A stretch of 64,000 nt of DNA, from the NCBI GenBank assembly GCA_033764955.1, contig JANRIL010000023.1, positions 32,001-96,000 on the forward strand. The letters run 5' to 3'. This DNA comes from Cyanobacteriota bacterium (GTDB taxonomy: Bacteria > Cyanobacteriota > Cyanobacteriia > Thermostichales > Thermostichaceae). Numbering within the stretch: the stretch's first letter is position 1; each line of letters opens with the position of its first letter. Below the pieces are notes generated by a model. That model did no database searches and was not told where the DNA came from. It was given only the letters and a program-made list of their open reading frames with translations. A program made the position numbers and the translations under genes. Below, one piece after another: positions 1 through 64,000 of this stretch.

Positions 1-270
1 CAGCCTGCTAGTGGATCCCAATCTGGATTGTCTGCTTTGCCTTATGCGGCTAAATCTAATGTCTCTCAGGCTGTTCTAGAGAGACCTGTTTCCAAACGCA
101 ATATGCGACCCCTCAACCAAACTCAACTCTCTGAACGATTGGGGGTGGTTGTTTCCGCTATTACTTATTGGAAGCAAAAGCCTGGTTTTTCGGAATGGAG
201 TCGCAGTAAAGATCCAGATGGAGTAACTTGGCGGTACTCTCCTGACTCGAAGCGATTTATTCCAGACTAG
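1..270 (+). CDS. 3' end of hypothetical protein with a cyanobacterial HTH-like 'KDPDG' C-terminal domain (5' partial)
   Basis: Frame is open from base 1. LNQTQLSERLGV...FSEWSRSKDPDGVTWRY resembles a recurring cyanobacterial C-terminal domain. Confidence 0.6.
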   Translation, partial: QPASGSQSGLSALPYAAKSNVSQAVLERPVSKRNMRPLNQTQLSERLGVVVSAITYWKQKPGFSEWSRSKDPDGVTWRYSPDSKRFIPD

Positions 271-444
271 AGTTGTTTTGAGTGCCAGCTCTTAATGAGT
301 CAATAGACTGGGGAGATTTTATCGGGAGCGGGAACGAATCACAAAGACTTTCGTCAGCACTCGGGATGTCCTGTCGATGGTGATAGCTATTGCAGCCGTT
401 CTAGATAGGGCAAACCTCTCTAAATAGAAAGCGAGCCATCAACC

Positions 445-2193
445 CTACACCGACTGGGTAGGATGACCGGTTTTGCGATGTAGAACGGCAGTGCGACCGT
501 TGGTATCGATCACCTGCCCCTGTTGGGTTGTGGCATAAATCACCCAATGATCCCCACAGTCGAGGCGACTCACCACCTGACACTCCAAATAAGCCAATGC
601 GTCCTGCAAAATAGGTGCTCCATTGCTGGCAACCCGAACCTCCAATCCAGCAAAGCGATCTTCTCCGGGCGCAAAGGTTTTGAGAAAGTGTTTACGGATC
701 TGTTTGCCCTCTTGCAGGATGTTGATCACAAAGGGATCCCCAGTGTGGAGGAGAGATTCAATCGGCTGGTCTTTGGCAATCGCCACCGTAAAGCCGGGGG
801 GATTAAACGTGGCTTGAGCCACCCAGGAGGTGAGCAGGGCGCTAGAAACTTCCCCCTGTTTGGCCGTGACCACACAAAGGGATCCGATCACCCGCCCCAG
901 GGCTTGTTGAGCGGCGCTTCCGGTTTGGCTGGTTGTTTTGGCCAGCACGGGTTGGCGTTGCTTGTGGGTGCGTTTCAGTTCTTGAGCAAACTGTATGCCC
1001 GATTCTTCACACAGTTGGAGGGTGGTCTCGGTGGGCTTAAACTTGACGCGGATGGGTTCAAAGCCGAAGCGAAAACCAGCTTCCCGCAGTTTATCAGCGA
1101 GCAGATCAATCGCTTCCCCACTCCAACCAAAGGAGCCAAACACCCCCACGGTTTGTCCACGGCTGGCGTTGGAGAGGAGAATACCAAAGGCGGTCTGAAT
1201 TTGGGTGGGGACATGCCCTCCCAGGGTCGGGGATCCGATGATCACCCCATCACAGGTTTCGATGGCGGTTTTGACCTCGCTGGGTTCGGCAGACTCACAG
1301 TTGATCAGTTCTACCCCTACCCCTGCCTTGGTGATGCCCCGCCCGATAGCTTGCCCCAGGGTAGCGGTGTTGCCGTAGGCGGAGGCATAGAGGAGCGCCA
1401 CCTTGAGGCTCTGCACCCGTTGCTCTTGGCTCCACTGTTGATAGAGGTAAGTCAACTCCCGCAAGCCATCCCGCACCATCGGCCCGTGATTGGGAGCATA
1501 AAATTCCACCTGCAAGGGGGCGATCCGCTCCAGGGCAGCTTCCACCTGACGGGGTTGCGTCGCCATCAAACAGTCATAATAAAAGCGCCGATCCTCCAAA
1601 AACACCGACCAGCCCTCATCAAACACTTGATCCCCACAGACATGGCAGCCAAACCATTTATCGGTAAAGAGGATTTGCGTTTTGGGGTCGTAGGTGCAGA
1701 GCAGATCCGGCCAGCGGGGGCTAGGGGTGGGCAGGAACTTGAGGGCGTGGCCTTGTCCCAGATCGAGGGTTTCTTCTCCCCGCACAATCGAGATGGGCAG
1801 ATCATAATCGGGGAGAGCCGCTTTTAGGGCAACCGCCGCCGGATTGGAGCAGATAATTGTTACTTGATGAGTAATTTCTAGGAGGGCTTGCAGGGTCGCC
1901 ATCCGGTTGGGGTTGATGTGAGCCAGGATCAGATAGTCCAGTTGCCGCACATTCACTCGTGCCAATAGCGATTCCAGATAAATGCCCGTAAAGGTCTCAC
2001 CGGGAGGATCGATCAGGGCGGTTTTGTCTCCCTGAATCCAATAGGAATTGGCGGTGGTGCCCCGCTGCAAGCCATACTCCATCTCAAACCGGAGACGGTT
2101 CCAACTGCGGGAGCGAAAGACGGTGGTTTGTTTGGCTATAGGAAAAACCTGAACATCGCGGGGCTTGCTTGGGGTGAGAAGGGAGTTAACCAT
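445..2193 (-). CDS. flv1: Flavodiiron protein Flv1 type (beta-lactamase-like + flavodoxin + flavin reductase)
   Basis: RSRSWNRLRFEMEYGLQRGTTANSY, YASAYGNT, GSFGWSGEA, C-terminal GDHW. Non-canonical HINPNR in place of HxExDH, typical of the Flv1/2 class. Start placed at ATG 2193 (MVNSLL). Confidence 0.9.
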   Translation of the reverse strand: MVNSLLTPSKPRDVQVFPIAKQTTVFRSRSWNRLRFEMEYGLQRGTTANSYWIQGDKTALIDPPGETFTGIYLESLLARVNVRQLDYLILAHINPNRMATLQALLEITHQVTIICSNPAAVALKAALPDYDLPISIVRGEETLDLGQGHALKFLPTPSPRWPDLLCTYDPKTQILFTDKWFGCHVCGDQVFDEGWSVFLEDRRFYYDCLMATQPRQVEAALERIAPLQVEFYAPNHGPMVRDGLRELTYLYQQWSQEQRVQSLKVALLYASAYGNTATLGQAIGRGITKAGVGVELINCESAEPSEVKTAIETCDGVIIGSPTLGGHVPTQIQTAFGILLSNASRGQTVGVFGSFGWSGEAIDLLADKLREAGFRFGFEPIRVKFKPTETTLQLCEESGIQFAQELKRTHKQRQPVLAKTTSQTGSAAQQALGRVIGSLCVVTAKQGEVSSALLTSWVAQATFNPPGFTVAIAKDQPIESLLHTGDPFVINILQEGKQIRKHFLKTFAPGEDRFAGLEVRVASNGAPILQDALAYLECQVVSRLDCGDHWVIYATTQQGQVIDTNGRTAVLHRKTGHPTQSV

Positions 2194-2297
2194 AAAAGTA
2201 GGGATCCGCTCAAACCAAGCAGATGATGAGGGTGGACTGCACACAGTCAGTATCCCGAAGGGATACCCTTGCATTCTAATCCGGCTTTGGTCACGGC

Positions 2298-4418
2298 CTA
2301 GCTGAGGGGAAGGGGCAACACCTGCACGGCACAGGCTTTTAATTCGGGCTGGTGGGAAATCGGATCGTCGATGGGATGAGTGAGGGTGTTGGCTTCCGAT
2401 TGCTCCGCCCAAAGGGATCCCCAGTGCATAGGCACAAACACAGTCCCTGGAGCAATGGCACGGGTGATCTCAGCCAGAAAGTGGGCACTGCCCCGCCGCG
2501 AACGCACTTCCACCCAGGTTTGGTTACGGATGCCCAGATGGTCAGCATCACGGGGATGAATTTCCAGAAAGGGCTGCGGGTACATCTGGCGAATTTTGGG
2601 GATGCGACCTGTGCGAGTTTGGGTATGCCAATGTCCATAGACACGACCCGTGGTTAAGACGTAGGGATAGTGGGGATCGGGGGGTTCGGCGAGACCACGG
2701 GAGTGATAGGGGACAAAATTGGCTCGCCCACTGGGGGTATGAAAGTGAAAGTCAGTGTAGAGGCGGGGCTGGGGTTGATTGAGGGATCCCGCCGATCCGT
2801 CTGGGCACGGCCATTGTAACGGGCCTTCCTGGGCGAGCCGCTTGTAGCTAATCCCTGACATATCACAGGGGCGACCACGGGTGAGCTGCACGAATTCCTG
2901 ATGGATCTCTGCTGCCTGTTGATAAGGAAATTGTTCGGCAAATCCCAGCCGTTTTCCTACTTCTGCAAAAATTTGCCAATCAGGGAGGGCTTCGCCACGG
3001 GGAGTCTGAAAGGCCTCGCAGAGGGTGACGCGCCGTTCGGAATTGGTCATCGTGCCTGTTTTTTCACTCCACTGGCAGGCGGGCAAGAGGAGGTGGGCAT
3101 AGCGAGCCGTTTCGGTGGGAAAGTAGGCGTCTTGATAAATCGTAAAGGGGGAGAGGAGCAAGGCTTTTTTCACCCGTTCCAAATCCGGCAGACTGACCAG
3201 CGGATTAGTGGCGGCAATCCAAAATAGCTGAAGGGATCCCGATTCCAGCCCTTCGATCATCTGCCAGGTGGTTCGCCCCATCTGCGGGGCAATCCGTCCC
3301 GCCGGGATCCCCCAAAACGCCTCCACTTCGCGGCGGTGTTGCGGATTGCTGACGGAACGGTAGCCGGGGAGGAGATGGCTCAGCCCGCCCGCCTCCCGTC
3401 CGCCCATCGCATTGGGTTGTCCGGTTAAGGAAAATGGCCCACACCCAGGTTTCCCAATCTGCCCCGTCAGCAGATGTAGGTTGATCAGGCTAGAAACTTT
3501 GGCGGATCCCTCCTGAGACTGGTTAAGTCCCATCGACCATAGAGAAAGAATATGTTTGGACTCTTGCCAGTAGCGGGCGGCCTGCATCAGATCGGCGATC
3601 GGGATCCCGCAATGGTCAGCGACTTTTTCGGGGGGGTAGTGGCTGAGTAGAGCCGTATAGCTAGGGAAATGCTGAGTACATTCGTCAATAAATTCGGGAT
3701 CCAGTTCTCCCCATTTCAACAAAAGATGTCCAATGCCGTTCAATAAATCAATATCGCTGCCGGGACGAATCGCTAAATGCAAATCACACCCCTCAGCGGT
3801 GGCGGTTTTGCGGGGATCCACCACGATCAACTTGAGGGGGCTGCCTAATTTGTGGCGTTTTTTGAGGCGATTAAAGAGAATGGGGTGGCATTCGGCGGTA
3901 TTGCTACCAATTAAAAAAGCACAATCAGTGATATCCAAATCGTCATAACAACAGGGGGGACCATCCGCTCCTAAAGACTGCACATATCCAGCAATCGCGG
4001 AAGACATACACAGACGTGAATTGGCATCAAAATTATTGGTTCCTAAACAACCCTTGAGCAGTTTTTGAGCCAGATAATATTCTTCACTCAAAAACTGGCC
4101 AGATCCATACATAGCGATGGCATCGGGTGTTGATTGCAGGGCACAAATTCGCTCCGTTATGTGGGCAAAAGCTTCCTCCCAACTAATTCGTTCAAACTCA
4201 TCGGTTAGAGACTGACGAAACAGAGGATACAACAACCGATCCTGATCCACCGACTCCAAAATGGTTGCTCCTTTCACACACACCATGCCGTGGCTGGAAG
4301 GATGGCGGCGATCCCCGCGAATTTTCCAACGGGATCCCTGGGCATGATGGGTTGGGATCGCTTCTAAACCACAGCCCACCCCACAATAGGGGCAAAGGGT
4401 TCTTACACTGTCTGTCAT
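2298..4418 (-). CDS. narB: Ferredoxin-nitrate reductase
   Basis: [11 protein letters not shown]e-S motif, [29 protein letters not shown]. Lies at the end of the nir operon. Confidence 0.96.
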
Positions 4419-4569
4419 ATCCGCTCGCCTGTGTCCTCAGAAAAAGGGATCCCTTTTTCCGTTCCTAAATGGGATAAAACTGCTAGTTTCTGGTGTTTTT
4501 TCTGGAGTGTTTTTTAGTCACTATCAGTCACGATGGTGCCAAAAAAATAATTAATGAATGGCTGATCAC

Positions 4570-5388
4570 TCATTCGTGGTGGCTGAAGCGCCGATAGAGA
4601 AAATCAAGAGCATAATTCCGCAGTTCATAATATTCGGGGGTTTCCAAAATTTGGGTGCGTTGGCGGGGTCGTGCAAAAGGGATCTCTAGGATTTCACCAA
4701 TTTTGGCGGCAGGTCCATTGGTCATCATGACCAGCCGATCCGCCAGAAAAAGAGCCTCATCAATATCATGGGTAATCATCAAAATTGTGCAGCGATGATC
4801 CCGCCAAATTTTTAACAATTCTTCCTGCAATTCCTCTTTGGTGATAGCATCTAGCGCCCCAAACGGTTCATCCAATAGCAACACCTGCGGACGAATCGCC
4901 AAAGCGCGAGCAATGGCTACCCGTTGTTTCATACCCCCCGATAACTGGTGAGGACGTTTGTGGGCGGCTTCGCTCAGCCCCACCATCTCCAGGTGCTCTT
5001 TCACAATCGAGCGCCGTTCCAGTATGGACTTTTCCGAGAAAACCTGACTGACCACCAATTCCACATTTTCAAAAGCGGTCAACCAGGGCAGGAGGGCATA
5101 GTTTTGAAAGACCATCATCCGATCTGGCCCCGGTTCGCTAATCGGTTGATCGTTCAAGAGAATGGTTCCACTACTGGGGGTGGAAAAGCCTGCCACCATG
5201 TTCAAGAGGGTGGACTTGCCACAGCCGGAGTGACCGATCATGCAGATCAGTTCTCCCGCCTTCACCGAGAGATTGATGGGATCCAACACCCGCAGATCCC
5301 CGTAGGATTTGGTAACCGATTGAATGTCTAGCAAAGGTTTCACCGACGGATTGGATAAACGAGCCGGAGGGGAAGCGGAGATCAGCAT
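4570..5388 (-). CDS. nrtD: Nitrate ABC transporter ATP-binding subunit D
   Basis: GHSGCGKST, LSGGMKQR, LLDEPFGALD. Start uncertain (ATG 5388 or TTG 5430). Confidence 0.93.
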   Translation of the reverse strand: MLISASPPARLSNPSVKPLLDIQSVTKSYGDLRVLDPINLSVKAGELICMIGHSGCGKSTLLNMVAGFSTPSSGTILLNDQPISEPGPDRMMVFQNYALLPWLTAFENVELVVSQVFSEKSILERRSIVKEHLEMVGLSEAAHKRPHQLSGGMKQRVAIARALAIRPQVLLLDEPFGALDAITKEELQEELLKIWRDHRCTILMITHDIDEALFLADRLVMMTNGPAAKIGEILEIPFARPRQRTQILETPEYYELRNYALDFLYRRFSHHE

Positions 5389-5438
5389 AAGCACCGTTGG
5401 GGGGAGATGGATAGGGGGGACAGAAAGCAAAAGGATCC

Positions 5439-7457
5439 CTAGCTGGGCAGGGCGGCTATGGGATCCATCACCACTTCGGCGATACGAATGTCAAGAGAAA
5501 AGGGCAACGATTGCAGATAGGCTAAGGGATCCTGTCCGTCAAAGCTGGAGCCATCCCCAAAAAGGAGCGCCCCCCGATCGTGCGCCCGATCCGGCAATCC
5601 CAAGTCATGGGCGGCCACCCCATAAACATCTGCCCGCACCACCCGCTCCAGCACCTCCTGCCAATTGCGCGGAAAGGGCGTGATCTGCCAGCGCACCAAT
5701 TGGGTGAGAATCCAAAGGTTTTCCAGGATTTCAGGACAACTATTCCGCCCATTGGCAAACTGGTTAAAGGTCAATACCTGCGGACTGTCCTGCCGCAAGC
5801 TAGGGTAAGGATCCACAAAACCAGGACGGACGTAAAGCGGGTCGGCATTCAGATAGTCAGGACGACAGAGCAGCTCCAGAATTTCTTCCCGATGGTGCGG
5901 CTGATCGCAGTAGTGGCAGGCTTCCAGCAAGGCTTTCACCAACGCCACATGGGTACGGGGATAACGGCTGGCCCATTCTTCCCTTACCCCCAAGACTTTC
6001 TCGATATGACTGGGCAAAATTTCGGGGGTGGTGGTGATCACAAACCCCATCTGATCCAGAACGGCACGTGAATTCCAGGGTTCTCCCACACAATAGCCAT
6101 CCAGATTTCCGGCCTTCAAGTTAGCCACCATTTGGGGAGGAGGAATCACCGTTAAGCTGACATCTTGATCGGGATGAATGCCCCCTCCCGCCAACCAGTG
6201 GCGCAGCAGCAGGTTGTGCATCGAGCCCACATGCACCATCCCCAAGGTAGGCACTTTGTCAGGGGTCTGATGGATAAACTGCCGCAGATCCGCCAGCGTT
6301 TTTACCCCCCGTTCCGCCAGTCGGTTGCTGAGGGTGATTGCGTTGCCGTTACGGGAGAGGGTGAGGGCGGTGACAACATTGACCAGGGATCCCCCCCAGC
6401 CCAGGGTGAGCGCTAGAGGCATCCCCGCCACCATCTGTGCAGCATCCAGGCGTCCAGTCAGGATCCCGTCGGCAATTCCCTTCCAACTGGTTTCACGGCT
6501 AAGGGTAACTTGATCCAATCCATATTTGGCAAACAGCCCCTTTTCCTTAGCCACAATCAGCGGGGCACAGTCGGTGAGGGGAATAAACCCCAACTCCACA
6601 TTCACTTTTTCCAGACCATGTCCGGTCACCACCGCCGGAGCCACCCATTTGCGCCGCTTTAACTGCTTCTGTTGGTTGAGGAAATAGATCATTTCTCCCC
6701 GCAGGCTGTAGTAGCTGGGATGATTGACCACCTCCAGCCGTTGGCGGGGTCGTGGAAAAGGAACCGTTAAGATCTGACCGATATGCGCTTCTGGGCCATT
6801 GGTCAGCATGACAATCCGATCCGATAGCAAAAGGGCTTCATCCACATCGTGGGTGACCATGACGCCGGTGATCTGGCTAGCTTGGCAAATCTGCATCAAC
6901 TGTTCCTGCAAATTGCCCCGTGTTAGCGCATCCAGAGCGCCAAAAGGTTCATCAAGCAGCAGTAGCTTGGGACGGGTCGCCAAAGCACGGGCAATCGCCA
7001 CCCGTTGCTTCATCCCTCCCGATAGGTGAGCCGGACGTTTGTCAGCCGCCGCCTGTAGCCCCACCAGCCGAATATGCTCCTCCACAATCTGAGCGCGCTG
7101 CTCAACTGACTCCTGTTGTAGGACTTCATCTACAGCCAAAGCGATGTTTTCCCTCACCGTTAACCAAGGGAGGAGGGAATAGTTTTGAAAAATCACCATC
7201 CGATCTGGTCCGGGATCGGTCACCTGCCGCCCTTCTAAAATAATGCCTCCGCAGGAGGGCTGATCCAACCCAGCAATTAGATTGAGGAGCGTAGATTTGC
7301 CACAGCCAGAATGACCAATCAGTGAGATAAATTCGCCTTTGTGAATCTTCAGATGGATATTTTTGAGAGCTGTATAAAAACTCCCATCCGCTGAGGGAAA
7401 TACCCGATCAACATGATCCACTTCCAGATAAGGGCGGGATAGCAAAGTAGTGCTCAT
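5439..7457 (-). CDS. nrtC: Nitrate ABC transporter ATP-binding subunit C with NrtA-like regulatory C-terminal domain
   Basis: N-terminal ABC domain plus GFIPLTDCAPL / CVGEPWN substrate-binding-like domain, 672 aa. Confidence 0.95.
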   Translation of the reverse strand: MSTTLLSRPYLEVDHVDRVFPSADGSFYTALKNIHLKIHKGEFISLIGHSGCGKSTLLNLIAGLDQPSCGGIILEGRQVTDPGPDRMVIFQNYSLLPWLTVRENIALAVDEVLQQESVEQRAQIVEEHIRLVGLQAAADKRPAHLSGGMKQRVAIARALATRPKLLLLDEPFGALDALTRGNLQEQLMQICQASQITGVMVTHDVDEALLLSDRIVMLTNGPEAHIGQILTVPFPRPRQRLEVVNHPSYYSLRGEMIYFLNQQKQLKRRKWVAPAVVTGHGLEKVNVELGFIPLTDCAPLIVAKEKGLFAKYGLDQVTLSRETSWKGIADGILTGRLDAAQMVAGMPLALTLGWGGSLVNVVTALTLSRNGNAITLSNRLAERGVKTLADLRQFIHQTPDKVPTLGMVHVGSMHNLLLRHWLAGGGIHPDQDVSLTVIPPPQMVANLKAGNLDGYCVGEPWNSRAVLDQMGFVITTTPEILPSHIEKVLGVREEWASRYPRTHVALVKALLEACHYCDQPHHREEILELLCRPDYLNADPLYVRPGFVDPYPSLRQDSPQVLTFNQFANGRNSCPEILENLWILTQLVRWQITPFPRNWQEVLERVVRADVYGVAAHDLGLPDRAHDRGALLFGDGSSFDGQDPLAYLQSLPFSLDIRIAEVVMDPIAALPS

Positions 7458-7573
7458 AAGGGCAAAAGAATGGGTTTGAATCTAGAAACACACAGCCTGA
7501 GATAGCCAATTTGGAGACAGCTTGGCATGAGTAGAATCAACATCTGAGGGATAGGCTACCGCGACATCTGGCG

Positions 7574-8410
7574 CTAAGAATGCTCATCCGCTACCAAACG
7601 GGATCCAATAAAAGCCATCAAGCGATCCAGCAACAGCCCGATCAACCCGACATAGACTAGAGCCAAGATAATTTCACTAATGCGGGAACTATTCCAGGCG
7701 TCCCAAATAAAGAAGCCAATGCCCACGCCGCCGATCAACATTTCTGCCGCCACAATCGCCAGCCACGATAGCCCCACCCCAATCCGCAAGCCTGTGAAAA
7801 TATAGGGAATAGTGGCCGGAAAAACAATCTTAAAAAAGTAGCGCCAGCCGGACATCCGAATGATCCGTGCCACATTGCGATAGTCCTGAGGGATCCTCTG
7901 TACCCCAACAGTGGTGTTGATCAAAATCGGCCAAATAGCGGTGATAAAGATCACAAAAATAGCCGAAGGGCCACTATCTCGAAAGGCAGCCAAAGAAATC
8001 GGCAACCAGGCTAAAGGAGGCACGGTTCGCAATACTTGAAAAATCGGATCCACCGCTTCATGCAGGAGCGGGTTAGCGCCGATCACCATCCCCAGCCCTA
8101 CTCCCGCAACCGCCGCCAAGAGAAACCCTAGGGCTACCCGTCGCAAGCTGGCTAAAATTTGCCAGAATAGCCCTTTGTCGGTGCCACCATTGTCAAAAAA
8201 CGGATCTTTGATTAGGGGATCCCAGGTGTCTTGCCAAACGGTTAAAGGGGTAGGCAAAGTAGCTCCCGGCAAACTACAAAGCAGTTGCCAAACGACCAAA
8301 ACGATTAAGAGAGCAGTGATAGGCAGCAAAATTCGTCGAAGCAACCGATAATACTGCATACGTTGCATTTGGGCTGAGGCTGAGCTTGTGGAACTTTGCC
8401 CCACAACCAT
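7574..8410 (-). CDS. nrtB: Nitrate ABC transporter permease
   Basis: DPFFDNGGTDKGLFWQILASL, LRTVPPLAWLP, WLAIVAAEML. Start placed at ATG 8410 (uncertain). Confidence 0.93.
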   Translation of the reverse strand: MVVGQSSTSSASAQMQRMQYYRLLRRILLPITALLIVLVVWQLLCSLPGATLPTPLTVWQDTWDPLIKDPFFDNGGTDKGLFWQILASLRRVALGFLLAAVAGVGLGMVIGANPLLHEAVDPIFQVLRTVPPLAWLPISLAAFRDSGPSAIFVIFITAIWPILINTTVGVQRIPQDYRNVARIIRMSGWRYFFKIVFPATIPYIFTGLRIGVGLSWLAIVAAEMLIGGVGIGFFIWDAWNSSRISEIILALVYVGLIGLLLDRLMAFIGSRLVADEHS

Positions 8411-8636
8411 TTTCAACACAAGAGGAGACAACAAAAAAGGACGCATCCAAGCAGCTAGATGAGTCAATCCTTTAATTAAACCAAGGATCAAAGGGAACAA
8501 AAGGGACAACCATTTCTGTTGTTGAAAAGGAGAGATCATGCAGGCTCCTGAGACATCGAGCGGATCAAAAACAATAAGGTGAGTGAGGAGGGATCCAAAA
8601 GCAATCATTAGCAATGAGCTTTGAAAATCATCGCCG

Positions 8637-9950
8637 TTAGGCTAGTTTTTTGATTTGCACAGCATTGAGATAGGCAGATGGATTGCTGGGGTCAAATGTG
8701 ATGCCATCAAAGAATGTTTCCACACCCCGTGAGGAGTTAGCTGGAATAGAACTATCTTGCCCAATCACTTTAGCAGCTTGTTGCCAGAGATCCTCACGAT
8801 TGACAGTATCCACTAGTTTTTGGGTGTCGGTATCCGCAGGTAAATATCCCCAACGGATGTCTTCGGTTAAAAACCAAAGATCATGGCTTTTGAAGGGATA
8901 AGAAGCTTGATCTGACCAAAACTTCATAAGATGAGGGCTATTTTCTTCCACTTTGCCCGTGCCATAGTCAAATGTGCCAGAGGCTCGTCCTAAAATATCT
9001 GCCTCCGCTACACCTAACCACTTGCGAGCGCCAATAATTTTGCACATTTCGGCTTTATTAGCGGCTTGATCACACCACACTTGAGCCTCTAATACTGCCT
9101 GTAAAATGGCTTGGGTGGCCTTGGGATTTTTTTCCACCCAATCACTGCGGAGGGCAAGAGATTTTTCGGGATGATTGTTCCAAAATTCACCAGTCGTGAT
9201 GGCCGAATATCCCAATTTTTGAGTGATGAGTTGGGCATTCCAAGGTTCTCCCACGCAAAAGGCTTCCATGCTTTTTGATTTCATGTTGGCCACCATCTGG
9301 GGAGGAGGCACCACAATCACCGAAATATCCTGGTTGGGATCAATACCTCCAGCAGCTAACCAGTAGCGCATCCACAAATCATGGGTTCCCCCCGGAAACG
9401 TGACAGCAACCTTCAGTTCTTTTCCTTCCGCTTTGGCTTTGGCAAAAGGTTCTTTGAGGGGAGAACTATCCAAGCCTACCTTTAGGTCTTGATAAGTATT
9501 GGCAACGGAAATGGCTTGTCCATTCACATTTAAGCGAGCCAAAATCGACATCGGCACCGGATTTCCATCCGTAATTTTGCCTGTGGTCATCAGATATGGC
9601 ATGGGGGTCAAAATATGCGCTCCATCGATACCATTGCTGGCGGATCCCAGCACCAAATTATCGCGAGTCACCCCCCAAGAGGCTTGTTTAACCACCTCCA
9701 CATCCTTCATGCCATATTTGTCGAAATAGCCTTTTTCTTTGGCGATAATCAGGGGAGCTGCATCGGTTAACGCAATAAAACCTAGCTTCGTTCCGGTCAC
9801 TTCGGGAGTATCGGCTTGGGCTACCCAATAACCCGATTGAGGAATAGCTTGGGAACGTAATCCCGCCACAGTGGCTCCGGTAGCCAGAGCAGAAGCCATT
9901 AAAAACTGACGTCGAGAAACGGGCGATTTGACTGATTTTGGGTGAGACAT
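8637..9950 (-). CDS. nrtA: Nitrate/nitrite-binding protein
   Basis: LGFIALTDAAPL, TFPGGTHDLW, VGEPWN. HPEK has Lys as in NrtA rather than Glu as in CmpA. Twin-arginine SRRQFL signal. Confidence 0.94.
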   Translation of the reverse strand: MSHPKSVKSPVSRRQFLMASALATGATVAGLRSQAIPQSGYWVAQADTPEVTGTKLGFIALTDAAPLIIAKEKGYFDKYGMKDVEVVKQASWGVTRDNLVLGSASNGIDGAHILTPMPYLMTTGKITDGNPVPMSILARLNVNGQAISVANTYQDLKVGLDSSPLKEPFAKAKAEGKELKVAVTFPGGTHDLWMRYWLAAGGIDPNQDISVIVVPPPQMVANMKSKSMEAFCVGEPWNAQLITQKLGYSAITTGEFWNNHPEKSLALRSDWVEKNPKATQAILQAVLEAQVWCDQAANKAEMCKIIGARKWLGVAEADILGRASGTFDYGTGKVEENSPHLMKFWSDQASYPFKSHDLWFLTEDIRWGYLPADTDTQKLVDTVNREDLWQQAAKVIGQDSSIPANSSRGVETFFDGITFDPSNPSAYLNAVQIKKLA

Positions 9951-10083
9951 GACAACCTCCTAAAAAACTACAAAACCAAGAGCAATAACTAGCAGAAATA
10001 GCTAGATGAGATAACCAAGGGATCCAACACCATAAAGGGTTGAAATCGTTTCGGGATCCCTTCCAACAGGGATCCAACCAGCA

Positions 10084-11610
10084 TCAAGCGGTGATGGAGG
10101 ATAGCTGATGGGGTTTGGCACCAAAATGTTCGATCAACAATTCCGCCAGCACCGGCTGCAAATCTTCACAGGGGATCCCTTTGCGAACACATGTGCCCAG
10201 TTTGGCGTCCTTGCCCACTTCTCCCCCCATATAAATGTCAACCGCTTCCACGGGCTGACCATTTTTGCGGGCGGTGGTTCCCATCAAACCAATTTCGGCC
10301 ACCTGCGGTTGTCCACAGGAGTTAGGGCATCCTGTCCAGTGAATGCGAACGGGATGAGGCAGATCTAACTCGGATTCCAGGGCATCGATCAGGGCAACGG
10401 CACGGTTTTTGGTTTCGATCAGGGCAAAGTTACAGAACTGATTGCCAGTGCAGGAGACTAACCCAGCCTGTAGTGGTCCTGGTTGGGTTTTGAACTTGTG
10501 CAGCAGCGGTTCTTGCAACAGTCCGTGTAGGTGGGGATGAGAAACATGGGGGATCACAATGTTTTGTTCAACCGTTAAACGCACTTCCCCTGAGCCATAG
10601 CTTTCCGCCAGGTGAGCCAGTTCCAGCAGATCTGCCGCCGTCAACCGACCCACCGGGATATGCAGTCCGACCGTATAAAAGCCCGGTTGCGCCTGTGGTA
10701 GCACCCCCAACAACTCCCGCTTGGCTAGGGTTACTTCGTCATGGGCTGCCGCCACCGCCAGGGATCTCCCCAGCCGCGCTTCCACCTCCGCCCGAAATCG
10801 CTCGATTCCCCATTCATCCAGTAACCACATCAGACGACACTTTTGCCGATTCAGACGGGGGCCATGATCCCGATAGATGGATAAGACAGCGACACACAGA
10901 TCCACCACCTGCTCAGGAGGCACCCAAACATTCAGGGGAATAGTCATGTCGCAACGACGGGCTGAGAAAAAACCTCCCACCAACACGTTGAACCCAACCC
11001 CCTGCTCCCCATAAGCGGGCACAAAAGCGAGATCATTGATTTCCGCATGAACCGAGTTATCGCGGCAACCCGCCACCGCGATATTGAATTTGCGGGGGAG
11101 ATTACTAAACTCAGGGTTCCCTTCGCCGTTCAAGGTGAGCCGGTCTTGAATGGCTTGGGTTAAAGCCCTCGTATCGTAGACCTCCAGCGGATCAATCCCT
11201 GCTAGAGGGGATCCGGTAATATTGCGGACATTATCCATGCCCGACTGCACTGTGGTGATCCCCACCTCCTTGAGATGAGTCAAAATCTGGGGAGCTTCTT
11301 CAATCGGGATGCCGCGCAACTGGATATTTTGGCGGGTGGTCAGATCGGCTACCCCCGCCGCCCCCAATGGATGGAGGATCCCTGCCATGACCCGCAACTG
11401 CGGACTGGTTAGGATCCCGTTAGGAATTCGTAACCGCAGCATGAACTGACCGGGGGTACTCTTACGGAAGAATAGCCCTAGCCATTTCAAACGGTGATCG
11501 CGGTCATCTTCAGGAATCTGCTGCCAGCCAATCTCGGCAAAGTGATCTAGCTCTGCCTTGATCGCCAACCCATCCTTACTTGCTTTGAGTTCTTCAAACT
11601 TGTTCGCCAT
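10084..11610 (-). CDS. nirA: Ferredoxin-nitrite reductase
   Basis: TTRQNIQLRG, SGMDNVRN, NLPRKFNIA, CTGNQFC and TGCPNSCGQ siroheme/Fe-S motifs. Confidence 0.97.
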   Translation of the reverse strand: MANKFEELKASKDGLAIKAELDHFAEIGWQQIPEDDRDHRLKWLGLFFRKSTPGQFMLRLRIPNGILTSPQLRVMAGILHPLGAAGVADLTTRQNIQLRGIPIEEAPQILTHLKEVGITTVQSGMDNVRNITGSPLAGIDPLEVYDTRALTQAIQDRLTLNGEGNPEFSNLPRKFNIAVAGCRDNSVHAEINDLAFVPAYGEQGVGFNVLVGGFFSARRCDMTIPLNVWVPPEQVVDLCVAVLSIYRDHGPRLNRQKCRLMWLLDEWGIERFRAEVEARLGRSLAVAAAHDEVTLAKRELLGVLPQAQPGFYTVGLHIPVGRLTAADLLELAHLAESYGSGEVRLTVEQNIVIPHVSHPHLHGLLQEPLLHKFKTQPGPLQAGLVSCTGNQFCNFALIETKNRAVALIDALESELDLPHPVRIHWTGCPNSCGQPQVAEIGLMGTTARKNGQPVEAVDIYMGGEVGKDAKLGTCVRKGIPCEDLQPVLAELLIEHFGAKPHQLSSITA

Positions 11611-11639
11611 CGCTTTCATCTGGCTTCAGGTTGATGGCT

Positions 11640-11682
11640 ACTCTAGTCGGCAATCCTCATAGACTTTGGTATCGACCGTTAC
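11640..11682 (-). promoter_or_regulatory. NtcA-activated promoter of the nir operon
   Basis: Perfect GTA-N8-TAC (GTATCGACCGTTAC, 11669-11682), followed on the minus strand after 23 nt by a TAN3T -10 box (TAGAGT, 11645-11640). Confidence 0.88.
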
Positions 11683-11697
11683 GAAATATTGTGAATC

Positions 11698-11712
11698 ATG
11701 TAGATATTGCAT
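11698..11712. promoter_or_regulatory. NtcB (LysR)-type site upstream of nirA
   Basis: ATGTAGATATTGCAT fits AT-N11-AT and contains TGTA-N5-TGCA (one mismatch to TGCA-N5-TGCA). Centred about 70 nt upstream of the predicted transcription start. Confidence 0.7.
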
Positions 11713-11766
11713 TAAATCTATGCGATTCTTGCATAGGTTCTTCGGTAGGAAGGAGTGAAGGGATCC

Positions 11767-13449
11767 CTACTGCCCGCGCAACTGAGCCGCTTGAGCCAGC
11801 AGCGATTCCACAAATGGAATGGCCTCTTGGGCGGCATGTCCGGCGGTGAGCTGAGCCAGTTCGTCGCGTCGATCGAGATCCGACAGGACATCCACTTGCA
11901 CGAGGGTGCGCTGATTTTTCACAACTTTACGAACCCGCAGGTGATGATCCGCAATGGCGGCGATCAGAGGTTGATGGGTGACACAAAGGATTTGGTGATC
12001 CTGGGCGATTTCATGCAGCTTGCTGGCAATGGCTTGCGCCACCTTCCCCGATACCCCCGCATCAATTTCATCAAAGACCATCGTAGACACGGGATCCACC
12101 CGCCGAAACACACTTTTTAAGGCCAATAAAAAGCGACTCATTTCACCCCCCGAAGCCGTCAGTGCCAAAGGCTGCAAAGGCTCACCGGGGTTGGGACTGA
12201 TCAGAAAGTTGATCAGATCGTGACCTTCAGCACTCAGGGATCCCGGTGTGATCTCCACCTGAAAGCGCACCCCGCTCATGCCCAAGGGCTGTAGTTCGTG
12301 GATCAGGGCTTTTTGCAGGTGATGGGCGGCTTTTTGTCGTTGTTGACTGAGTTGTTGACAACGCTTTTCTAACTCCTGATAGGCACTGAGCTGTTGGGCT
12401 TCCAGATCCTCCAGGGTAGAGCCAGCGGTTTTCAGATCTGCCAATTCTTGCTCAAGATTTTCCGCATAGCTCAACACCTGTGCCAGGGAAGATCCATACT
12501 TACGACAGAGTTGCTTGAGGGTGAGGATGCGCTTTTCAATTTTGTTGAGGCGAGTTGGATCGGCCTCTAGCGCTTCCCCATACTGATACAATTCTCGTCC
12601 CGCCTCTTCCACCTGGATCAGGGCACTGCTGACCATCTCTAAAATAGAGTGCAGGTCAGGATCCAACTGAGTCATCTCCTGCAATAAACGCTCCGCCTGC
12701 CCTAACAAATCCGCCGCCGCCAAGGACTCTGATTCTGCTTGATAAAGCAATTGATAGGCGGCATAACTTTGCTTTTGTAGATCTACTACATGGGTGAGGC
12801 GATCCCGCTCTTTTTCTAGTTTACTGAGTTCATCAGGATCCTCTAAACGAGCCGCTGTTAGTTCCTGGGATTGGTACTCTAAAATATCGAGCCGTTGTAG
12901 GCGATCCTGTTGCTTTTTTTGGTGATCTTCGTAGGCCAGTTTCAGATCATGCCAAGTTTGATAAGCGGCACCCACTTTTTGGCGGGTTTCTAAGAGCTTG
13001 GCTCCGGCAAAAGCATCCAGCCAGCGTCGTTGCGTATGGGTATCTTGTAGTTGGATGGTTTGTCCTTGGGCAGTAATTTCCACCAGTTTTTGCCGAAAAT
13101 TTTGGATTTGTTGGCGATTGATCAAGACTCCATTCAAGCGGGAGCGACTGGTGCGTTCGGTGATTTCCCGGCTACAGAGAATGCCGTCGTCGAGCAGATC
13201 AATCGCTTGTTCTTGCAGCCAAGCCACCAGGATCGGTTCAGGACTAAAGATTGCTTCTAAAGAGGCTTTACGGCTGCCCGTGCGAACGGACTTTGTCGAG
13301 ACTTCGCCCCCCAATGCCGCATCCAAAGCATCCAAAATAATTGATTTTCCGGCTCCGGTTTCCCCGGTTAAAACATTCAAACCCTCGTGAAAAGTAATCT
13401 CTAGGTGTTCGATCAAGGCAAAATTTTCTATCCGTAATGTTTGTAACAT
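11767..13449 (-). CDS. recN: DNA repair protein RecN
   Basis: LRIENFALIE, LTGETGAGKSII, ASGGEMSRFLLALK, FDEIDAGVSG, CVTHQP. Confidence 0.96.
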   Translation of the reverse strand: MLQTLRIENFALIEHLEITFHEGLNVLTGETGAGKSIILDALDAALGGEVSTKSVRTGSRKASLEAIFSPEPILVAWLQEQAIDLLDDGILCSREITERTSRSRLNGVLINRQQIQNFRQKLVEITAQGQTIQLQDTHTQRRWLDAFAGAKLLETRQKVGAAYQTWHDLKLAYEDHQKKQQDRLQRLDILEYQSQELTAARLEDPDELSKLEKERDRLTHVVDLQKQSYAAYQLLYQAESESLAAADLLGQAERLLQEMTQLDPDLHSILEMVSSALIQVEEAGRELYQYGEALEADPTRLNKIEKRILTLKQLCRKYGSSLAQVLSYAENLEQELADLKTAGSTLEDLEAQQLSAYQELEKRCQQLSQQRQKAAHHLQKALIHELQPLGMSGVRFQVEITPGSLSAEGHDLINFLISPNPGEPLQPLALTASGGEMSRFLLALKSVFRRVDPVSTMVFDEIDAGVSGKVAQAIASKLHEIAQDHQILCVTHQPLIAAIADHHLRVRKVVKNQRTLVQVDVLSDLDRRDELAQLTAGHAAQEAIPFVESLLAQAAQLRGQ

Positions 13450-13517
13450 AGACCTATGATCTATCCCTGCTAAACCCTTTCCCACAGACCCCCACGGTCG
13501 GGATCCCTTCCCGTAGT

Positions 13518-15515
13518 TTATCTGGGTTTCTCGGTTGGTTCACACAGATAGCTGGCGATGTGTTCGAGGGTGGGGGCTACCAGGAATGGGATGGGGATGA
13601 CCGCTTGCTCTGGCAGGGTTTCGGCAATTTGTCTGAGCATCCGTTGGTGGCGCTGCTGAAGCGACTGTCCAAAACCATCGGAACTATCCAGCCAAATCCG
13701 GTTGATCACTAAATAGGGATGCGGGATCCCCAGATGATCAAGAGCCTGCAAAAGGCGAGTGGTCTCGGCTAAAACCGCCTGTTCGGGGTTGAGGATAGGA
13801 ATAAATGTGACAAAGGTGGGATCCTGTAACTGATCGCGTAACCCGCGCACCTGCTTGAGTAGTCCCCGCAGCCGTTGAGCCAACTCCGGTCGCCCCACCT
13901 GATCTCGATACTTCAACCACAATTTCAGAGCCAAGCTTACCCAGCCTTCCAAGGCTTCCGGCATTTGCAAAAACCGCAGCAGATGCCCAGTGGGAGCCGT
14001 GTCTAGCACCACCAAATCGGAGCCACCCGCCTCCTGTAACACCGTCAATAGCGCCATCACCTCATCCAAGCCGGGAGGAGGCATCTCCAACAACTGCTTC
14101 CAGGCTTGCGGATCGTATTGCACCTCCACACTGCCCGATTCCCCCGCCAAAATAGCCACGATATCGTCCAAATAGTCATGGCGAAATTGCTGCAAAATCA
14201 CCTCGGCATCCACCTCTTGCGCCCACAGGTTAGGCAGGATGGAGATGGGGATTTGGCCTAAGGGAGTTTGAAATAAATCCCCTAAGGAATGAGCCGGATC
14301 AATCGAGACCACCAACACCCGCCGCTCAGGATGTCGCCGTGCTAAACTCCAGGCCAAGGTTCCCGCCATCGTGGTCTTGCCGACTCCCCCTTTGCCCCCC
14401 GTGATCACCAGTGAAATACCTGCCGCCAGCAAATCCGGCAGACGGGATCCCTCCACATCGGGTCGTGAGGGTTCATCAGCAGGCATTTCAGTAGACAAGG
14501 AAGCAGCCGTCGAAAGGGGTTGAAGAGCCTCGCGGGTGAGGGGACGAATCTGCCCCACCAGGGCATCGAGGGCTGAGCTGCCCAGAGGTTCTTGGGTTTG
14601 AAATGGCACCAACCACAAGGGGTAATGGCACAGATCCGCAACCAACTTGTGCAGGATGGGCTGTTGTTCCTGTTGACGAGCCAACCAGACTGCCGACATG
14701 GGCTGCGGACTCTGGGGATCCCTGAGCAGCACTTGATTGACGAGGATCCCGGCTATGGGCACACGGCGCGCCTGCAACTGCTGATCAAACCGCTCGGTTT
14801 CCGCCAAACTGAGGGCTTCGGGAATCATCACCAACCAGGCGGCGGTACTAGCCGGATCTGTCAGTCTTGCCTTGCCCCCTGCCAATTCCGCTTTGAGGGT
14901 GGCTAAAAACGCATCTGCTTGGTCACTACGATAGCTACCTGTCAGGGTGCGGGAAATTTCCTGGTGTTTAGCTTGAAATAGGCTGAAAACCCCTAAAATA
15001 TTATCCAAAAAATCCGGCAGTTCCAGCAGACGTAGCGTGTGTCCAGTGGGCGCAGTATCCAAAATAATTTGATCCGCATCTCCGCTAGCCAATAGGCGGT
15101 TCACCTCCAAAATAGCCATCAATTCGTCCACCCCCGGCCAAGCCAGATCCCAGACGGGCAAGAGATCCTCCCGTTCAAACCAACTGCCTCGCTCCGTCAG
15201 TAACTCTAGAGCCTCTCCATAGGTGGCTTTGAAGCGTTTTAAGAGAGCTTCCGCATCCAAAGCACGGATGGCGAGATTGGGCAGATCCGCAGGGGAAGTC
15301 GCTTGATCGGTAATGGGGATCCCTAAAACATCCCCCAGCGAGTGAGCGGGATCGGTGGAGATCAACAAAATTTTCCGTTCAGGCTGTGATTGAGCCAGTT
15401 GACGGGTGAGGGCGCAGGTAAGAGTAGTTTTGCCCACACCTCCTTTGCCACTCAAGATCAACAATTGACGATCAGGGGCTAGCAATGACATAGATGGGTT
15501 CCAGTCTTCCGACAT
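13518..15515 (-). CDS. ArsA/Get3-family ATPase with two tandem ATPase domains
   Basis: Two copies each of GKGGVGKTT, S(T/I)DPAHSLGD and DTAPTGH. Confidence 0.9.
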   Translation of the reverse strand: MSEDWNPSMSLLAPDRQLLILSGKGGVGKTTLTCALTRQLAQSQPERKILLISTDPAHSLGDVLGIPITDQATSPADLPNLAIRALDAEALLKRFKATYGEALELLTERGSWFEREDLLPVWDLAWPGVDELMAILEVNRLLASGDADQIILDTAPTGHTLRLLELPDFLDNILGVFSLFQAKHQEISRTLTGSYRSDQADAFLATLKAELAGGKARLTDPASTAAWLVMIPEALSLAETERFDQQLQARRVPIAGILVNQVLLRDPQSPQPMSAVWLARQQEQQPILHKLVADLCHYPLWLVPFQTQEPLGSSALDALVGQIRPLTREALQPLSTAASLSTEMPADEPSRPDVEGSRLPDLLAAGISLVITGGKGGVGKTTMAGTLAWSLARRHPERRVLVVSIDPAHSLGDLFQTPLGQIPISILPNLWAQEVDAEVILQQFRHDYLDDIVAILAGESGSVEVQYDPQAWKQLLEMPPPGLDEVMALLTVLQEAGGSDLVVLDTAPTGHLLRFLQMPEALEGWVSLALKLWLKYRDQVGRPELAQRLRGLLKQVRGLRDQLQDPTFVTFIPILNPEQAVLAETTRLLQALDHLGIPHPYLVINRIWLDSSDGFGQSLQQRHQRMLRQIAETLPEQAVIPIPFLVAPTLEHIASYLCEPTEKPR

Positions 15516-15585
15516 CGGAGAATTTGCAGGTTAGCAGGCATTCATTCAATTTTGAAATATTTCACAGGGAAACAATTACTCACCC

Positions 15586-16707
15586 TTAATAGTCAACTCC
15601 CCGCTTCAAATCTGCCCCCCGCTCAGCATAGTGTTTGTGACAGACCATCTCGGAGTGAACCGAGGCCAGCTCAAAATAGGGAAGCGGAGCATAGCACCGC
15701 CCTGTGATAATGATCTCTGTATCTTTAGGCTTGCGTAGCAACCCTTGCACAATCGGCTCCACTTCTAAAAGTTCCAGATCGACCGTCGGGTTGAGTTCAT
15801 CCATGATAATGGTTTTATAAAGCCCAGAAGCCATCGCCGCCCGTGCCAGTTCCCAGCCTCGCTCCGCTTCTACATAGTCAATTTCCTGCTGCTTGCCTCG
15901 CCAAACAATGGCATCGCGTCCACAGCGTTGGTGATCCACCAGATGGGGGTAACTATCTCGCAATGCCCGAATAGCCGCATCTTCCGTATAGCCGGATCCC
16001 CCTTTTAACCACTGCATAATCAAGACACGGTGAGAGAGGTCTTTGCTGATACCCCGCCCAATCGCTTGCAGGGCACGTCCTAGGGCACTTGTCGATTTTC
16101 CTTTACCTCCCCCCGTATAAATCTCAATGCCACTGTCATAACCATTGCTTTCGGGACGGCGCAGGCTTCGCATCTCGGAGTGGAGATCGGCTAACTCGAT
16201 GATGGCCGGTGGCGCGCCCCGACCTGTGATGATCACCTCCATTTCCTCTGGTTTCTGCCGGAGAGTACCCACTACCTCTTCAACGGGCAGCAAGCCCAGA
16301 TCCAGCACGGGATTGAGTTCGTCTAGCACCACCACCGAATAGAAACCGGAGGCAATCGCTCCTTTGGCCACATCCCAGCCACGGCGAGCTTCTTGCCGAT
16401 CAAATTTGGTGATGGCTTCCGGGCCAAAAAATTCTCCTCGTCCCGTCCGTAGTTGGTCGATCAGGTGAGGGAAACCCCGTTGCAGCGCCGCGATAGCGGA
16501 GTCTTCGGCATATTGACGACCTGGCCCTTTTAAGAATCGTACTAGCAAGACACGGCTGGGGGCAGCGTTTTCGATCCCCAAGCCAATCGAGCGCAAGACC
16601 ACACCCAACGCCGCCTGGGACTTGCCTTTGCCCTCGCCATCATAAACATGGATTTGTCCACGACGGCGATTTTGAGATTGGGCGGTAAGAATGCCAACTT
16701 CTGCCAT
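15586..16707 (-). CDS. cobO: Cob(I)yrinic acid a,c-diamide adenosyltransferase, internally duplicated cyanobacterial form
   Basis: Two domains: YDGEGKGKS...VLDELN...ITGR and YTGGGKGKST...MDELN...ITGR, ending RGVDY. Confidence 0.9.
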   Translation of the reverse strand: MAEVGILTAQSQNRRRGQIHVYDGEGKGKSQAALGVVLRSIGLGIENAAPSRVLLVRFLKGPGRQYAEDSAIAALQRGFPHLIDQLRTGRGEFFGPEAITKFDRQEARRGWDVAKGAIASGFYSVVVLDELNPVLDLGLLPVEEVVGTLRQKPEEMEVIITGRGAPPAIIELADLHSEMRSLRRPESNGYDSGIEIYTGGGKGKSTSALGRALQAIGRGISKDLSHRVLIMQWLKGGSGYTEDAAIRALRDSYPHLVDHQRCGRDAIVWRGKQQEIDYVEAERGWELARAAMASGLYKTIIMDELNPTVDLELLEVEPIVQGLLRKPKDTEIIITGRCYAPLPYFELASVHSEMVCHKHYAERGADLKRGVDY

Positions 16708-16888
16708 AGGGAGCATAATCCTGCTATATCACAAGGAATACCACCATTACCCAGTCTGTACTAGGCAGACTGAAGCAAGGGCTGTCACCACCATCTTAGA
16801 GCTTGTCAGCCGTTGCCACTACTGACCGCCCCAAGAGTAGCCACCTACGATGCCAGGGATCCCTATGCTGGTTACAGAACATCTACTA

Positions 16889-17896
16889 CTAATGATTTTC
16901 AGTAATGCGCTTGAGGGGAAGATAAAGAACGTGATCGCTGCCACTGCCCACAGGTTGTTGGGATCCCAGGCTGACTTTTTGTTGTTCTAGCCACAAAAGC
17001 AAGGATTGATGCTCAGGATAATATTCAAAGATGTAGTTTATAAAGTCCTCAATAGTGCAAGGTTTATTGGTTCCTCCCATCCATTGATGAAAGTGATTAT
17101 GAATTTCTGAGCTTAACGTGATCAAGTTGCTTAAGCTAGCGGCAATCTTAGGATAGTAAGCTTCTGAATAGAGATGATGGACAGTAAGACTGTGACATAT
17201 CATTCTTGTTACCTTGCAAAGATTTTTATCTCGTTTCTTAGCTAATTTTTTAGCCCATTCAATTTCTTTGTGCCTTGCTTCAATCTGCTTGATAATGAGA
17301 TCAATCTGAGGGCTAATTCTCTCGGCAACGTCACGACACCATTCTTTGCGATTTGCCTGGGTAATCAGGTCTCTCATCCCTATGGCAATGTTATAAATTC
17401 CCAACCGCGAAATATAAACATTCTCAGAACCAGCAAAACGAGTGTAGTGAATATCTTGGATCATCAGATTTTTTGCTATTAAACTCTTAATGATTTTGTT
17501 GAAGTAATCGCGTCGTGTACCCAAGATAGCAATAACATCTGAAACAGACAGCCAATAATCATCCTGACGACGAATCAAGGAAGTGCTGTTACCCAAAATT
17601 TTATGATCGACAAATGCTCGTTGGGTATGCTTTTTCTTATCAACAAACCATTTTTTTATATCTTTAGGATCGGGATTAATAAAATCTGGGTGTGCCTTCA
17701 AATAAAGATAGATGGCATGGGCACCCGTTTGGGTGTATTCTCGAACCTTATTGACTACTCGATAATCCTTGCCTTTGATTAACTCCCATTTGTCATCAGG
17801 GATCCGATCAAACTCTTCCTCAATCTGCTTGAGTTGCTCTAAGCTTATTTTCAAAAAATCTGCCAATTTATTAGAGGAAACAAAAACTATTGCCAT
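16889..17896 (-). CDS. HNH endonuclease-domain protein with putative N-terminal DNA-binding domains
   Basis: C-terminal RDKNLC...VHHLYS...P...SNLITL...IHNHFH. AT-rich; start overlaps the upstream gene's end by 10 bp. Confidence 0.75.
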   Translation of the reverse strand: MAIVFVSSNKLADFLKISLEQLKQIEEEFDRIPDDKWELIKGKDYRVVNKVREYTQTGAHAIYLYLKAHPDFINPDPKDIKKWFVDKKKHTQRAFVDHKILGNSTSLIRRQDDYWLSVSDVIAILGTRRDYFNKIIKSLIAKNLMIQDIHYTRFAGSENVYISRLGIYNIAIGMRDLITQANRKEWCRDVAERISPQIDLIIKQIEARHKEIEWAKKLAKKRDKNLCKVTRMICHSLTVHHLYSEAYYPKIAASLSNLITLSSEIHNHFHQWMGGTNKPCTIEDFINYIFEYYPEHQSLLLWLEQQKVSLGSQQPVGSGSDHVLYLPLKRITENH

Positions 17897-18513
17897 TGCT
17901 CAAATTTCTCCGTTAAACTTTTATAGTAGATATTTATTTTCTGAAAGATCTTATCGTCTCCGGTATTAGGAATATCAGGATGATAAATTTTACTCAGGTT
18001 GCGATAGGCAGTTTTAATGTCTTCATCCGTTGCTTTTTCAGGATCTAAGCCAAAAACACGCCAAGGCAAATCATACTTAAAGATATTGATGCCATTGATG
18101 CAGCCATATCCAACTTCCCCCTCTTCCTCTGGCAAAACTCCAATCAGTCGACGATAGATTTTTTTACAATCTTCGGGATCCGAAAGACTCAATTTGCCCA
18201 GGCCGCTGCTGGCGAGCTTAAAGCTTCCTGATTTCTTTAATTCTGTAGCATTAGCAACTTCAAAATGCTGATAGATAGCTTTCTGAAGTTCTTTGATGGA
18301 GAGCGGTTGGGGTGGATAAACCTGCCGCAGAATAAACTGAGAAAATGCTTCTAGAGTTGCCCGTGGGAGGTCAGAGGTTGTGACCAGCCTTTCAATTTCA
18401 GTCTGAACGGCAGCTATTACCGCGGCATGAGGAACTACCGTAGGGGTCTTGCTGGTGGATTTTGAGGCTGTGGATTTGGGCTTTGAGCTAGCAGATTTTT
18501 TGGTGGCGGGCAC
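17887..18513 (-). CDS. Protein with a C-terminal DnaJ J-domain
   Basis: PWRVFGLDPEKATDEDIKTAYRNLSKIYHPD...FQKINIYYKSL with intact HPD. GTG start preceded by a strong AGGAGG Shine-Dalgarno. Confidence 0.85.
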   Translation of the reverse strand: MPATKKSASSKPKSTASKSTSKTPTVVPHAAVIAAVQTEIERLVTTSDLPRATLEAFSQFILRQVYPPQPLSIKELQKAIYQHFEVANATELKKSGSFKLASSGLGKLSLSDPEDCKKIYRRLIGVLPEEEGEVGYGCINGINIFKYDLPWRVFGLDPEKATDEDIKTAYRNLSKIYHPDIPNTGDDKIFQKINIYYKSLTEKFEQWQ

Positions 18514-18617
18514 AACTCCTCCTGAATAAGAGATCCCAACTCAACACACATGTTTTGCCTATTGAACAAGGATAATCCAAGTTCAGAGTTGAGCCTAGCT
18601 TTTCAGATTGAATTCAA

Positions 18618-18902
18618 CTATTTCGATTCAAACTGATAGCCTAAATCCTTCAATAATCCTGGAGAACGCCACTAATGGGGTCACACACGCACAAATAACT
18701 CTAGATAAATCTTCCCAGCTACTAACTTTTGCATTTGTAGGCGAGCATTGTGTCCGATCGTTTTCAACATATCCCCTTTCTTGCCAATTAAACTCGCCTT
18801 TTGCGATTCCCGCTCGACGGTGATCGTGGCTAAAACTCCCGTCAGCGTGGGGGACTCTTCCCCCTGATTAACAGTGACCGCTACCGAGTGGGGAATCTTT
18901 TC
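18618..18902 (-). pseudogene. era: Decayed 3' fragment of GTPase Era (KH domain)
   Basis: EKIPHSVAV...LATITVERESQKASLIGKKGDMLKTIG...KIYLELFVRV*PH*WRSPGLLKDLGYQFESK*. Matches the Era C-terminus, with two in-frame stops and no GTPase domain upstream. Confidence 0.85.
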
Positions 18903-19091
18903 AAAGCCAGAACGAAATCCGGCTGGTGCGACAGGAATGGAATAGGGGATCCCCTCACCCTCTGACCCCAGTGAGGAGAAGTTCAGTAGTTCGGTCATGG
19001 ACAGAGCTACATTTAGAAGTCCTATGCCACCTCGTGGGTAGAGGCAGGCAGGGGATCCCTACCTCGGAGGAATCAGGGCGAGTCACAGTAC

Positions 19092-20744
19092 TTAGGGGTT
19101 GGGAACCGTAATCAATAGATCAAATCCCAGACTATTTTGATCGACGGCATAGCTCGTCATGCCCATCGCTTCTAAGCTCTTGAGGGCGGTGCGGGTTTCA
19201 GCATCCAGAGTGAGGGATCCCGGTAGGGTGGTCTCCACCATTTCGATCACCCCTTGCCAATTCAACAGAAAATAGCCGTAGTTGGGCTGGGAGAGGCTGT
19301 CGTAAAGCGTCTGGAGAGGCTGGGTTTGGGGAAGAAGGGATCCTTCGCCCTGGATAAAGGCTTGGACTGCCGCTCCACTGCTAGCCAGCACGAGGTAGTT
19401 ATCAGACCAGGAACGGGTGACGAGAGGCTGACCAAAGAAGGGATCCCCCCAGAGGGTCTGATCCCCCTGCTGGGTGACCTTGAGACGGGATTGACGAGCC
19501 AAAGCATCCAGTTTATCAAGGGTGGCATTGGCCTGTTCCTTCTGGCTGGTTTCTACTACCAGCACCGCACCCATCCCCTGCAATAGGGGGCTAGCATTCT
19601 GATCGGGCAGCACCGCCAGCGCCACTTCCCCATCCATCCAACTCAAGACATCTTTATCCAGATCCATTTGGGTGGAAGACTTGAAGAGATCGCGTAATTC
19701 ATCCAAAGCTGTGCTCGCGGTCGGATCCTGTTTTTTGAGCAGTTCCGTGCGGGCTTGCCAGCTTGGACCTGGGTGAGTGGCACTGAAGACCGCTAGGGCA
19801 TTTCCCGGTAAGCGCTGGATGACCTTGCCACTAGCCATCGGGGATCCATTGATCGGCTGAAAGAGGCTATCTGCCTGAAGATCCACCTGGGTTTTGATCA
19901 GCAGTCCGGCTTCATTCCAGCGAGCCGCCGCTGCTATCCCGCCAAAAGCCTCTAACGACTTGAGGCTGTCCACATCCACTTCTGTATCCATCCCGTCCGT
20001 GAACTCAGCCATCAGATCCGGATCTGAAAGTAGAGCCGGAGTGTTGAGATAGGCAAAAGCCAGGGTTCCCTCCTGAAAAACATCCTTCACGATGGACTGA
20101 AACTGAGGACTTTCACCGAGGGATTGTCCGCGAAAGGCTTGCACTGCCCGTTCCATCACCTGCGGATCATTGGCAATCGCCACATAGTTTTTGCCAAATT
20201 CCCCCGTGATCAGGGCTTCCCCCAACTGGCCGTTGGTTTGCAGGTGCAACTTTACACCATCCTTCTGCTGTTCAGAAAACTCTGCCCCCTCTTGGCTAGC
20301 GGCTTGGCGAATTTCGGCCAAAAATTGGGAAGAGGCTTGGGCGTCTTGGGTGGTCACCGCAATCAAAAAGCCTGGGATCCCTTCCTCATCGCCAGGTTGC
20401 AGGTTGGGATCCACCACCGCCAGCGTGATCTGCTCCCCCGCCCAACTGTCCACTGCCGCTAGGTACTGATCCATTTCTTCCGCCTTTACTTCCGCCCACA
20501 TCTGGCGTTGCCATTCCTGAATCTGGGTTTGTAGGCTGGCAGGGGCAGATTCCGCGACTTTTTTAGAATCGGTAGTCATTGACAGGATCAACACACTGTT
20601 GTCAGGAACCAGCATCGTTTCAGCTAAAAGACCCGTCGGTGCTTGAGCGGAGGGAAGCTTGAGGAGTTGGCAGGAGGCGAGGAGGGCAGAGCCAGAGGTA
20701 GCCAGGAGAGAAACAGCGAGGGTGCGGGCGGATAGACGTGGCAT
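19092..20744 (-). CDS. DUF3352-like lipoprotein
   Basis: Lipobox LLASC; WAGEQITLAV and LDKDVLSWMDGEVALAV motifs. Confidence 0.75.
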   Translation of the reverse strand: MPRLSARTLAVSLLATSGSALLASCQLLKLPSAQAPTGLLAETMLVPDNSVLILSMTTDSKKVAESAPASLQTQIQEWQRQMWAEVKAEEMDQYLAAVDSWAGEQITLAVVDPNLQPGDEEGIPGFLIAVTTQDAQASSQFLAEIRQAASQEGAEFSEQQKDGVKLHLQTNGQLGEALITGEFGKNYVAIANDPQVMERAVQAFRGQSLGESPQFQSIVKDVFQEGTLAFAYLNTPALLSDPDLMAEFTDGMDTEVDVDSLKSLEAFGGIAAAARWNEAGLLIKTQVDLQADSLFQPINGSPMASGKVIQRLPGNALAVFSATHPGPSWQARTELLKKQDPTASTALDELRDLFKSSTQMDLDKDVLSWMDGEVALAVLPDQNASPLLQGMGAVLVVETSQKEQANATLDKLDALARQSRLKVTQQGDQTLWGDPFFGQPLVTRSWSDNYLVLASSGAAVQAFIQGEGSLLPQTQPLQTLYDSLSQPNYGYFLLNWQGVIEMVETTLPGSLTLDAETRTALKSLEAMGMTSYAVDQNSLGFDLLITVPNP

Positions 20745-20896
20745 GGTGATAACCCACAAAAAAGTGACCTGCCCCTTGAGCATAGGCTAAGCTTCTTAGC
20801 TTTGTCTGTAGGGTCTGACGAACCCGAAGCACTTTCCCGGATCTTTACCCATTGGGATCCCTTTTCTGCCAGCACATGGATGCCGATTGGCTAGGG

Positions 20897-21745
20897 TTAG
20901 AGGGGTTGTAAGTGAGGCCGCAAGATCGGGATTAACTCAGGACGGCTCAGGATCAGGGTTGGGTAACCCTGCCGCCCATAGTCCTGTTGAGAAATGAGGG
21001 GAAAGAGGGGGATCCCCTGCTCCTCTGGCCAGTGTCCCTGCGGATCTAGGGGGATCCAAACGGCCCCGGCAGCTTGAACCATCACCCAAACGGCGGCGAT
21101 ATCCCAGATTTTGGGCGAGCGCTCGATTGCCCCTAAAAAGGTTCCGGCGGCAACCGACAACATATTGTAGGCGGCTCCTCCCAACATGCGAGCTTTACAG
21201 GGGAAGGTGGGAGTGATCAAGTGGGTACTGCGGGAACAGAAGTTAAACAGTTGATTCGCCCCCGGATCAGCAGCACTAGGCTGGATGGGCTGTTGATTGA
21301 GAAATGCCCCCTGTGGTTGCTCGGCAAACAGTGGCGAGGTGAAGCCGGCCCTCCAAAACCCATAAAAGCTTTGGGCAATCGGCGGCAAATGTACATAACC
21401 AAAAACGGGCGTTCCTTGATAACACAGCCCCAGCGAGATACCCCAAATCGGGATCCCACGGGCAAAGTTGGTGGTGCCATCAATCGGATCGACAATCCAG
21501 CACCAATCTGTGTTGGGGAAGATGTGGTTGGACTCTTCGCTCAAAAAACCATGTTCGGGAAAAGTAGTGGCAATCGCTTGCGCCAGTTGCTGATCCGCCC
21601 ACTGATCGGAGCGAGTCACCAGGCTACCGTCGCTTTTTTCTTCGGCGGGGGTCTGTCCAAAATCCTTGAGTAACTGTGTACCCAAAACATGGGTGGTGGT
21701 TTCGGCAAACGCGAAAACCGTTGTCCAAAAAGGGGAAGAAGACAT
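20897..21745 (-). CDS. Inositol monophosphatase family protein
   Basis: LSEE, WIVDPIDGTTNF, WDIAA. Confidence 0.92.
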   Translation of the reverse strand: MSSSPFWTTVFAFAETTTHVLGTQLLKDFGQTPAEEKSDGSLVTRSDQWADQQLAQAIATTFPEHGFLSEESNHIFPNTDWCWIVDPIDGTTNFARGIPIWGISLGLCYQGTPVFGYVHLPPIAQSFYGFWRAGFTSPLFAEQPQGAFLNQQPIQPSAADPGANQLFNFCSRSTHLITPTFPCKARMLGGAAYNMLSVAAGTFLGAIERSPKIWDIAAVWVMVQAAGAVWIPLDPQGHWPEEQGIPLFPLISQQDYGRQGYPTLILSRPELIPILRPHLQPL

Positions 21746-21913
21746 GTGGGGAGGCAGCGAAAGAAAAGGGTTCTGGGATCCTTCAAAACTTTTGAAGCAA
21801 AGATTTTACCTTGCCTGACCACTATCCTCACCAGGAACCTGAGAGCGGGCGATCAGGAGAAAGAGATCCTGATTACAATCATAATTGGGTAACTGTACCT
21901 GCTTTCTCTCCTT

Positions 21914-23941
21914 ATGACCCAGGGCTTAATCGGGCAGCTCATCGGTAATCGCTATCGACTGACCTATCATGTGAGTGAGGGGGGGTATGGAAATGTTTTT
22001 AAGGCGGTTGATACCCAGATGGAGGATCAACTGGTAGCCGTCAAGCTACTGCGCTCTCCGCCGCCAGATATGGATGAAGATTACTACGCCCAGTTGCAGC
22101 AGCGGTTTATGGATGAAGCGCGGGTGAGCGCTCTTCTGGGGGAACATCCCAATATTGTGCAGGTGAAATCCTACGGGATGCACCACAATCGTCCCTACCT
22201 AGTCATGGAATATCTCAACGCCAAACCTTATGTAGGTAACGGCCTGGACTATATTCTCAACCGCGAGGGTACGTTGGAACCGGCACGGGTGGTGCGGCTG
22301 GCTTTGCAAATTTGTTCTGCTCTCTACCATGCCCACTGCTTTCAGATGGATCTGGGGCGCTATTCGATCCGTGGCGTGGTGCATCGAGATATCAAACCCA
22401 GCAACATCTTTGCTCTACGTGCCCCCGGCCAAGCGGAGAAGGTCAAACTCCTGGATTTTGGCATTTCTAAACTTCTCAATGACACAGGTAAAGGGCTAAC
22501 GCAGGAGGGTTACTTTTTAGGAACCATGTGCTACTCCTCTCCTGAACAAATGCGGGGGGAAACCCTGGATGGACGTTCTGACATTTATTCCCTAGGGGTG
22601 GTGCTTTACGAGCTGCTGACGGGATCCCTCCCCCTCAACCCTGAAACCGATTCGTTGCAGGGTTGGTATCACGTTCATAATTTTCAAAAGCCAAGACCGC
22701 TACGGGATTTTCGAGTCAGCCAAGGGATCCCGGTTGAGTTACAGCGGGTGATCATGCAGTGCTTAGCCAAAGAGGCCGCCAACCGCCCTGCCAACATGAT
22801 GGAGCTAAAGGAACAACTGCAAGCCGCTATGCCGGAAGCGGAATTGACGGCGGTTCCCCCTCCGCTTCCCAAAGGAAATGGCAATCCGGCAAAACCCGCC
22901 TCACCCCCCTCCAGTAAGCCCGCCGCCCCGAAACCTGTCGCCGCGAAACCTGCCGATGTGCCTCCGGTTGCTTCCCCCGCTCCCTCCGAAACCCCTATCG
23001 AGGTGGCTCGCCGTTTGATTGAACAGGGGCATTGGCGGGATGCTATCTACATTCTCAACCGGATGATTCAAAAAGAACCCAACGAAGCCAATTACTATCT
23101 TTATCGGGGTCTCGCTCATCAGCAGTTGGGGGACTGGGGATTGGCGCAGGCGGATTTTCATGGGGCGTTGCGCCTGGATCCGGATCATCGAGAGGCCCAG
23201 GAGGGGTTAAAAGCGGTTTTGGCGCAACAGGCGGCGGGAGCCACTGCCCCCACCACCAATCAGTCCACTATCAACCCGATGCGTCCCACCGTTGAGGATC
23301 CCCTTAAGGATCTGCAACAGCTAGATACGGTGGAAGTGGCTGTGGATTGGCGATTTTGGCCCCTCTGGATGCTGGCTAACGCCCTGGCTTTTGGGATAGC
23401 TCATGCGGGGATGCGCGGGATCCTCAGCTACTGGCAGGGGGACACCTGGACATCGGTGGTCTATGGGCTAGCCATCGGCACCTGGTTGGGACTGGTGACT
23501 GGACTGGCGCAGTGGTTGGTGTTGCGCCCTTGGCTGCGGCAACCCGCCGGATGGATGTTGGCAACTATGCTGGCCTACGGACTGGGGGGATTGGGATTTG
23601 TGTTGTTGCATCTTGAGGACGCGAAGATGGCTCTCCAGCAATTCACCCTGCTGGGATCCCCGCTGATTGGTCTATGGGTGGGCATTCTTTTGGGATCCCT
23701 GCAATGGTGGCTATTGCGTCAGGTCTCGGCGCGGGGCATCTGGTGGATCGCCATTAGCGCTCTAGAGTTGGGATTAGCCACCTGGGGCATGACTGCCCTT
23801 AGCCAACGGGAAATCCCACTTTTCCCCGGTTTGGCTTTGCTGGGAATGCTTCTTTACTGCCGCCCTCTGGCGGGCTACTGTCTGACATGGCTCCTACAAC
23901 ACCCCCATTTTGCTAAATCCAGGGATCAATCACCTCAATAG
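21914..23941 (+). CDS. Ser/Thr protein kinase with Pro-rich linker, TPR and multi-TM C-terminus
   Basis: VAVK, HRDIKPSN, DFG, SPEQ, DIYSLG; TPR segment YYLYRGLAHQQLG; hydrophobic C-terminal helices. Confidence 0.92.
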   Translation: MTQGLIGQLIGNRYRLTYHVSEGGYGNVFKAVDTQMEDQLVAVKLLRSPPPDMDEDYYAQLQQRFMDEARVSALLGEHPNIVQVKSYGMHHNRPYLVMEYLNAKPYVGNGLDYILNREGTLEPARVVRLALQICSALYHAHCFQMDLGRYSIRGVVHRDIKPSNIFALRAPGQAEKVKLLDFGISKLLNDTGKGLTQEGYFLGTMCYSSPEQMRGETLDGRSDIYSLGVVLYELLTGSLPLNPETDSLQGWYHVHNFQKPRPLRDFRVSQGIPVELQRVIMQCLAKEAANRPANMMELKEQLQAAMPEAELTAVPPPLPKGNGNPAKPASPPSSKPAAPKPVAAKPADVPPVASPAPSETPIEVARRLIEQGHWRDAIYILNRMIQKEPNEANYYLYRGLAHQQLGDWGLAQADFHGALRLDPDHREAQEGLKAVLAQQAAGATAPTTNQSTINPMRPTVEDPLKDLQQLDTVEVAVDWRFWPLWMLANALAFGIAHAGMRGILSYWQGDTWTSVVYGLAIGTWLGLVTGLAQWLVLRPWLRQPAGWMLATMLAYGLGGLGFVLLHLEDAKMALQQFTLLGSPLIGLWVGILLGSLQWWLLRQVSARGIWWIAISALELGLATWGMTALSQREIPLFPGLALLGMLLYCRPLAGYCLTWLLQHPHFAKSRDQSPQ

Positions 23942-24006
23942 ATGTCAGAAGGTTTTAGAGTTTTATAGATTTTGGTGAGAAAGATTCAATTCCATTAAAG
24001 CGAAGA

Positions 24007-24996
24007 TCATTTGGGTTCTGTTTCAAATCCATAAGCTTTTTGTACCAAATAGAGGGGACGACCCTTCACCTCCTCAAAAATACGACCCAAATATTCGCCG
24101 ATCACCCCCAAGCTGACCAACTGGATCCCTCCCAACAAGAGCATGATCACTGCCAGAGAGGCATATCCAGGCACATCCACCCCCAAAATCAGGGTGCGAA
24201 TTACCAAATATAAAGCGTACAGCAAAGCCACCATCGAGAGTCCTACCCCCAGATAGCTCCACACTCGCAACGGCAACGAACTAAAGGAGGTGATCCCTTC
24301 CACGGCCAAGTTCCACAACCGCCAATAGTTCCACTGGGTTGTGCCCTGATAGCGAGGGGCACGATCATAATAAATCGCCGTTTGTCGATAGCCGACCCAA
24401 GCAAATAACCCTTTCATAAAACGGGTGCGTTCTCGCATTTGTTTGAGGGCTTCTACCACCTGTCGATCCATCAAGCGAAAATCTCCCGTATTGCGGGGAA
24501 TATGAATTTGGCTCATCCGCCCAATCACCCGATAAAAAGCATTGGCGGTCAATCGTTTGATCCAAGTTTCTCCTTGGCGAGTTTTTCGTACCGCATAGAT
24601 GACTTGATAGCCCTCCTGCCATTTTTTGACCATTTCTCCGATCAACTCCGGTGGATCTTGTAAATCCGCATCAATCGGAATAACTGCCCTTCCGGTTGCA
24701 TAGTCAATGCCTGCTGTCAAGGCAATTTCTTTGCCAAAATTACGGGAGAGGTTAATCACCTTAATGGCTGAGTTTTTCTGATGATACTGAATTAAATACT
24801 CAAGAGTTTGATCCTGACTGCCATCATTGACACAGACAATTTCATAGCGCAAGCCCAAAAGATCCAGATTTTGGGTGAGTCGCTCAAACAAATAGCTGAG
24901 ATTATCGGCCTCATTGCGACAGGGAATCACAATTGACAGATCCACGGTTTGGGTTTGATAGCCTTGAGCCTCTGCTGGTGGGGGATCCAGACGCAT
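24007..24996 (-). CDS. GT2 glycosyltransferase, GtrB/polyprenol-phosphate type
   Basis: VNDGSQD, LSRNFGKE, IDADLQDPPE, GDFRLMDR; two C-terminal TM helices. Confidence 0.92.
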   Translation of the reverse strand: MRLDPPPAEAQGYQTQTVDLSIVIPCRNEADNLSYLFERLTQNLDLLGLRYEIVCVNDGSQDQTLEYLIQYHQKNSAIKVINLSRNFGKEIALTAGIDYATGRAVIPIDADLQDPPELIGEMVKKWQEGYQVIYAVRKTRQGETWIKRLTANAFYRVIGRMSQIHIPRNTGDFRLMDRQVVEALKQMRERTRFMKGLFAWVGYRQTAIYYDRAPRYQGTTQWNYWRLWNLAVEGITSFSSLPLRVWSYLGVGLSMVALLYALYLVIRTLILGVDVPGYASLAVIMLLLGGIQLVSLGVIGEYLGRIFEEVKGRPLYLVQKAYGFETEPK

Positions 24997-25245
24997 AGCA
25001 ACACCTCAACAGGCATCCCTATCCTACCTTTCCGTGAGGGGATCCCTAGCTAGGCTTTTTCCTGGATAGCAGGGAAACGGGTCTCCCAATTGGCGCGAAT
25101 CGCTGCACAATAGCTAACAACCGTGTCTATTCCGGCGGGTTTGCTTGTAAGGTAAAGGCTGTAGCTAAAAACCCTGGACATCACGATCGGAAAGCATTCT
25201 AATGATCGGAAGCTCTAGCCATCAAAATTCATGAGGTGTGCTGGT

Positions 25246-25869
25246 ATGGAGTGGCATGTGAGTGACGCAGAAAGCCTGAGAATTATTGACCAAGAGATCG
25301 GGAAACACGAACTCTCCCCGGCTGAGTATGAGGTAGTGCGGCGGGTCATTTATGCCACGGCTGACTTTGAATATCTGAAGCTGATCCGTTTCTCCAATGA
25401 AGCCCTGCAAGCAGGGGCAGCGGCTTTGGCGGCTCGCACGACGATTGTGGTAGACGAGCCAATGGTGCAGGTGGGGATTGCGATGGCGATTCAAAACACC
25501 TTTTCCAACCCGATTTATTGTGCCACCGAAGCGGTGACTCGTCCGCAACGGGACAAAACCCGTTCTGCTTGGGGGCTAGAAACCCTGGCGCAACGCTACC
25601 CCGAAGGGATCTTTGTGATCGGACAATCTCAAACGGCGCTTTCCAGTTTGGTGCGATTGATTCGAGAACGGGAGGTGGCTCCGGCGCTGGTGATTGCCGC
25701 TCCGGCTGGGTTTGTGGATGTGGTGGCGGCGAAGCAAGATTTAGCTGACTCGATGATTCCCCATATTCGCACCGATGGCCGCAAAGGAGGTCCGACCGTC
25801 GCGACCGCCATCCTCGACAGCATTCTTGATCTATCCTGGCAAGCCTATGACAAACGAGCTTCTGGCTAA
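25246..25869 (+). CDS. cobH: Precorrin-8X methylmutase (CobH/CbiC)-like protein
   Basis: RRVIYATADF, PAGFV, GRKGG. The catalytic His position is Tyr. Confidence 0.75.
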   Translation: MEWHVSDAESLRIIDQEIGKHELSPAEYEVVRRVIYATADFEYLKLIRFSNEALQAGAAALAARTTIVVDEPMVQVGIAMAIQNTFSNPIYCATEAVTRPQRDKTRSAWGLETLAQRYPEGIFVIGQSQTALSSLVRLIREREVAPALVIAAPAGFVDVVAAKQDLADSMIPHIRTDGRKGGPTVATAILDSILDLSWQAYDKRASG

Positions 25870-25912
25870 CCAGGGGCTGCATCCTCTCAACTCTGACCTG
25901 CTTTGGGCATGA

Positions 25913-27493
25913 ATGGGCATGAATAGTAGCTCCCATCTCCTGGTTTCTGCCTCCCAGATGCAAGCCCTTGAGCAGGCCATGTTTGCTGCCGGAATGCCGG
26001 TGGCCGCGTTGATGGAGAAAGCCAGCCTGGGGGTAGCCCGCCAGATTGCCCGTGCCTTTCCCACCGCTCGCTATCGGCAGGTGGGTTGCTTAATTGGAGC
26101 TGGACACAACGGTGGGGATGGGTTGGTGGTGGGGCGAGAGTTGGCCTTACAGGGGCGCAGGGTGCGGGTGTGGATGCCGATATCCCAGGCTAAGCCCCTA
26201 ACTATAGAGCAAGCTCGGTATGTGCAGGCTCTGGGATCCGATTTTGTGCAAGACCCCACCCATCTCTCTGGCTGTGATCTGTTGATTGATGCCATGTTTG
26301 GGATTGGCTTGACTCGTCCTGTCGAGGATCCCTGGCGCATGGCCATAGACTGGGCCAACCAATCCGGGATCCCCATCCTCAGTCTGGATTTACCCTCTGG
26401 CTTGCACAGTCAAACCGGGCATCCTCTGGGATCCTGTATTCGCGCCGAGGTCACCTATTGCTTAGGTTTATGGAAAGTTGGCCTGTGGCAGGAAGCGGCT
26501 CAGCCCTATGTCGGTCGCCTAGAGCGGATTGACATCGGGATCCCTGCCTTTGCTCTGAATGCGGTTCTTCCTGACGCCCCGCCCCTTCACCTTTTGCCAT
26601 CGATTCCGCCGTTTCTCCCCCCACCCCCCGCCCCTACCACCCACAAATATCGCCAGGGATCCCTGTTGTTAATTGGGGGATCGGCCACCTACGGAGGAGC
26701 CGCCATTTTGCTGGGACTGGGATCCCGCTACAGTGGCGTGGGTATGGTGACGTTGGCGCTGCCTGCCTCCCTTCACCTGCTGGGGCTGCACTGGCTGCCG
26801 GAGGTGCTGATCCGCGCTTGTGGGGAAACCGAGCAGGGAGGGATCGCCTCCGTGGGCAACCTGTCCTGGTCAGACTATGATGCCATCGCCATTGGCCCAG
26901 GACTGACGGCTGGCGATGCCCCCTTTTGGCGAGAATGGTTAGAGGAGGCAAGCCAGATCCCTAGCGTGGTGGACGCGGATGCCCTGAATTGGCTAGCCCG
27001 TCAGCCCTCAACCCTCTGGGCACAACGGCAAGCTCCCACCATTTTGACCCCCCATGCCGGAGAATTTCAGCGATTGTTTCCTGACATCCCATTCACCGAT
27101 CGCCTTCAGGCCGCTCAGGTCGCGGCGGCTCAGTCCAACAGCATCGTCGTACTGAAAGGATCCAAAACCGTGATCGCCGCCCCCCACGGCAAAACCTGGG
27201 TCAATCCGGCTAGCACAACCGGATTGGCGCGGGGGGGCAGTGGGGATGTCTTAACCGGATTGATGGCCGGATTGTTAGCCCAACACCTGCCTGCCGAAGA
27301 GGTGGCTTGTCTGGCGGTGTGGTGGCACAGTCAGGTGGCGCGGCGGCTAGCCGAACAACGCAGCAGGCGAGGAGTGGATCCCGTGCATTTGGCGGAAGCC
27401 TTCGCCCAGTTTCCCTTAGAGAGCTTGGCCGATAGTCAACCTGAAGAAAACCCTTCCCTCCCCTGGGCAAGATTTGCGGGGGGAGAACTCTAG
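25913..27493 (+). CDS. nnr: Bifunctional NAD(P)HX epimerase/dehydratase
   Basis: GAGHNGGDG, DLPSG, HKYRQG, VDADALN, TPHAGEF, GGSGDVLTG. Confidence 0.93.
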   Translation: MGMNSSSHLLVSASQMQALEQAMFAAGMPVAALMEKASLGVARQIARAFPTARYRQVGCLIGAGHNGGDGLVVGRELALQGRRVRVWMPISQAKPLTIEQARYVQALGSDFVQDPTHLSGCDLLIDAMFGIGLTRPVEDPWRMAIDWANQSGIPILSLDLPSGLHSQTGHPLGSCIRAEVTYCLGLWKVGLWQEAAQPYVGRLERIDIGIPAFALNAVLPDAPPLHLLPSIPPFLPPPPAPTTHKYRQGSLLLIGGSATYGGAAILLGLGSRYSGVGMVTLALPASLHLLGLHWLPEVLIRACGETEQGGIASVGNLSWSDYDAIAIGPGLTAGDAPFWREWLEEASQIPSVVDADALNWLARQPSTLWAQRQAPTILTPHAGEFQRLFPDIPFTDRLQAAQVAAAQSNSIVVLKGSKTVIAAPHGKTWVNPASTTGLARGGSGDVLTGLMAGLLAQHLPAEEVACLAVWWHSQVARRLAEQRSRRGVDPVHLAEAFAQFPLESLADSQPEENPSLPWARFAGGEL

Positions 27494-28266
27494 AGCGTGC
27501 CCGACAAAATGGGGGATCCCTTTTGATCGAGGCTATCCGTTGTGGCATTGGCCGTGATCCATACCCGTTCTCCCTTGGCTCCAGCCGGAAAAGGGGACTC
27601 AGGCCGCAGTAGGGTTAAGACCTGCCCGCCTTCATCCACCCGAAACTCACCACAATAAACGGTGTTGCCGTTATCCAAGGTCACCCACAGCCGATAAACC
27701 TGTTGTTCCGTCAGGGGGGGTAAATCCGTCAACGCCACCACCATCTCTCGCCACTGTGGGGTAAAAAACACACTGCCCTGGGAAGGGCTGCTCGTTGCCG
27801 GCGTAGTCAACGCCACTACCTTCAGATCGGATCGCTGCCAAAAAGCCGAAAGATCCTGAGGAGCGGGGGAGGAGGAGGAGGACTCTTGAGCCAGTTGGAG
27901 AGACTGGCGTAACCGCCAATTATCTAACCCTAAGAGGGCAGCAAGGAGAGCAGATGCCGCGACTAGCCACGGGATCCAGGACGGCCTCTTCGCCAAACTA
28001 GCTTGAGAAAGCCGCTGAGGTTCGGCCACTGCTTGGGGGAAGACCTGACGCAACACCTGCTGACGCAGATGCTGGGGAGGGGGGGAGGGGGGCAAGCCAT
28101 AGGGCAGAAGGGCCAAGGCTTCCTGCAAAATAGCCATCTCACGGGTCAAGTCAGGATGAGCGGCCAGCAGGGCTTCCACAGCTTGTGCCTCCTCTGGCGA
28201 TAGGTCTCCCAATACATACCCCGCCAATAAGCTGTCGGTGGTTTCGGGAGAAGGAAAATCAGTCAT
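27490..28266 (-). CDS. Anti-sigma factor, RskA/anti-SigK type
   Basis: LLAGYVLGDLSPEE N-terminal domain, single TM, LPPL...YRLW C-terminal domain. Lies directly downstream of the ECF sigma. Confidence 0.85.
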   Translation of the reverse strand: MTDFPSPETTDSLLAGYVLGDLSPEEAQAVEALLAAHPDLTREMAILQEALALLPYGLPPSPPPQHLRQQVLRQVFPQAVAEPQRLSQASLAKRPSWIPWLVAASALLAALLGLDNWRLRQSLQLAQESSSSSPAPQDLSAFWQRSDLKVVALTTPATSSPSQGSVFFTPQWREMVVALTDLPPLTEQQVYRLWVTLDNGNTVYCGEFRVDEGGQVLTLLRPESPFPAGAKGERVWITANATTDSLDQKGSPILSGTL

Positions 28267-28281
28267 GCTTATCTCCCCCAG

Positions 28282-28884
28282 TTATCCCACAAGATTTTTT
28301 AACAATTGCCGCAGTTTGATCAGCCCCTGCCGCGAACGGGTTTTGACCGTACCCAAAGGAATATCTAGCTGTTGGGCAACTTCCGACTGGCTGAGTCCAG
28401 CGAAATAGAGCAATTCTAAAATTTGTCGCTGTGCTAGAGGGATCTCGGCCATGGCCTGCTGAACCCGTTCCCGCCGCTCCTGGGAGGCCACCTGCTCAAA
28501 GGGCAAGGCTCCACTCCACTCCCCGGTCATGGTTTGCTGCCAGCGATCCAGAAAACGTTGGCCACTCTGACGGGAACGCAGTTTATCGATAGCACGCGAA
28601 CGGGTCAACATACAGAGATAGCTACTCAAAGAGCCACGCGCTGGATTATAGGTTTGTTTCTGCCAGAAAGTAACAAAAATCTCCTGGGTTAAATCCTCCG
28701 CTTCGCTGGGTTGCCCTAATATTCTTAAAGCTAAGCTATAGACCAATCCTGCATAGCGATCATAAAGAGTAGTCAGGGCAGCAGCCTGACCGGATCGCAA
28801 CGCCGCTACCAAGTCAGCATCCGTAGCCGCGACTCGATCGGCTCCACGAAACCGTGCGGATTCAGGCTCACCCAAGGATCCCAT
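28282..28884 (-). CDS. ECF sigma-70 factor (SigK-like)
   Basis: LYDRY, AEDLTQEIF, RSRAIDKLR, GLSQSEVA...PLGTVKTR. Confidence 0.93.
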   Translation of the reverse strand: MGSLGEPESARFRGADRVAATDADLVAALRSGQAAALTTLYDRYAGLVYSLALRILGQPSEAEDLTQEIFVTFWQKQTYNPARGSLSSYLCMLTRSRAIDKLRSRQSGQRFLDRWQQTMTGEWSGALPFEQVASQERRERVQQAMAEIPLAQRQILELLYFAGLSQSEVAQQLDIPLGTVKTRSRQGLIKLRQLLKNLVG

Positions 28885-29116
28885 AATTGTTTGAACCCAT
28901 CTCTCTCACCCTGTTGATGGCTCAGGGGATGACGTTGTTCCGATTATTCTCCTCTATAGGTTAGCCTCTGGCCAAGCTTCACCCTCCTCAGGCAGGCAAG
29001 CAGGCTTAGGCAAGAAGGTTATCGAATCATGGCAACTCCTCCCCTTTTGACATTGGTTAGCTTGGGCGCTAGCTTTTACTGGTTGCTGGGAGCATTCCCT
29101 ATCAAGGAATACGCGG

Positions 29117-30484
29117 TCAATTGCCAAACGGATTAGGAGTGCCCCATAAAGCCATCAAATCATCCAGTTCGCGGTAATCGGGGAGTGAGGTATCAATCGG
29201 TTTACCGCGGCGCAACACGAGGCGGTCATGTTGGGAGCGGGAGAGTAGTTCGCTAAAGCCACGCCCTTTGAATAGCACCAAATCCGCCGAACAGCCCACG
29301 CCAATTTGACCCGTATCCCCCAGATTCATCAGGTGAGCAGGAGTTTTGGTGATGGCTTGAGGCCACTGACCATAGGGGGTATCCAAATGACCAATCCGTA
29401 CTGCCTGCGTAAACACCTCTAACCCATCGTGATCGCCAAAACCATAAAAAGGATCCCGACAATTGTCACTGGCAACGGCCACCGGGATGCCAGCGCTGTG
29501 TAATTCCTGGATCAGGGTAATGCCTCGCCAGCGGGGGGTACGCTGGGGCTGGCGATCCTGCAAAAACAGATTACACATCGGCAGGCTGACAATACCGATT
29601 CCTGCCGTTTTGACCAGTTGCAAGGTTTTCTGGACTTCGGCCTCCGGCTGCACTGCCAAGCTGCAACAGTGACCACACACCACCCGTCCCGCAAAGTTAT
29701 GGCGCAGGACAGCGGCAGCCACATGGCGGAGGGTTTGTGCTTGGGGATCCCCACTTTCATCACAGTGAAAATCCAGATCCAGTCCTCGCTCTTGGGCGAG
29801 ATCAAACACCCGATCCAAGTGTCTATCCAGATCGGGGCCAGGCTGCGTAACCCCCCCCAGCAACCCATTCAGATCCGCTACACGGTCAGCCAGATGCTCC
29901 CCAGCAGGGGTCATAAAGGAGTCCAGATAGAGAATTGTCACCGCCTGTAGAGTCAAGCGGCCTGCCCATTCCTTTTGCAGGTGGGCAAAAATCTCCAGGT
30001 TGGCGATGGTTTGGGGAGAGGAGCAAGAGATATGGGTACGAATGGCCTGCGTACCGTGGGCATAGCTACATTTCAGACCAAACTCCAGGCGTCGCCGCAC
30101 ATCCTCCTGAAAGCGTTTGGGATCCCCCTGATAAACCTGTGCCATCCGCTCCCAGTCGGCCTGAGCCGCCGTAGCCGCCCCCGCAAAAGTCCCGTCTGGA
30201 TTGGGGGTGCGCGACCAAACATGGCCTTTGTCCAGATGCGTATGCATATCCACAAAACACGGCCACACCTGCCCCCCCCGCCAATTGACCACCGGGATCC
30301 CCGATTGGGAGTGCTCACCAGCGGGCAACACCTGAATAATCAGGCCATCCCGAATGCAGAGATCCACCGCCACCAAACCATCGGGCTGGGATCCCTGAAG
30401 CAGGCGAGTGTCGTTGGTGGTCAGCAGGGATTGGGGAACGTGAGCATTGGCAAGCCAATAGCAAGGAACATCCGGGATGGTCAT
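29117..30484 (-). CDS. codA: Cytosine deaminase-like amidohydrolase
   Basis: DMHTHLDKGH, DFHCDE, GHCCSL, ASDNCRDPFY. Confidence 0.88.
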   Translation of the reverse strand: MTIPDVPCYWLANAHVPQSLLTTNDTRLLQGSQPDGLVAVDLCIRDGLIIQVLPAGEHSQSGIPVVNWRGGQVWPCFVDMHTHLDKGHVWSRTPNPDGTFAGAATAAQADWERMAQVYQGDPKRFQEDVRRRLEFGLKCSYAHGTQAIRTHISCSSPQTIANLEIFAHLQKEWAGRLTLQAVTILYLDSFMTPAGEHLADRVADLNGLLGGVTQPGPDLDRHLDRVFDLAQERGLDLDFHCDESGDPQAQTLRHVAAAVLRHNFAGRVVCGHCCSLAVQPEAEVQKTLQLVKTAGIGIVSLPMCNLFLQDRQPQRTPRWRGITLIQELHSAGIPVAVASDNCRDPFYGFGDHDGLEVFTQAVRIGHLDTPYGQWPQAITKTPAHLMNLGDTGQIGVGCSADLVLFKGRGFSELLSRSQHDRLVLRRGKPIDTSLPDYRELDDLMALWGTPNPFGN

Positions 30485-30543
30485 GGGCAGGTTTATCGAG
30501 AAAGCTTAATCCATAAATCTTAATGATTTTAAGGGAAGTGTTT

Positions 30544-32127
30544 CTAGGAACGCAAAAAACCAGGCAAGTCGATGCCCCGTTGAGTGATGCGGCGGGGCAC
30601 CCGTTGGGGAGGGGGGGCTGGCGGCTTATGGGTGAGGGTGGGTTCAACCGATTCTTTGGTGGGGGAACGCTCCAAAGCCAGCTTGAGGCGGAGATGGTGT
30701 TGTTGTTGCTCGGTGATCTTTTCTTTGAGGATCTGAATCTCCGCCTCCATCTGGGATTGATATCCAGTTTGTCGTTCCAGATCGGCGGATTGCTGGCTGA
30801 GTTCTTGGGCTAACCGACTATTTTCCTGTTCTAGGTGTTTGACTTGGGATTGGGCAGAGAGCAACTCCGGTAGCAGGGTTTGGTATTCGGTCACCTGCGC
30901 TTGCAGGGAAGCCAGTTGCGCTAGCATCTCTGGCGAGGGATCCCCGGCCTGCTCCCCATCTTCTGCATGATTCGGAGTGAGAGGGTGCGGAAGGTTGAGT
31001 TGTTCATAATGGCTGAGGCGCTGGTTGAGATCGGCAATCTGAGCTTGCGCCTGCCAGAGAGTCGTCTGCCATTCCTGCTTTTGTTCCTGCCAACGCTGTT
31101 CAATCTCACTTTCGGTTTCGGCATATCCAGCAAGACGAGCTTCCAAATGTTCCCGTTGCTCCAGCCAGGCTGCCTGTTGATTGGCATGGAGACTTTTCAG
31201 TTGACTAAGTTCCTGTTGAGTTTCGGCAATTTGGGTACGGGCTAAGGAGAGTTCAGCCTTGAAGCGTTGCAGCATATCTACCCGTTTTTGAGCCAGATCT
31301 TGCGCTTCAATCAGCGCAACCTGAGTTTCTTGCTGACGAGTCTCCCATTGACGGCGCTCTTGAGCCATCGCCAGTTGTTGTTGTTGCAGTTGTTCTTGCA
31401 GGGTTTCAATATCCTGCCGCTGCCGTTCGTTGAGTTTTTGCCGAGCGGCCACTTGAGATTCGAGATCACTCACCTTCAGAAGCAGTTGGTGATGGTCTGT
31501 GCGATGGGTTTGCAGGTGAGCTTCTGCCTGAGCCAACGTTTGTAATTTTTGCTCTTGACTGGCCAGTTGTTGCTCTAGAATTTGAACTTGAGCCTGCAAC
31601 TGGTCAATGGCTTGCTCCCGCAGGGCTACGGTGGCGACCAGATCGGCGGACTGGCTGGCCTGCTGCATCTCAAATTGTTCTCGGCGTTTTTGGGCAGCAA
31701 TTTCGTGTTGGGAGAGGGTTTGTCTCAGGTGGGTTACTTCCTGCGTCAGATGTTCACAGGTTTGCTGCCGTTCCTGCAATTGTGCTTCCAGCTTCAGGAG
31801 GCGCGCCTCCAATCGTTGCCGCTGTTGAATGGCTGTCTCCAACTGGCTGTGCAGATCAACATCGGATTGGGCATCGGGTTGTGAAGCAGGAGAACTAGCC
31901 ATGCATGGCCCTTGGGTAGGAGAAGAGGAACTAAGCGGTAAATTTCCTTGCAGTATAGTGATATTTTCCGCTGGTCTCAAGGGGAGGGTGGGATCCGCCA
32001 ACCGGGAGGGATCCCCCACCAGGTCGCGGTCAGAAGGATCCGCAGGCGGAGGGTTTTCCTTTTTGGATTGACGAGGACGACGTGAACGACGATCCGAAGG
32101 ACGATCTTGATGATCTGAACTAGCCAT
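30544..32127 (-). CDS. Long Gln/Glu-rich coiled-coil protein
   Basis: About 400 aa of heptad-rich sequence after a disordered N-terminus. Start placed at MASSDHQ (uncertain). Confidence 0.75.
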   Translation of the reverse strand: MASSDHQDRPSDRRSRRPRQSKKENPPPADPSDRDLVGDPSRLADPTLPLRPAENITILQGNLPLSSSSPTQGPCMASSPASQPDAQSDVDLHSQLETAIQQRQRLEARLLKLEAQLQERQQTCEHLTQEVTHLRQTLSQHEIAAQKRREQFEMQQASQSADLVATVALREQAIDQLQAQVQILEQQLASQEQKLQTLAQAEAHLQTHRTDHHQLLLKVSDLESQVAARQKLNERQRQDIETLQEQLQQQQLAMAQERRQWETRQQETQVALIEAQDLAQKRVDMLQRFKAELSLARTQIAETQQELSQLKSLHANQQAAWLEQREHLEARLAGYAETESEIEQRWQEQKQEWQTTLWQAQAQIADLNQRLSHYEQLNLPHPLTPNHAEDGEQAGDPSPEMLAQLASLQAQVTEYQTLLPELLSAQSQVKHLEQENSRLAQELSQQSADLERQTGYQSQMEAEIQILKEKITEQQQHHLRLKLALERSPTKESVEPTLTHKPPAPPPQRVPRRITQRGIDLPGFLRS

Positions 32128-32290
32128 CTCCCCACCCCCACCGATACAACAACACCTTGCTTTTAAGCGTAGCTGACCGGAGGCGGATTTTCTGGTGGCA
32201 AGAACCGAGGGATCCCTTTCCCCCCATATCTTCCCCCCAGCTCCCCGGCATGACTGGGGTTCATTACGGGAGTTCTGGATGGAGCGGGTG

Positions 32291-33226
32291 TTAGTGATGG
32301 GTATCCGGCAGTTTAGGTAGGGAGGCAGATAACACCATTCGCCTAGCCTGAGACTGGTCATAAGCAATCCACAAGCCACTAAAAAAGATGATGGCGCTAC
32401 CGATCCAGGTCCAGATTGTGGGCAGTTCTCCGAAGGCAAAATAGCCGATCAGGGTTGCCCAAATCATGGCCGAAAAATCAAAGGGCATGAGGGTGCTGAG
32501 GTCGGCTTGGCGGTAAGCCTGGGTGACGGCCAGTTGTCCTAGTGTGCCCAAGGCTCCCAAAGCCACCAACCCCCACCATTCGGTTGCGGTCGGCCACTGC
32601 CACACCAGAAGAGCAGGGATGAGGGAGAGGGGGGTTTGCACCAACCCCATGTAGGTAGTAATGGTTAAACTAGATTCCGTTTGAGCCAAAATCTTCACCA
32701 AAATCGCCGCCCAAGCCAAAAGGAGTGAGGCCAACAAAATCGTCATCGATCCGGCAGAAATCACCTGAAAGCCAGGGCGAAGAATGACCAGTGTTCCCAA
32801 AAAGCCCGCTGCCAGCGCCAGCAAGCGTTGCCATTGGGTAGCCTCCTTTAATATCCAAATCGCCAACAGGCTGGCAAACAAAGGGATCGTAAACCCCAGA
32901 GCGGTCGCCTCGGCCAGAGGAACCCAACTCAGCCCCAAAAAAAACAACATCATGCCCGTGTTATTGACCAGTCCCCGCAACAGATAGAAACGCATCTGTC
33001 CCGTTTGTAGGCACCCCCGTCCCACCCGCCCCAACAGGGGCAGCAACCAAAGCAGCCCGAAAAGGTTGCGGAAAAAAGCCAGTTCAAACGGGTGGAGGGA
33101 TCCGGAAAAATAGCGAATCAGGGCATCCATCACCATAAAAGCGGCGGTGGCCAGCAAAACCAAACCAATACCTCGTAAGGTGCGAGTGGAGTGGGTCGAG
33201 GAATCGGTGGCTAATACTCCGACCAT
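32291..33226 (-). CDS. DMT/EamA family transporter
   Basis: About 10 TM helices; FFRNLFG, PLAEATALGFTIPLF, VILRPG. Confidence 0.88.
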   Translation of the reverse strand: MVGVLATDSSTHSTRTLRGIGLVLLATAAFMVMDALIRYFSGSLHPFELAFFRNLFGLLWLLPLLGRVGRGCLQTGQMRFYLLRGLVNNTGMMLFFLGLSWVPLAEATALGFTIPLFASLLAIWILKEATQWQRLLALAAGFLGTLVILRPGFQVISAGSMTILLASLLLAWAAILVKILAQTESSLTITTYMGLVQTPLSLIPALLVWQWPTATEWWGLVALGALGTLGQLAVTQAYRQADLSTLMPFDFSAMIWATLIGYFAFGELPTIWTWIGSAIIFFSGLWIAYDQSQARRMVLSASLPKLPDTHH

Positions 33227-33632
33227 AGGAGTCCTTAGAATCTATGCAAACGCTCTTAATCCTCCCATAGGCCAGAGGGGGGTTTATTGCTCAGATCGAC
33301 AGGAATGGATCCCAGCCCACCGCCCTCCTCAATCAAATAGGGGAGACCACCCTATCAAATAGAAATTGAGGATCCCGCTGCTCAGTTACTGTCCTTCACT
33401 CCGCCGAATTCTCTAGAGATGATTGAAGGCTCGAAGCGTGAGCTGCCATCAGCATATCAATAGCCCCAATGGCCAGCCCTCTGGTTTTCAAACTGCTTCT
33501 AACCAAACCATAAATAGTTGCCTATGGTGGAAGCAAATTACTGAGTAAGCTTATGTATAGAGCTAAGGGATCCCCCCATGGCGCTAGACGGCAAGTTTTT
33601 CCTGTAGTGTTTACCTTCCCTGAGATCCGCCC

Positions 33633-34400
33633 ATGATTGACAGTCATGTTCACCTCAATTTTGATAGTTTTGCCGATGATTTGCAGGCGGTAGCGGAACG
33701 GTGGCGACAGGCAGGAATAACCCAACTCATCCACGCCTGTTGCCGTCCACAGGAGTTCCCTCAATTGCAAGCCGTGGCTGATCGCTTTCCCGAAGTGGCC
33801 TTGGCAGTGGGGCTGCATCCCCTACAAGCATCTGAATGGGATCCTGACACTGAGGAAAGCATCCGGGAACTAGCTCAGCAGGATGCACGGGTGGTGGCAA
33901 TTGGAGAAACAGGTTTGGATTTTTACAAAGCAGATCCGGCCACGATTGAGCAACAAAGAATGGCCTTTCGTCGCCAAATTGCTATTGCCCAACAATTGGA
34001 TTTGGCTTTAATCATTCATTGTCGAGACGCCGCCATTGTTACCCGCGAGATATTGCAGGAAATAAAGGGGATCCGGGCAGTCATGCACTGCTGGGGGGGC
34101 ACTCCCGAAGAAACCCGCTGGTTTGTGGAGATGGGCTTCTACATCAGTTTTAGTGGGATTGCCACCTTCAAAAACGCCAAAACGGTTCAACAGTCCGTGT
34201 TAGAAGTGCCTAGCGACCGCCTCTTGATCGAAACTGACTGTCCCTTTTTGGCTCCTGTTCCCCACCGTGGCCAACGCAATGAGCCTGCCTATGTTGCCCA
34301 GGTTGCCCAGATGATCAGTACCCTCCGCCAGCAACCCCTGGAGGAGATCATCGCCACCACCACCCAGAATGCCCAACGACTGTTTGCCCTAACGCAATAA
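33633..34400 (+). CDS. tatD: TatD family DNase
   Basis: IDSHVH, GLHP, IGETGLD, IIHCRDA, ETDCPFLAP. Confidence 0.94.
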   Translation: MIDSHVHLNFDSFADDLQAVAERWRQAGITQLIHACCRPQEFPQLQAVADRFPEVALAVGLHPLQASEWDPDTEESIRELAQQDARVVAIGETGLDFYKADPATIEQQRMAFRRQIAIAQQLDLALIIHCRDAAIVTREILQEIKGIRAVMHCWGGTPEETRWFVEMGFYISFSGIATFKNAKTVQQSVLEVPSDRLLIETDCPFLAPVPHRGQRNEPAYVAQVAQMISTLRQQPLEEIIATTTQNAQRLFALTQ

Positions 34401-34436
34401 CACCGAAGAACACCGAAGAACAAAGGGATCCCTCGT

Positions 34437-34745
34437 TTAGTCGCTTTCGGCTTGGGGACGAGGATCCGGCTTGCGGGAGCGGCGGGTTGGCATCCACATA
34501 CTAATGCCAGTTGCCGCCATCACCAGTAGACCCAAGGCATTCAAAAATGGATAAATGACCTGTAAGTTGACGGGTCCCCAGGTACCTTTATGTGCTTCGA
34601 TTAGCCAATAAAAATCTCCGGCCTTTCCAGTTAGTAAGGCAATTTGATAGAGAGATCCGGTGGTTACAGTGAGCAAAATTGGCAGAATCATGACGGGGGC
34701 AATCACCCGATGAGCTTTACGAATTGCTGCTTTATTGACGGCCAT
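34437..34745 (-). CDS. Small PepSY-TM-like membrane protein
   Basis: RKAHRVIAP...LTVTTG...H.G...YPFLNALGLL...TG, two TM helices. Confidence 0.7.
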   Translation of the reverse strand: MAVNKAAIRKAHRVIAPVMILPILLTVTTGSLYQIALLTGKAGDFYWLIEAHKGTWGPVNLQVIYPFLNALGLLVMAATGISMWMPTRRSRKPDPRPQAESD

Positions 34746-34859
34746 TGCTTTCCTCTCTTCCTAGCTACTTTTCATTACCATTATCCCTAATACGCAAGAC
34801 CACCGCGAGTGGATTTGCTTTGGCTATCCATTTCACTAAACAGGAATTATCCATCTGAA

Positions 34860-35123
34860 TCATAGAAAATATCGGAGGCTTTGCCATTGAGAGAGATTTC
34901 CTGTCTGGGTTTGAGTAGCCAACGGCACATCAATTAACTGTCGGATCCGCTCATCTTGTTGGTTAGAACGTCTGCTTGCCACCGTCACAAACTGATTCAG
35001 GTTTCGCTCTAGTTGATTTAGGTTTGGCTCTAGTTCCTGCATCCCTGTGGATCCGACATCAGCCACCCGCGTCACCGCCTCTGCTAATTGAGAAAATCTT
35101 TGGTTAAGTGCTCCCTCATTCAT
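34860..35123 (-). CDS. Small hypothetical coiled-coil protein, possibly degenerate
   Basis: 87-aa ORF with an internal NLNQ repeat, ATG start and purine-rich upstream sequence. Confidence 0.35.
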   Translation of the reverse strand: MNEGALNQRFSQLAEAVTRVADVGSTGMQELEPNLNQLERNLNQFVTVASRRSNQQDERIRQLIDVPLATQTQTGNLSQWQSLRYFL

Positions 35124-35410
35124 TTTCCCTTCATTGGTTGTTCGATCTTTGTGATGACCATCAGCACATCCGTAAGAGTGAGTTCACAGTCTAAATCGAT
35201 GACAGGGACGATCATAAGGGTTGAGGAGGCTAAAGATAGGTGGATTATTTGACATTCTACCCTGTCAGCATCATCCATCACGAGGGTAGAGTAGTATCAC
35301 CCTCAACAAGCAACTGGTAAGTAGCCAATAGCTTTGTATGGATCCTCAGACAAAATATCTTTATGATCGCCACTGATGAGTTTAGCCTAGCCTCTTTACC
35401 TTAGTTTTTT

Positions 35411-36715
35411 ATGATCAAAGTTTTGCATCTTTCAGATATCCATTTGGGAAGTGGTCTGGCCTATGGCAAAATCAATCCGCAAACGGGTATCAATACACGC
35501 CTAGAAGACTTTTCTTTAACACTCCAACGGTGCATCGATCACGCCCTACAAGAACCTGTAGATTTGGTTTTATTTGGCGGTGATGCCTTTCCTGATGCCA
35601 CACCACCACCCCTGCATCACGAACTATTTGCCCGCCAATTTCGCCGCCTTGCGGATGCCGGGATCCCGACTGTTTTGCTGGTGGGAAATCATGATCAATA
35701 TGGTCAAGGTCAGGAGGGATCCAGTTTGGCCATTTATCGCGCCCTGGGGGTGACCGGGTTTATTGTTGGGGATCAATTGCAAACCCATCGGATTGCTACC
35801 GCCCATGGAGAGGTGCAGGTGACGACCCTCCCTTGGCTCAACCGCTCCGCACTGCTCACTCGCCAGGAGATGATCGGGATCCCGGCGGAGTCGATTGCCC
35901 TGCAACTGCTGCAACGCCTACATCTGGCCCTCGAATCCGAAATTCGCCAATTGGATAGCCAACTTCCGGCCATTCTATTAGTCCATGCTATGGTGGATAC
36001 CGCCAAATATGGCTCAGAACGACATTTAGCCGTGGGCAAAGGCTTTATACTACCTCTTTCCCTCTTGGCTCGCTCGGCTTATCACTATGTGGCATTGGGG
36101 CATGTGCATCGCCATCAGGTACTCTGCCGGGATCCCTGGGTGGTTTATCCGGGTAGCATCGAGCGGGTAGATTTTGGCGAAGAAGAAGAAACCAAAGGGT
36201 TTGTCATCGCAGAAATTGGCTTAGCGGAAACCTCGGTGCAGTTTATCCCCTTACCTACCCGCCCTTTTCATACGATCCGTGTGGATGTTTCCTCTCTCAA
36301 AACAGAGGAGGGCAGCCCACAAACAGCCATTTTGCAGGCCATCAGCAATGTTGCTATTGCGGATGCGATTGTTCGGTTGATCTATCGGATTCGACCTGAC
36401 CAATTGGAAACCCTAGACGAGCCCGCACTCCACAAAGCCCTCAGCCCTGCCTTTAGCTATGCCATAGCCCCCGAAGTCGCCACCCCAACTCGCCTACGTC
36501 TACCAGGCTTGGATCCCCAACAACTGGAGCCGTTGCAACTGTTGCAACAATACCTAGAGACCCGCCCTGATTTAGCCCGGTTACAAACGGATTTACTGGC
36601 GGCGGCTCAGCAATTGTTGGAGCAAGACGGGGGGGAGTGGGAGCGAGAGGAATGGGATCCCGATCCTCCAGAGGAGGCATTTAGCTTGGATCCCCAACAA
36701 TTGCGCCTACTCTAA
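35411..36715 (+). CDS. sbcD: SbcD/Mre11 nuclease
   Basis: HLSDIHLG, FGGDAF, VGNHD, ALGHVH, YPGSIERVDFGE. Confidence 0.93.
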   Translation: MIKVLHLSDIHLGSGLAYGKINPQTGINTRLEDFSLTLQRCIDHALQEPVDLVLFGGDAFPDATPPPLHHELFARQFRRLADAGIPTVLLVGNHDQYGQGQEGSSLAIYRALGVTGFIVGDQLQTHRIATAHGEVQVTTLPWLNRSALLTRQEMIGIPAESIALQLLQRLHLALESEIRQLDSQLPAILLVHAMVDTAKYGSERHLAVGKGFILPLSLLARSAYHYVALGHVHRHQVLCRDPWVVYPGSIERVDFGEEEETKGFVIAEIGLAETSVQFIPLPTRPFHTIRVDVSSLKTEEGSPQTAILQAISNVAIADAIVRLIYRIRPDQLETLDEPALHKALSPAFSYAIAPEVATPTRLRLPGLDPQQLEPLQLLQQYLETRPDLARLQTDLLAAAQQLLEQDGGEWEREEWDPDPPEEAFSLDPQQLRLL

Positions 36716-36868
36716 ACACAGCCAATTTTGACCATTTAACAGCTTTTCAAACTTATTACTGATTTGTCAGCCATAGAAGCTAATCATCAATAAATACTGA
36801 GTTTGGAGAGACTAAATTTGTATATCTGACCCTTCATATTTAGGGTTTGGCCTCATCCGATAGGTTGA

Positions 36869-36988
36869 TACAGCCTATTCAGGAGTTGCCTGTTACAGGC
36901 TAGGATCCCCTCTAGCCCCCCTTGCTAAGGGGGATTTGGGGGGATCGAGATTCCTGGCCTGTCATAGATAATTCGTGAACAAGCTGTA
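36869..36988. mobile_element. MITE-like element of about 120 bp with long imperfect TIRs and an internal hairpin
   Basis: Left TACAGCCTATTCAGGAGTTGCCTGTTACAGGCTAGGA pairs with the right end (revcomp TACAGCTTGTTCACGAATTATCTATGACAGGCCAGGA). TA at both ends; inner CCCCCTT-GCT-AAGGGGG stem. Confidence 0.72.
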
Positions 36989-37310
36989 ACTCATCTTTTG
37001 ACAGATAGCTCTGTGGGTGAAAAGTCATGGGACTATGGGATCCCCTCATTTTTTGGCTTGTCCTGTTTTTTATATAATCTCTTAGAGAGGGACTATGACT
37101 TCCTCAGTCTGTTTGGTCACGGATATTGCGCGGATGCGTGATGAATTCTGCGTTTTTGCTTGTTCTCTCAGTCAGATGATTTTTTGCAGAATAACATAGT
37201 CTGTTTGCCTCTTTGAGGATGTTTGAGGGTGACAAGAGCGTATCAAAGCTTCTGGCTAATGGCTCTGACGTTGACCCTGTTACCGTTTTATGCAAACCTG
37301 AGGAAACTGT

Positions 37311-37841
37311 ATGCGTATCATGCAAAAGCTTAGTCTAGCGACAGCTACCCTATTCATATCTGGGTTCTTTCATATGGCGGTTATGGCTCAATCTTCCCCG
37401 AATTTTTCCGGTGTTTGGCAGCTTGACTTAAAAGCTTCCGACTCCATTGATGAAATTATGAAGGTGCAAGGCTTTAGTGGGATTGAGCGTAATTTTGCCG
37501 CCAAGATGGCCGTTACCCAAACCATCACCCAAACCGATCAAGTGGTCACCATCACCATCAAAAATCCTGCCAATACCACCACCGAGGAGCTGAAACTGGA
37601 TGGTTCGGAGGAAAACAAATCTACCCCGCGCATGGGAGAAGTCACCACCCGCAGCTTTTGGGATCCCAGTGGCACGGCACTGATTACAGAGTTGGATATG
37701 ACAACGAAAGACGGTGCTCCGGCGGAGCTGATCATCCGTCGCTACCTAGAAGACAACGGCAACACGATGGTGCAGGCCATGGAACTGAAGCTAGCCCAGG
37801 GAGATGTGTTGAAGGCCAACCGTGTCTTTCGCAAATCCTAA
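37311..37841 (+). CDS. Secreted calycin, FABP/CRABP-like lipid-binding protein
   Basis: Signal peptide ending AVMA|Q; PNFSGVWQL (GxW motif), helix-turn-helix-like DEIMKVQGFSGIERNFA, beta-strand pattern, terminal NRVFRK. Confidence 0.65.
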   Translation: MRIMQKLSLATATLFISGFFHMAVMAQSSPNFSGVWQLDLKASDSIDEIMKVQGFSGIERNFAAKMAVTQTITQTDQVVTITIKNPANTTTEELKLDGSEENKSTPRMGEVTTRSFWDPSGTALITELDMTTKDGAPAELIIRRYLEDNGNTMVQAMELKLAQGDVLKANRVFRKS

Positions 37842-37996
37842 GCCTGCCCGTTCACAAGCCTAGGGATCCCTAGGATCCTATGGGGCAAGATGGGAGCAAC
37901 TCAGGTTATCCTGACGGAGGTGAAGGGGAGAACGAGTGTCTAGTCTTGGGTTTCTCCCCCTTCGATGGGTTGTTTCTGTGGCTGATGGGGATCCCG

Positions 37997-38857
37997 ATGC
38001 GTCGTACTAATCTGCCTAATCTCGATCTATCCAACTTCTTACCCCTGATTGGCCTGCTGCTGGTGGGTTTGTTAGTATTGCCCCGCTGCCTGCTGGTGGT
38101 GCAACCGGGTTATGAGGCGGTGATCTTTAACCGGATTACGGGGGTGGAATTGACGCCCCGCCGCGAGGGGGTTCACATCTTGATCCCGATCATGCAGTTT
38201 CCCACCCTCTATGACATCCGCACCCAAACCTATAGCATGGCTAGCCAAAGCGAGGAGCGCAGTGTCAAAGCGGATGATTCGTTGACGGCTTTAACAGCGG
38301 ATGGGCAACGGGTGGAGTTGGATATCTCTGTGCGCTATCGTTTGGATCCCGCCAAAGTGCCAGAAATTCATCAGCGGGTCGGCCCCAACTATCTCAACAA
38401 AATTATTCGTCCCGCCTCCCAGGCTATGGTTCGCAATGTGATTGCCCGCTATTCTGCCATCGGGGTGTATTCGGAGCAACGGGCGGAAATTCAAAATCAA
38501 ATCGAAGCGGAACTGGGCACCCTTATGCAGCCCGAGGGGCTGATCCTGCAAAGTCTACTGCTGCGGAATGTGGAATTTTCCAAAGAATTTCAGTCGGCTA
38601 TCGAGGCTAAACAGATCGCGGAACAGGAAAAACAACGGGAAGTCTTTCGCGTCGAACAGGCCGAGTTAATTAAACAACGCATGATCGTCAACGCAGAAGG
38701 AGAAGCCCAATCCATCCTCCTCAAGGGAGAAGCTTTGCGGAACAACCCCAACGTCATTCAACTGGAGTATGTTCGCAACCTGCCCGATAACCTACAAGCC
38801 ATCGTCAGCGAACAAAACACAATCTTCAATTTCAGCAGTTTCCTCGAACGGGAATAG
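37997..38857 (+). CDS. SPFH/prohibitin family protein
   Basis: N-terminal TM; VQPGYEAVIFN, TADGQ, FQSAIEAKQIAEQ, AEGEAQ. Start uncertain. Confidence 0.92.
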   Translation: MRRTNLPNLDLSNFLPLIGLLLVGLLVLPRCLLVVQPGYEAVIFNRITGVELTPRREGVHILIPIMQFPTLYDIRTQTYSMASQSEERSVKADDSLTALTADGQRVELDISVRYRLDPAKVPEIHQRVGPNYLNKIIRPASQAMVRNVIARYSAIGVYSEQRAEIQNQIEAELGTLMQPEGLILQSLLLRNVEFSKEFQSAIEAKQIAEQEKQREVFRVEQAELIKQRMIVNAEGEAQSILLKGEALRNNPNVIQLEYVRNLPDNLQAIVSEQNTIFNFSSFLERE

Positions 38858-38982
38858 AGGGATTGTTCTCAGCCTTTGCCTGCTAGTCAAGGAATCCCTT
38901 AACTTTACAAGTCATAGTCGGTATGAGTATGATTTAGATATGCAACAAATCACAGTAAAGGTTCGGCTGTGGAGGCATTTCG

Positions 38983-39594
38983 ATGACAACAGCAACACTC
39001 CAGCCCAACTCCCCAACTCCGGCAGAGCCGGGGATCCCGATCAAAATAGTTGCGTTGGGGGGAAGTTTACGCCATCCTTCTACCACCTATGCCGCCCTCC
39101 ACTATTTGGCGGAGGAAATGGCACAACTGGGCGTGCATCTAGAGATTTTGGATCTGCGGCAGATGCGGCTGCCCTTTTGTGACGGGGGAGAAACCTATCC
39201 CGACTTTCCCGATGTGGCGCACCTCAAAGCGGCAGTCAAGGCCGCCGATGCTATTGTCCTGGCTAGCCCCGAATATCATGGCAGTATCAGTGGGGTCTTA
39301 AAAAATGCCCTTGATTTGTTGGGGTTTGAAGAAATGGCAGACAAAGTGTTTGGAGCCATCAGCGTTTTGGGGGGCGAGTCTAACAGCAATAGCTTGAACG
39401 ATCTGCGGGTGATTGTGCGTTGGCTGCATGGCTGGATGATTCCCGAACAAATCGCTATTGGTAAGGCTTGGCAGGCTTTTGATACCAATGGCCAGATCAA
39501 AGATGAGCGACTCCGCCAACGCTTTACTGCCTTTGCCCGTAGTCTGATCAGCCATACCGCCAAACTGCGCGGGATCCCCTTGCGGTTGGATTAG
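38983..39594 (+). CDS. NADPH-dependent FMN reductase
   Basis: GGSLR, ASPEYHGSISGVLKNALD. Confidence 0.9.
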   Translation: MTTATLQPNSPTPAEPGIPIKIVALGGSLRHPSTTYAALHYLAEEMAQLGVHLEILDLRQMRLPFCDGGETYPDFPDVAHLKAAVKAADAIVLASPEYHGSISGVLKNALDLLGFEEMADKVFGAISVLGGESNSNSLNDLRVIVRWLHGWMIPEQIAIGKAWQAFDTNGQIKDERLRQRFTAFARSLISHTAKLRGIPLRLD

Positions 39595-39642
39595 GTTGCA
39601 TTAGGATTATCTGAATCTCGTGGTGATTGTCACTGGCTTTGA

Positions 39643-40464
39643 TTAGCTGTAGCTGGTGATCAACACCTCTGAGATTTTACCTCGCCCCTTAGCTTGAGAA
39701 TTAATGGCGCGACCGGCAAAGATAGTGTGGATGTGAAATCCTTGATAAAGCTCTCGAATAAATTGACAATCAGAATTGGAAAGCATCACTTTTACCCGTC
39801 GGCTTGTTAGCTCCTGCATAACATTCCGCAAACGAATTTGTTCAGCCTCAGCAAAGGTATAGCGACTGTAGGAGGTAAAACTACTAGTTGGGCTGAGGGG
39901 ATGATAGGGGGGATCCAGATAAACAAAATCAGTTGGCGAGTGAGCTTTTTTGAGAATCTCATCAAAAGAGCACACTTCAATGCAGATATTTTGCAGAGCA
40001 GATGCGGCTAATCGTAGCAGAGAAGGATTACAAATTGCTGGATTTTTATAGCGTCCGATAGGCACATTAAACTCACCTCTAGTATTTTCTCGATAAAGGC
40101 CGTTAAAACAGGTTTTGTTGAGATAAAGGAATCGGGCAGCCCGCCAAATTGGATCGAGAGTGGTTGCGGATCGGATCTGATAATAATAATCGTGGTTATG
40201 TGCTTCTTGATGTTTATGTAAAAGGGTGATGAGGGCTTCAATGTGATCCCGCACGCATTGATAAACATTGACTAGCTCTGGATTGATATCACTCAAAATA
40301 GCCTGCTTAGGTTGCAAATGAAAAAAAATAGCCCCGCCACCCAAAAACGGCTCATAGTAGGTTTGATACTCTTTAGGGAAGTAGGGTTGATACTGAGCAA
40401 TTAACTGATGCTTTCCGCCTGCCCATTTTAGAAAGGGACGAGCTATTGATGAGCTAGGTGACAT
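39643..40464 (-). CDS. dam: Dam-family N6-adenine DNA methyltransferase (likely GATC)
   Basis: LKWAGGK, YEPFLGGG, FNGLYREN, YLDPPY, LSNS. No restriction nuclease adjacent. Confidence 0.92.
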   Translation of the reverse strand: MSPSSSIARPFLKWAGGKHQLIAQYQPYFPKEYQTYYEPFLGGGAIFFHLQPKQAILSDINPELVNVYQCVRDHIEALITLLHKHQEAHNHDYYYQIRSATTLDPIWRAARFLYLNKTCFNGLYRENTRGEFNVPIGRYKNPAICNPSLLRLAASALQNICIEVCSFDEILKKAHSPTDFVYLDPPYHPLSPTSSFTSYSRYTFAEAEQIRLRNVMQELTSRRVKVMLSNSDCQFIRELYQGFHIHTIFAGRAINSQAKGRGKISEVLITSYS

Positions 40465-40482
40465 GATAATTTCAGAACCATA

Positions 40483-41031
40483 TCAGCTAAAAGGCTTATG
40501 TTTAAGAGTAAGGGAGTCAATTAATTCTTGTATTGCCTGAACCAGCCGCTCCTCTAATTCAGCTTCCAACTGAATGGCTCCTTCTGGCGTAAATTGAATT
40601 TGGGAATTGACGGCATATACTCCCTTCAAAATATGAGCGGCTCCCATCACTGAAAAGAGGGGCTTCATGCCATAGTCGATGGCAAGCAGATGGTTAATCG
40701 TTCCTCCCACGGCCATCGGCAAAATAATCTTGTCGGCAAACGCATATTGAGGCAGCAAGTCCAATAGGGCTTTGAGAACTCCCGTATAGGTGGCTTTATA
40801 AACAGGAGTGGCGACTATCACCGCTTTCGATGCTTCGATAGCCAGTTGAATCGTTTTGAGAGCATCACTTTCAAAATTGCCGTAGACTAAATCTTCAGGA
40901 GATAGGTCGCGGATCGTAAAAAGACGGGTTTCAATTCCCTGCTGACTTAAGAGGTGAGTGGCTTGCGACAATAGGGCATGAGTGCGAGAGGTGGGGGCGG
41001 GACTGCCACATAGGTTAACGACAGCATACAT
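40483..41031 (-). CDS. ssuE: SsuE-type NADPH-dependent FMN reductase
   Basis: GSP...SRT, ATPVYKATYTGVLKALLDLLPQ, GGTINHLLAIDY. Confidence 0.85.
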   Translation of the reverse strand: MYAVVNLCGSPAPTSRTHALLSQATHLLSQQGIETRLFTIRDLSPEDLVYGNFESDALKTIQLAIEASKAVIVATPVYKATYTGVLKALLDLLPQYAFADKIILPMAVGGTINHLLAIDYGMKPLFSVMGAAHILKGVYAVNSQIQFTPEGAIQLEAELEERLVQAIQELIDSLTLKHKPFS

Positions 41032-41504
41032 AAATGGAAGCTCACAAGAGGGGATAAAAAATCAAGGAATCCTTCAGGTAGATACTCATCTTTATCACTA
41101 TAAGTGTCTAGGGTAAATGCCTGATCCCCCATCGCTGAGGCTAGATGGCAGGGGCACCTACCCAATCTCCGTAACGAAACGGTGGGTTTTACCCCTTGGA
41201 CTGGCCATCGCCCTCGATCATGCTGGGTATACCCTTGTTTGTGGTTTGGTCAACTGGCATTTTCATAACATCCCAGACTTCCGTTCTGAATAGCTTGCGG
41301 GTATGCTGGCTGTGGTTAGACTGGTCAACACTGCCCATAGCGGTAGGATAGGGTCTGAAGTTATGGCTATCTACTAGCAGCAGTATTCTTAACAGCAGAC
41401 AACACCGATCGTAACTTGCATTGACAGCGTTCCCTGACCAATCATTCTGAATTCAATTGCTTGGATCCCTTTTTTTGACTTCTTTTCGACCCATAGGTGA
41501 TGAG

Positions 41505-42389
41505 ATGCAGTACAACTCCAGAGGATCTATTCCTCCGATGGCCGACAAAGCGAATGGGCGCAGACAGTCTGTCTTTTCAGAAACCGCTTATCCTCCATCA
41601 ACTCATCAACCCAGCCAGCCGGCTCAACGAGCCACTCATCCTGGTGTGCCCTTGGCTATCTATCAAGAGGTGTTGCAGGAGCTGGAGTTGACTCGTCAGC
41701 AGCTACAGCAGGTATTGGTTGAAAAGCAGCGCATGGCTAGCCAGCAGGTTGAGCTAGAACAAGTAGCCACCGAACTGTATAGTGTTTTGGCTAATAAAAT
41801 CGCTCAATTGCAGCGGATACAAGCAGTCACTGCCCCTCCTCCTGGAATGATGCCCCCTCCTAATTCTGCTGCTCCTGCTAGCTATGAGTTTTTGGATCGC
41901 CTTAAGCAACGGCAACAACCCTTTCCACCCCAAAATACAGCCGAAACCAGCTATGGAGGGATCCCTTCCCTAGAGGAGTTACAACGCTCCTCGCCCAGCC
42001 AGTCTGCGCCGCCCTTTGAATCTACCTATGCTCCCCCGCGAGGACGGAGTGCTCCCCCCCGTCCGGACTCCCGCCGCCCCTCAACCCGCAACAGCTATAG
42101 TTCTGAGATGGGCTATACCAGTCGCTCCGGCAAGTTTGACTCTCCTAAGAAGGAAAGCGCAGAAGAAGCGGATTTGTTCGCTGGATTGGCAGAAGAGGCT
42201 CCCGATTATCCCAGTGGCTTGTATCAGCGAGCCCGCGAACAGCATAGCAACTCTCAACCCCTTGCCCTTTGGATCATTGCTGCCCTGCTCTTGGTGCTGG
42301 GATCCTTTGGGGCTGGTTTTTTGGTGGTTCAGCCATTTGTACGGGAAGCCGATCCACCCTCGGTTGCTCCTCCCACGGAATCTCCGTAG
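41505..42389 (+). CDS. Hypothetical protein: coiled coil + Pro/Ser linker + C-terminal TM anchor
   Basis: VPLAIYQEVLQEL coiled coil; LWIIAALLLVLGSFGAGFLVV near the C-terminus. Confidence 0.75.
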   Translation: MQYNSRGSIPPMADKANGRRQSVFSETAYPPSTHQPSQPAQRATHPGVPLAIYQEVLQELELTRQQLQQVLVEKQRMASQQVELEQVATELYSVLANKIAQLQRIQAVTAPPPGMMPPPNSAAPASYEFLDRLKQRQQPFPPQNTAETSYGGIPSLEELQRSSPSQSAPPFESTYAPPRGRSAPPRPDSRRPSTRNSYSSEMGYTSRSGKFDSPKKESAEEADLFAGLAEEAPDYPSGLYQRAREQHSNSQPLALWIIAALLLVLGSFGAGFLVVQPFVREADPPSVAPPTESP

Positions 42390-42422
42390 AATCACAGGGT
42401 AGGCTCAGGAATAGGGTGCCGG

Positions 42423-42965
42423 ATGGGTGTGTCCCTAGTGGAGATATTGGATGCTTCAGCGTTAGATCAAACCTGTCAGGGGCTAGCGGCAGATATTCTG
42501 GCTGCCTACCCAGTTTGGCAGCAGGTGGTTCTGATCGGCATCCGCACTCGTGGTGTTCCCTTGGCTCACCGACTGGCGGGTCATTTGCAACAGTGGACGG
42601 GTTCAGAGCGACGTATCCCTGTGGGAGCCTTGGATATCACCTTTTTTCGGGACGATTTGACACAGTCTGGCTTGCGAACCCCAGATCTCAGCCAAATTCC
42701 TGGGGATCTGACTCAGCAGCAGGTGATCTTAGTGGATGATGTTATTTTTCGGGGGCGCACGATTCGGGCAGCTCTGGAAGCCCTCAATCATTTGGGACGC
42801 CCCCAAGTGGTGCGTTTGGCCGTATTGATTGATCGCGGACACCGTGAGCTGCCCATCCATCCTGATTTTGTCGGACTTTCCATCACCACCCAGCCCAACG
42901 ATCAGGTGCGGGTGCATTTACGCGAACAGGACGGTGAGGATCGCGTTTTTGTAGAACAGAATTAG
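42423..42965 (+). CDS. pyrR: PyrR regulator / uracil phosphoribosyltransferase
   Basis: GIRTRGVPLA, LDITFFRDD, LVDDVIFRGRTIRAA, DRGHRELPIHPDFVG. Confidence 0.95.
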   Translation: MGVSLVEILDASALDQTCQGLAADILAAYPVWQQVVLIGIRTRGVPLAHRLAGHLQQWTGSERRIPVGALDITFFRDDLTQSGLRTPDLSQIPGDLTQQQVILVDDVIFRGRTIRAALEALNHLGRPQVVRLAVLIDRGHRELPIHPDFVGLSITTQPNDQVRVHLREQDGEDRVFVEQN

Positions 42966-43065
42966 GGATCCCTGAATCTCCCCCTTGCCACCGTTCTCCT
43001 ATCGGTCTCATGAACTACCACCCAACACCGATCCTCCTCCTGTTTGGATCATCTCCCCTCAGCCT

Positions 43066-44031
43066 CTAGAGCCAGTCGTGGCGAGGCAAGATCGCTTTGG
43101 GCAACAGACCATGAACTCCTTTCTGGGGGCTATTAACCACCTGAGTAATGTGAAAATGAACCCCCAAACTGCATAGTACATAGGCTTCTTCCGGATCCAG
43201 ATGGAGACGGGTGACCAAAAAGTCAATCATCTGTTGCAGAGCTTGTTCAAAGGCTTGATCGAGGGTGGAGCCAAACCCCATCGTGATGAAATCGCTGGCG
43301 GTTTCTGCCAAGGGCAGGGTGAGGGATAAGTCTCGGCGGAGGATCAACTGCAAACGGCCATTCATAGAGGTTTCAATAGCCGTCACATCGATTTCCCCAT
43401 CCCCCTGTACGGCATGTCCATCCCCTACTGAAAACAGTCCCCCCGCCAAAAAAATAGGCAAAAAGACACGGGATCCCGGACGGAGATGGCGGTTATCCAG
43501 ATTGCCACCATAGATACCCGGAGGGATGGAATTGCGATCCGTCTCGGCGGTGGCCACCCCCAAAATGCCAAAAAAGGGAGCCAGAGGGATGCGGATGCCA
43601 CTTGCTGGGGGAAATTCGGCAACCTGATGCTGCAAATCAAGGTCAATAAAGCGCAGGCGGGGCTGATCAAAGCGTTGGGGTAAAGCTCCCCAGCCGGGGC
43701 GGATGGCGTTAAATCCCACGGATAAACTGGGCTGAATGGATCCCAACCGTACTTCTAGGACATCCCCCGGCATCGCCCCCTGCACGGCAATCGGGCCTGT
43801 TAACAGGTGTGGTCCTGGCCCTACCTTCCGATCCGCCGCCAAATTTTCCACAATGTCTGCCAAAGCAGGTGGCACAAAATGGGGGGGAGCTACCTGACAC
43901 ACGCCAAATCCAGTAAAGGTTTCCACCTCCACCCAGTCCCCCGAATTGACGGTGAGGGCAGGCGGTAAAGCTGACGAAAATCCCCCCAGATGAACGGTTT
44001 GACAAGTGGCTTTCAGGATATGGCAAGTCAT
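43066..44031 (-). CDS. Acetamidase/formamidase family protein
   Basis: GPHLLTGPIAV, GGNLDN, GDGHAVQGDGEI. Confidence 0.9.
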   Translation of the reverse strand: MTCHILKATCQTVHLGGFSSALPPALTVNSGDWVEVETFTGFGVCQVAPPHFVPPALADIVENLAADRKVGPGPHLLTGPIAVQGAMPGDVLEVRLGSIQPSLSVGFNAIRPGWGALPQRFDQPRLRFIDLDLQHQVAEFPPASGIRIPLAPFFGILGVATAETDRNSIPPGIYGGNLDNRHLRPGSRVFLPIFLAGGLFSVGDGHAVQGDGEIDVTAIETSMNGRLQLILRRDLSLTLPLAETASDFITMGFGSTLDQAFEQALQQMIDFLVTRLHLDPEEAYVLCSLGVHFHITQVVNSPQKGVHGLLPKAILPRHDWL

Positions 44032-44161
44032 GGACAACCCAGCAAAAAATGGATGAGCCATATTAGCAAACAAACCCTATTTGGGGATCCCACCCACCTG
44101 ATGAGCAGAGGGACGTCAGCATAGGTTGTAGAGTGGTTTTGCAAAAGGAGATGGAATCGCC

Positions 44162-44698
44162 GTGTTAAAGGGTTGGGGGGGAATCAATATTCCGACATGG
44201 ATCACCATCGCTCGCCTGCTGGGGATCCCGGTGATTTTGTGGGGACTAGCACTGGCCACTCCCCAGGGACGTTGGATTGCTCTGCTGGCGTTTGGGGTTG
44301 CCGCCCTAACAGACTGGCTGGATGGCTATCTGGCTCGGCGTTGGCAGCAGGAGACAGAGTTGGGCAAGTTTTTGGATCCCTTGGTGGATAAATTGTTGGT
44401 GTTAGCCCCCCTCTTGAGCCTGGTTGAGTTGGGACAGGTGCCCGCTTGGGGAGTGTTTTTGTTGCTGGCACGGGAGTTAACCATTGCCGGATGGCGGGTG
44501 CAGCAAACCCAAATTGCTGGAGCCAATCTGTGGGGCAAAGCCAAAACAACTCTGCAAATGGTAGCGATTGGGCTGCTTATCCTCGAATGGACGGGGGGAT
44601 TGCTGATGTTTTGGTTGGCGGTAGCCTTGACGTTGATTTCCGGACTGATCTACCTGCTTCCCCCCCCCAGATATCCAGCCCTAAGGGATCCCCTATGA
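44162..44698 (+). CDS. pgsA: CDP-diacylglycerol--glycerol-3-phosphate 3-phosphatidyltransferase
   Basis: [35 protein letters not shown]. Confidence 0.93.
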
Positions 44699-45183
44699 AA
44701 GAGTGCATTTTAGGGATAGATCCCGGCATGGCGACGGTGGGCTTTGGCAGCATTTGGGCGGATCCTCAGGCAGAAACCGTTGAACCATCCGAGTATGGCG
44801 TGATCTCAACTCCCACCTCCGCCTCTATCCCTGAACGATTAGCTATTCTCTACGAAGATCTGACCCATTTGCTGGGGCAGATCCAACCGCAGCGGGTGGG
44901 GATTGAAAAACTCTTTTTCTACAAAATGGGCAATACCATCCTGGTAGCTCAGGCTCGCGGGGTGATTTTACTGGTTTTGGCTCAGCACCATCTGATCCCT
45001 GAGGAATACACTCCCGCTCAGGTGAAGCAAAGTTTAACGGGTTATGGTAAAGCTGATAAACAGGCCGTCCAAAGTGCTGTCACCCACGAACTACGCCTCT
45101 CCCAGATTCCCCGACCGGATGATGCAGCGGATGCCCTCGCCATTGCCCTGACCGTCTGGCACCATCGCTTTGCCCGTGATTGA
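44695..45183 (+). CDS. ruvC: Holliday junction resolvase RuvC
   Basis: [33 protein letters not shown] overlap with pgsA. Confidence 0.95.
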
Positions 45184-45220
45184 AACGGATCCCTCCCTAA
45201 ACGTGGCTAGGGATCCGTTT
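45183..45220. terminator. Inverted repeat downstream of ruvC
   Basis: AAACGGATCCCT (45183-45194) and AGGGATCCGTTT (45209-45220) form a perfect 12-bp stem. Confidence 0.5.
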
Positions 45221-45271
45221 ATCCGTCGATCTGCGTCAAAATTGATCTGCATTGCTATGGCTATTTTCTGA

Positions 45272-45622
<351 letters not shown>

Positions 45623-45720
45623 ATTGAGGCATCCTTCCCCACGCTTTCCCCACGCTTTTTCCGGTTCTGGATGTCTTTGGATCCCTCTGCTCAGTTGCCC
45701 TAACATTGCCTCAACCCATC

Positions 45721-46236
45721 ATGACAGCCCGTAGTTTCTCCTTTGCCCGTGTGCGCGAGCATCTGCTGTTTCAAACCCTCAGCGATGAGGAATGGCAGGA
45801 ATTGTTGACCTACCTGCGGCCTAGTCGCTATCAGCCGGCCCAGACCATTTTTCAAGAGGGGGATGCCAGCAGTGATCTCTATCTCATCTTGAGTGGGGTG
45901 GTGGAACTGCGGCGACAATTTGCCCGTCATCCCGGCGATTATCTCTTAGCTACCCTTCATGCCGGACGAGTCTTTGGAGAAATGTCTCTCTTGACGGGGC
46001 GACGGCGCACCACCACCGCCATTGCCATCATTGATGTCGAGGCCGCCCAACTGCCCGCCCGCAACCTCACCCTCATGTCGCCGCCTTTGCAGGTCAAGCT
46101 GCATCGCGCCTGGGGAGAGATGATCGGGGAGCGCCTACACGCCCTAGAAAGCATGTTTGCCGACCTACTGGAGCAACGGGGAGCCGAAAATGCTGCCGTT
46201 ACGATGGCTACCCTCCACCAACGCTACCAGCCTTAA
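45721..46236 (+). CDS. Stand-alone cyclic nucleotide-binding domain protein
   Basis: IFQEGD, LYLILSG, FGEMSLL...RTTTA; no HTH domain. Confidence 0.85.
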   Translation: MTARSFSFARVREHLLFQTLSDEEWQELLTYLRPSRYQPAQTIFQEGDASSDLYLILSGVVELRRQFARHPGDYLLATLHAGRVFGEMSLLTGRRRTTTAIAIIDVEAAQLPARNLTLMSPPLQVKLHRAWGEMIGERLHALESMFADLLEQRGAENAAVTMATLHQRYQP

Positions 46237-46348
46237 ACCAGAGAAGCTTACCCTGTCGATCCCAAAGATTTTCAGAAGTGTGGTAAGGAGTTGCGATATC
46301 ATGTGCTAAGCAGCAGGCAAAATTTGTAAGCAGTGAGGTCAAGGAGCA

Positions 46349-47368
46349 GTGGTAAGAGTAGCAATCAATGGATTCGGACGAATTGGCAGAAATTTTCTAC
46401 GGTGCTGGTTGGGTCGCTCTAGCTCAAACCTGGAGGTCGTTGCTGTTAACGACACATCCGATGCTCGGACTGCTGCTCACCTCCTCAAATACGACTCGAT
46501 TTTGGGCCCGTTACAAGGAGCTGAGGTCTATCCCGAAGATGGCAACTTAGTGGTGAATGGTCAGACCATTCAAGTGGTTTCTGATCGCAATCCCAGCAAC
46601 CTACCCTGGAAGAGCCTGGGCATTGATCTGGTAATTGAGTCAACAGGGGTCTTTGTTGACTACCCAGGAGCCTCTCGCCATATCGAGTCGGGAGCCAAAA
46701 AAGTGATGATCACCGCCCCTGCCAAAGGAAGCGAGATACCCACATTTGTTTATGGGGTGAATCAACATACCTACGATCCGGTTCGCCACAACATTGTCAG
46801 CAATGCCAGTTGCACCACCAACTGCCTCACCCCCATCATCAAGGTGATTTTAGAAAAATTTGGCATTGTGCGCGCCACCATGACCACTACCCACAGCTAC
46901 ACCGGTGATCAACGCATTTTGGATGGTGGACACCGCGACCTGCGGCGGGCACGGGCAGCGGCATTGAGCATGGTTCCCACCACCACAGGGGCAGCAAAAG
47001 CGGTAGCCTTGGTGATTCCCGAATTGAAGGGCAAGCTGAACGGGGTCGCGGTGCGCGTGCCCACCCCCAATGTCTCTCTCGTGGATTTGGTGGTGCAGAC
47101 TGAAAAGCAAGTGATTGTTGAGGAAGTGAACGCCGCCCTCAAAGAAGCCTCCGAAACCGACCTAAAAGGGATCCTAGCCTATTCGGATATCCCCCTGGTG
47201 TCGATTGATTATCGTGGTCATGATTGCTCCTCGATCGTGGATGCAGAACTGACAGCCGTGCTGGGGGGAGATCTGGTCAAGATTATGGCTTGGTATGACA
47301 ACGAGTGGGGCTATTCGCAGCGAGTGGTTGACCTAGCGGAATATATGGCTAATCACTGGGTCGCTTAG
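46349..47368 (+). CDS. gap2: Glyceraldehyde-3-phosphate dehydrogenase, Gap2 type
   Basis: [46 protein letters not shown]. Confidence 0.92.
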
Positions 47369-47427
47369 GGTAAGGATGACTTGCCCCAAGAGCTACTTAT
47401 CCCCTACCTCAGCTAGTCCCCACGGTT

Positions 47428-47468
47428 AACCCCATGTCCTCTGTTTTGAATGGAGTCATGGGGTTTTT
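47428..47468 (+). terminator. Intrinsic terminator between convergent gap2 and hemL
   Basis: AACCCCATG...CATGGGGTT stem followed by a T run. Confidence 0.55.
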
Positions 47469-47477
47469 CAGGTTCAT

Positions 47478-48773
47478 TTACAGTGCCGCCATGACCTGAC
47501 GAGCGGCTGCCAGGGTGGCGGCAATATCCTCATCGCTATGGGCTAACGAGGTAAAACCGGCTTCAAATTGAGAGGGAGCCAAATAAACCCCTGCCTCTAA
47601 CATGCCGCGGTGAAAGCGACTGAATTTTTGCAAGTCGGAGGTTTTGGCCTGCTCGTAGTTGTGAACAGGGCCGGCGGTGAAGAAGAAGCCAAACATTCCG
47701 CTGATCGAGCCACCACAAGCCGCATGTCCGGTTTCTTGGGCAATTGCCAATAACCCCTCCGCTAAGGTGTGGGTAATCCGATGCAGATATTCATAGGTGC
47801 CCGCTCGCTGCAAAATTTCCAGGGTTTTGATGCCGGCTGTCATAGCGAGGGGATTGCCAGACAAGGTTCCAGCCTGATACATTGGCCCCGCCGGGGCTAC
47901 CATTTGCATGATCTCCCGCCGTCCCCCATAGGCTCCCACCGGCAGTCCCCCGCCGATCACTTTTCCCAGGGTGGTCAGATCGGGAGTAACGCCAAAATAA
48001 GCCTGTGCCCCCCCATAGGCAATGCGAAAGCCCGTCATCACTTCATCAAAAACCAACAGTGCTCCGTGGGCCTGGGTCAGTTCCCGCAATCCCTGCAAAA
48101 ATCCGGGCTGAGGCGGAATAAAGCCAGCATTCCCCACCACCGGTTCCAGAATCAGTCCCGCAATTTCGCCAGGGTTTTCTTCAAATAGGGCGGCTACTGC
48201 CGCCAGATCGTTAAAGGGAGCCGTCAGGGTTTGGCTGGTGACGGACTTAGGCACTCCTGGTGAGTCGGGTAAGCCCAAGGTAGCCACACCGGATCCCGCC
48301 TTGACCAGAAACATATCGGCATGACCGTGGTAGCAGCCTTCAAATTTGATTACCTTTTCCCGACCCGTATAGGCTCGCATCAGACGCAACACCGCCATAC
48401 AAGCTTCGGTGCCGGAATTGACAAACCGCACCATTTCAACGCTCGGAACCGCAGCAATCACCATCTCCGCCAGTTGATTTTCGAGGGGGCAGGGGGCACC
48501 AAAACTCGTGCCTTTGGACAAAGCAGCCTGCAAGGCCGCGATTACTTCGGGATGGGCATGCCCGACAATGGCTGGCCCCCAACTGCCGATGTAGTCGATA
48601 TAACTGTTGCCATCCACATCCCAGGCACGGGATCCCGCTACCCGATCAAAGACAATCGGCTCTCCCCCCACTGATTTGAAGGCACGCACAGGAGAATTGA
48701 CCCCTCCCGGCATCAGATCCAGGGCTTGGGCAAAAAGGGTTTGGGAACGAGAGGTGTTGAGGAGGCTGGTCAT
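47478..48773 (-). CDS. hemL: Glutamate-1-semialdehyde 2,1-aminomutase
   Basis: [42 protein letters not shown]. Confidence 0.97.
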
Positions 48774-48920
48774 TGCTATTGGGGATCCCTGAGTGACGGA
48801 ATAGATGGTGAGTCAAACCCATGCTTACGGGAGCGGTTGGGGGGCACCAATCAGGCCACATCTTAAGGGATCCCTTCCCCAAGTTCACGCTTTCTGTTAC
48901 AAATCCTCAAGCAGGTCAGC

Positions 48921-49856
48921 TCAAGCCCTGGCGGATTCTACGGGGAGAGCGGTTTGCATAGCGATGGTTTTACCTTCGTTGAGCAAATAGTCGGCAAAAG
49001 TCCGCGCTACCACCGAGAGATGTTTGCCCGCCAGATAGACCAAATACCAATCCCCCGGCAAAGGAAAGCCTTGCACGTCCAAGACGGAAAGATGTCCTAA
49101 TCCATCCCCCAGGGCTAACACATGCTTGGATAGGACGGAAATTCCCAGCCCGCCTACGACGGCTTGTTTGATGGCTTCACTGCTGCCCAACTCCATCCTG
49201 ACCTGCGGCGTCACCCCATGCTGGGCAAACCAGCGCTGAACGGCGGTGCGGGTGCCGGAGCCAGGTTCGCGCATCAGAAAGGGTTCTTGAGCCAGTTGGG
49301 CTGCCGAAATGTTGCAGGTGTGCGCCAGGGGGTGATCGGGGGCGGCCAAGACGAGCAAAGGGTTTTCCAAAAATGGTTGCGCCACAATATCAAGATCGGC
49401 GGGGGGAAGTCCCAAGATATAGAGGTCATCCAGATTATTGACCAGCCGCTCCAGCAATTGTTGGCGATTCGTTACTTGCAGGGTGATATCAATGCCGGGA
49501 TAGCGGTGACAAAAAGGCCCCAGCAGACGGGGAATAAAGTATTTGGCCGTTGTCACCACCGCCAGCCGGAGCCGCCCCTGCTTCAGCCCCTTCAGATCGG
49601 CGACTTTCATCTCCAGTTGATCCAGTTGGTCAAAAATGGCCTGACAGGTGCTATAGAGTTCTTGACCTGCTTCGGTCAGGTAGAGTTTCTTGCCCAATTG
49701 TTCAAATAAAGGCATCCCCACCGCTTTTGCCAGTTGCTTCACCTGCATGGAAACCGTCGGTTGCGTCAAAAACATTTCTTCGGCAGCCCGTGTAAAGCTG
49801 CGGTGACGAGCGGTGGCTTCAAAAACCTTGAGTTGATGGAGGGTGGCGTGCTTCAC
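48921..49856 (-). CDS. LysR regulator of the CbbR/RbcR/CmpR/NdhR subfamily
   Basis: TLHQLKVFEATARHRSFTRAAEE, TTAKYFIPRLLG, REPGSGTR. Confidence 0.88.
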   Translation of the reverse strand: MKHATLHQLKVFEATARHRSFTRAAEEMFLTQPTVSMQVKQLAKAVGMPLFEQLGKKLYLTEAGQELYSTCQAIFDQLDQLEMKVADLKGLKQGRLRLAVVTTAKYFIPRLLGPFCHRYPGIDITLQVTNRQQLLERLVNNLDDLYILGLPPADLDIVAQPFLENPLLVLAAPDHPLAHTCNISAAQLAQEPFLMREPGSGTRTAVQRWFAQHGVTPQVRMELGSSEAIKQAVVGGLGISVLSKHVLALGDGLGHLSVLDVQGFPLPGDWYLVYLAGKHLSVVARTFADYLLNEGKTIAMQTALPVESARA

Positions 49857-50069
49857 GGTGAGGGGATCCCCTAGCCCAGCACAGGTACTTTATCATTTAC
49901 CATTGTTAAAAGTCTATGGATTTGAAGGAAATGATTGACTAAGCCTGATTCAAGAAAAAGCCAGACGGATCCCGCTAGACCAGATGACCGGCTCTGAGAT
50001 CCAGCCTGCGACTCCCCTTAAAACGATAAAATGGGGGTGTTCCTGACTTAGTAATCGTTTGCTGATGCT

Positions 50070-51056
50070 ATGACTGAAGTAATGAAACCGGATCAGTTAA
50101 CGTCGGAGCCATCGGTTGCTAACGCTATTGCGGTAACGGGGCTAAGCAAGACCTATCGCACCGGATTTTGGCTCAACAAAGTTGTGAGACCGTTGCAAGA
50201 TTGTTCCTTGACGGTGGCTCAGGGAGAAACCTTTGGCCTATTGGGGCCGAATGGAGCCGGAAAAACCACTACCATCAAATGTTTGTTGGGAATTGTTCAG
50301 CCCTCGGCGGGATCCGGATCCCTGTTGGGCAGGCCGTTGGGGGAGCGCCAGATCAAGCAGCAGGTGGGGTATCTGCCGGAAAATCCTTACTTTTATGATT
50401 ATTTGACCGCTTGGGAGTTTTTACAGTTTGCCGGTCAGATTTTTCAACTGGCTCCAGCCCTATTGCAGGAGCGGATCCCGGCGTTGCTGGAGTTGGTGGG
50501 GTTACCGATAGATGTGGCTCGCAAGCGGCAATTACGCACCTACTCAAAGGGAATGCTGCAACGCACAGGCATGGCACAAGCCCTGATCAATGATCCCGCT
50601 CTCGTCTTTTTGGATGAGCCAATGTCGGGGTTAGATCCGATGGGGCGCTATCAAATGCGGGAAATCATTCTTTCGCTGAAAAAACAGGGGAAAACCGTCT
50701 TTTTTAATAGCCATGTCTTAGCCGATGTAGAGGTGATCTGCAATCGGGTGGGGTTGATTATCGGCGGCAAGCTGATTCGGCAGGGATCCCTAGATGAGTT
50801 GCTGGGACATTCGGAGGTCTACCAAGTCAAAGGCTATGGCGGCAATGTCCAGGCGGTGCGAGAGCGTTTTCAGGGGCTTGAGCAGCAGGGAGATCGTTGG
50901 CAGGCAGAATGGTCGGGATCCCCGTTGGATTGTGTTCAACTGGTGCAGGAGGCGGGGGCAACGTTGACGGATCTGCATCGGCAACGGCCTAGTTTGGAGG
51001 AGTTTTTTATTAGTCAGGTGCGGGCGCATCAACACCCCGATCACCCTACCGATTGA
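50070..51056 (+). CDS. ABC-2-type transporter ATP-binding protein
   Basis: GPNGAGKTT, YSKGMLQR, LDEPMSGLDP. No permease adjacent. Confidence 0.9.
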   Translation: MTEVMKPDQLTSEPSVANAIAVTGLSKTYRTGFWLNKVVRPLQDCSLTVAQGETFGLLGPNGAGKTTTIKCLLGIVQPSAGSGSLLGRPLGERQIKQQVGYLPENPYFYDYLTAWEFLQFAGQIFQLAPALLQERIPALLELVGLPIDVARKRQLRTYSKGMLQRTGMAQALINDPALVFLDEPMSGLDPMGRYQMREIILSLKKQGKTVFFNSHVLADVEVICNRVGLIIGGKLIRQGSLDELLGHSEVYQVKGYGGNVQAVRERFQGLEQQGDRWQAEWSGSPLDCVQLVQEAGATLTDLHRQRPSLEEFFISQVRAHQHPDHPTD

Positions 51057-51072
51057 GAGGGATGGGGCGGGA

Positions 51073-51873
51073 TCACGCTTCAGCGGAGAGGGAAGAACTT
51101 TCGGTTTCGTCCGGTTTGCCCAAATAGGCTTCGATCACCCGTGGGTTGGCCTGCACTTGGGCGGGGGATCCCTCCGCAATTTTGATGCCATACTCCATCA
51201 CACTCACCTGATCGGAAATCTCCATCACCACCTTCATGTCATGTTCGATCAGCAGGATGGAGAGTTTGAGATCGCGTTTGAGGCGGTCAATCAGACGGGT
51301 GAGTTCGGCGGTTTCTTGGGGATTCATGCCAGCGGTCGGCTCATCTAAGAGTAAGAGCTTGGGATCCGAGGCCAAAGCACGGGCAATTTCTAAGCGCCGT
51401 TGATCACCGTAGGAGAGGTTCATCGCCTGATCTTCAGCTTTTTGGCGACCCAACCCCACAAAATCCAGTAAATCGAGGGCTTTCGCCTTGGCGTTAGCTT
51501 CCTCAGCTTTGACCCAACCGGGGCGCAAAAAAGCTCCCCATAGTCCTGCTTTGAGACGGCTGTGCTGCCCAACCAGAACGTTTTCTAAGGTGGTGAGGTT
51601 GCTAAACAGGCGGATATTTTGAAAGGTGCGAGCAATGCCCAAACGCACCAGCAGGTGGGGTGGGGATCCCGTGATGGCTCGTCCCTCAAACATCAACTGC
51701 CCCTTGGTGGGGGTATAAACACCCGTAATCATATTGAAAAAGGTAGTTTTGCCGGCTCCGTTCGGACCAATCACGCTGGCGATCATCCCCCGTTCAATAG
51801 CAAAGTCGATTTGATTAACAGCGGTTAAGCCACCAAATTGTTTGGTTAGTTGGATTGCTTCAAAAAAAGCCAT
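51073..51873 (-). CDS. livG: Branched-chain/neutral amino acid ABC ATP-binding protein (LivG/NatA-like)
   Basis: GPNGAGKTT, RTFQNIRLF, LSYGDQRRLEIARALA, IEHDM, VIEAYLG. Confidence 0.9.
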   Translation of the reverse strand: MAFFEAIQLTKQFGGLTAVNQIDFAIERGMIASVIGPNGAGKTTFFNMITGVYTPTKGQLMFEGRAITGSPPHLLVRLGIARTFQNIRLFSNLTTLENVLVGQHSRLKAGLWGAFLRPGWVKAEEANAKAKALDLLDFVGLGRQKAEDQAMNLSYGDQRRLEIARALASDPKLLLLDEPTAGMNPQETAELTRLIDRLKRDLKLSILLIEHDMKVVMEISDQVSVMEYGIKIAEGSPAQVQANPRVIEAYLGKPDETESSSLSAEA

Positions 51874-51937
51874 ATCAATCCTGATCTCCTTGCTCAGCAA
51901 CAGCCATCATCCCCTGAATCCTTCCCTGTTGTTATGC

Positions 51938-53524
51938 TCAGTGGGATCCCGAACCGGAGGAACTGATCGCCGTTTCTTCGGTTGCTGGAACCTCCCCATT
52001 GGGATCCCCATGATGTAACTCTGCCCGCCGCGTCGCGCTGGGAATCAATCCTTCCGGTCGCACTAACATCATGATCACCAGGGTCAGGCCAAACAAAAAT
52101 AGGCGCATCTGAATCGGGTCGATGCTGGTGCTGATAAATTCTTGCCAAGCCGGACTGGGAATGTTGGGCAAAATTGAGGTTTGTAAAACTTTTTTCAGAA
52201 CCTGCGCCAGTTGGGGGAGGTAGAGGCGATCCGCCCCCATGATGATAAAGCAGCCCAAAAGCACCCCCGTCATGTTGCCCAAACCCCCCAAAATCACCAT
52301 ACACAGGATAATCACCGATACTGAAAAATCAAACACCGTCGGGAAGATGGCGCGGATATAGGAGGCATAAAAGGCTCCGGCAAAGCCTGAAAACGTTGCC
52401 CCCATGGCAAAGGCCATCAGTTTGGTTTGGACAAGGTTAATGCCCATCGTGCTGGCAGCCAATTCATCCTCCCGCATGGCCGCCCAGGCTCGTCCGATCC
52501 GGCTTTGCCGCAACCGTCCAATCGCAAACAGCGCCATCACCACCAACGACAGAATCAAAAAGTACCAGGGCAGATAGTTACTGGAGGTAAATGACCCGAT
52601 CAAAGGCAAACTGGGGCGACCAATCGGGTTAATGCCTGCTTCTCCCCCCGTCAAATTGAATGGTTCTTCACAGCCCACCCAACAAATCACCCACTCCGGT
52701 CGATTGAAGAGTCCTCCCAAAAAAGCGCTGATCGGTTCATTCAAGCGAATGCTTGTCAAGTTGCGAAATACAATCGGCACAATCTCGCCAAAACCAAGGG
52801 TGACAATCGCCAGATAGTCTCCCCGTAGGGGCAACGTAGGGGATCCCAAGGTGACCCCCGCCAGCGCCGCCACTGCTGCTGCGATCCAGATAACAATCCA
52901 AAAATTCCACTGCAAGCCCAACTGAGGGGAGGAGAAAAAAGCGGTGGTATAGGCTCCGATGGCAAAAAAAGCCGCATAACCCAGATCTAATAATCCGGCA
53001 TAGCCCACCACAATATTGAGACCAAGAGCCAGCATGGCAAAAATCAAAATTTGGATGACCGTAGCAGTCCAACCCAGCCCAGCCCAATAGTCAATCAACG
53101 GATACAGCACGGCAAATCCGGCCAATACCCACTTGTTGTTGCGTTGGCGATGCTCAGGCAAACCCTGGAGGGATCCCATCCCTAAACCCGTCAGATAGGC
53201 TCCAATCAGCGTACATCCGGCAAACACCACGGTTTGTAGCCAGCTAAGCGCTTCTTCACCTGCCGCCGGCAACAAAACTTGAGCCTCGATCACCGTCGCC
53301 ACCACCCCGACCAGTCCGAGGGTGAGTCCGGCCAGTTGCCCCACCTGTGCCCCTCGGCGTGGGGATCCCAGATCGGGCGTCCAATAGCAGGCCACATGAG
53401 CCGCCGCTGCCCCCAAAATCGCTCCGATCACCACGCTACTCCATCCGCCAAACAGCAGAATCGTTAAAGCAGCAATCAAGCCTAAGAGCAATCCGGCTTT
53501 GGCCGGGGCAGACAGATGAAGCAT
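51938..53524 (-). CDS. livM: Branched-chain amino acid ABC permease (LivM-like) with N-terminal TM extension
   Basis: LGLNIVVGYAGLLDLGY, LRGDYLAIVTLGFGEI, AMREDE, RPEGL. Confidence 0.88.
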   Translation of the reverse strand: MLHLSAPAKAGLLLGLIAALTILLFGGWSSVVIGAILGAAAAHVACYWTPDLGSPRRGAQVGQLAGLTLGLVGVVATVIEAQVLLPAAGEEALSWLQTVVFAGCTLIGAYLTGLGMGSLQGLPEHRQRNNKWVLAGFAVLYPLIDYWAGLGWTATVIQILIFAMLALGLNIVVGYAGLLDLGYAAFFAIGAYTTAFFSSPQLGLQWNFWIVIWIAAAVAALAGVTLGSPTLPLRGDYLAIVTLGFGEIVPIVFRNLTSIRLNEPISAFLGGLFNRPEWVICWVGCEEPFNLTGGEAGINPIGRPSLPLIGSFTSSNYLPWYFLILSLVVMALFAIGRLRQSRIGRAWAAMREDELAASTMGINLVQTKLMAFAMGATFSGFAGAFYASYIRAIFPTVFDFSVSVIILCMVILGGLGNMTGVLLGCFIIMGADRLYLPQLAQVLKKVLQTSILPNIPSPAWQEFISTSIDPIQMRLFLFGLTLVIMMLVRPEGLIPSATRRAELHHGDPNGEVPATEETAISSSGSGSH

Positions 53525-53876
53525 GGAGTTAGGGATCCCTCACAGAGCAATGACAACATTCTAAGGATCATCTGACTAGATGGGTGATTTTGGCTTCAAT
53601 TTGCACAATTCAGCTACCCCAATGGATCCCCTTACCTAAACACCTTTTCCGATGGTAGATCACCTCAAACTCAGCACTAGCGACTCTTAGCCGTCTGCTG
53701 CATTTGAATTGCTTAGACAACCCAGAGAAACCAAAACCCTATACTGGAAGTTCAACTATGGAATAGCCACTCCTCATTTTACGTAACTAAAGTCATATTC
53801 CAGTTTCAGATTGGTGTCTCTCAGAACGAGTAGTAGAAAAAGCTGAAAATAAGTCGAACACCACTACACGACTCGG

Positions 53877-54953
53877 TTACACCTTCTCCTGCACATTTTC
53901 ACCCAACAAGCCCGTTGGTCGAAACACTAAAATTACCACCAAGATCAAAAAGACCCAGGCATTCGTCCAGCGACCCGACAGATATTGATCGCTGAGCGCC
54001 GCCAACACCCCAATCAAAATACCCCCCAGCATCGCCCCCACAATGTTGCCGATTCCCCCCAACACTGCCGCCGTAAATGCCCTCAATCCAGCCGTAAAAC
54101 CCATCGTAAACACAACTGTGTTGTTGTAAAGGCTCACCAACAATCCTCCGGATCCCGCCAAGGCACCCCCAATCAAAAAGGTGAGGGCAATGATTCGATC
54201 CACGTTAATGCCAACAATTTTGGAAGCATCCCGATTTTGTGCTGTAGCTCGCATCGCCTTGCCCAGTTTAGTTTTTTGTACAAACAAGTTGAGGCTAATC
54301 ATTAACACCAAAGCCGTTACCAAAACAACCAGATCCTTGGTGGTGAAAGTAATATTCGTTTGCAGCCCAATTGCCTGTAAAAGGTCAATCCGTGGTAGCA
54401 GATCTGGAAAACTTTTTGGGGCAGCCGCATTGCTGCCCATCAACGGAATAAACGACCGTAAACCTCCCCAAAATAACCCTAGGTTTTGAAAGATAAAGGA
54501 AACACCAATGGCTGAGATTAGAGGAGCTAGACGAGGGGCATTACGTAAAGGACGATAGGCGTATCGCTCAGTAATCACATTCAATAAGGCACAAAAACCT
54601 GCGGCTCCAATTAAGGATATCAAGATGGGTATGATAGCAGACTGAAACGATGTTTCATCCCCCACCCCTAAAACACTCATAATTGTCAGAGCCATAAAGG
54701 CACCGAGCATATAAAGATCACCGTGGGCAAAGTTAATCAATTCGATAATGCCGTAAACCAGCGTATAACCCAAGGCAATGATGGCAATAATCGCTCCATT
54801 GGTAATGCCCACTAAGAGCTGCTGCACCAACAGTTGAGGGTTAGCCACAATATCTTGGATGATACGGGCAGGGTCAAATCCGGCTAGCTGACCCAACAAC
54901 AGGGTGAGATAAATCACCACTACCAAAAGCAAACTTTTCTGCCAGTTTTTCAT
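53877..54953 (-). CDS. livH: Branched-chain amino acid ABC permease (LivH-like)
   Basis: ALGYTLVYGIIELINFAHG, GKAMRATAQ, AAVLGGIG, FRPTGLLG. Confidence 0.9.
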   Translation of the reverse strand: MKNWQKSLLLVVVIYLTLLLGQLAGFDPARIIQDIVANPQLLVQQLLVGITNGAIIAIIALGYTLVYGIIELINFAHGDLYMLGAFMALTIMSVLGVGDETSFQSAIIPILISLIGAAGFCALLNVITERYAYRPLRNAPRLAPLISAIGVSFIFQNLGLFWGGLRSFIPLMGSNAAAPKSFPDLLPRIDLLQAIGLQTNITFTTKDLVVLVTALVLMISLNLFVQKTKLGKAMRATAQNRDASKIVGINVDRIIALTFLIGGALAGSGGLLVSLYNNTVVFTMGFTAGLRAFTAAVLGGIGNIVGAMLGGILIGVLAALSDQYLSGRWTNAWVFLILVVILVFRPTGLLGENVQEKV

Positions 54954-55375
54954 AACGGTTATTGCAAGAGATTGAAGAAATTTTCATGAATGGACAAACT
55001 ACCCTAACAGCTAGATGGAGGCCATCGCTGAGCTGCGACCCATGGAAGGATCCCTCAACGGGAATTCCTAAACAATAGCCATGCAAAAAGCAATGTTAGG
55101 AGATTTATCTTCAGGAGATCTTTAGGATAATACTCCCTCTCCTGGCTGTTAGCTCAGGTAACCCCAATATTTGCTTGGGCTAGCCAAACAATGGGTGTTT
55201 CGCAAATAAGACTCTCTCACCTTGCTTGCTTGTGGACAGGTTGTTGGTAATGAACGATACTTTTCTCAAAGAAAATTCACAGGGATCCCTGGCACTTTCG
55301 TCAAGCCCAATACCTTCTTACCCTCGGATCCCCGCCTAGCATTTGAGCAGAGCAGAGGAATGGAGAAGGAAGCTC

Positions 55376-56386
55376 ATGATTTGCATCCCGAACAAGAGGA
55401 GGCAGGGATCCCTACTCTGGGAATCTGTCTTCTGGCTGATGGGTGGCTTTGTGGTTGGGACTCCAGGGGCTGAGGCATACCCAAAAACCTTTCAAAAAGG
55501 GATTGTTCAGTCGGTTGAAAATGGCGACACCATTTGGGTGAAATTACCCGAATCCGGCAACAGGTTGGTGCAGGTGCGCTTAGCCAATATTGATGCCCCC
55601 GAGATGGGTCAATACCCTTGGGGAGAGTTATCCCGACAGGCACTGGCCGCTCGGCTCCCCCAAGGACAGGAGGTGATGCTCAACACCCGCTATGTCACGC
55701 CGGATCCCTTGCATATTGCGGAGGTGTATACCCCCAAAGGCTTAATTAACCTGCTGATGCTCAAGGAGGGGCAGGCTGTTCTGTATGGGTATCATTTGCC
55801 TCCTAGCTCGGATCTCAGCTACTACCAGGCAGCTCAGTTGGGGGCGCAGACCGCCCGCCTTAACTTTTGGGATCAAGCCCAGCCGGAAATGCCCTGGGAT
55901 TTTCGCGCCAGTCAACTGTCAACCAGCACCTATGGAAGTGTTCCATCCGCAATTCCTTTCTGGAATCGGGTGGTTGATGCTCCCCTAGCCCCCGTGGGAT
56001 TTGGACTGCTAGCGCTCCTGATGGTGATCGGATCGGCTTCATGGATGAAGCAGAAGATGTTAAAAGCCTTGCCTTCAGTCTCTCTCTCCCGCCAGGAATG
56101 TCAGCGGTCACTGCTGCATAGTCTAACTCTACAAAAAAAATTGGAACGGCTACTGGATCGAGCCAAACAAGAGGAACATCGTTGGCAGGAGAGACTAGCC
56201 CTAGCCTTGCAGCAAGAAAATCTTCCCTTGAGTGAAACCTGCCTCACCCAGAAAAATCGCCATAGCCAAACGATCAACGATCTGCAAAGCTCCTTAGAAG
56301 AGGTGACGAGAGACGTGACCCACTGGCGAGAATCTCTTATCCAGGCCGAACAGCCCGTCAGCCATCTGACTCCACCTCAGACCTAG
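55376..56386 (+). CDS. Thermonuclease (SNase)-like domain + TM + PspA/Vipp1-like coiled-coil fusion
   Basis: Signal peptide (AEA|Y); NGDT, VRLANIDAPE, INLLMLKEGQA, PWDFR; TM GFGLLALLMVIGSA; C-terminal WQERLALALQQ. SD-like GGAGAAGGA before ATG 55376. Confidence 0.8.
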   Translation: MICIPNKRRQGSLLWESVFWLMGGFVVGTPGAEAYPKTFQKGIVQSVENGDTIWVKLPESGNRLVQVRLANIDAPEMGQYPWGELSRQALAARLPQGQEVMLNTRYVTPDPLHIAEVYTPKGLINLLMLKEGQAVLYGYHLPPSSDLSYYQAAQLGAQTARLNFWDQAQPEMPWDFRASQLSTSTYGSVPSAIPFWNRVVDAPLAPVGFGLLALLMVIGSASWMKQKMLKALPSVSLSRQECQRSLLHSLTLQKKLERLLDRAKQEEHRWQERLALALQQENLPLSETCLTQKNRHSQTINDLQSSLEEVTRDVTHWRESLIQAEQPVSHLTPPQT

Positions 56387-56515
56387 GCAACAATTTTCCC
56401 TATCTTCATCTCACGATTGAACAAGCTTGGCCAGAACCCTATCTCGCTCACTAATGAAGGGAATAACTGTATTGGTCACTGAAAGTTTCCTACTCAAATT
56501 TCCAATCAACGTCTC

Positions 56516-58213
56516 TCAAGGATAATGTTCAGGTAAGGTGTGGGTTGGAGAGACTCGCCAAAGATGATTCAGTTGATTAGCTGGGAGTGTTAAATATAAA
56601 ACGTCACCCGGAGCTAGTTGTGTTTCCAAAAGCTGCCAACTGTGTAAGGTTTGGTTACGGCGTTCTAAATAAAGGGGCACAAAATCGATACCCGTGGCAG
56701 CTTCTTTAACTTGTCGTCCACAAAAGGCGTGATTTTCGGTAATTAAAGTGGCTAGAGCCACCCAAAGACTATTGGCAATCTGACCATTTCCTAAAATTCT
56801 GCCTCCCAAAGCGGCTGCCGCAAACGTAGGAGCCACCAACTCTGCAGGACTCAAAACAGCCTCAAACTCAAAAACATGCTGAACCTTCCGTGCAAATAAG
56901 GGATCATGATTACGAGCGACCACACGAATACGGGGAGCTAATCCCTTGCTAGCTAGAGCTATTTCCAGGTTGACGGTGTCGTTACTTGTGACCGCAATGA
57001 TGGCTTCTGCCTGTTCGATATTCACCATTTGCAAAGTAGCAGATAAGCTCGCATCCTCAATTAAAACGGGGATCCGCAAAGAACGAGCTGTATTGAGAAA
57101 ACGACAGTTAGGATCTTGTTCAATCACAACCACTTCATGCCCTTGTTGATGCAAATAGATAGCAACATGAACACCAATTCCCCCCAATCCGCAAACAATA
57201 TAATGATGACGTTGTGGCACACGAGCTACATCCCAAAACTGTCGCAAACGGGTTCCTAAAACAAAATCATTGAGGAGGGCATAACAAATACCAATAATTG
57301 CTGCTCCGACTAGCATCATCAGCACTGTAAAAAGTTTGATGGATAGAGGAGCACTCTCAACTATATCGTCTTTTCCACCAGCTCCCGTAATCATCCCCAC
57401 CGAGAAGTAAAGAGCATCAACGAAAGAGGTATTGAGGTTGCTAAAAATGTAGGTAAATGTTGCTAAGAGAATAGTCAATAATAGAATTAATATAACTCCC
57501 AAAATAGGCTGTTCATATTCACGAAATCGTTGCAGGCTAATCATAAATCGCACCAAAGGAGCGCGCCATGATCCCCTCTGGGAATGGGTCTTTGGCTTGC
57601 TACCAATCAGCAAGCGATCTCCACTGTGAAGGGTTTGTCCTTTAATCACCGCCGAAACTAAATCAAGGGATTCATAGATAGGCAGGTAGTAGAGCAACAT
57701 TTGATTTGGATTGTCCCAAAGCTCACTTAGTTTTTTGCCCTTCCAGGGGTGATCTTCATCGATCAATTCCTCATGAATTGGCCAGGTTTTCCCAAATAAT
57801 TGCAGTTGTCCAATGGCTTGGTTTCCCATCGCCGCAAATGAGAAAATGGGGGCTGCCAATGCCGCAACACTCATGGAAAAATGATCAGTTAATGTCCGGT
57901 CTAGATGCTCCCCTAAACTACTATCAAAAATTCGATTAATCACTCGAATTCGAGGATTTAGGAAGCGCGCCTGGACTAAAATCGCTAAATTGAGGCTGTG
58001 ATCAGCCCCTGCCAAGATTAAGGTCTGGGCAGAACGGATCCCGGCAGCAAGTAGGGTTGTGGAAGCACGGGGATCCCCAACCACGATATCTTCTGACTCG
58101 GAGGCAAGCGGACAATCGCTAATCCCTTTCACTAGGGATCCCTGTTGCCGAAGCAGGCGAAAAATCTTGTAGCCAGTGCGACCCATGCCGCAAACAATGA
58201 TTCGAGGATCCAT
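56516..58213 (-). CDS. Potassium channel-like protein with TrkA/RCK domains
   Basis: Two Rossmann motifs (IVCGMGRTG, IVCGLGGIG) flank a 2-TM pore segment DALYFSVGMITGAGG. Confidence 0.85.
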   Translation of the reverse strand: MDPRIIVCGMGRTGYKIFRLLRQQGSLVKGISDCPLASESEDIVVGDPRASTTLLAAGIRSAQTLILAGADHSLNLAILVQARFLNPRIRVINRIFDSSLGEHLDRTLTDHFSMSVAALAAPIFSFAAMGNQAIGQLQLFGKTWPIHEELIDEDHPWKGKKLSELWDNPNQMLLYYLPIYESLDLVSAVIKGQTLHSGDRLLIGSKPKTHSQRGSWRAPLVRFMISLQRFREYEQPILGVILILLLTILLATFTYIFSNLNTSFVDALYFSVGMITGAGGKDDIVESAPLSIKLFTVLMMLVGAAIIGICYALLNDFVLGTRLRQFWDVARVPQRHHYIVCGLGGIGVHVAIYLHQQGHEVVVIEQDPNCRFLNTARSLRIPVLIEDASLSATLQMVNIEQAEAIIAVTSNDTVNLEIALASKGLAPRIRVVARNHDPLFARKVQHVFEFEAVLSPAELVAPTFAAAALGGRILGNGQIANSLWVALATLITENHAFCGRQVKEAATGIDFVPLYLERRNQTLHSWQLLETQLAPGDVLYLTLPANQLNHLWRVSPTHTLPEHYP

Positions 58214-58448
58214 AGGGCAATGGGAGTAACATCCTCCTAAAACTCTAGCGCGATCCGCAGAATCCACAACTACCCGGTGGAGACAAGAAGCGCGGCCAAC
58301 GGACAAAGTTCAAACTGTTGAGTCAGCCTCCCCCCATCAATTGCCCAAAATTACCCCATTTGGATAGTCTAAATATCCACAGCCCACATAACCATAAAAA
58401 GGGCTTCTCCTGCTGAGGACACCATCCATCAACACTCGTGAATTTTTT

Positions 58449-61190
58449 CTAGTGAATCTTTTCCAGCCAAGTGCGAACATTGACCCGCAAAACCTGCCCC
58501 AGTTGCAGGAGTTGCAGCAATCTCGGAGTAGAAATATCTTGGCAAGCTTCTTGAGGCCATGCCTGACATCGGGGAACAATTTGACTTTCTAAACAGGCCA
58601 AATAAAGCTCTTGTAAACGATCCAACCCAATGGGTAATTCCAGATCAGCAGCCAGATGTAACCAATACTCTAGTTTGATCAGTTGGGTATTGAAATCAGA
58701 AAGATTAAAGAGATGAGCCAGTTGCCATAGACAACGATGCAACAAGCGATCTAGGGTTTTGGCTGCCTCCCCCCGCCGCAGTTGACAGCCCAATTGCTGA
58801 GCTTCGTGGAGAATGGCTCGCAACTCCAGGGCATGATCATCTTGATGGCTATCTTCCATCTCCAAACCTTGTAAGCAGGCGATGAGTCGCTGATTGAGGC
58901 TGATCTGGGCAGCCACCTGGAGTTCTTCAGGAACTTCTAGGCCATCAGCCCGAAACGCCATCAAAATGCTGTAGTTATCCAGATAGGTTTGGCGATAGAG
59001 CTGATTGAGGCGACTGAGGGTGTCTTGGGTGAGCCACTGCATAATCTGCTGTCGCTCTTCCGTGGCTAGGTGGCTCAGGTTATAAACTTCCCGACCGAAC
59101 AGATCCTGAATAGCGATGACTAGCTCGACGCGGTTGAGCTTTCGGGATCCCCCCAACAATTGCGCCTTCAGTTCTTCGTAGGCACGTCGCCCCGGAAACA
59201 GTTGGATGCCGCAATGAAAGTCCCATCCCCCCAAATGCAAAACAGCATAGGCTAGTTCTTGGCTTTCGCGGGTGAGACTGGAATGGAGCTTCAAGCGCCC
59301 GACCGCTAATGTGGCTCCCCCCAGGGTGCGACGGTCGTGATCCAGTAGCTCCAATAGGTAGCCCTGTAATTCGGTGCGACGACCGCTATTGGCAAACAGG
59401 GAACTCATAGCATACTGAGCTGCTACCTTGCTGGGACTGATCAGGGCAGGTTGCACGAGGGCGCGGTAGACCCCTTCTCCATCGCGGAATTGCCCAACAT
59501 TACTAGGGGCGGGTTCCAGGCGGGTGCGAAACTCAGGTTCTAGATTGACCCCGGTCACCTCAGCCGCCAGTTCCATAGCCCGTGCTGCATAGCGGAGGAT
59601 TTGTACTCCCTCAGGGCGGGAAATTTCTTCAAAAAACCAGCCGCAACTGGTGAACATCAGTTGACTGTAGCGTTGGCTTTCCAGTAGTCGCAAGACATCC
59701 GTTTGTTCGACTGGGGTGAGGTCGTGCCGTTGGTGGCTTTGCAGAAAGGCAGACGTGGCTTCGCGGTTGAGGATCACCTCAATGTAGTGATCCCGTGCTT
59801 GCCAGGGATCCCGTAAATAGGCTTCCGCCTCGGTGACAAACAATCCAGCCAACTGATCCCGCAACCAGTTGAGAGCGGAACGGAGGGGTTGTCGCCATTT
59901 TTGATGCCAGCCACCGCCACCGCCACACCCACAGTCCGCCTGCCAGCGATCCACACCGTGGGAGCAACTCCAGGCGGTGACGGGTTTCAACTGCACCTCC
60001 CAGGTGGGGGGATGTTGGCTGAGGTAATGGGCATAATTGCTGACTTGCCAACCCCGACGGGGAAAGTCTTGAGTGAGAGCATAGGCGAGGGTGCGCTCCA
60101 CGCCTTTTTTGTGATGCCCAAAAGTCTCGCCATCGGTGGCACATTGGATGATTCGGTTATGGGGAAGGGATCCCTTGCTAGCGGCAGCCATCCGCCCACT
60201 TAAACGGCTGCTGTCATAGACCACATCACTAAAGCCAAGATCGCGGGAAATCGGGCCATCAAAAAAGAAAATATCCAGATAGGCTTCCCGGTTGGGCAGG
60301 TAATAGCGGTAGGGACGGGTGGGATCAATCTGCCCTTGGCTGACATCTTGCCACTCACTTGCCCCGGATCCCCCGATGGGACGACAGCGATAGGCTTGGC
60401 TGGGGGCAAGGATCGTAAAGCGGATGCCAGCTTCGATCAACGCCACGGCGGTAGCCTGATCAATGGCCGTTTCCGCCAGCCACATCCCCTCCGGTTGCCG
60501 TCCGAAGCGATGGCGAAAATCCGCGATGCCCCAGGCAATTTGGGTGCGTTTATCCCGTTCGCTGGCGAGGGGCAGGATGATGTGGTTGTATACCTGGGCG
60601 ATGGCGTTGCCATGCCCGTTTAGCCGTTGGGCACTGAGGCGATCGGCGGCCAGAATGCGTTGATAGACTTCGATATCCTGCTGCTCAATCCAGGAGAGGA
60701 GTGTGGGGCCAAAGTTAAAGCTGAGGTATTCGTAGTTGTTGACGATTTGTAACACCTGTCCCTGTCCATCCAAAATGCGGGCGAAGGCGTTGGGACGATA
60801 GCATTCCGCCAAAATCCGCTCGTTCCAGTTGTGGAAGGGGGCAGCGCTGGGTTGTCGTTCGATCGAGTTTGTCCAGGGATTTTCGCGGGGGGGCTGGTAA
60901 AAATGCCCGTGCATGGTCACGTAGATGGCGGGCTGGGTAGAGTTCGCCGTCAGCGCCTGTTTTTGCTCTTCCGAAATCAGTGGCGACAGCTCAGGCTGAG
61001 TTCCCTGCTCCATCGGGGACTGCGGCTGATTTTCTAGGGATTTTTCTAAAAAAGCATGGCTGCCAGCATCGAGTAGGGGAGAGGGGATCCCTGCCCCATG
61101 CTCCACAGGAGGAAGATCCTGTCTGTCGGGGGCTTGACCCACAGCTCCTAGGGAAGGGATGGCCGGAGTGGTTTCGGGAGGAGGGAGCAT
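58449..61190 (-). CDS. GH57-family / DUF3536 glycoside hydrolase
   Basis: HGHFYQPPRENPW, MWLAETA, ATDGETFGHH, AWSCSHG, MFTSCGWFFEE. Start uncertain (61190 or 61013). Confidence 0.88.
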   Translation of the reverse strand: MLPPPETTPAIPSLGAVGQAPDRQDLPPVEHGAGIPSPLLDAGSHAFLEKSLENQPQSPMEQGTQPELSPLISEEQKQALTANSTQPAIYVTMHGHFYQPPRENPWTNSIERQPSAAPFHNWNERILAECYRPNAFARILDGQGQVLQIVNNYEYLSFNFGPTLLSWIEQQDIEVYQRILAADRLSAQRLNGHGNAIAQVYNHIILPLASERDKRTQIAWGIADFRHRFGRQPEGMWLAETAIDQATAVALIEAGIRFTILAPSQAYRCRPIGGSGASEWQDVSQGQIDPTRPYRYYLPNREAYLDIFFFDGPISRDLGFSDVVYDSSRLSGRMAAASKGSLPHNRIIQCATDGETFGHHKKGVERTLAYALTQDFPRRGWQVSNYAHYLSQHPPTWEVQLKPVTAWSCSHGVDRWQADCGCGGGGGWHQKWRQPLRSALNWLRDQLAGLFVTEAEAYLRDPWQARDHYIEVILNREATSAFLQSHQRHDLTPVEQTDVLRLLESQRYSQLMFTSCGWFFEEISRPEGVQILRYAARAMELAAEVTGVNLEPEFRTRLEPAPSNVGQFRDGEGVYRALVQPALISPSKVAAQYAMSSLFANSGRRTELQGYLLELLDHDRRTLGGATLAVGRLKLHSSLTRESQELAYAVLHLGGWDFHCGIQLFPGRRAYEELKAQLLGGSRKLNRVELVIAIQDLFGREVYNLSHLATEERQQIMQWLTQDTLSRLNQLYRQTYLDNYSILMAFRADGLEVPEELQVAAQISLNQRLIACLQGLEMEDSHQDDHALELRAILHEAQQLGCQLRRGEAAKTLDRLLHRCLWQLAHLFNLSDFNTQLIKLEYWLHLAADLELPIGLDRLQELYLACLESQIVPRCQAWPQEACQDISTPRLLQLLQLGQVLRVNVRTWLEKIH

Positions 61191-61351
61191 TTCTATCCAA
61201 AGCAATCATTTTCAACACGTTACAATGATCCCTGGATCCCAGCTATGAATGTAAAGAATTTCGTCAGAATGTTTGTCCCCTGAAAAGTAGTTTTGAATAC
61301 GGAAATAATTGCTCAAAATAGAGATCTTGCTTTTTTCGTCCCGATCCCCCC

Positions 61352-62980
61352 CTACTCTAAATACCCCAATTCCTGCATCTGTTTAACCAAGTTGGCATCG
61401 CTGGTCAGGTCGATGGGAGTGGGATCCGTCAAACGATGGGGGCGACGGGCTTCCGCGGCAGCCACTTGAGTCTGCAACAGGGATTGCAGGTGGGCGGCAG
61501 ATTGGGGATCTGCCTGTAGTAGATCTTGGCTTTCGGAGGGATCCGCTTCGAGGTGGTAGAGGCTGGGGGTGGATCCCACCTGCACGAGCTTTTGGGATCC
61601 TTGGTAGAGGGCACGGCGGATGGTGTGACAGGCAAAGCGCTGCAATTGTTGATCGGCGCGTTTTTCCATAGCCCGAATCAAAATATGGGGGGGGAAACCT
61701 TCGCTGAGGACGGTGGCCTGTTCGGGATCCTCGCCGACGAGGGTGCGGCTCAGGCTCAGGCGGCTGATCTCACGGCGTTGCTGGCGATTGAGCAGGGCTT
61801 GAGAACTGGCTTGGGCGGTGGCAAAGGGGATCCCAGCTACTTCTAGAAGGGTGTGAAAGAGGCGGCGGGTGGACACAGGGGTAGCAATGCGTGCGCCAGC
61901 GGGGAATTGTTGGGGATAACGGATGATCAGGGGAACCCGCACCAACTCTTCATAAACCACAAAGGCATGGCCGACAAACTGGTGTTCCCCCAGCCCTTCG
62001 CCGTGATCCGCCACCACCACCACCAGCGTATTGCTGTCTAAGCCCGTGTTGTGCAGGGTTTCAAATAGGGATCCCAGTAAATGATCTTGATAGGCCACCT
62101 CGGCATCATAGATATCGCTCAACACCTGCGATTGCAAAGGGGTAAGCGGCTCCGGCAAGGGAGCCATCCAGCGATAGGGCTGATGGTTGTATTGCCGCAA
62201 AAAATCACGGGCAGCGCGATCTTGTAAAAAATAAGGAGCAAACTTTTGGATAAACGGTTCGGGGGGCCAGTAGGGGAGATGGGGTTCCATCAGGTTGACA
62301 AAGCAAAAGAAGGGCTTGTTTTGCTCCTGGGGACGGGATTGATCTAGGGCGGCTTGCCGCAAAAAGCGACTGACATCCCGCAGAGATTCGGCGGTATTGC
62401 CCTTAAAACTGATCGCCTTTGTCCAGAGAGGCACCAGCCAAGGATGTAAAGCCAGTTGGAAGAGGCGATCCGATTTAGCAAAGGCATTTTGTAGGGGGTA
62501 GGAGAGCTTCCGCCAAAATTGCGTGTACTGCTCCAGGAGGAAGTTAAGCGGGGGTGGCAGGGGGGTGGCGGCGGCGGGGCGGGTGGGCAGCGCTCCCCCA
62601 TAGTTATAAAAGGCTTCAAATCCACGGCGCAGGCCGTTTTTGAGAACCCCCACCAGAGGGTTGTTGCAAAACCCAACGGTGTGATACCCCCCCAACTTGA
62701 GGATCTCCGCCAGAGTAGGAAACTCCCGCCCCAATTCAATATCTGCCTGCACCGTTTGGTGGGTGCTGGGGTATTCACCCGTAAACATGGAGGCATGAGC
62801 TGGGATCGTCCACTGGGCAGGAGAAATGGCTCGCTCAAACAGGGTCGATTCCTCGGCAAAACGATCCAGGCAGGGGGTAGTGGGCGGACGTTCGGGATCC
62901 CGGTGCGAGGGATTGTAACAGGACAACCGATCCGCTCGTTGCGTATCGAGCACAACCATCAAAATATTCGGCTGCTGCAT
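61352..62980 (-). CDS. Sulfatase-like / alkaline phosphatase superfamily hydrolase
   Basis: PNILMVVLDTQRADRL, WTIPAHASMFTG, EPHLPY, ADHGE, LGYLE. Confidence 0.85.
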   Translation of the reverse strand: MQQPNILMVVLDTQRADRLSCYNPSHRDPERPPTTPCLDRFAEESTLFERAISPAQWTIPAHASMFTGEYPSTHQTVQADIELGREFPTLAEILKLGGYHTVGFCNNPLVGVLKNGLRRGFEAFYNYGGALPTRPAAATPLPPPLNFLLEQYTQFWRKLSYPLQNAFAKSDRLFQLALHPWLVPLWTKAISFKGNTAESLRDVSRFLRQAALDQSRPQEQNKPFFCFVNLMEPHLPYWPPEPFIQKFAPYFLQDRAARDFLRQYNHQPYRWMAPLPEPLTPLQSQVLSDIYDAEVAYQDHLLGSLFETLHNTGLDSNTLVVVVADHGEGLGEHQFVGHAFVVYEELVRVPLIIRYPQQFPAGARIATPVSTRRLFHTLLEVAGIPFATAQASSQALLNRQQRREISRLSLSRTLVGEDPEQATVLSEGFPPHILIRAMEKRADQQLQRFACHTIRRALYQGSQKLVQVGSTPSLYHLEADPSESQDLLQADPQSAAHLQSLLQTQVAAAEARRPHRLTDPTPIDLTSDANLVKQMQELGYLE

Positions 62981-63159
62981 AGTTCACTCACCCACACATA
63001 CCACTATCATTCTGCAACGGTGGCCTTGGCCGACCCCTGCCTTTGTTTACTTTAGTGGAGGGATGCCTGCTCTTCCAAGGGGATGCCTGGTTTGTGCCGC
63101 CGTGGGGTAGGCAAGACTTGTTAGAGTGAACCTTGGTTTTTTGAGAAGCGGCGTTATCT

Positions 63160-64000
63160 ATGGTGGGATCCTCCACGCTTTGGCGAGGGTTGCGGTTGTT
63201 AGATCCCCTAAATGATCTCGATCAGGAGGGGGATCTCTGGATCGAGCAAGGGGTGATTCGCTATGTGGGAAAGGCGGTCGAGCGGATCCCAGCGGCGACG
63301 ACGGTGGTGGAGGCACGGGGTTGGGTGGCAGGGCCAGGATTGATTGATCTCTATGCCCAAAGTGGGGAACCTGGCTTTGAACAGCGAGAGACGTTGGCCT
63401 CCCTGGCAGCGGCAGCACGGGCGGGGGGCTATACGCAGGTGGCGCTTTTGCCCTCCACCCATCCGGTTTTGGATCAGCGGGAACAATTGGATCGCTATCC
63501 CCAGAAGGTAGGGGATCCGCACTGGCTGCCCCTGATGGCGCTAACCTTAGGCGGACAAGGGGAACAGTTGAGCGAATTGGGATCCCTAGCGACTTCCCCA
63601 GGGGTGGCCTTTTGCCAGGACAACCCAGGGCTTTCTCTGGTGCTGCTGCAACGGGTTTTGGAGTATTTGCAACCTTTTCAAAAACCCCTTTTGATCTGGG
63701 CTTGGGATCCCCGTTTGGCGGCGGGAGGCGGCCTGTTTGAGGGAGATTGGGCGCTGCGGTTGGGGGTAAAAGGTATCCCCGCCACAGCAGAAACCACGCA
63801 AGTCGCCAGTGTGCTGGAATTGCTGCGGCGGATCCCGACTCCCATTCATCTGATGCGAATTAGCCAAAGCCGCAGTCTGGAGTTGATTGCCCAGGCGCAA
63901 CAGGCGGGGATCCCTGTGACGGCTAGCACCAGTTGGATGCATCTGCTGCATTCAGAGGCAGATATCTGGGATCACCACTATCATCCCGCTCTGCGGGTGC
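63160..64000 (+). CDS. pyrC: Dihydroorotase-like protein, PyrC' type (3' partial; missing from ORF track)
   Basis: My translation: MVGSSTLWRGLRLLDP...GPGLIDLYAQSGEPGFEQRETLASLAAAARAGGYTQVALLP. Lacks the HxH metal motif. Confidence 0.82.
   Translation, partial: MVGSSTLWRGLRLLDPLNDLDQEGDLWIEQGVIRYVGKAVERIPAATTVVEARGWVAGPGLIDLYAQSGEPGFEQRETLASLAAAARAGGYTQVALLPSTHPVLDQREQLDRYPQKVGDPHWLPLMALTLGGQGEQLSELGSLATSPGVAFCQDNPGLSLVLLQRVLEYLQPFQKPLLIWAWDPRLAAGGGLFEGDWALRLGVKGIPATAETTQVASVLELLRRIPTPIHLMRISQSRSLELIAQAQQAGIPVTASTSWMHLLHSEADIWDHHYHPALRV

Follow-up and report, generated by a model that had tools for sequence, protein, structure and literature searches.

In this paper we describe a two-gene cassette in which a J-domain protein, here called J, is paired with a putative HNH endonuclease, here called H. 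We suggest that the pair is a horizontally mobile conflict module, acting in defence or addiction, whose nuclease would be presented to the host DnaK by a dedicated J-domain adaptor, and we assign this reading a probability of roughly 0.45. It draws on the linkage and mobility of the pair, on residues that are invariant in both proteins and on a predicted complex of the two. In the following, the window means the whole stretch of DNA that was analysed, which is 64 kb long.

Cassette layout and composition

The cassette is made up of two genes on the minus strand, the J gene (208 aa) lying upstream of the H gene (335 aa), and its features are collected in Table 1. A preliminary description of this DNA had reported both open reading frames and their overlap, a strong Shine-Dalgarno sequence, a Lys/Ser-rich N-terminal tail and a C-terminal J-domain with intact HPD in the first protein, an HNH motif in the second, and an AT-rich composition. 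Our analysis agrees with it on each of these points. The 10-nt overlap between J and H is also present in two relatives, and the intergenic gap ranges from -16 to +26 nt in 26 of the 27 loci that we compared.

The GC content of the cassette is 40.3% (43.2% for J and 38.5% for H) against a genome mean of 51.5%. Among genome windows of the cassette's own length the standard deviation is 4.3%, and the cassette falls within the lowest 1.65% of 18,642 such windows. It is also the lowest-GC stretch of the 64 kb, and J and H have a lower GC content than their flanks in 26 of the 27 loci. The preliminary description had further read the scarcity of the octamer GGGATCCC as a signal of the cassette, and this did not hold up. 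The octamer is found in 92 copies in the window, where 2.7 would be expected, or about once per 700 nt, and the single copy in the 1,625 nt of the cassette compares with about 2.3 expected, which is no significant depletion. Longer gaps without GGGATCCC exist elsewhere in the window, and we have dropped its depletion as a sign of foreign origin. Upstream of J no operator or promoter motif is shared by the 27 loci, where only the generic cyanobacterial GCGATCGC repeat recurs, and a scan for promoters and terminators gave counts no higher than in shuffled sequences.

Abutting the cassette, and outside the module, lies a partial second copy of the gene for the GTPase Era, which has decayed. Positions 18549-18903 are 90.4% identical to C41:5670-6024 and positions 18903-19060 are 81.5% identical to C41:4895-5067. 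This copy lacks about 600 nt of the GTPase domain and has a frameshift at its 3' end.

Table 1. Features of the J-H cassette and its border, with positions in the window.
Feature	Position	Strand	Basis
H gene, 335 aa, ATG start; two winged-helix domains, long helix and HNH domain	16889..17896	(-)	ORF
H residues 225-285, HNH (beta-beta-alpha-metal) nuclease core (putative)	17042..17224	(-)	conservation, model, PHROG
H residues 181-222, one 42-residue helix	17231..17356	(-)	DSSP on model
H residues 98-177, winged-helix domain 2, with most of the surface predicted to bind J	17366..17605	(-)	VIA, complex model
H residues 1-71, MerR-like winged helix-turn-helix domain 1	17684..17896	(-)	VIA
J gene, type III J-domain protein, 208 aa, GTG start	17887..18513	(-)	ORF
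10-nt overlap ATGGCAATAG, H start codon within J end (translational coupling)	17887..17896	(-)	sequence
J residues 150-205, J-domain; helix II 163-177, HPD 178-180, helix III 187-201	17899..18066	(-)	Pfam, Foldseek, VIA
J residues 28-147, conserved helical N-domain ending in near-invariant GYGCINGINIFKYDLPW motif	18073..18432	(-)	alignment, model
J residues 1-27, basic Lys/Ser/Thr/Pro-rich tail, predicted disordered	18433..18513	(-)	pLDDT <50 for residues 1-26
Shine-Dalgarno sequence AGGAGGAG, ending 2 nt before the J GTG start	18516..18523	(-)	read from sequence
Decayed partial duplicate of era GTPase gene, outside the module	18549..19060	(-)	sequence identity

Pairing and distribution

A search of genome contigs with the H protein gave 124 pattern matches, none of which was confirmed, and the relatives were then found by genome search. 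Among 301 cyanobacterial genomes the J family is found in 59 and the H family in 63, with both present in 57. For 63 of the 65 J matches H lies directly downstream on the same strand. In one of the two cases with J only, J carries an internal stop, and in the other the genome is 61% complete; the six cases with H only are all fragments or weak partial matches. In a set of 41 genomes, made up of 40 relatives and the window's own genome, full-length H and the J orthologue are found in the same eight genomes, one of them the window's own, and they are always adjacent. The family is found in 42-45 of 143 genera, and members also occur in records of Synechococcus elongatus, which can be handled in the laboratory. 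The window's genome holds one copy, and at most two were seen elsewhere. J and H thus form a conserved unit and not a chance adjacency, and we regard their coupling as well supported.

The two genes do not decay alike. Judged by search coordinates, four genomes have a broken H (split, interrupted or truncated) next to a J match without interruption, and the reverse is seen in one genome only. Decay of H more often than of J is the direction expected if H were the harmful partner.

Mobility and genomic context

J and H are the only genes common to all 27 loci, which come from 26 genomes. The other flanks differ, and the next commonest neighbour cluster is found in four loci. The genes flanking the pair in the window never recur beside it, except for RecN, which in a single locus lies at a distance of about 3 kb. 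Trees of J and of H contain the same three main clades; a clade of 12 rows, for example, has a support of 98/97 for J and of 100/99 for H. The clades do not separate the host families, which are mixed among them, and two genomes hold copies from different clades. When the window's genome is compared with the same relatives, identity is 56-57% for H and 66-67% for J, as against 88.6-90.1% for a CobO-like housekeeping neighbour. These observations show that the pair moves as a horizontally mobile accessory unit.

The pair was not found in 72,556 plasmids with H and J as queries, in 50,697 phage records with H, or in IMG/VR contigs with a J alignment, and therefore no transfer vehicle was identified. 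There are no convincing terminal or direct repeats flanking the cassette, no tRNA genes near the pair in three relatives, and no common insertion site or target gene among the 27 loci. In an 'empty site' comparison the CobO-like neighbour was present in 20 of 22 family relatives, and in none of the relatives were the window's flanking genes found within 1.5 kb, so that the comparison yielded no insertion boundaries.

The neighbours of the pair (143 ORFs at 24 loci) are mostly housekeeping genes. In nine of these loci one or more neighbours have a Pfam match of the mobile, toxin-antitoxin or defence type. PADLOC models match nine of the 143 ORFs, most of them generic (ABC ATPase, histidine kinase, cysteine desulfurase), and more specific candidates lie beside the pair in three of the 24 loci (PDC-S44, PDC-S09 and PDC-S29), these being raw counts with no background rate. 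J itself has no PADLOC 2.0 family match, and the only match of H (E1-E2, E 0.034, 11 bits) is not meaningful. No methyltransferase is conserved beside the pair in the 27 loci. With two small, co-directional and translationally coupled genes that are mobile and patchily distributed, the cassette has the layout of a type II toxin-antitoxin system.

The J protein

The J-domain of J matches PF00226 at residues 153-202 with 40.3 bits (cut-off 27.8), and all 44 members of the J family match this model. In Foldseek searches several solved J-domains were found with a probability of 1.00 and an rmsd of 1.9-2.2 A over 54-56 residues, and structural alignment with VIA-align (VIA) gave Z scores of 6-7.8. 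The fold matches include the J-domains of HscB, auxilin and the T antigens. H178, P179 and D180 (positions 17974-17982), which lie between the helices 163-177 and 187-201, are invariant in 44 of 44 sequences. J would act by stimulating the ATPase of an Hsp70, and the host genome has three DnaK paralogues.

The length of the N-terminal tail is variable and in the alignment some homologues have none. The N-domain is modelled with a pLDDT of about 77-85. Its Atlas matches are confined to its own family, and PDB searches, which barely probed the N-domain, gave no fold match outside the J-domain. Weak HHD_RTEL1 matches are found in eight of the 44 members. With 17.9 bits J stays below the cut-off of 403 of the NCBIfam model for the curved-DNA-binding protein CbpA. 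We found 440 homologues of J at E<=1e-3, and all named ones are cyanobacterial. The mean column identity is 54% in the J alignment and 31% in that of H. J is thus far more conserved than H, which would be unusual for a simple antitoxin.

The H protein

A search with the profile of the H family gave 879 proteins at E<=1e-3, and 57 at the stricter threshold of E<=1e-30. The model of H is confident (pLDDT 95.3, pTM 0.87). A Foldseek search of the PDB with the whole protein gave no match at E<=0.001, and the domain matches described here come from VIA-align only. For domain 1 the best match is the DNA-binding domain of pSK1 Par (Z 6.2, rmsd 2.0, 53 residues aligned), followed by RacA (Z 5.9) and the MerR family (Z 5.7), all of these Z scores being below 8. 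Residues 1-73 also align to CbpM (3ucs_B, Z 5.0, rmsd 3.0, 61 residues aligned). The second winged-helix domain matches Ski-like proteins (Z 5.2), the N-terminus of ParA2 (Z 5.1) and Dachshund (Z 4.9). The long helix that follows is possibly a coiled coil or a dimerisation element.

The HNH motif consists of C227, H240, H241, N257, H266, F269, H270 and C280. In an alignment of 44 H sequences six of these residues (C227, H240, H241, N257, H266 and H270) never vary, and F269 and C280 are conserved in at least 90% of the sequences. The set agrees with that of HNH nucleases, in which a His serves as general base and is accompanied by an Asn, a metal-binding His and Cys/His zinc ligands. In the model, strands 237-241 and 258-262 are followed by a helix at 263-272. 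The nuclease domain aligns best to McrA (EcoKMcrA, 6ghc, Z 6.7, rmsd 3.5, 82 residues aligned) and to the GVE2 HNH endonuclease (Z 6.3), further matches being the HNH domains of IscB, Cas9 and Cap5 (Z 5.4-6.0), VcaM4I (6yex, Z 5.6) and TagI (6ghs, Z 5.3). Since every Z score lies below 8 the structural evidence for the HNH fold is moderate, and it is backed by the PHROG HNH families. Residues 201-295 match phrog_119 (E 1.9e-6) and phrog_144 (E 1.6e-5), and phrog_8048 and phrog_5956 are matched as well, the whole set having E values from 1.9e-6 to 5e-4. With Pfam HNH_2 the score of 13.2 bits is below the cut-off of 21; 11 of 44 family members match this model at E<=0.05, and distant relatives from the family-profile search that contain the HNH part only pass the Pfam HNH or HNH_2 cut-offs. 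The H profile gave nothing above chance level among the sequences of solved structures (best E 0.033). We found no fused or longer H of 635-2000 aa at E<=1e-10, which is weak evidence, and the longest family members seen (445-468 aa) have extra C-terminal residues and no J-domain. From its sequence and model, H is best read as a putative DNA-binding HNH endonuclease.

The predicted J-H complex

The J-H complex is predicted with a score of 0.70 (0.70, 0.71 and 0.57 in the individual runs), and the best of three controls reached 0.01. The mark for this score is reached by 116 of 157 solved complexes and by 2 of 215 mismatched pairs, counts that are only a rough guide here because our own alignments were used. 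At least 96% of the contacts agree between runs, and the partner pLDDT is at least 84. The predicted interface consists of J residues 95-103, 148-152, 158-159 and 195-208, and of H residues 118-168 in the second winged-helix domain plus 191-196 of the long helix. Helix II and the HPD of J lie outside it. The interface is not enriched in conserved positions on either protein: mean information in H is 1.46 against 1.90 elsewhere (permutation p 0.995), so that this surface is the less conserved one, and in J it is 2.86 against 3.12 (p 0.89). The prediction supports a direct binding of J to H that would leave the DnaK-binding face of J free.

Discussion

The most likely role of the pair is, we infer, in genetic conflict, either in anti-phage defence or as an addiction-type toxin module. 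J-domain proteins determine the substrates of Hsp70, and J would be the dedicated adaptor of H. It may grip H with helix III and the C-terminal tail, which form the back of the J-domain, and with part of its N-domain. Helix II and the HPD would remain free to dock on the host DnaK and to trigger ATP hydrolysis. DnaK might then remodel H, so that the nuclease passes from latent to active or back, or comes off the DNA. H would be the effector and the chaperone link its gate. Single-client J-proteins are known to work likewise, as HscB does with IscU and auxilin with clathrin, and so does DnaJ/DnaK with RepA.

How such a gate would be switched, and by what, can be put forward only tentatively. 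A possible, if rather unlikely, form of it is a chaperone-guard immune or addiction module, in which J tethers a latent H to DnaK and the state of H follows the spare chaperone capacity of the cell. When DnaK is titrated or flooded with clients by phage protein synthesis or proteotoxic stress, H would cut DNA and abort the infection. If true, this would be the first conflict system whose effector has its own J-domain adaptor reading host proteostasis, and about one in five of the cyanobacterial genomes sampled would contain it.

The overall idea of the preliminary description, a nuclease directed by a J-protein in a defence or toxin system, is in our view partly supported. A coupled and mobile pair, an invariant HPD, a conserved HNH motif and the predicted J-H complex speak for it. 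The missing PADLOC match, the weak association with defence genes and the failure to find the pair on plasmids, phages or viral contigs speak against it. Rare co-occurrence of the two genes and confinement to a single core locus, which it had named as arguments to the contrary, are both contradicted by the genome survey and the 27 loci, and the conservation of the pair that it had proposed to look for was found. Its statement that no named system has this pairing also stands for PADLOC 2.0 and for the main texts covered by our full-text literature search, in which we found no description of a J-domain/HNH pair. In the available part of an eLife 2020 paper on conflict systems the DnaJ domain is mentioned only in fusion with FNIII-repeat proteins of GTPase-HSP70 systems (PMC7159879).

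Several other explanations have to be weighed. The phage HNH families that are the best sequence matches of H (phrog_119, 144, 8048 and 5956), together with the phage HNH, NinG and Bro-like proteins returned by a viral fold search, would fit a selfish mobility module. H would then be a free-standing homing-type endonuclease whose cuts cause the cassette to be copied during repair and so to spread, and J would recruit DnaK to free product-bound H or to turn over repair complexes; phage lambda P and plasmid RepA exploit DnaJ/DnaK. Such a module might also be expected to be patchy, low in GC and alone among housekeeping genes at many sites, as the pair is, and co-conversion of flanking DNA would leave a trace like the decayed era copy. 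However, the 27 loci share no insertion site or target gene and no neighbour in more than four of them, copy number is one here and at most two elsewhere, the pair was not found in the phage and viral collections, and phage proteins resemble H only weakly in structure (TM ~0.2). We consider this explanation unlikely, and it ranks first among the alternatives. Next comes the possibility that H is a McrA-like restriction nuclease which acts alone on foreign or modified DNA and for which J is a private folding or solubility helper without a regulatory gate. The closest structural matches of the nuclease domain are indeed modification-dependent enzymes with the same order of N-terminal reader and C-terminal HNH core (6ghc, 6yex, 6ghs), and a type IV enzyme predicts that no methyltransferase is conserved beside the pair. 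But Z scores below 8 may mirror the shared HNH core only, and the N-terminal domains of H do not match McrA, SRA or other known readers. The near-perfect linkage to J and the conservation of J over its full length, unique N-domain included, suggest more than a folding aid, which makes this explanation improbable.

The order of a J-protein gene followed by a gene for a MerR-like protein is that of cbpA-cbpM, and CbpM, to which H residues 1-73 align (as they do to MerR regulators), is itself a MerR-like binder of a J-domain (PMC4063869). The pair could on this basis be a stress module, at work in stress adaptation or DNA repair, in which J is a co-chaperone associated with DNA through its basic tail and its modulator H is a MerR-like DNA-binding regulator or a nucleoid protein. 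The prevalence of housekeeping genes among the neighbours would agree with such a role. We find it doubtful and place it third. The contact predicted for H lies in its second winged-helix domain and not in the CbpM-like domain 1, and it leaves out the HPD and helix II, whereas the DnaK-binding face with the His of the HPD is what CbpM covers according to the same text. The J-domain is C-terminal here and the CbpA model is far from its cut-off, a regulator would not need an invariant set of HNH catalytic residues, and a pair that is patchy (57 of 301 genomes), leaves decayed copies and changes its locus is ill suited to stress housekeeping. That two unrelated genes merely share an operon by chance in this genome is very improbable, given H directly downstream of 63 of 65 J matches, the congruent trees, J and H as the sole genes common to 27 loci, and a complex prediction that is positive against its controls. 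This brings us back to the conflict module as our preferred reading.

Comparison with known systems

The closest parallel in gene order is CbpA-CbpM of E. coli (PDB 3UCS), a two-gene operon in which the J-protein comes first and a MerR-like winged-helix protein second. CbpM binds the J-domain, as is predicted for H, and in doing so covers the DnaK-binding face including the His of the HPD and blocks DnaK, as described in PMC4063869. In the J-H pair, by contrast, the predicted contact spares the HPD and uses the second winged-helix domain of H. J combines a C-terminal J-domain with a unique N-domain, H has an HNH nuclease that CbpM lacks, and the pair is cyanobacterial and patchy.

EcoKMcrA, TagI and VcaM4I share with H the arrangement of a DNA-binding region at the N-terminus and an HNH core at the C-terminus, and it is these enzymes that the nuclease domain matches best in structure. 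They differ in their reader domains, and H falls below the Pfam HNH_2 threshold; to our knowledge none of the three has a J-domain partner. The free-standing phage HNH endonucleases (PHROG 119, 144, 8048 and 5956) are the best sequence-profile matches, at residues 201-295. However, it is the nuclease core alone that matches them, and the pair was not found in phage records and has no common insertion target.

The mycobacterial TAC systems (HigBA with a SecB-like chaperone) consist of three genes and encode their chaperone, a SecB homologue, within the operon. Like the J-H pair, in which the toxicity is putative, they tie a harmful effector to a chaperone function in a small mobile operon. Unlike them, the pair consists of two genes and brings no chaperone with it but only an adaptor, for which the host would supply the DnaK. 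In HscB-IscU, auxilin-clathrin and the viral T antigens a J-domain with a private client-binding part hands one partner to Hsp70. We know of no client of these single-client J-proteins that is a nuclease, and of none that forms a mobile two-gene module. If a nuclease has a J-domain adaptor of its own, and both travel as a mobile two-gene unit, J-domain logic would be put to a new use in bacteria. Even the minimal gain would be a name and a hypothesis for two widespread families of 'hypothetical protein', with a confident model and a predicted interface.

That an immune protein of bacteria can sense infection by way of DnaK/DnaJ has a precedent in bNACHT25, an anti-phage protein which, according to PMC12169576, requires the host DnaJ for phage sensing. 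It differs from the J-H pair in relying on the DnaJ of the host and in lacking a gene for a J-domain partner, and its effector and sensor families are unrelated. If the pair serves in defence or addiction, it would represent a new sensing principle for bacterial immunity, the reading of the chaperone system through a private adaptor, which has so far only been hinted at by the DnaJ dependence of bNACHT25.

Results

A low-GC cassette of a J-domain gene and an HNH gene

The cassette consists of two ORFs arranged head to tail on the minus strand, which encode J, a J-domain protein, and H, an HNH protein, and share the 10 nt ATGGCAATAG. Its GC content of 40.3%, against 51.5% for the 3.8-Mb genome, is the minimum of the 64-kb window and lies within the lowest 1.65% of 18,642 equal-length genome windows. 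Both genes are single-copy in this genome. The window contains 92 copies of the palindromic octamer GGGATCCC, roughly one every 700 nt, where shuffled sequences predict 2.7. The preliminary description had pointed out a single copy in the cassette, but one copy in 1.6 kb is no significant shortage and adds no evidence. In this lineage the palindrome seems to be the equivalent of the cyanobacterial HIP1 repeat GCGATCGC, a motif found repeatedly upstream of the pair in other genomes.

The era remnant upstream of J contains two segments 90.4% and 81.5% identical to the intact gene (contig C41 of the same genome, 4895-6024), has an internal gap of about 600 nt in the GTPase domain and is out of frame near its 3' end. 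Between this remnant and J, no promoter-like site exceeds the chance level. The cassette may be transcribed from what is left of the era upstream region; alternatively, the era sequence may have travelled along with it. In 20 of 22 family relatives the downstream neighbour is conserved at 84-90% identity, but none of them is syntenic in the flanks. Judged from its translation, the 665-aa ORF looks like a duplicated ArsA/Get3-type ATPase.

Features of the cassette, its surroundings and the two proteins
Feature	Position	Strand	Description
665-aa ORF	13518-15515	-	two GKGGVGKTT P-loop motifs in translation
Downstream neighbour	15586-16716	-	376 aa, two tandem CobA/CobO/BtuR corrinoid adenosyltransferase domains
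H gene	16889-17896	-	335 aa
J gene	17887-18513	-	208 aa, GTG start
Shine-Dalgarno sequence AGGAGGAG	ends 2 nt before J GTG		
era GTPase pseudogene	18549-19060	-	partial copy, adjoins J on its upstream side, 36 nt ahead of the J start codon
J basic tail	J residues 1-27		predicted disordered
J helical N-domain	J residues about 28-147		after basic tail, fold unknown
H MerR-like winged helix	H 1-71		pSK1 Par Z 6.2, RacA 5.9, MerR regulators 5.7, CbpM 5.0
H second winged helix	H about 98-177		Ski/Dachshund and ParA2 N-terminus, Z about 5
H long helix	H 181-222		single 42-residue helix
H HNH core	H about 225-285		EcoKMcrA Z 6.7, phage GVE2 HNH 6.3, IscB and Cas9 HNH about 6

Domain composition of J and H

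The C-terminal J-domain scores 40.3 bits against a Pfam cut-off of 27.8, and its superposition with solved J-domains gives about 2 Å. Across 44 aligned J-family members, whose mean column identity is 54%, the HPD motif (residues 178-180) is invariant, and GYGCINGINIFKYDLPW, directly before the J-domain, is largely so. A single lead points to the fold of the N-domain: 8 of the 44 members weakly match (best E 3.8e-4) a helical module for protein binding, the harmonin-homology domain of RTEL1.

The model of H (pLDDT 95.3, pTM 0.87) has four parts, and as all its structural-match Z values are below 8 the fold evidence by itself is moderate. The assignment as an HNH nuclease is based on these matches together with PHROG HNH families (E down to 1.9e-6), the invariance of C227, H240, H241, N257, H266 and H270 in 44 H sequences, and remoter relatives, matching the HNH region only, that exceed the Pfam HNH or HNH_2 cut-offs. 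The window's H itself stays below these cut-offs (HNH_2: 13.2 bits vs 21).

Conserved pairing and mobility

In a first sample of 41 genomes (40 relatives and the window's own), full-length H was found in eight, the window's genome counted, and a J orthologue in the same eight, with J directly upstream of H at every fetched locus. A wider sample covered 301 genomes of the class from 143 genera. Here J is present in 59 genomes (42 genera), H in 63 (45 genera) and both in 57, and H lies immediately downstream on the same strand for 63 of 65 J matches, so the proposed pairing is indeed conserved. J without H occurs in two cases, once as a gene with a stop inside it and once in a genome of 61% completeness, and in each of the six H-only cases the match is a fragment or else weak and partial; no intact H lacking J was seen. 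Some genomes (G117, G220, G136, G183 and G086) contain two pairs. The two copies in G117 and G220 fall in different deep clades of the family, which would fit non-cross-reacting variants.

We compared the neighbourhoods of 27 loci from 26 genomes, about 8 kb per side. Only J and H are common to all of them, the next commonest neighbour family occurring in four, and the window's flanking genes were not found beside the pair elsewhere. In 26 of the 27 loci the GC content of both genes is below that of the surroundings. The J and H trees recover the same three main clades, over which host families are scattered, and in two genomes the two copies belong to different clades. Compared with the same relatives, the window's genome has an H of 56-57% and a J of 66-67% identity; for the CobO-like neighbour protein the figure is 88.6-90.1%. 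Search matches in four genomes show an H that is truncated, split or broken up by 1.5-2.6 kb of intervening sequence beside an uninterrupted J match; ORF analysis shows this too, for the case in genome G006 only. Patchy and shifting loci, trees, divergence and decay together rule out a vertically inherited core gene pair, and are as expected of an accessory module open to gain, loss and exchange.

The pair was not found in plasmid, phage or IMG/VR searches, and no terminal repeats were found at the cassette. In three relatives of one genus (L025:5594-11966, L026:5427-11491 and L027:6103-11441) it lies inside a shared block of about 5.4-6.4 kb with 86-87% nucleotide identity to the third relative (L027). 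Besides the pair, this block contains a 463-aa ORF without a Pfam match and a gene for a tyrosine recombinase, which converges with H. Synteny between L025 and L026 extends across all 20 kb fetched, and the flanks differ only relative to L027; the block could be an integrative island or a mere rearrangement breakpoint.

Predicted J-H complex

The predicted complex scores 0.70 (three runs: 0.70, 0.71 and 0.57), against 0.01 for the best control; of 157 solved complexes 116 reach the score mark, as do 2 of 215 mismatched pairs, a calibration that is approximate since custom alignments were used. At least 96% of contacts agree between runs, and partner pLDDT is at least 84. The model supports binding of H by J. 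On J, the predicted interface (residues 95-103, 148-152, 158-159 and 195-208) takes in some of the N-domain, the DLPW segment, the last part of helix III and the C-terminal tail; its counterpart on H (residues 118-168 and 191-196) is formed by the second winged helix together with the first part of the long helix. The Hsp70-docking face, helix II and the HPD motif, lies outside the interface. Conservation is no higher at the predicted interface than elsewhere in the two proteins, and on H it is lower, which calls for caution against over-reading the model.

Discussion

We regard J-H as a small mobile module in which a putative nuclease is joined to a partner not described before. Full-text literature searches turned up no account of the pair, nor did the PADLOC, Pfam, NCBIfam and PHROG libraries, and public records name family members 'hypothetical protein' or 'DnaJ domain-containing protein'. 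Several Synechococcus elongatus records, e.g. AZB72131.1 and QFZ92202.2, list an H-family member (cluster of P0172) under the name hypothetical protein, so a genetically tractable host may carry the module.

Type III J-proteins with a private client-binding part deliver one client to Hsp70 for remodelling; HscB, auxilin and the action of DnaJ/DnaK on RepA and lambda P are established examples. By analogy with such single-client J-proteins, J would be an adaptor that binds H and recruits one of the three DnaKs encoded in the host genome. ATP-driven remodelling by DnaK might then alter the state of the nuclease, from latent to active or from DNA-bound to free. We give this gating, with a role in conflict (defence or addiction), a probability of about 45%. 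The conflict role is suggested by the accessory, mobile and decaying population biology, by the invariant catalytic residues and by H being more often the broken partner.

Several observations speak against defence in particular, which the preliminary description had put forward as one candidate role. Neither J nor H matches a PADLOC model. The neighbouring ORFs (143 of 161 candidates, 24 loci) are mostly ordinary metabolic, transport or regulatory genes. At nine of the 24 loci there is at least one integrase, transposase, toxin-antitoxin, TIR, HEPN or nuclease-type neighbour, and a specific PADLOC candidate adjoins the pair at three only, a raw count without a background rate. In one genome, the gene directly downstream of H (L087:9755-10516) encodes a DUF429 protein with a match to PDC-S44, a candidate defence family in PADLOC (E 2e-108). 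J is also more conserved than H, unlike a typical antitoxin. A defence role is weakened by the missing PADLOC match, the ordinary neighbours, the few candidates and this conservation of J. It is unlikely that the pair is a selfish homing-type element. We consider it slightly less probable again that H is a type IV-like restriction enzyme and J its private folding helper. With H directly downstream of nearly every J, a meaningless adjacency has hardly any plausibility.

For adaptor gating in a conflict role, bNACHT25 offers a precedent of immune sensing via the DnaK/DnaJ system (PMC12169576). CbpA-CbpM is the one solved complex of a MerR-like protein with a J-domain, and a stress module of this kind is an alternative that we rank below the restriction enzyme. 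CbpM competes with DnaK and covers its docking face on CbpA, the His of HPD included (PMC4063869), whereas the J-H model leaves HPD free. The two interfaces differ, so the prediction is unlikely to be a simple recall of the CbpM-CbpA structure.

Follow-up and report, generated by a model that had tools for sequence, protein, structure and literature searches.

What does an exported, nuclease-like domain do on a protein whose other end resembles Vipp1, a relative of the ESCRT-III polymer-forming proteins? The question is raised by P0001, a gene within the 64,000-nucleotide stretch of cyanobacterial DNA analysed here (the window), whose product runs in the order signal peptide, SNase-like domain, transmembrane (TM) helix and Vipp1 hairpin. 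For the family, identical proteins are on record from Thermostichus and from Synechococcus of hot springs, so that it belongs in the Thermostichales, and database names for them are either "PspA/IM30 family protein" or "thermonuclease/micrococcal nuclease", each covering one domain only. The features of the locus are as follows.

55362–55372, + strand: Shine-Dalgarno-like, purine-rich stretch 5′ of the ATG, read from the sequence, with AGGA 5 nt upstream of the start ATG
55376–56386, + strand: P0001 gene, 336 aa, predicted type I membrane protein (ORF, Pfam, relatives)
55376–55477, + strand: predicted signal peptide, residues 1–34, with A-E-A at its end (motif and family pattern)
55490–55915, + strand: SNase-fold ectodomain, residues 39–180 (Pfam, AlphaFold, fold comparison, anchoring on S. 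aureus nuclease)
55916–55984, + strand: Ser/Thr/Pro-rich linker of low model confidence (AlphaFold)
55985–56044, + strand: one predicted TM helix, in which G210 is unchanged in 24/24 (hydropathy, alignment)
56045–56074, + strand: basic juxtamembrane segment (sequence, K/R counts in relatives)
56075–56350, + strand: Vipp1-derived hairpin, alpha1 at 234–279 and alpha2/3 at 283–325, corresponding to Vipp1 ~35–126 (profiles, AlphaFold); residue equivalents (P0001=Vipp1) are K254=K55, W270=W71, R273=R74, A277=A78, L285=L86 and L290=L91
53877–54953 and 51073–53524; 56516–58306, 58449–61205 and 61352–62980, − strand: neighbour genes in the window

An earlier, sequence-only reading of this DNA proposed the SNase–TM–hairpin architecture with a signal peptide, and Pfam, hydropathy, AlphaFold and the relatives all bear it out. 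The Pfam SNase match covers residues 66–167 (E 1.8e-9, above cut-off), and an AlphaFold model built from a 24-row alignment shows the SNase fold (39–180) and a two-helix hairpin (234–279/283–325), mostly at pLDDT >90, with the linker and TM segment at low confidence. Hydropathy peaks at ~2.0 near residues 199–222, followed by KQKMLK. In all 29 relatives examined, a hydrophobic stretch at the N-terminus is followed by one internal hydrophobic segment, with 3–7 K/R after the latter and 0–3 before it, and 24/24 aligned members carry an [AV]-x-[AG] cleavage-like motif (the alignment holds 24 relatives, with five of the 29 omitted as near-duplicate or truncated). Together, these features point to an outside N-terminus and an inside C-terminus by the positive-inside rule. 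P0001 has the least typical signal peptide of the family, with a hydropathy of 1.2 and a Glu in its h-region.

The identity of the tail was approached from several directions. Pfam PspA_IM30 (PF04012) aligns P0001 240–329 with profile positions 40–129 at E 3.5e-6 and 27–30 bits, below the 33.9-bit whole-protein cut-off; many relatives exceed that cut-off (e.g. 60–68 bits), and 24/24 fusion members match the family at E≤0.01. TIGR02977 (PspA) matches the P0001 tail at E 3e-7, and the top PDB sequence match is to Vipp1 residues 45–131, without gaps, at E 7e-5. On a profile of 31 stand-alone Vipp1/PspA hairpins, from which the fusion tails and the vipp1 of the same genome were excluded, P0001 ranks second among the 7,894 ORFs of its genome with 37.7 bits, behind vipp1, and the best ORF outside the PspA family scores 7.9. 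The tail alone scores 42.2 bits and its reverse 3.5; none of 500 shuffles exceeds 9.8, and none of 500 heptad-block shuffles exceeds 17.2. Comparison of the family profile with a Vipp1 profile gives a probability of 99.6 and E 8e-24 over 105 columns. The sequence-only reading had proposed ungapped Vipp1/PspA homology, and had named a generic coiled coil as the alternative; the former is upheld by profiles, PDB match and shuffles, and the latter is rejected by the hairpin profile, the shuffle controls and the profile–profile comparison. In fold comparison the tail reaches Z 11.4 with Vipp1 and 11.0 with PspA, and up to Z 12.0 with unrelated hairpins; since unrelated coiled coils tie on structure, it is sequence comparison that confirms the P0001 tail as a true Vipp1/PspA alpha1–3 hairpin.

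The hairpin is only part of a Vipp1. Homology begins at Vipp1 ~35, immediately after the TM helix, and 24 tails end at Vipp1-equivalent positions 126–149. Alpha0, alpha4 and alpha5 are absent, and the alignment extents agree with the earlier statement that the amphipathic N-terminal helix and the polymer helices are missing. The family thus shares with Vipp1/IM30 and PspA, and most closely with Thermostichales Vipp1 ("group I" in the available text of PMC11304991), the ungapped alpha1–alpha3 hairpin of Vipp1 ~35–126(135) with K55, W71, R74, A78, L86 and L91; unlike Vipp1/PspA, it lacks alpha0, alpha4, alpha5 and alpha6, possesses an integral anchor and an ectodomain, and has lost basic-surface and ATPase residues (R44, E179 and often E126).

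Among 26 tails, which share ancestry and are not 26 independent events, K55 is kept in 26/26, W71, R/K74 and L91 in 24/26 each, L86 in 23/26 and R88 in 19/26. Poorly kept positions are R44 (5/26), L125 and E126 (12/26 each), K128 (0/26) and, in alpha1, Q45 (12%) and R56 (3/26); R44, R56 and K95 are mostly gone, and the tails stop near or ahead of L138 and R142. K55 is the sole charged Vipp1 position retained in 26/26; E179, with which it is listed as paired, belongs to a helix missing from the tails. P0001 is the most eroded member, retaining 5/18 Vipp1-invariant positions (others 7–14) with R88 replaced by Glu, A75 by Leu and A87 by Ser. Its tail is 21% identical to Thermostichales Vipp1 (other tails 21–45%) and sits on a long branch (length 2.1) in the hairpin tree.

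A branch with 99/99 support sets the 26 tails off from everything else in that tree (~105 columns, unrooted, no outgroup); their point of attachment lies among Thermostichales Vipp1 and not with PspA or other cyanobacterial Vipp1, and dropping three long branches does not change it. Likewise, 25/26 tails score highest on a Thermostichales Vipp1 profile and P0001 ties, in a comparison of group profiles of differing size (19, 7 and 6 rows). The simplest history, as we infer it, would be that the hairpin portion of vipp1 was duplicated once and joined to a secreted SNase.

The ectodomain has the fold of such a nuclease, with Z 16.6 and an rmsd of 2.3 over 127 aligned residues of 1sta and a Foldseek match to staphylococcal nuclease at E 3e-9. 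Numbered by anchoring on S. aureus nuclease, P0001 keeps D51, R68, D73 and E76 as equivalents of D21, R35, D40 and E43, so that the Ca2+ ligands (D21, D40) and the general base (E43) are present. N49, T108, D110 and L112 stand where SNase has D19, D83, Y85 and R87; a one-residue insertion permits a shift by one at R87, to H113, which is His and not Arg. Catalytic residues of SNase include Arg35 and Arg87, according to the available portion of PMC8436206. In the family as a whole, D40 is kept in only 8/24 members, D83 and Y85 are missing in 24/24, and R87 is missing in all 8 of P0001's clade. The full set D21/R35/D40/E43/R87 occurs in 0/24 fusions versus 53/65 stand-alone SNases, of which 31/65 come from a motif-based, biased scan; the other 34, from Cyanobacteriota, have all five in 27/34.

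A branch with SH-aLRT 97 sets off the fused SNase domains, which divide into subclades of 8 (with P0001; support only 84) and 16 (support 100), the latter without R35 and D40. Position D40 in the clade of 16 (e.g. L015, L025, L031, L036) is often Arg (YIRPP) and D21 is mostly kept; at a guess, the Arg may fill the metal site.

Over 8 orthologues, dN/dS is 0.071 for the SNase domain, 0.039 for the TM helix and 0.122 for the tail, and in a 4-sequence paralogue clade without R35, D40 and E43 it is 0.068 (SNase) and 0.148 (tail); these are means over non-independent pairs, none of which includes P0001, for which no close relative was found for a lineage-specific dN/dS. Both the SNase domain and the tail are under purifying selection in the relatives. 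Because the SNase domain is conserved in both clades, it does something, and the role of the ectodomain is probably binding rather than cleavage. The TM helix has the lowest value and an invariant Gly, which suggests helix–helix packing.

The SNase domain is not always needed, because a TM+hairpin form without it is kept. Three such proteins are on record. The form, which has no signal peptide either, is seen in genus g6 (L041, L039, L040); at L041:2967-3500 the TM+hairpin gene is complete, at 178 aa, and none of the frames of that locus encodes an SNase. Two relatives cut by contig ends align with this form (pN 0.18, pS 0.65–0.72). The three genomes with the TM+hairpin form also carry a full clade-B fusion copy, and each has two full-length vipp1-like genes. 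Nucleic-acid cleavage, which the sequence-only reading had offered as one function, finds no support in a family with 0/24 full active sites, a P0001 domain without Arg87, Asp83 and Tyr85 equivalents, and a SNase-less form.

Taken as a whole, the comparison with secreted staphylococcal and cyanobacterial SNases (PF00565) is one of shared fold, predicted export signal and, in P0001's clade, D21/R35/D40/E43; the family differs from them in its replaced D83-x-Y85-x-R87, its attached TM helix and predicted cytoplasmic hairpin, and its loss of the SNase domain in one genus. P0001 is not PspA/Vipp1 proper because alpha0, alpha4 and alpha5 are missing, nor a standard thermonuclease because the R87 loop is missing; it is a predicted Vipp1 accessory.

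The fusion recurs across the family. It is intact, with both domains, in 21/23 genomes of the family, that of P0001 included, so the possibility that orthologues lack it did not hold. In the remaining two it is found in two halves at contig ends (G008) or in three frameshifted pieces (G012; L014 / G012:C18:1262-2546), the latter a pseudogene or an assembly error. Chance or assembly fusion is ruled out by the intact full-length relatives, which a search with P0001 as sole query already brought up, and by recurrence across family genomes. The sister family has the fusion in 1/7 genomes (G025), where G025:C24 holds tandem copies at L033:3194-4108 and 4507-5256, the second having lost most of its hairpin. 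Two full fusion copies occur in seven genomes of the order, and full-length Vipp1/PspA is present in 30/30; the profile run on these 30 Thermostichales genomes was built from 24 relatives at the same loci, and its scores there are inflated. P0001 is the only fused copy found in its genome.

Outside the order, 401 genomes across the phylum were scanned, with five candidates scored per genome; among the 150 of 534 matches listed, a two-domain match occurs only in the two family genomes of that set, and the best outside genome has a SNase-only match (E 2.5e-34). A TM+tail profile was also run on 151 genomes from the class; of the 150 of 256 matches listed, seven from outside the family extend over the TM, and all seven are PspA with a Gly-rich insertion. 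Nine matches from outside the family that at first looked as if they covered the TM proved to be full-length-type PspA with a Gly-rich insertion, not fusions, and a tenth long frame among the candidate wider fusions is an ordinary Vipp1. In at least 133 pattern-scan loci (32 genome, 21 viral, 80 metagenome), the tail occurs in two metagenome loci, both of the family, and in 0/21 viral loci. Word-index protein searches returned only family members or one stand-alone SNase, a weak result since known members were missed, and the ESM Atlas yielded no fusion, its matches all being SNases or generic helical look-alikes. Among the genomes sampled, the architecture is confined to one deep cyanobacterial lineage.

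Other unusual PspA-like proteins were met along the way. The Gly/Ala-rich, hydrophobic insertion (~120 aa) lies between alpha0 and alpha1 in PspA/Vipp1 paralogues of 317–390 aa from nine other cyanobacteria (L075:2660-3805, L076:2706-3821, L077:2721-3791, L255–L260), where it is possibly a second mode of anchoring PspA/Vipp1. A soluble PspA-like protein of ~176–188 aa at L151:1615-2178 (G002:C2) has only alpha0–alpha3 and an acidic/Pro-rich end. The genome of P0001 also encodes a TIGR04376 PspA-like protein (G000:C4:92060-92740; L024:1444-2124) and a divergent 257-aa PspA-like protein that is hydrophobic in its N-terminal part and matches no NCBIfam entry (G000:C28:91938-92708; L022:1381-2151), whose gene adjoins what we take to be a murA-like gene.

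The P0001 gene stands alone, divergent from one neighbour and convergent with the other, is unlinked to vipp1, and has no terminator and only promoter-like sites near chance. Judged from translations, the divergent neighbour is presumably a branched-chain amino-acid ABC operon and the convergent one a TrkA-type (TrkA-domain) channel gene, with a presumed GH57-type hydrolase and a sulfatase also in the window. None of these window neighbours is conserved beside the relatives, and neighbours are common only within a genus, none being conserved between genera. In 2/4 genus g2 loci (L153:1521-2495, L025:3936-4499), the clade-B copy has an SPFH/HflK-like gene two genes away, which is probably plain synteny. 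No tie to the phage-injection and DNA-uptake roles suggested earlier emerges from the unconserved neighbours or from the 21 viral loci, none of which has the tail.

What, then, might the protein do? The explanation placed first, with a probability slightly short of even, is that P0001 is a membrane-anchored, acceptor-only end-subunit that seeds or caps Vipp1 polymers at chosen sites, its ectodomain being non-catalytic. Sec export would deliver the SNase domain to the periplasm or to the thylakoid lumen, and the TM helix would take over the anchor role of alpha0. The hairpin tip would then receive alpha5 of full-length Vipp1, and K55 would receive alpha4 (E179). With no alpha4 or alpha5 to donate, the protein could occupy only one protofilament end, as seed or cap; a seed or anchor is favoured because the protein is tethered and able to cluster. 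In the last and weakest step, an outside ligand (in P0001's clade, Ca2+ plus a phosphate-bearing ligand) may alter clustering via the TM helix, the exported SNase-fold domain serving as a binding or sensing module and not as a nuclease.

The retained residues fit this explanation. In PspA rods, as described in the available text of PMC11746142, alpha5 contacts between subunits involve W71, K74, R88 and L91, the hairpin–hairpin interface involves R44, K55, L125, K128, L138 and R142, and E179 pairs with K55. By alignment, the tails keep the alpha5-receiving side plus K55 and lose R44/L125/K128, a pattern that fits recruitment of Vipp1 by the tail. Vipp1 rings and filaments are reported to need alpha5 (PMC8281802; PMC11919738, both in part), so the tail alone should not build a normal lattice. 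At1g64430, a TM protein with an ESCRT-III-like hairpin, is reported to co-purify with Vipp1 (available text of PMC13051332). Counted against the end-subunit explanation are the eroded P0001 tail, the lack of vipp1 linkage and of conserved neighbours, and the frameshifted G012 gene. Moreover, the retained W71, A75, A78, L86, A87, A90 and L91 may simply stabilise the hairpin, and losses near 125–128 fall at a fraying tail end and are thus partly expected.

A more specific version of the same idea, rather unlikely as it stands, is a receptor-type ESCRT-III nucleator, in which the dead nuclease would sense a Ca2+/phosphate-ligand cue and trigger a Vipp1 polymer via the TM helix.

It is unlikely that the tethered hairpin acts alone, binding anionic lipids and destabilising or fusing bilayers without Vipp1. 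The isolated IM30 hairpin is reported to bind anionic membranes (PMC12636044, in part), to fuse liposomes far faster than the full-length protein (PMC6374351, in part) and to drive condensates (bioRxiv 10.64898/2026.02.28.708693, in part), and the TM+hairpin form is kept although it has no ectodomain. Lipid binding by the hairpin on its own is electrostatic, however, according to the same portion of PMC12636044, and the positive charge is not kept in the tails: net charge over Vipp1 36–125 is +2 to +6 in all 32 Vipp1/PspA, and −6 to +7 with a median of 0 in 26 tails (P0001 0). Invariant K55 would also be left unexplained.

Similarly improbable is a decoy or brake, whose hairpin would poison Vipp1 polymers or bind Vipp1 partners (VIA1, chaperones) with no seeding. 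A chain terminator would also look like an acceptor-only subunit, and the tail keeps most of alpha1, the helix to which VIA1 is reported to bind (PMC13505992, in part); the alpha1 surface beyond K55/E58 has drifted, however, at R44, Q45 and R56. Capping itself overlaps the end-subunit explanation, and sequence cannot separate it from seeding.

Doubtful, too, is an active exported nuclease or a nucleic-acid receptor for DNA uptake or phage injection, whether it works with Vipp1 or only uses the tail as an anchor. P0001's clade (8/24) keeps D21, R35, D40, E43 and the C-terminal PW(D/E)FR motif, 7/8 of its members have a His after the lost Arg87 position, selection is strong, and the SNase domain of P0001 shares ~42% identity with a secreted, intact SNase encoded in its own genome. 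Against these stand the loss of D83 and Y85 throughout and of R87 in all of that clade, and the other 16 members lack R35 and D40, yet the four tested are equally conserved. In addition, the genome encodes a separate, intact SNase with a full active site at C28:68276-68992, and no uptake or defence genes were seen linked to the fusion gene at the loci compared. Least probable is that the family works with Vipp1 while the P0001 tail is drifting or has switched partner: its divergence and weak signal peptide would suit this, but the reading frame is unbroken, the hairpin aligns in register without gaps, K55, W71, R74, L86 and L91 are kept, and no other fused copy was found in the genome.

Closest in concept are other Vipp1 factors, compared by description only. 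At1g64430 (PPR), VPL2 and VIA1 are likewise anchored and/or hairpin-bearing: in the available text of PMC13051332 and PMC13505992, At1g64430 and VIA1 are membrane-anchored, At1g64430 and VPL2 bear hairpins, VIA1 is ESCRT-II-like, and all are proposed to set sites of Vipp1 recruitment. A Pfam scan of P0001 gave no match to a winged-helix or PPR family. NlpC/P60–PspA and PspA–PspAA fusions (PMC11237479, in part) also join PspA_IM30 to another domain; the main text and one supplement of that paper name no nuclease-fold or TM-separated PspA fusion, although its web app could list one. The word "nuclease" is absent from the main texts of PMC11237479, PMC7619361, PMC13051332 and PMC11304991. Thermostichales Vipp1 and PspA are treated in PMC11304991 with a BLASTP bit-score filter of 250, which a partial hairpin would probably fail, as far as the available text goes. 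In Table S8 of that paper, two entries, one of 978 nt and one of 915 nt, bear both the micrococcal nuclease and the PF04012 label and are left there without comment; by length and labels they are probably members of the P0001 family. RPKM is 0 for both, as it is for vipp1 of one of those genomes, and is uninformative on expression. The conserved architecture is real, and no published description of a SNase–TM–Vipp1 hairpin fusion was found in the literature searched, which was mostly that outside subscription journals.

The finding bears on how Vipp1 is directed to particular membrane sites. The role suggested for VIA1 leaves recruitment of Vipp1 to thylakoids unexplained (available text of PMC13051332), and the Thermostichales lineage has been proposed as the oldest with thylakoids (PMC11304991, in part). 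Significance is limited by the narrow range of the family and by the putative nature of Vipp1 binding; within that range, a membrane-anchored Vipp1 hairpin in nearly every genome of the lineage is a natural candidate seed or cap for ESCRT-III polymers, and a P0001-type tail could be a possible reagent for fixing polymer polarity in vitro. If the nucleator reading were true, the cue would be periplasmic or lumenal, in the form of nucleic-acid fragments or another phosphate-bearing ligand, the tail would be a built-in first subunit, and the earliest thylakoid-bearing cyanobacteria would have a lineage-specific means of targeting Vipp1.
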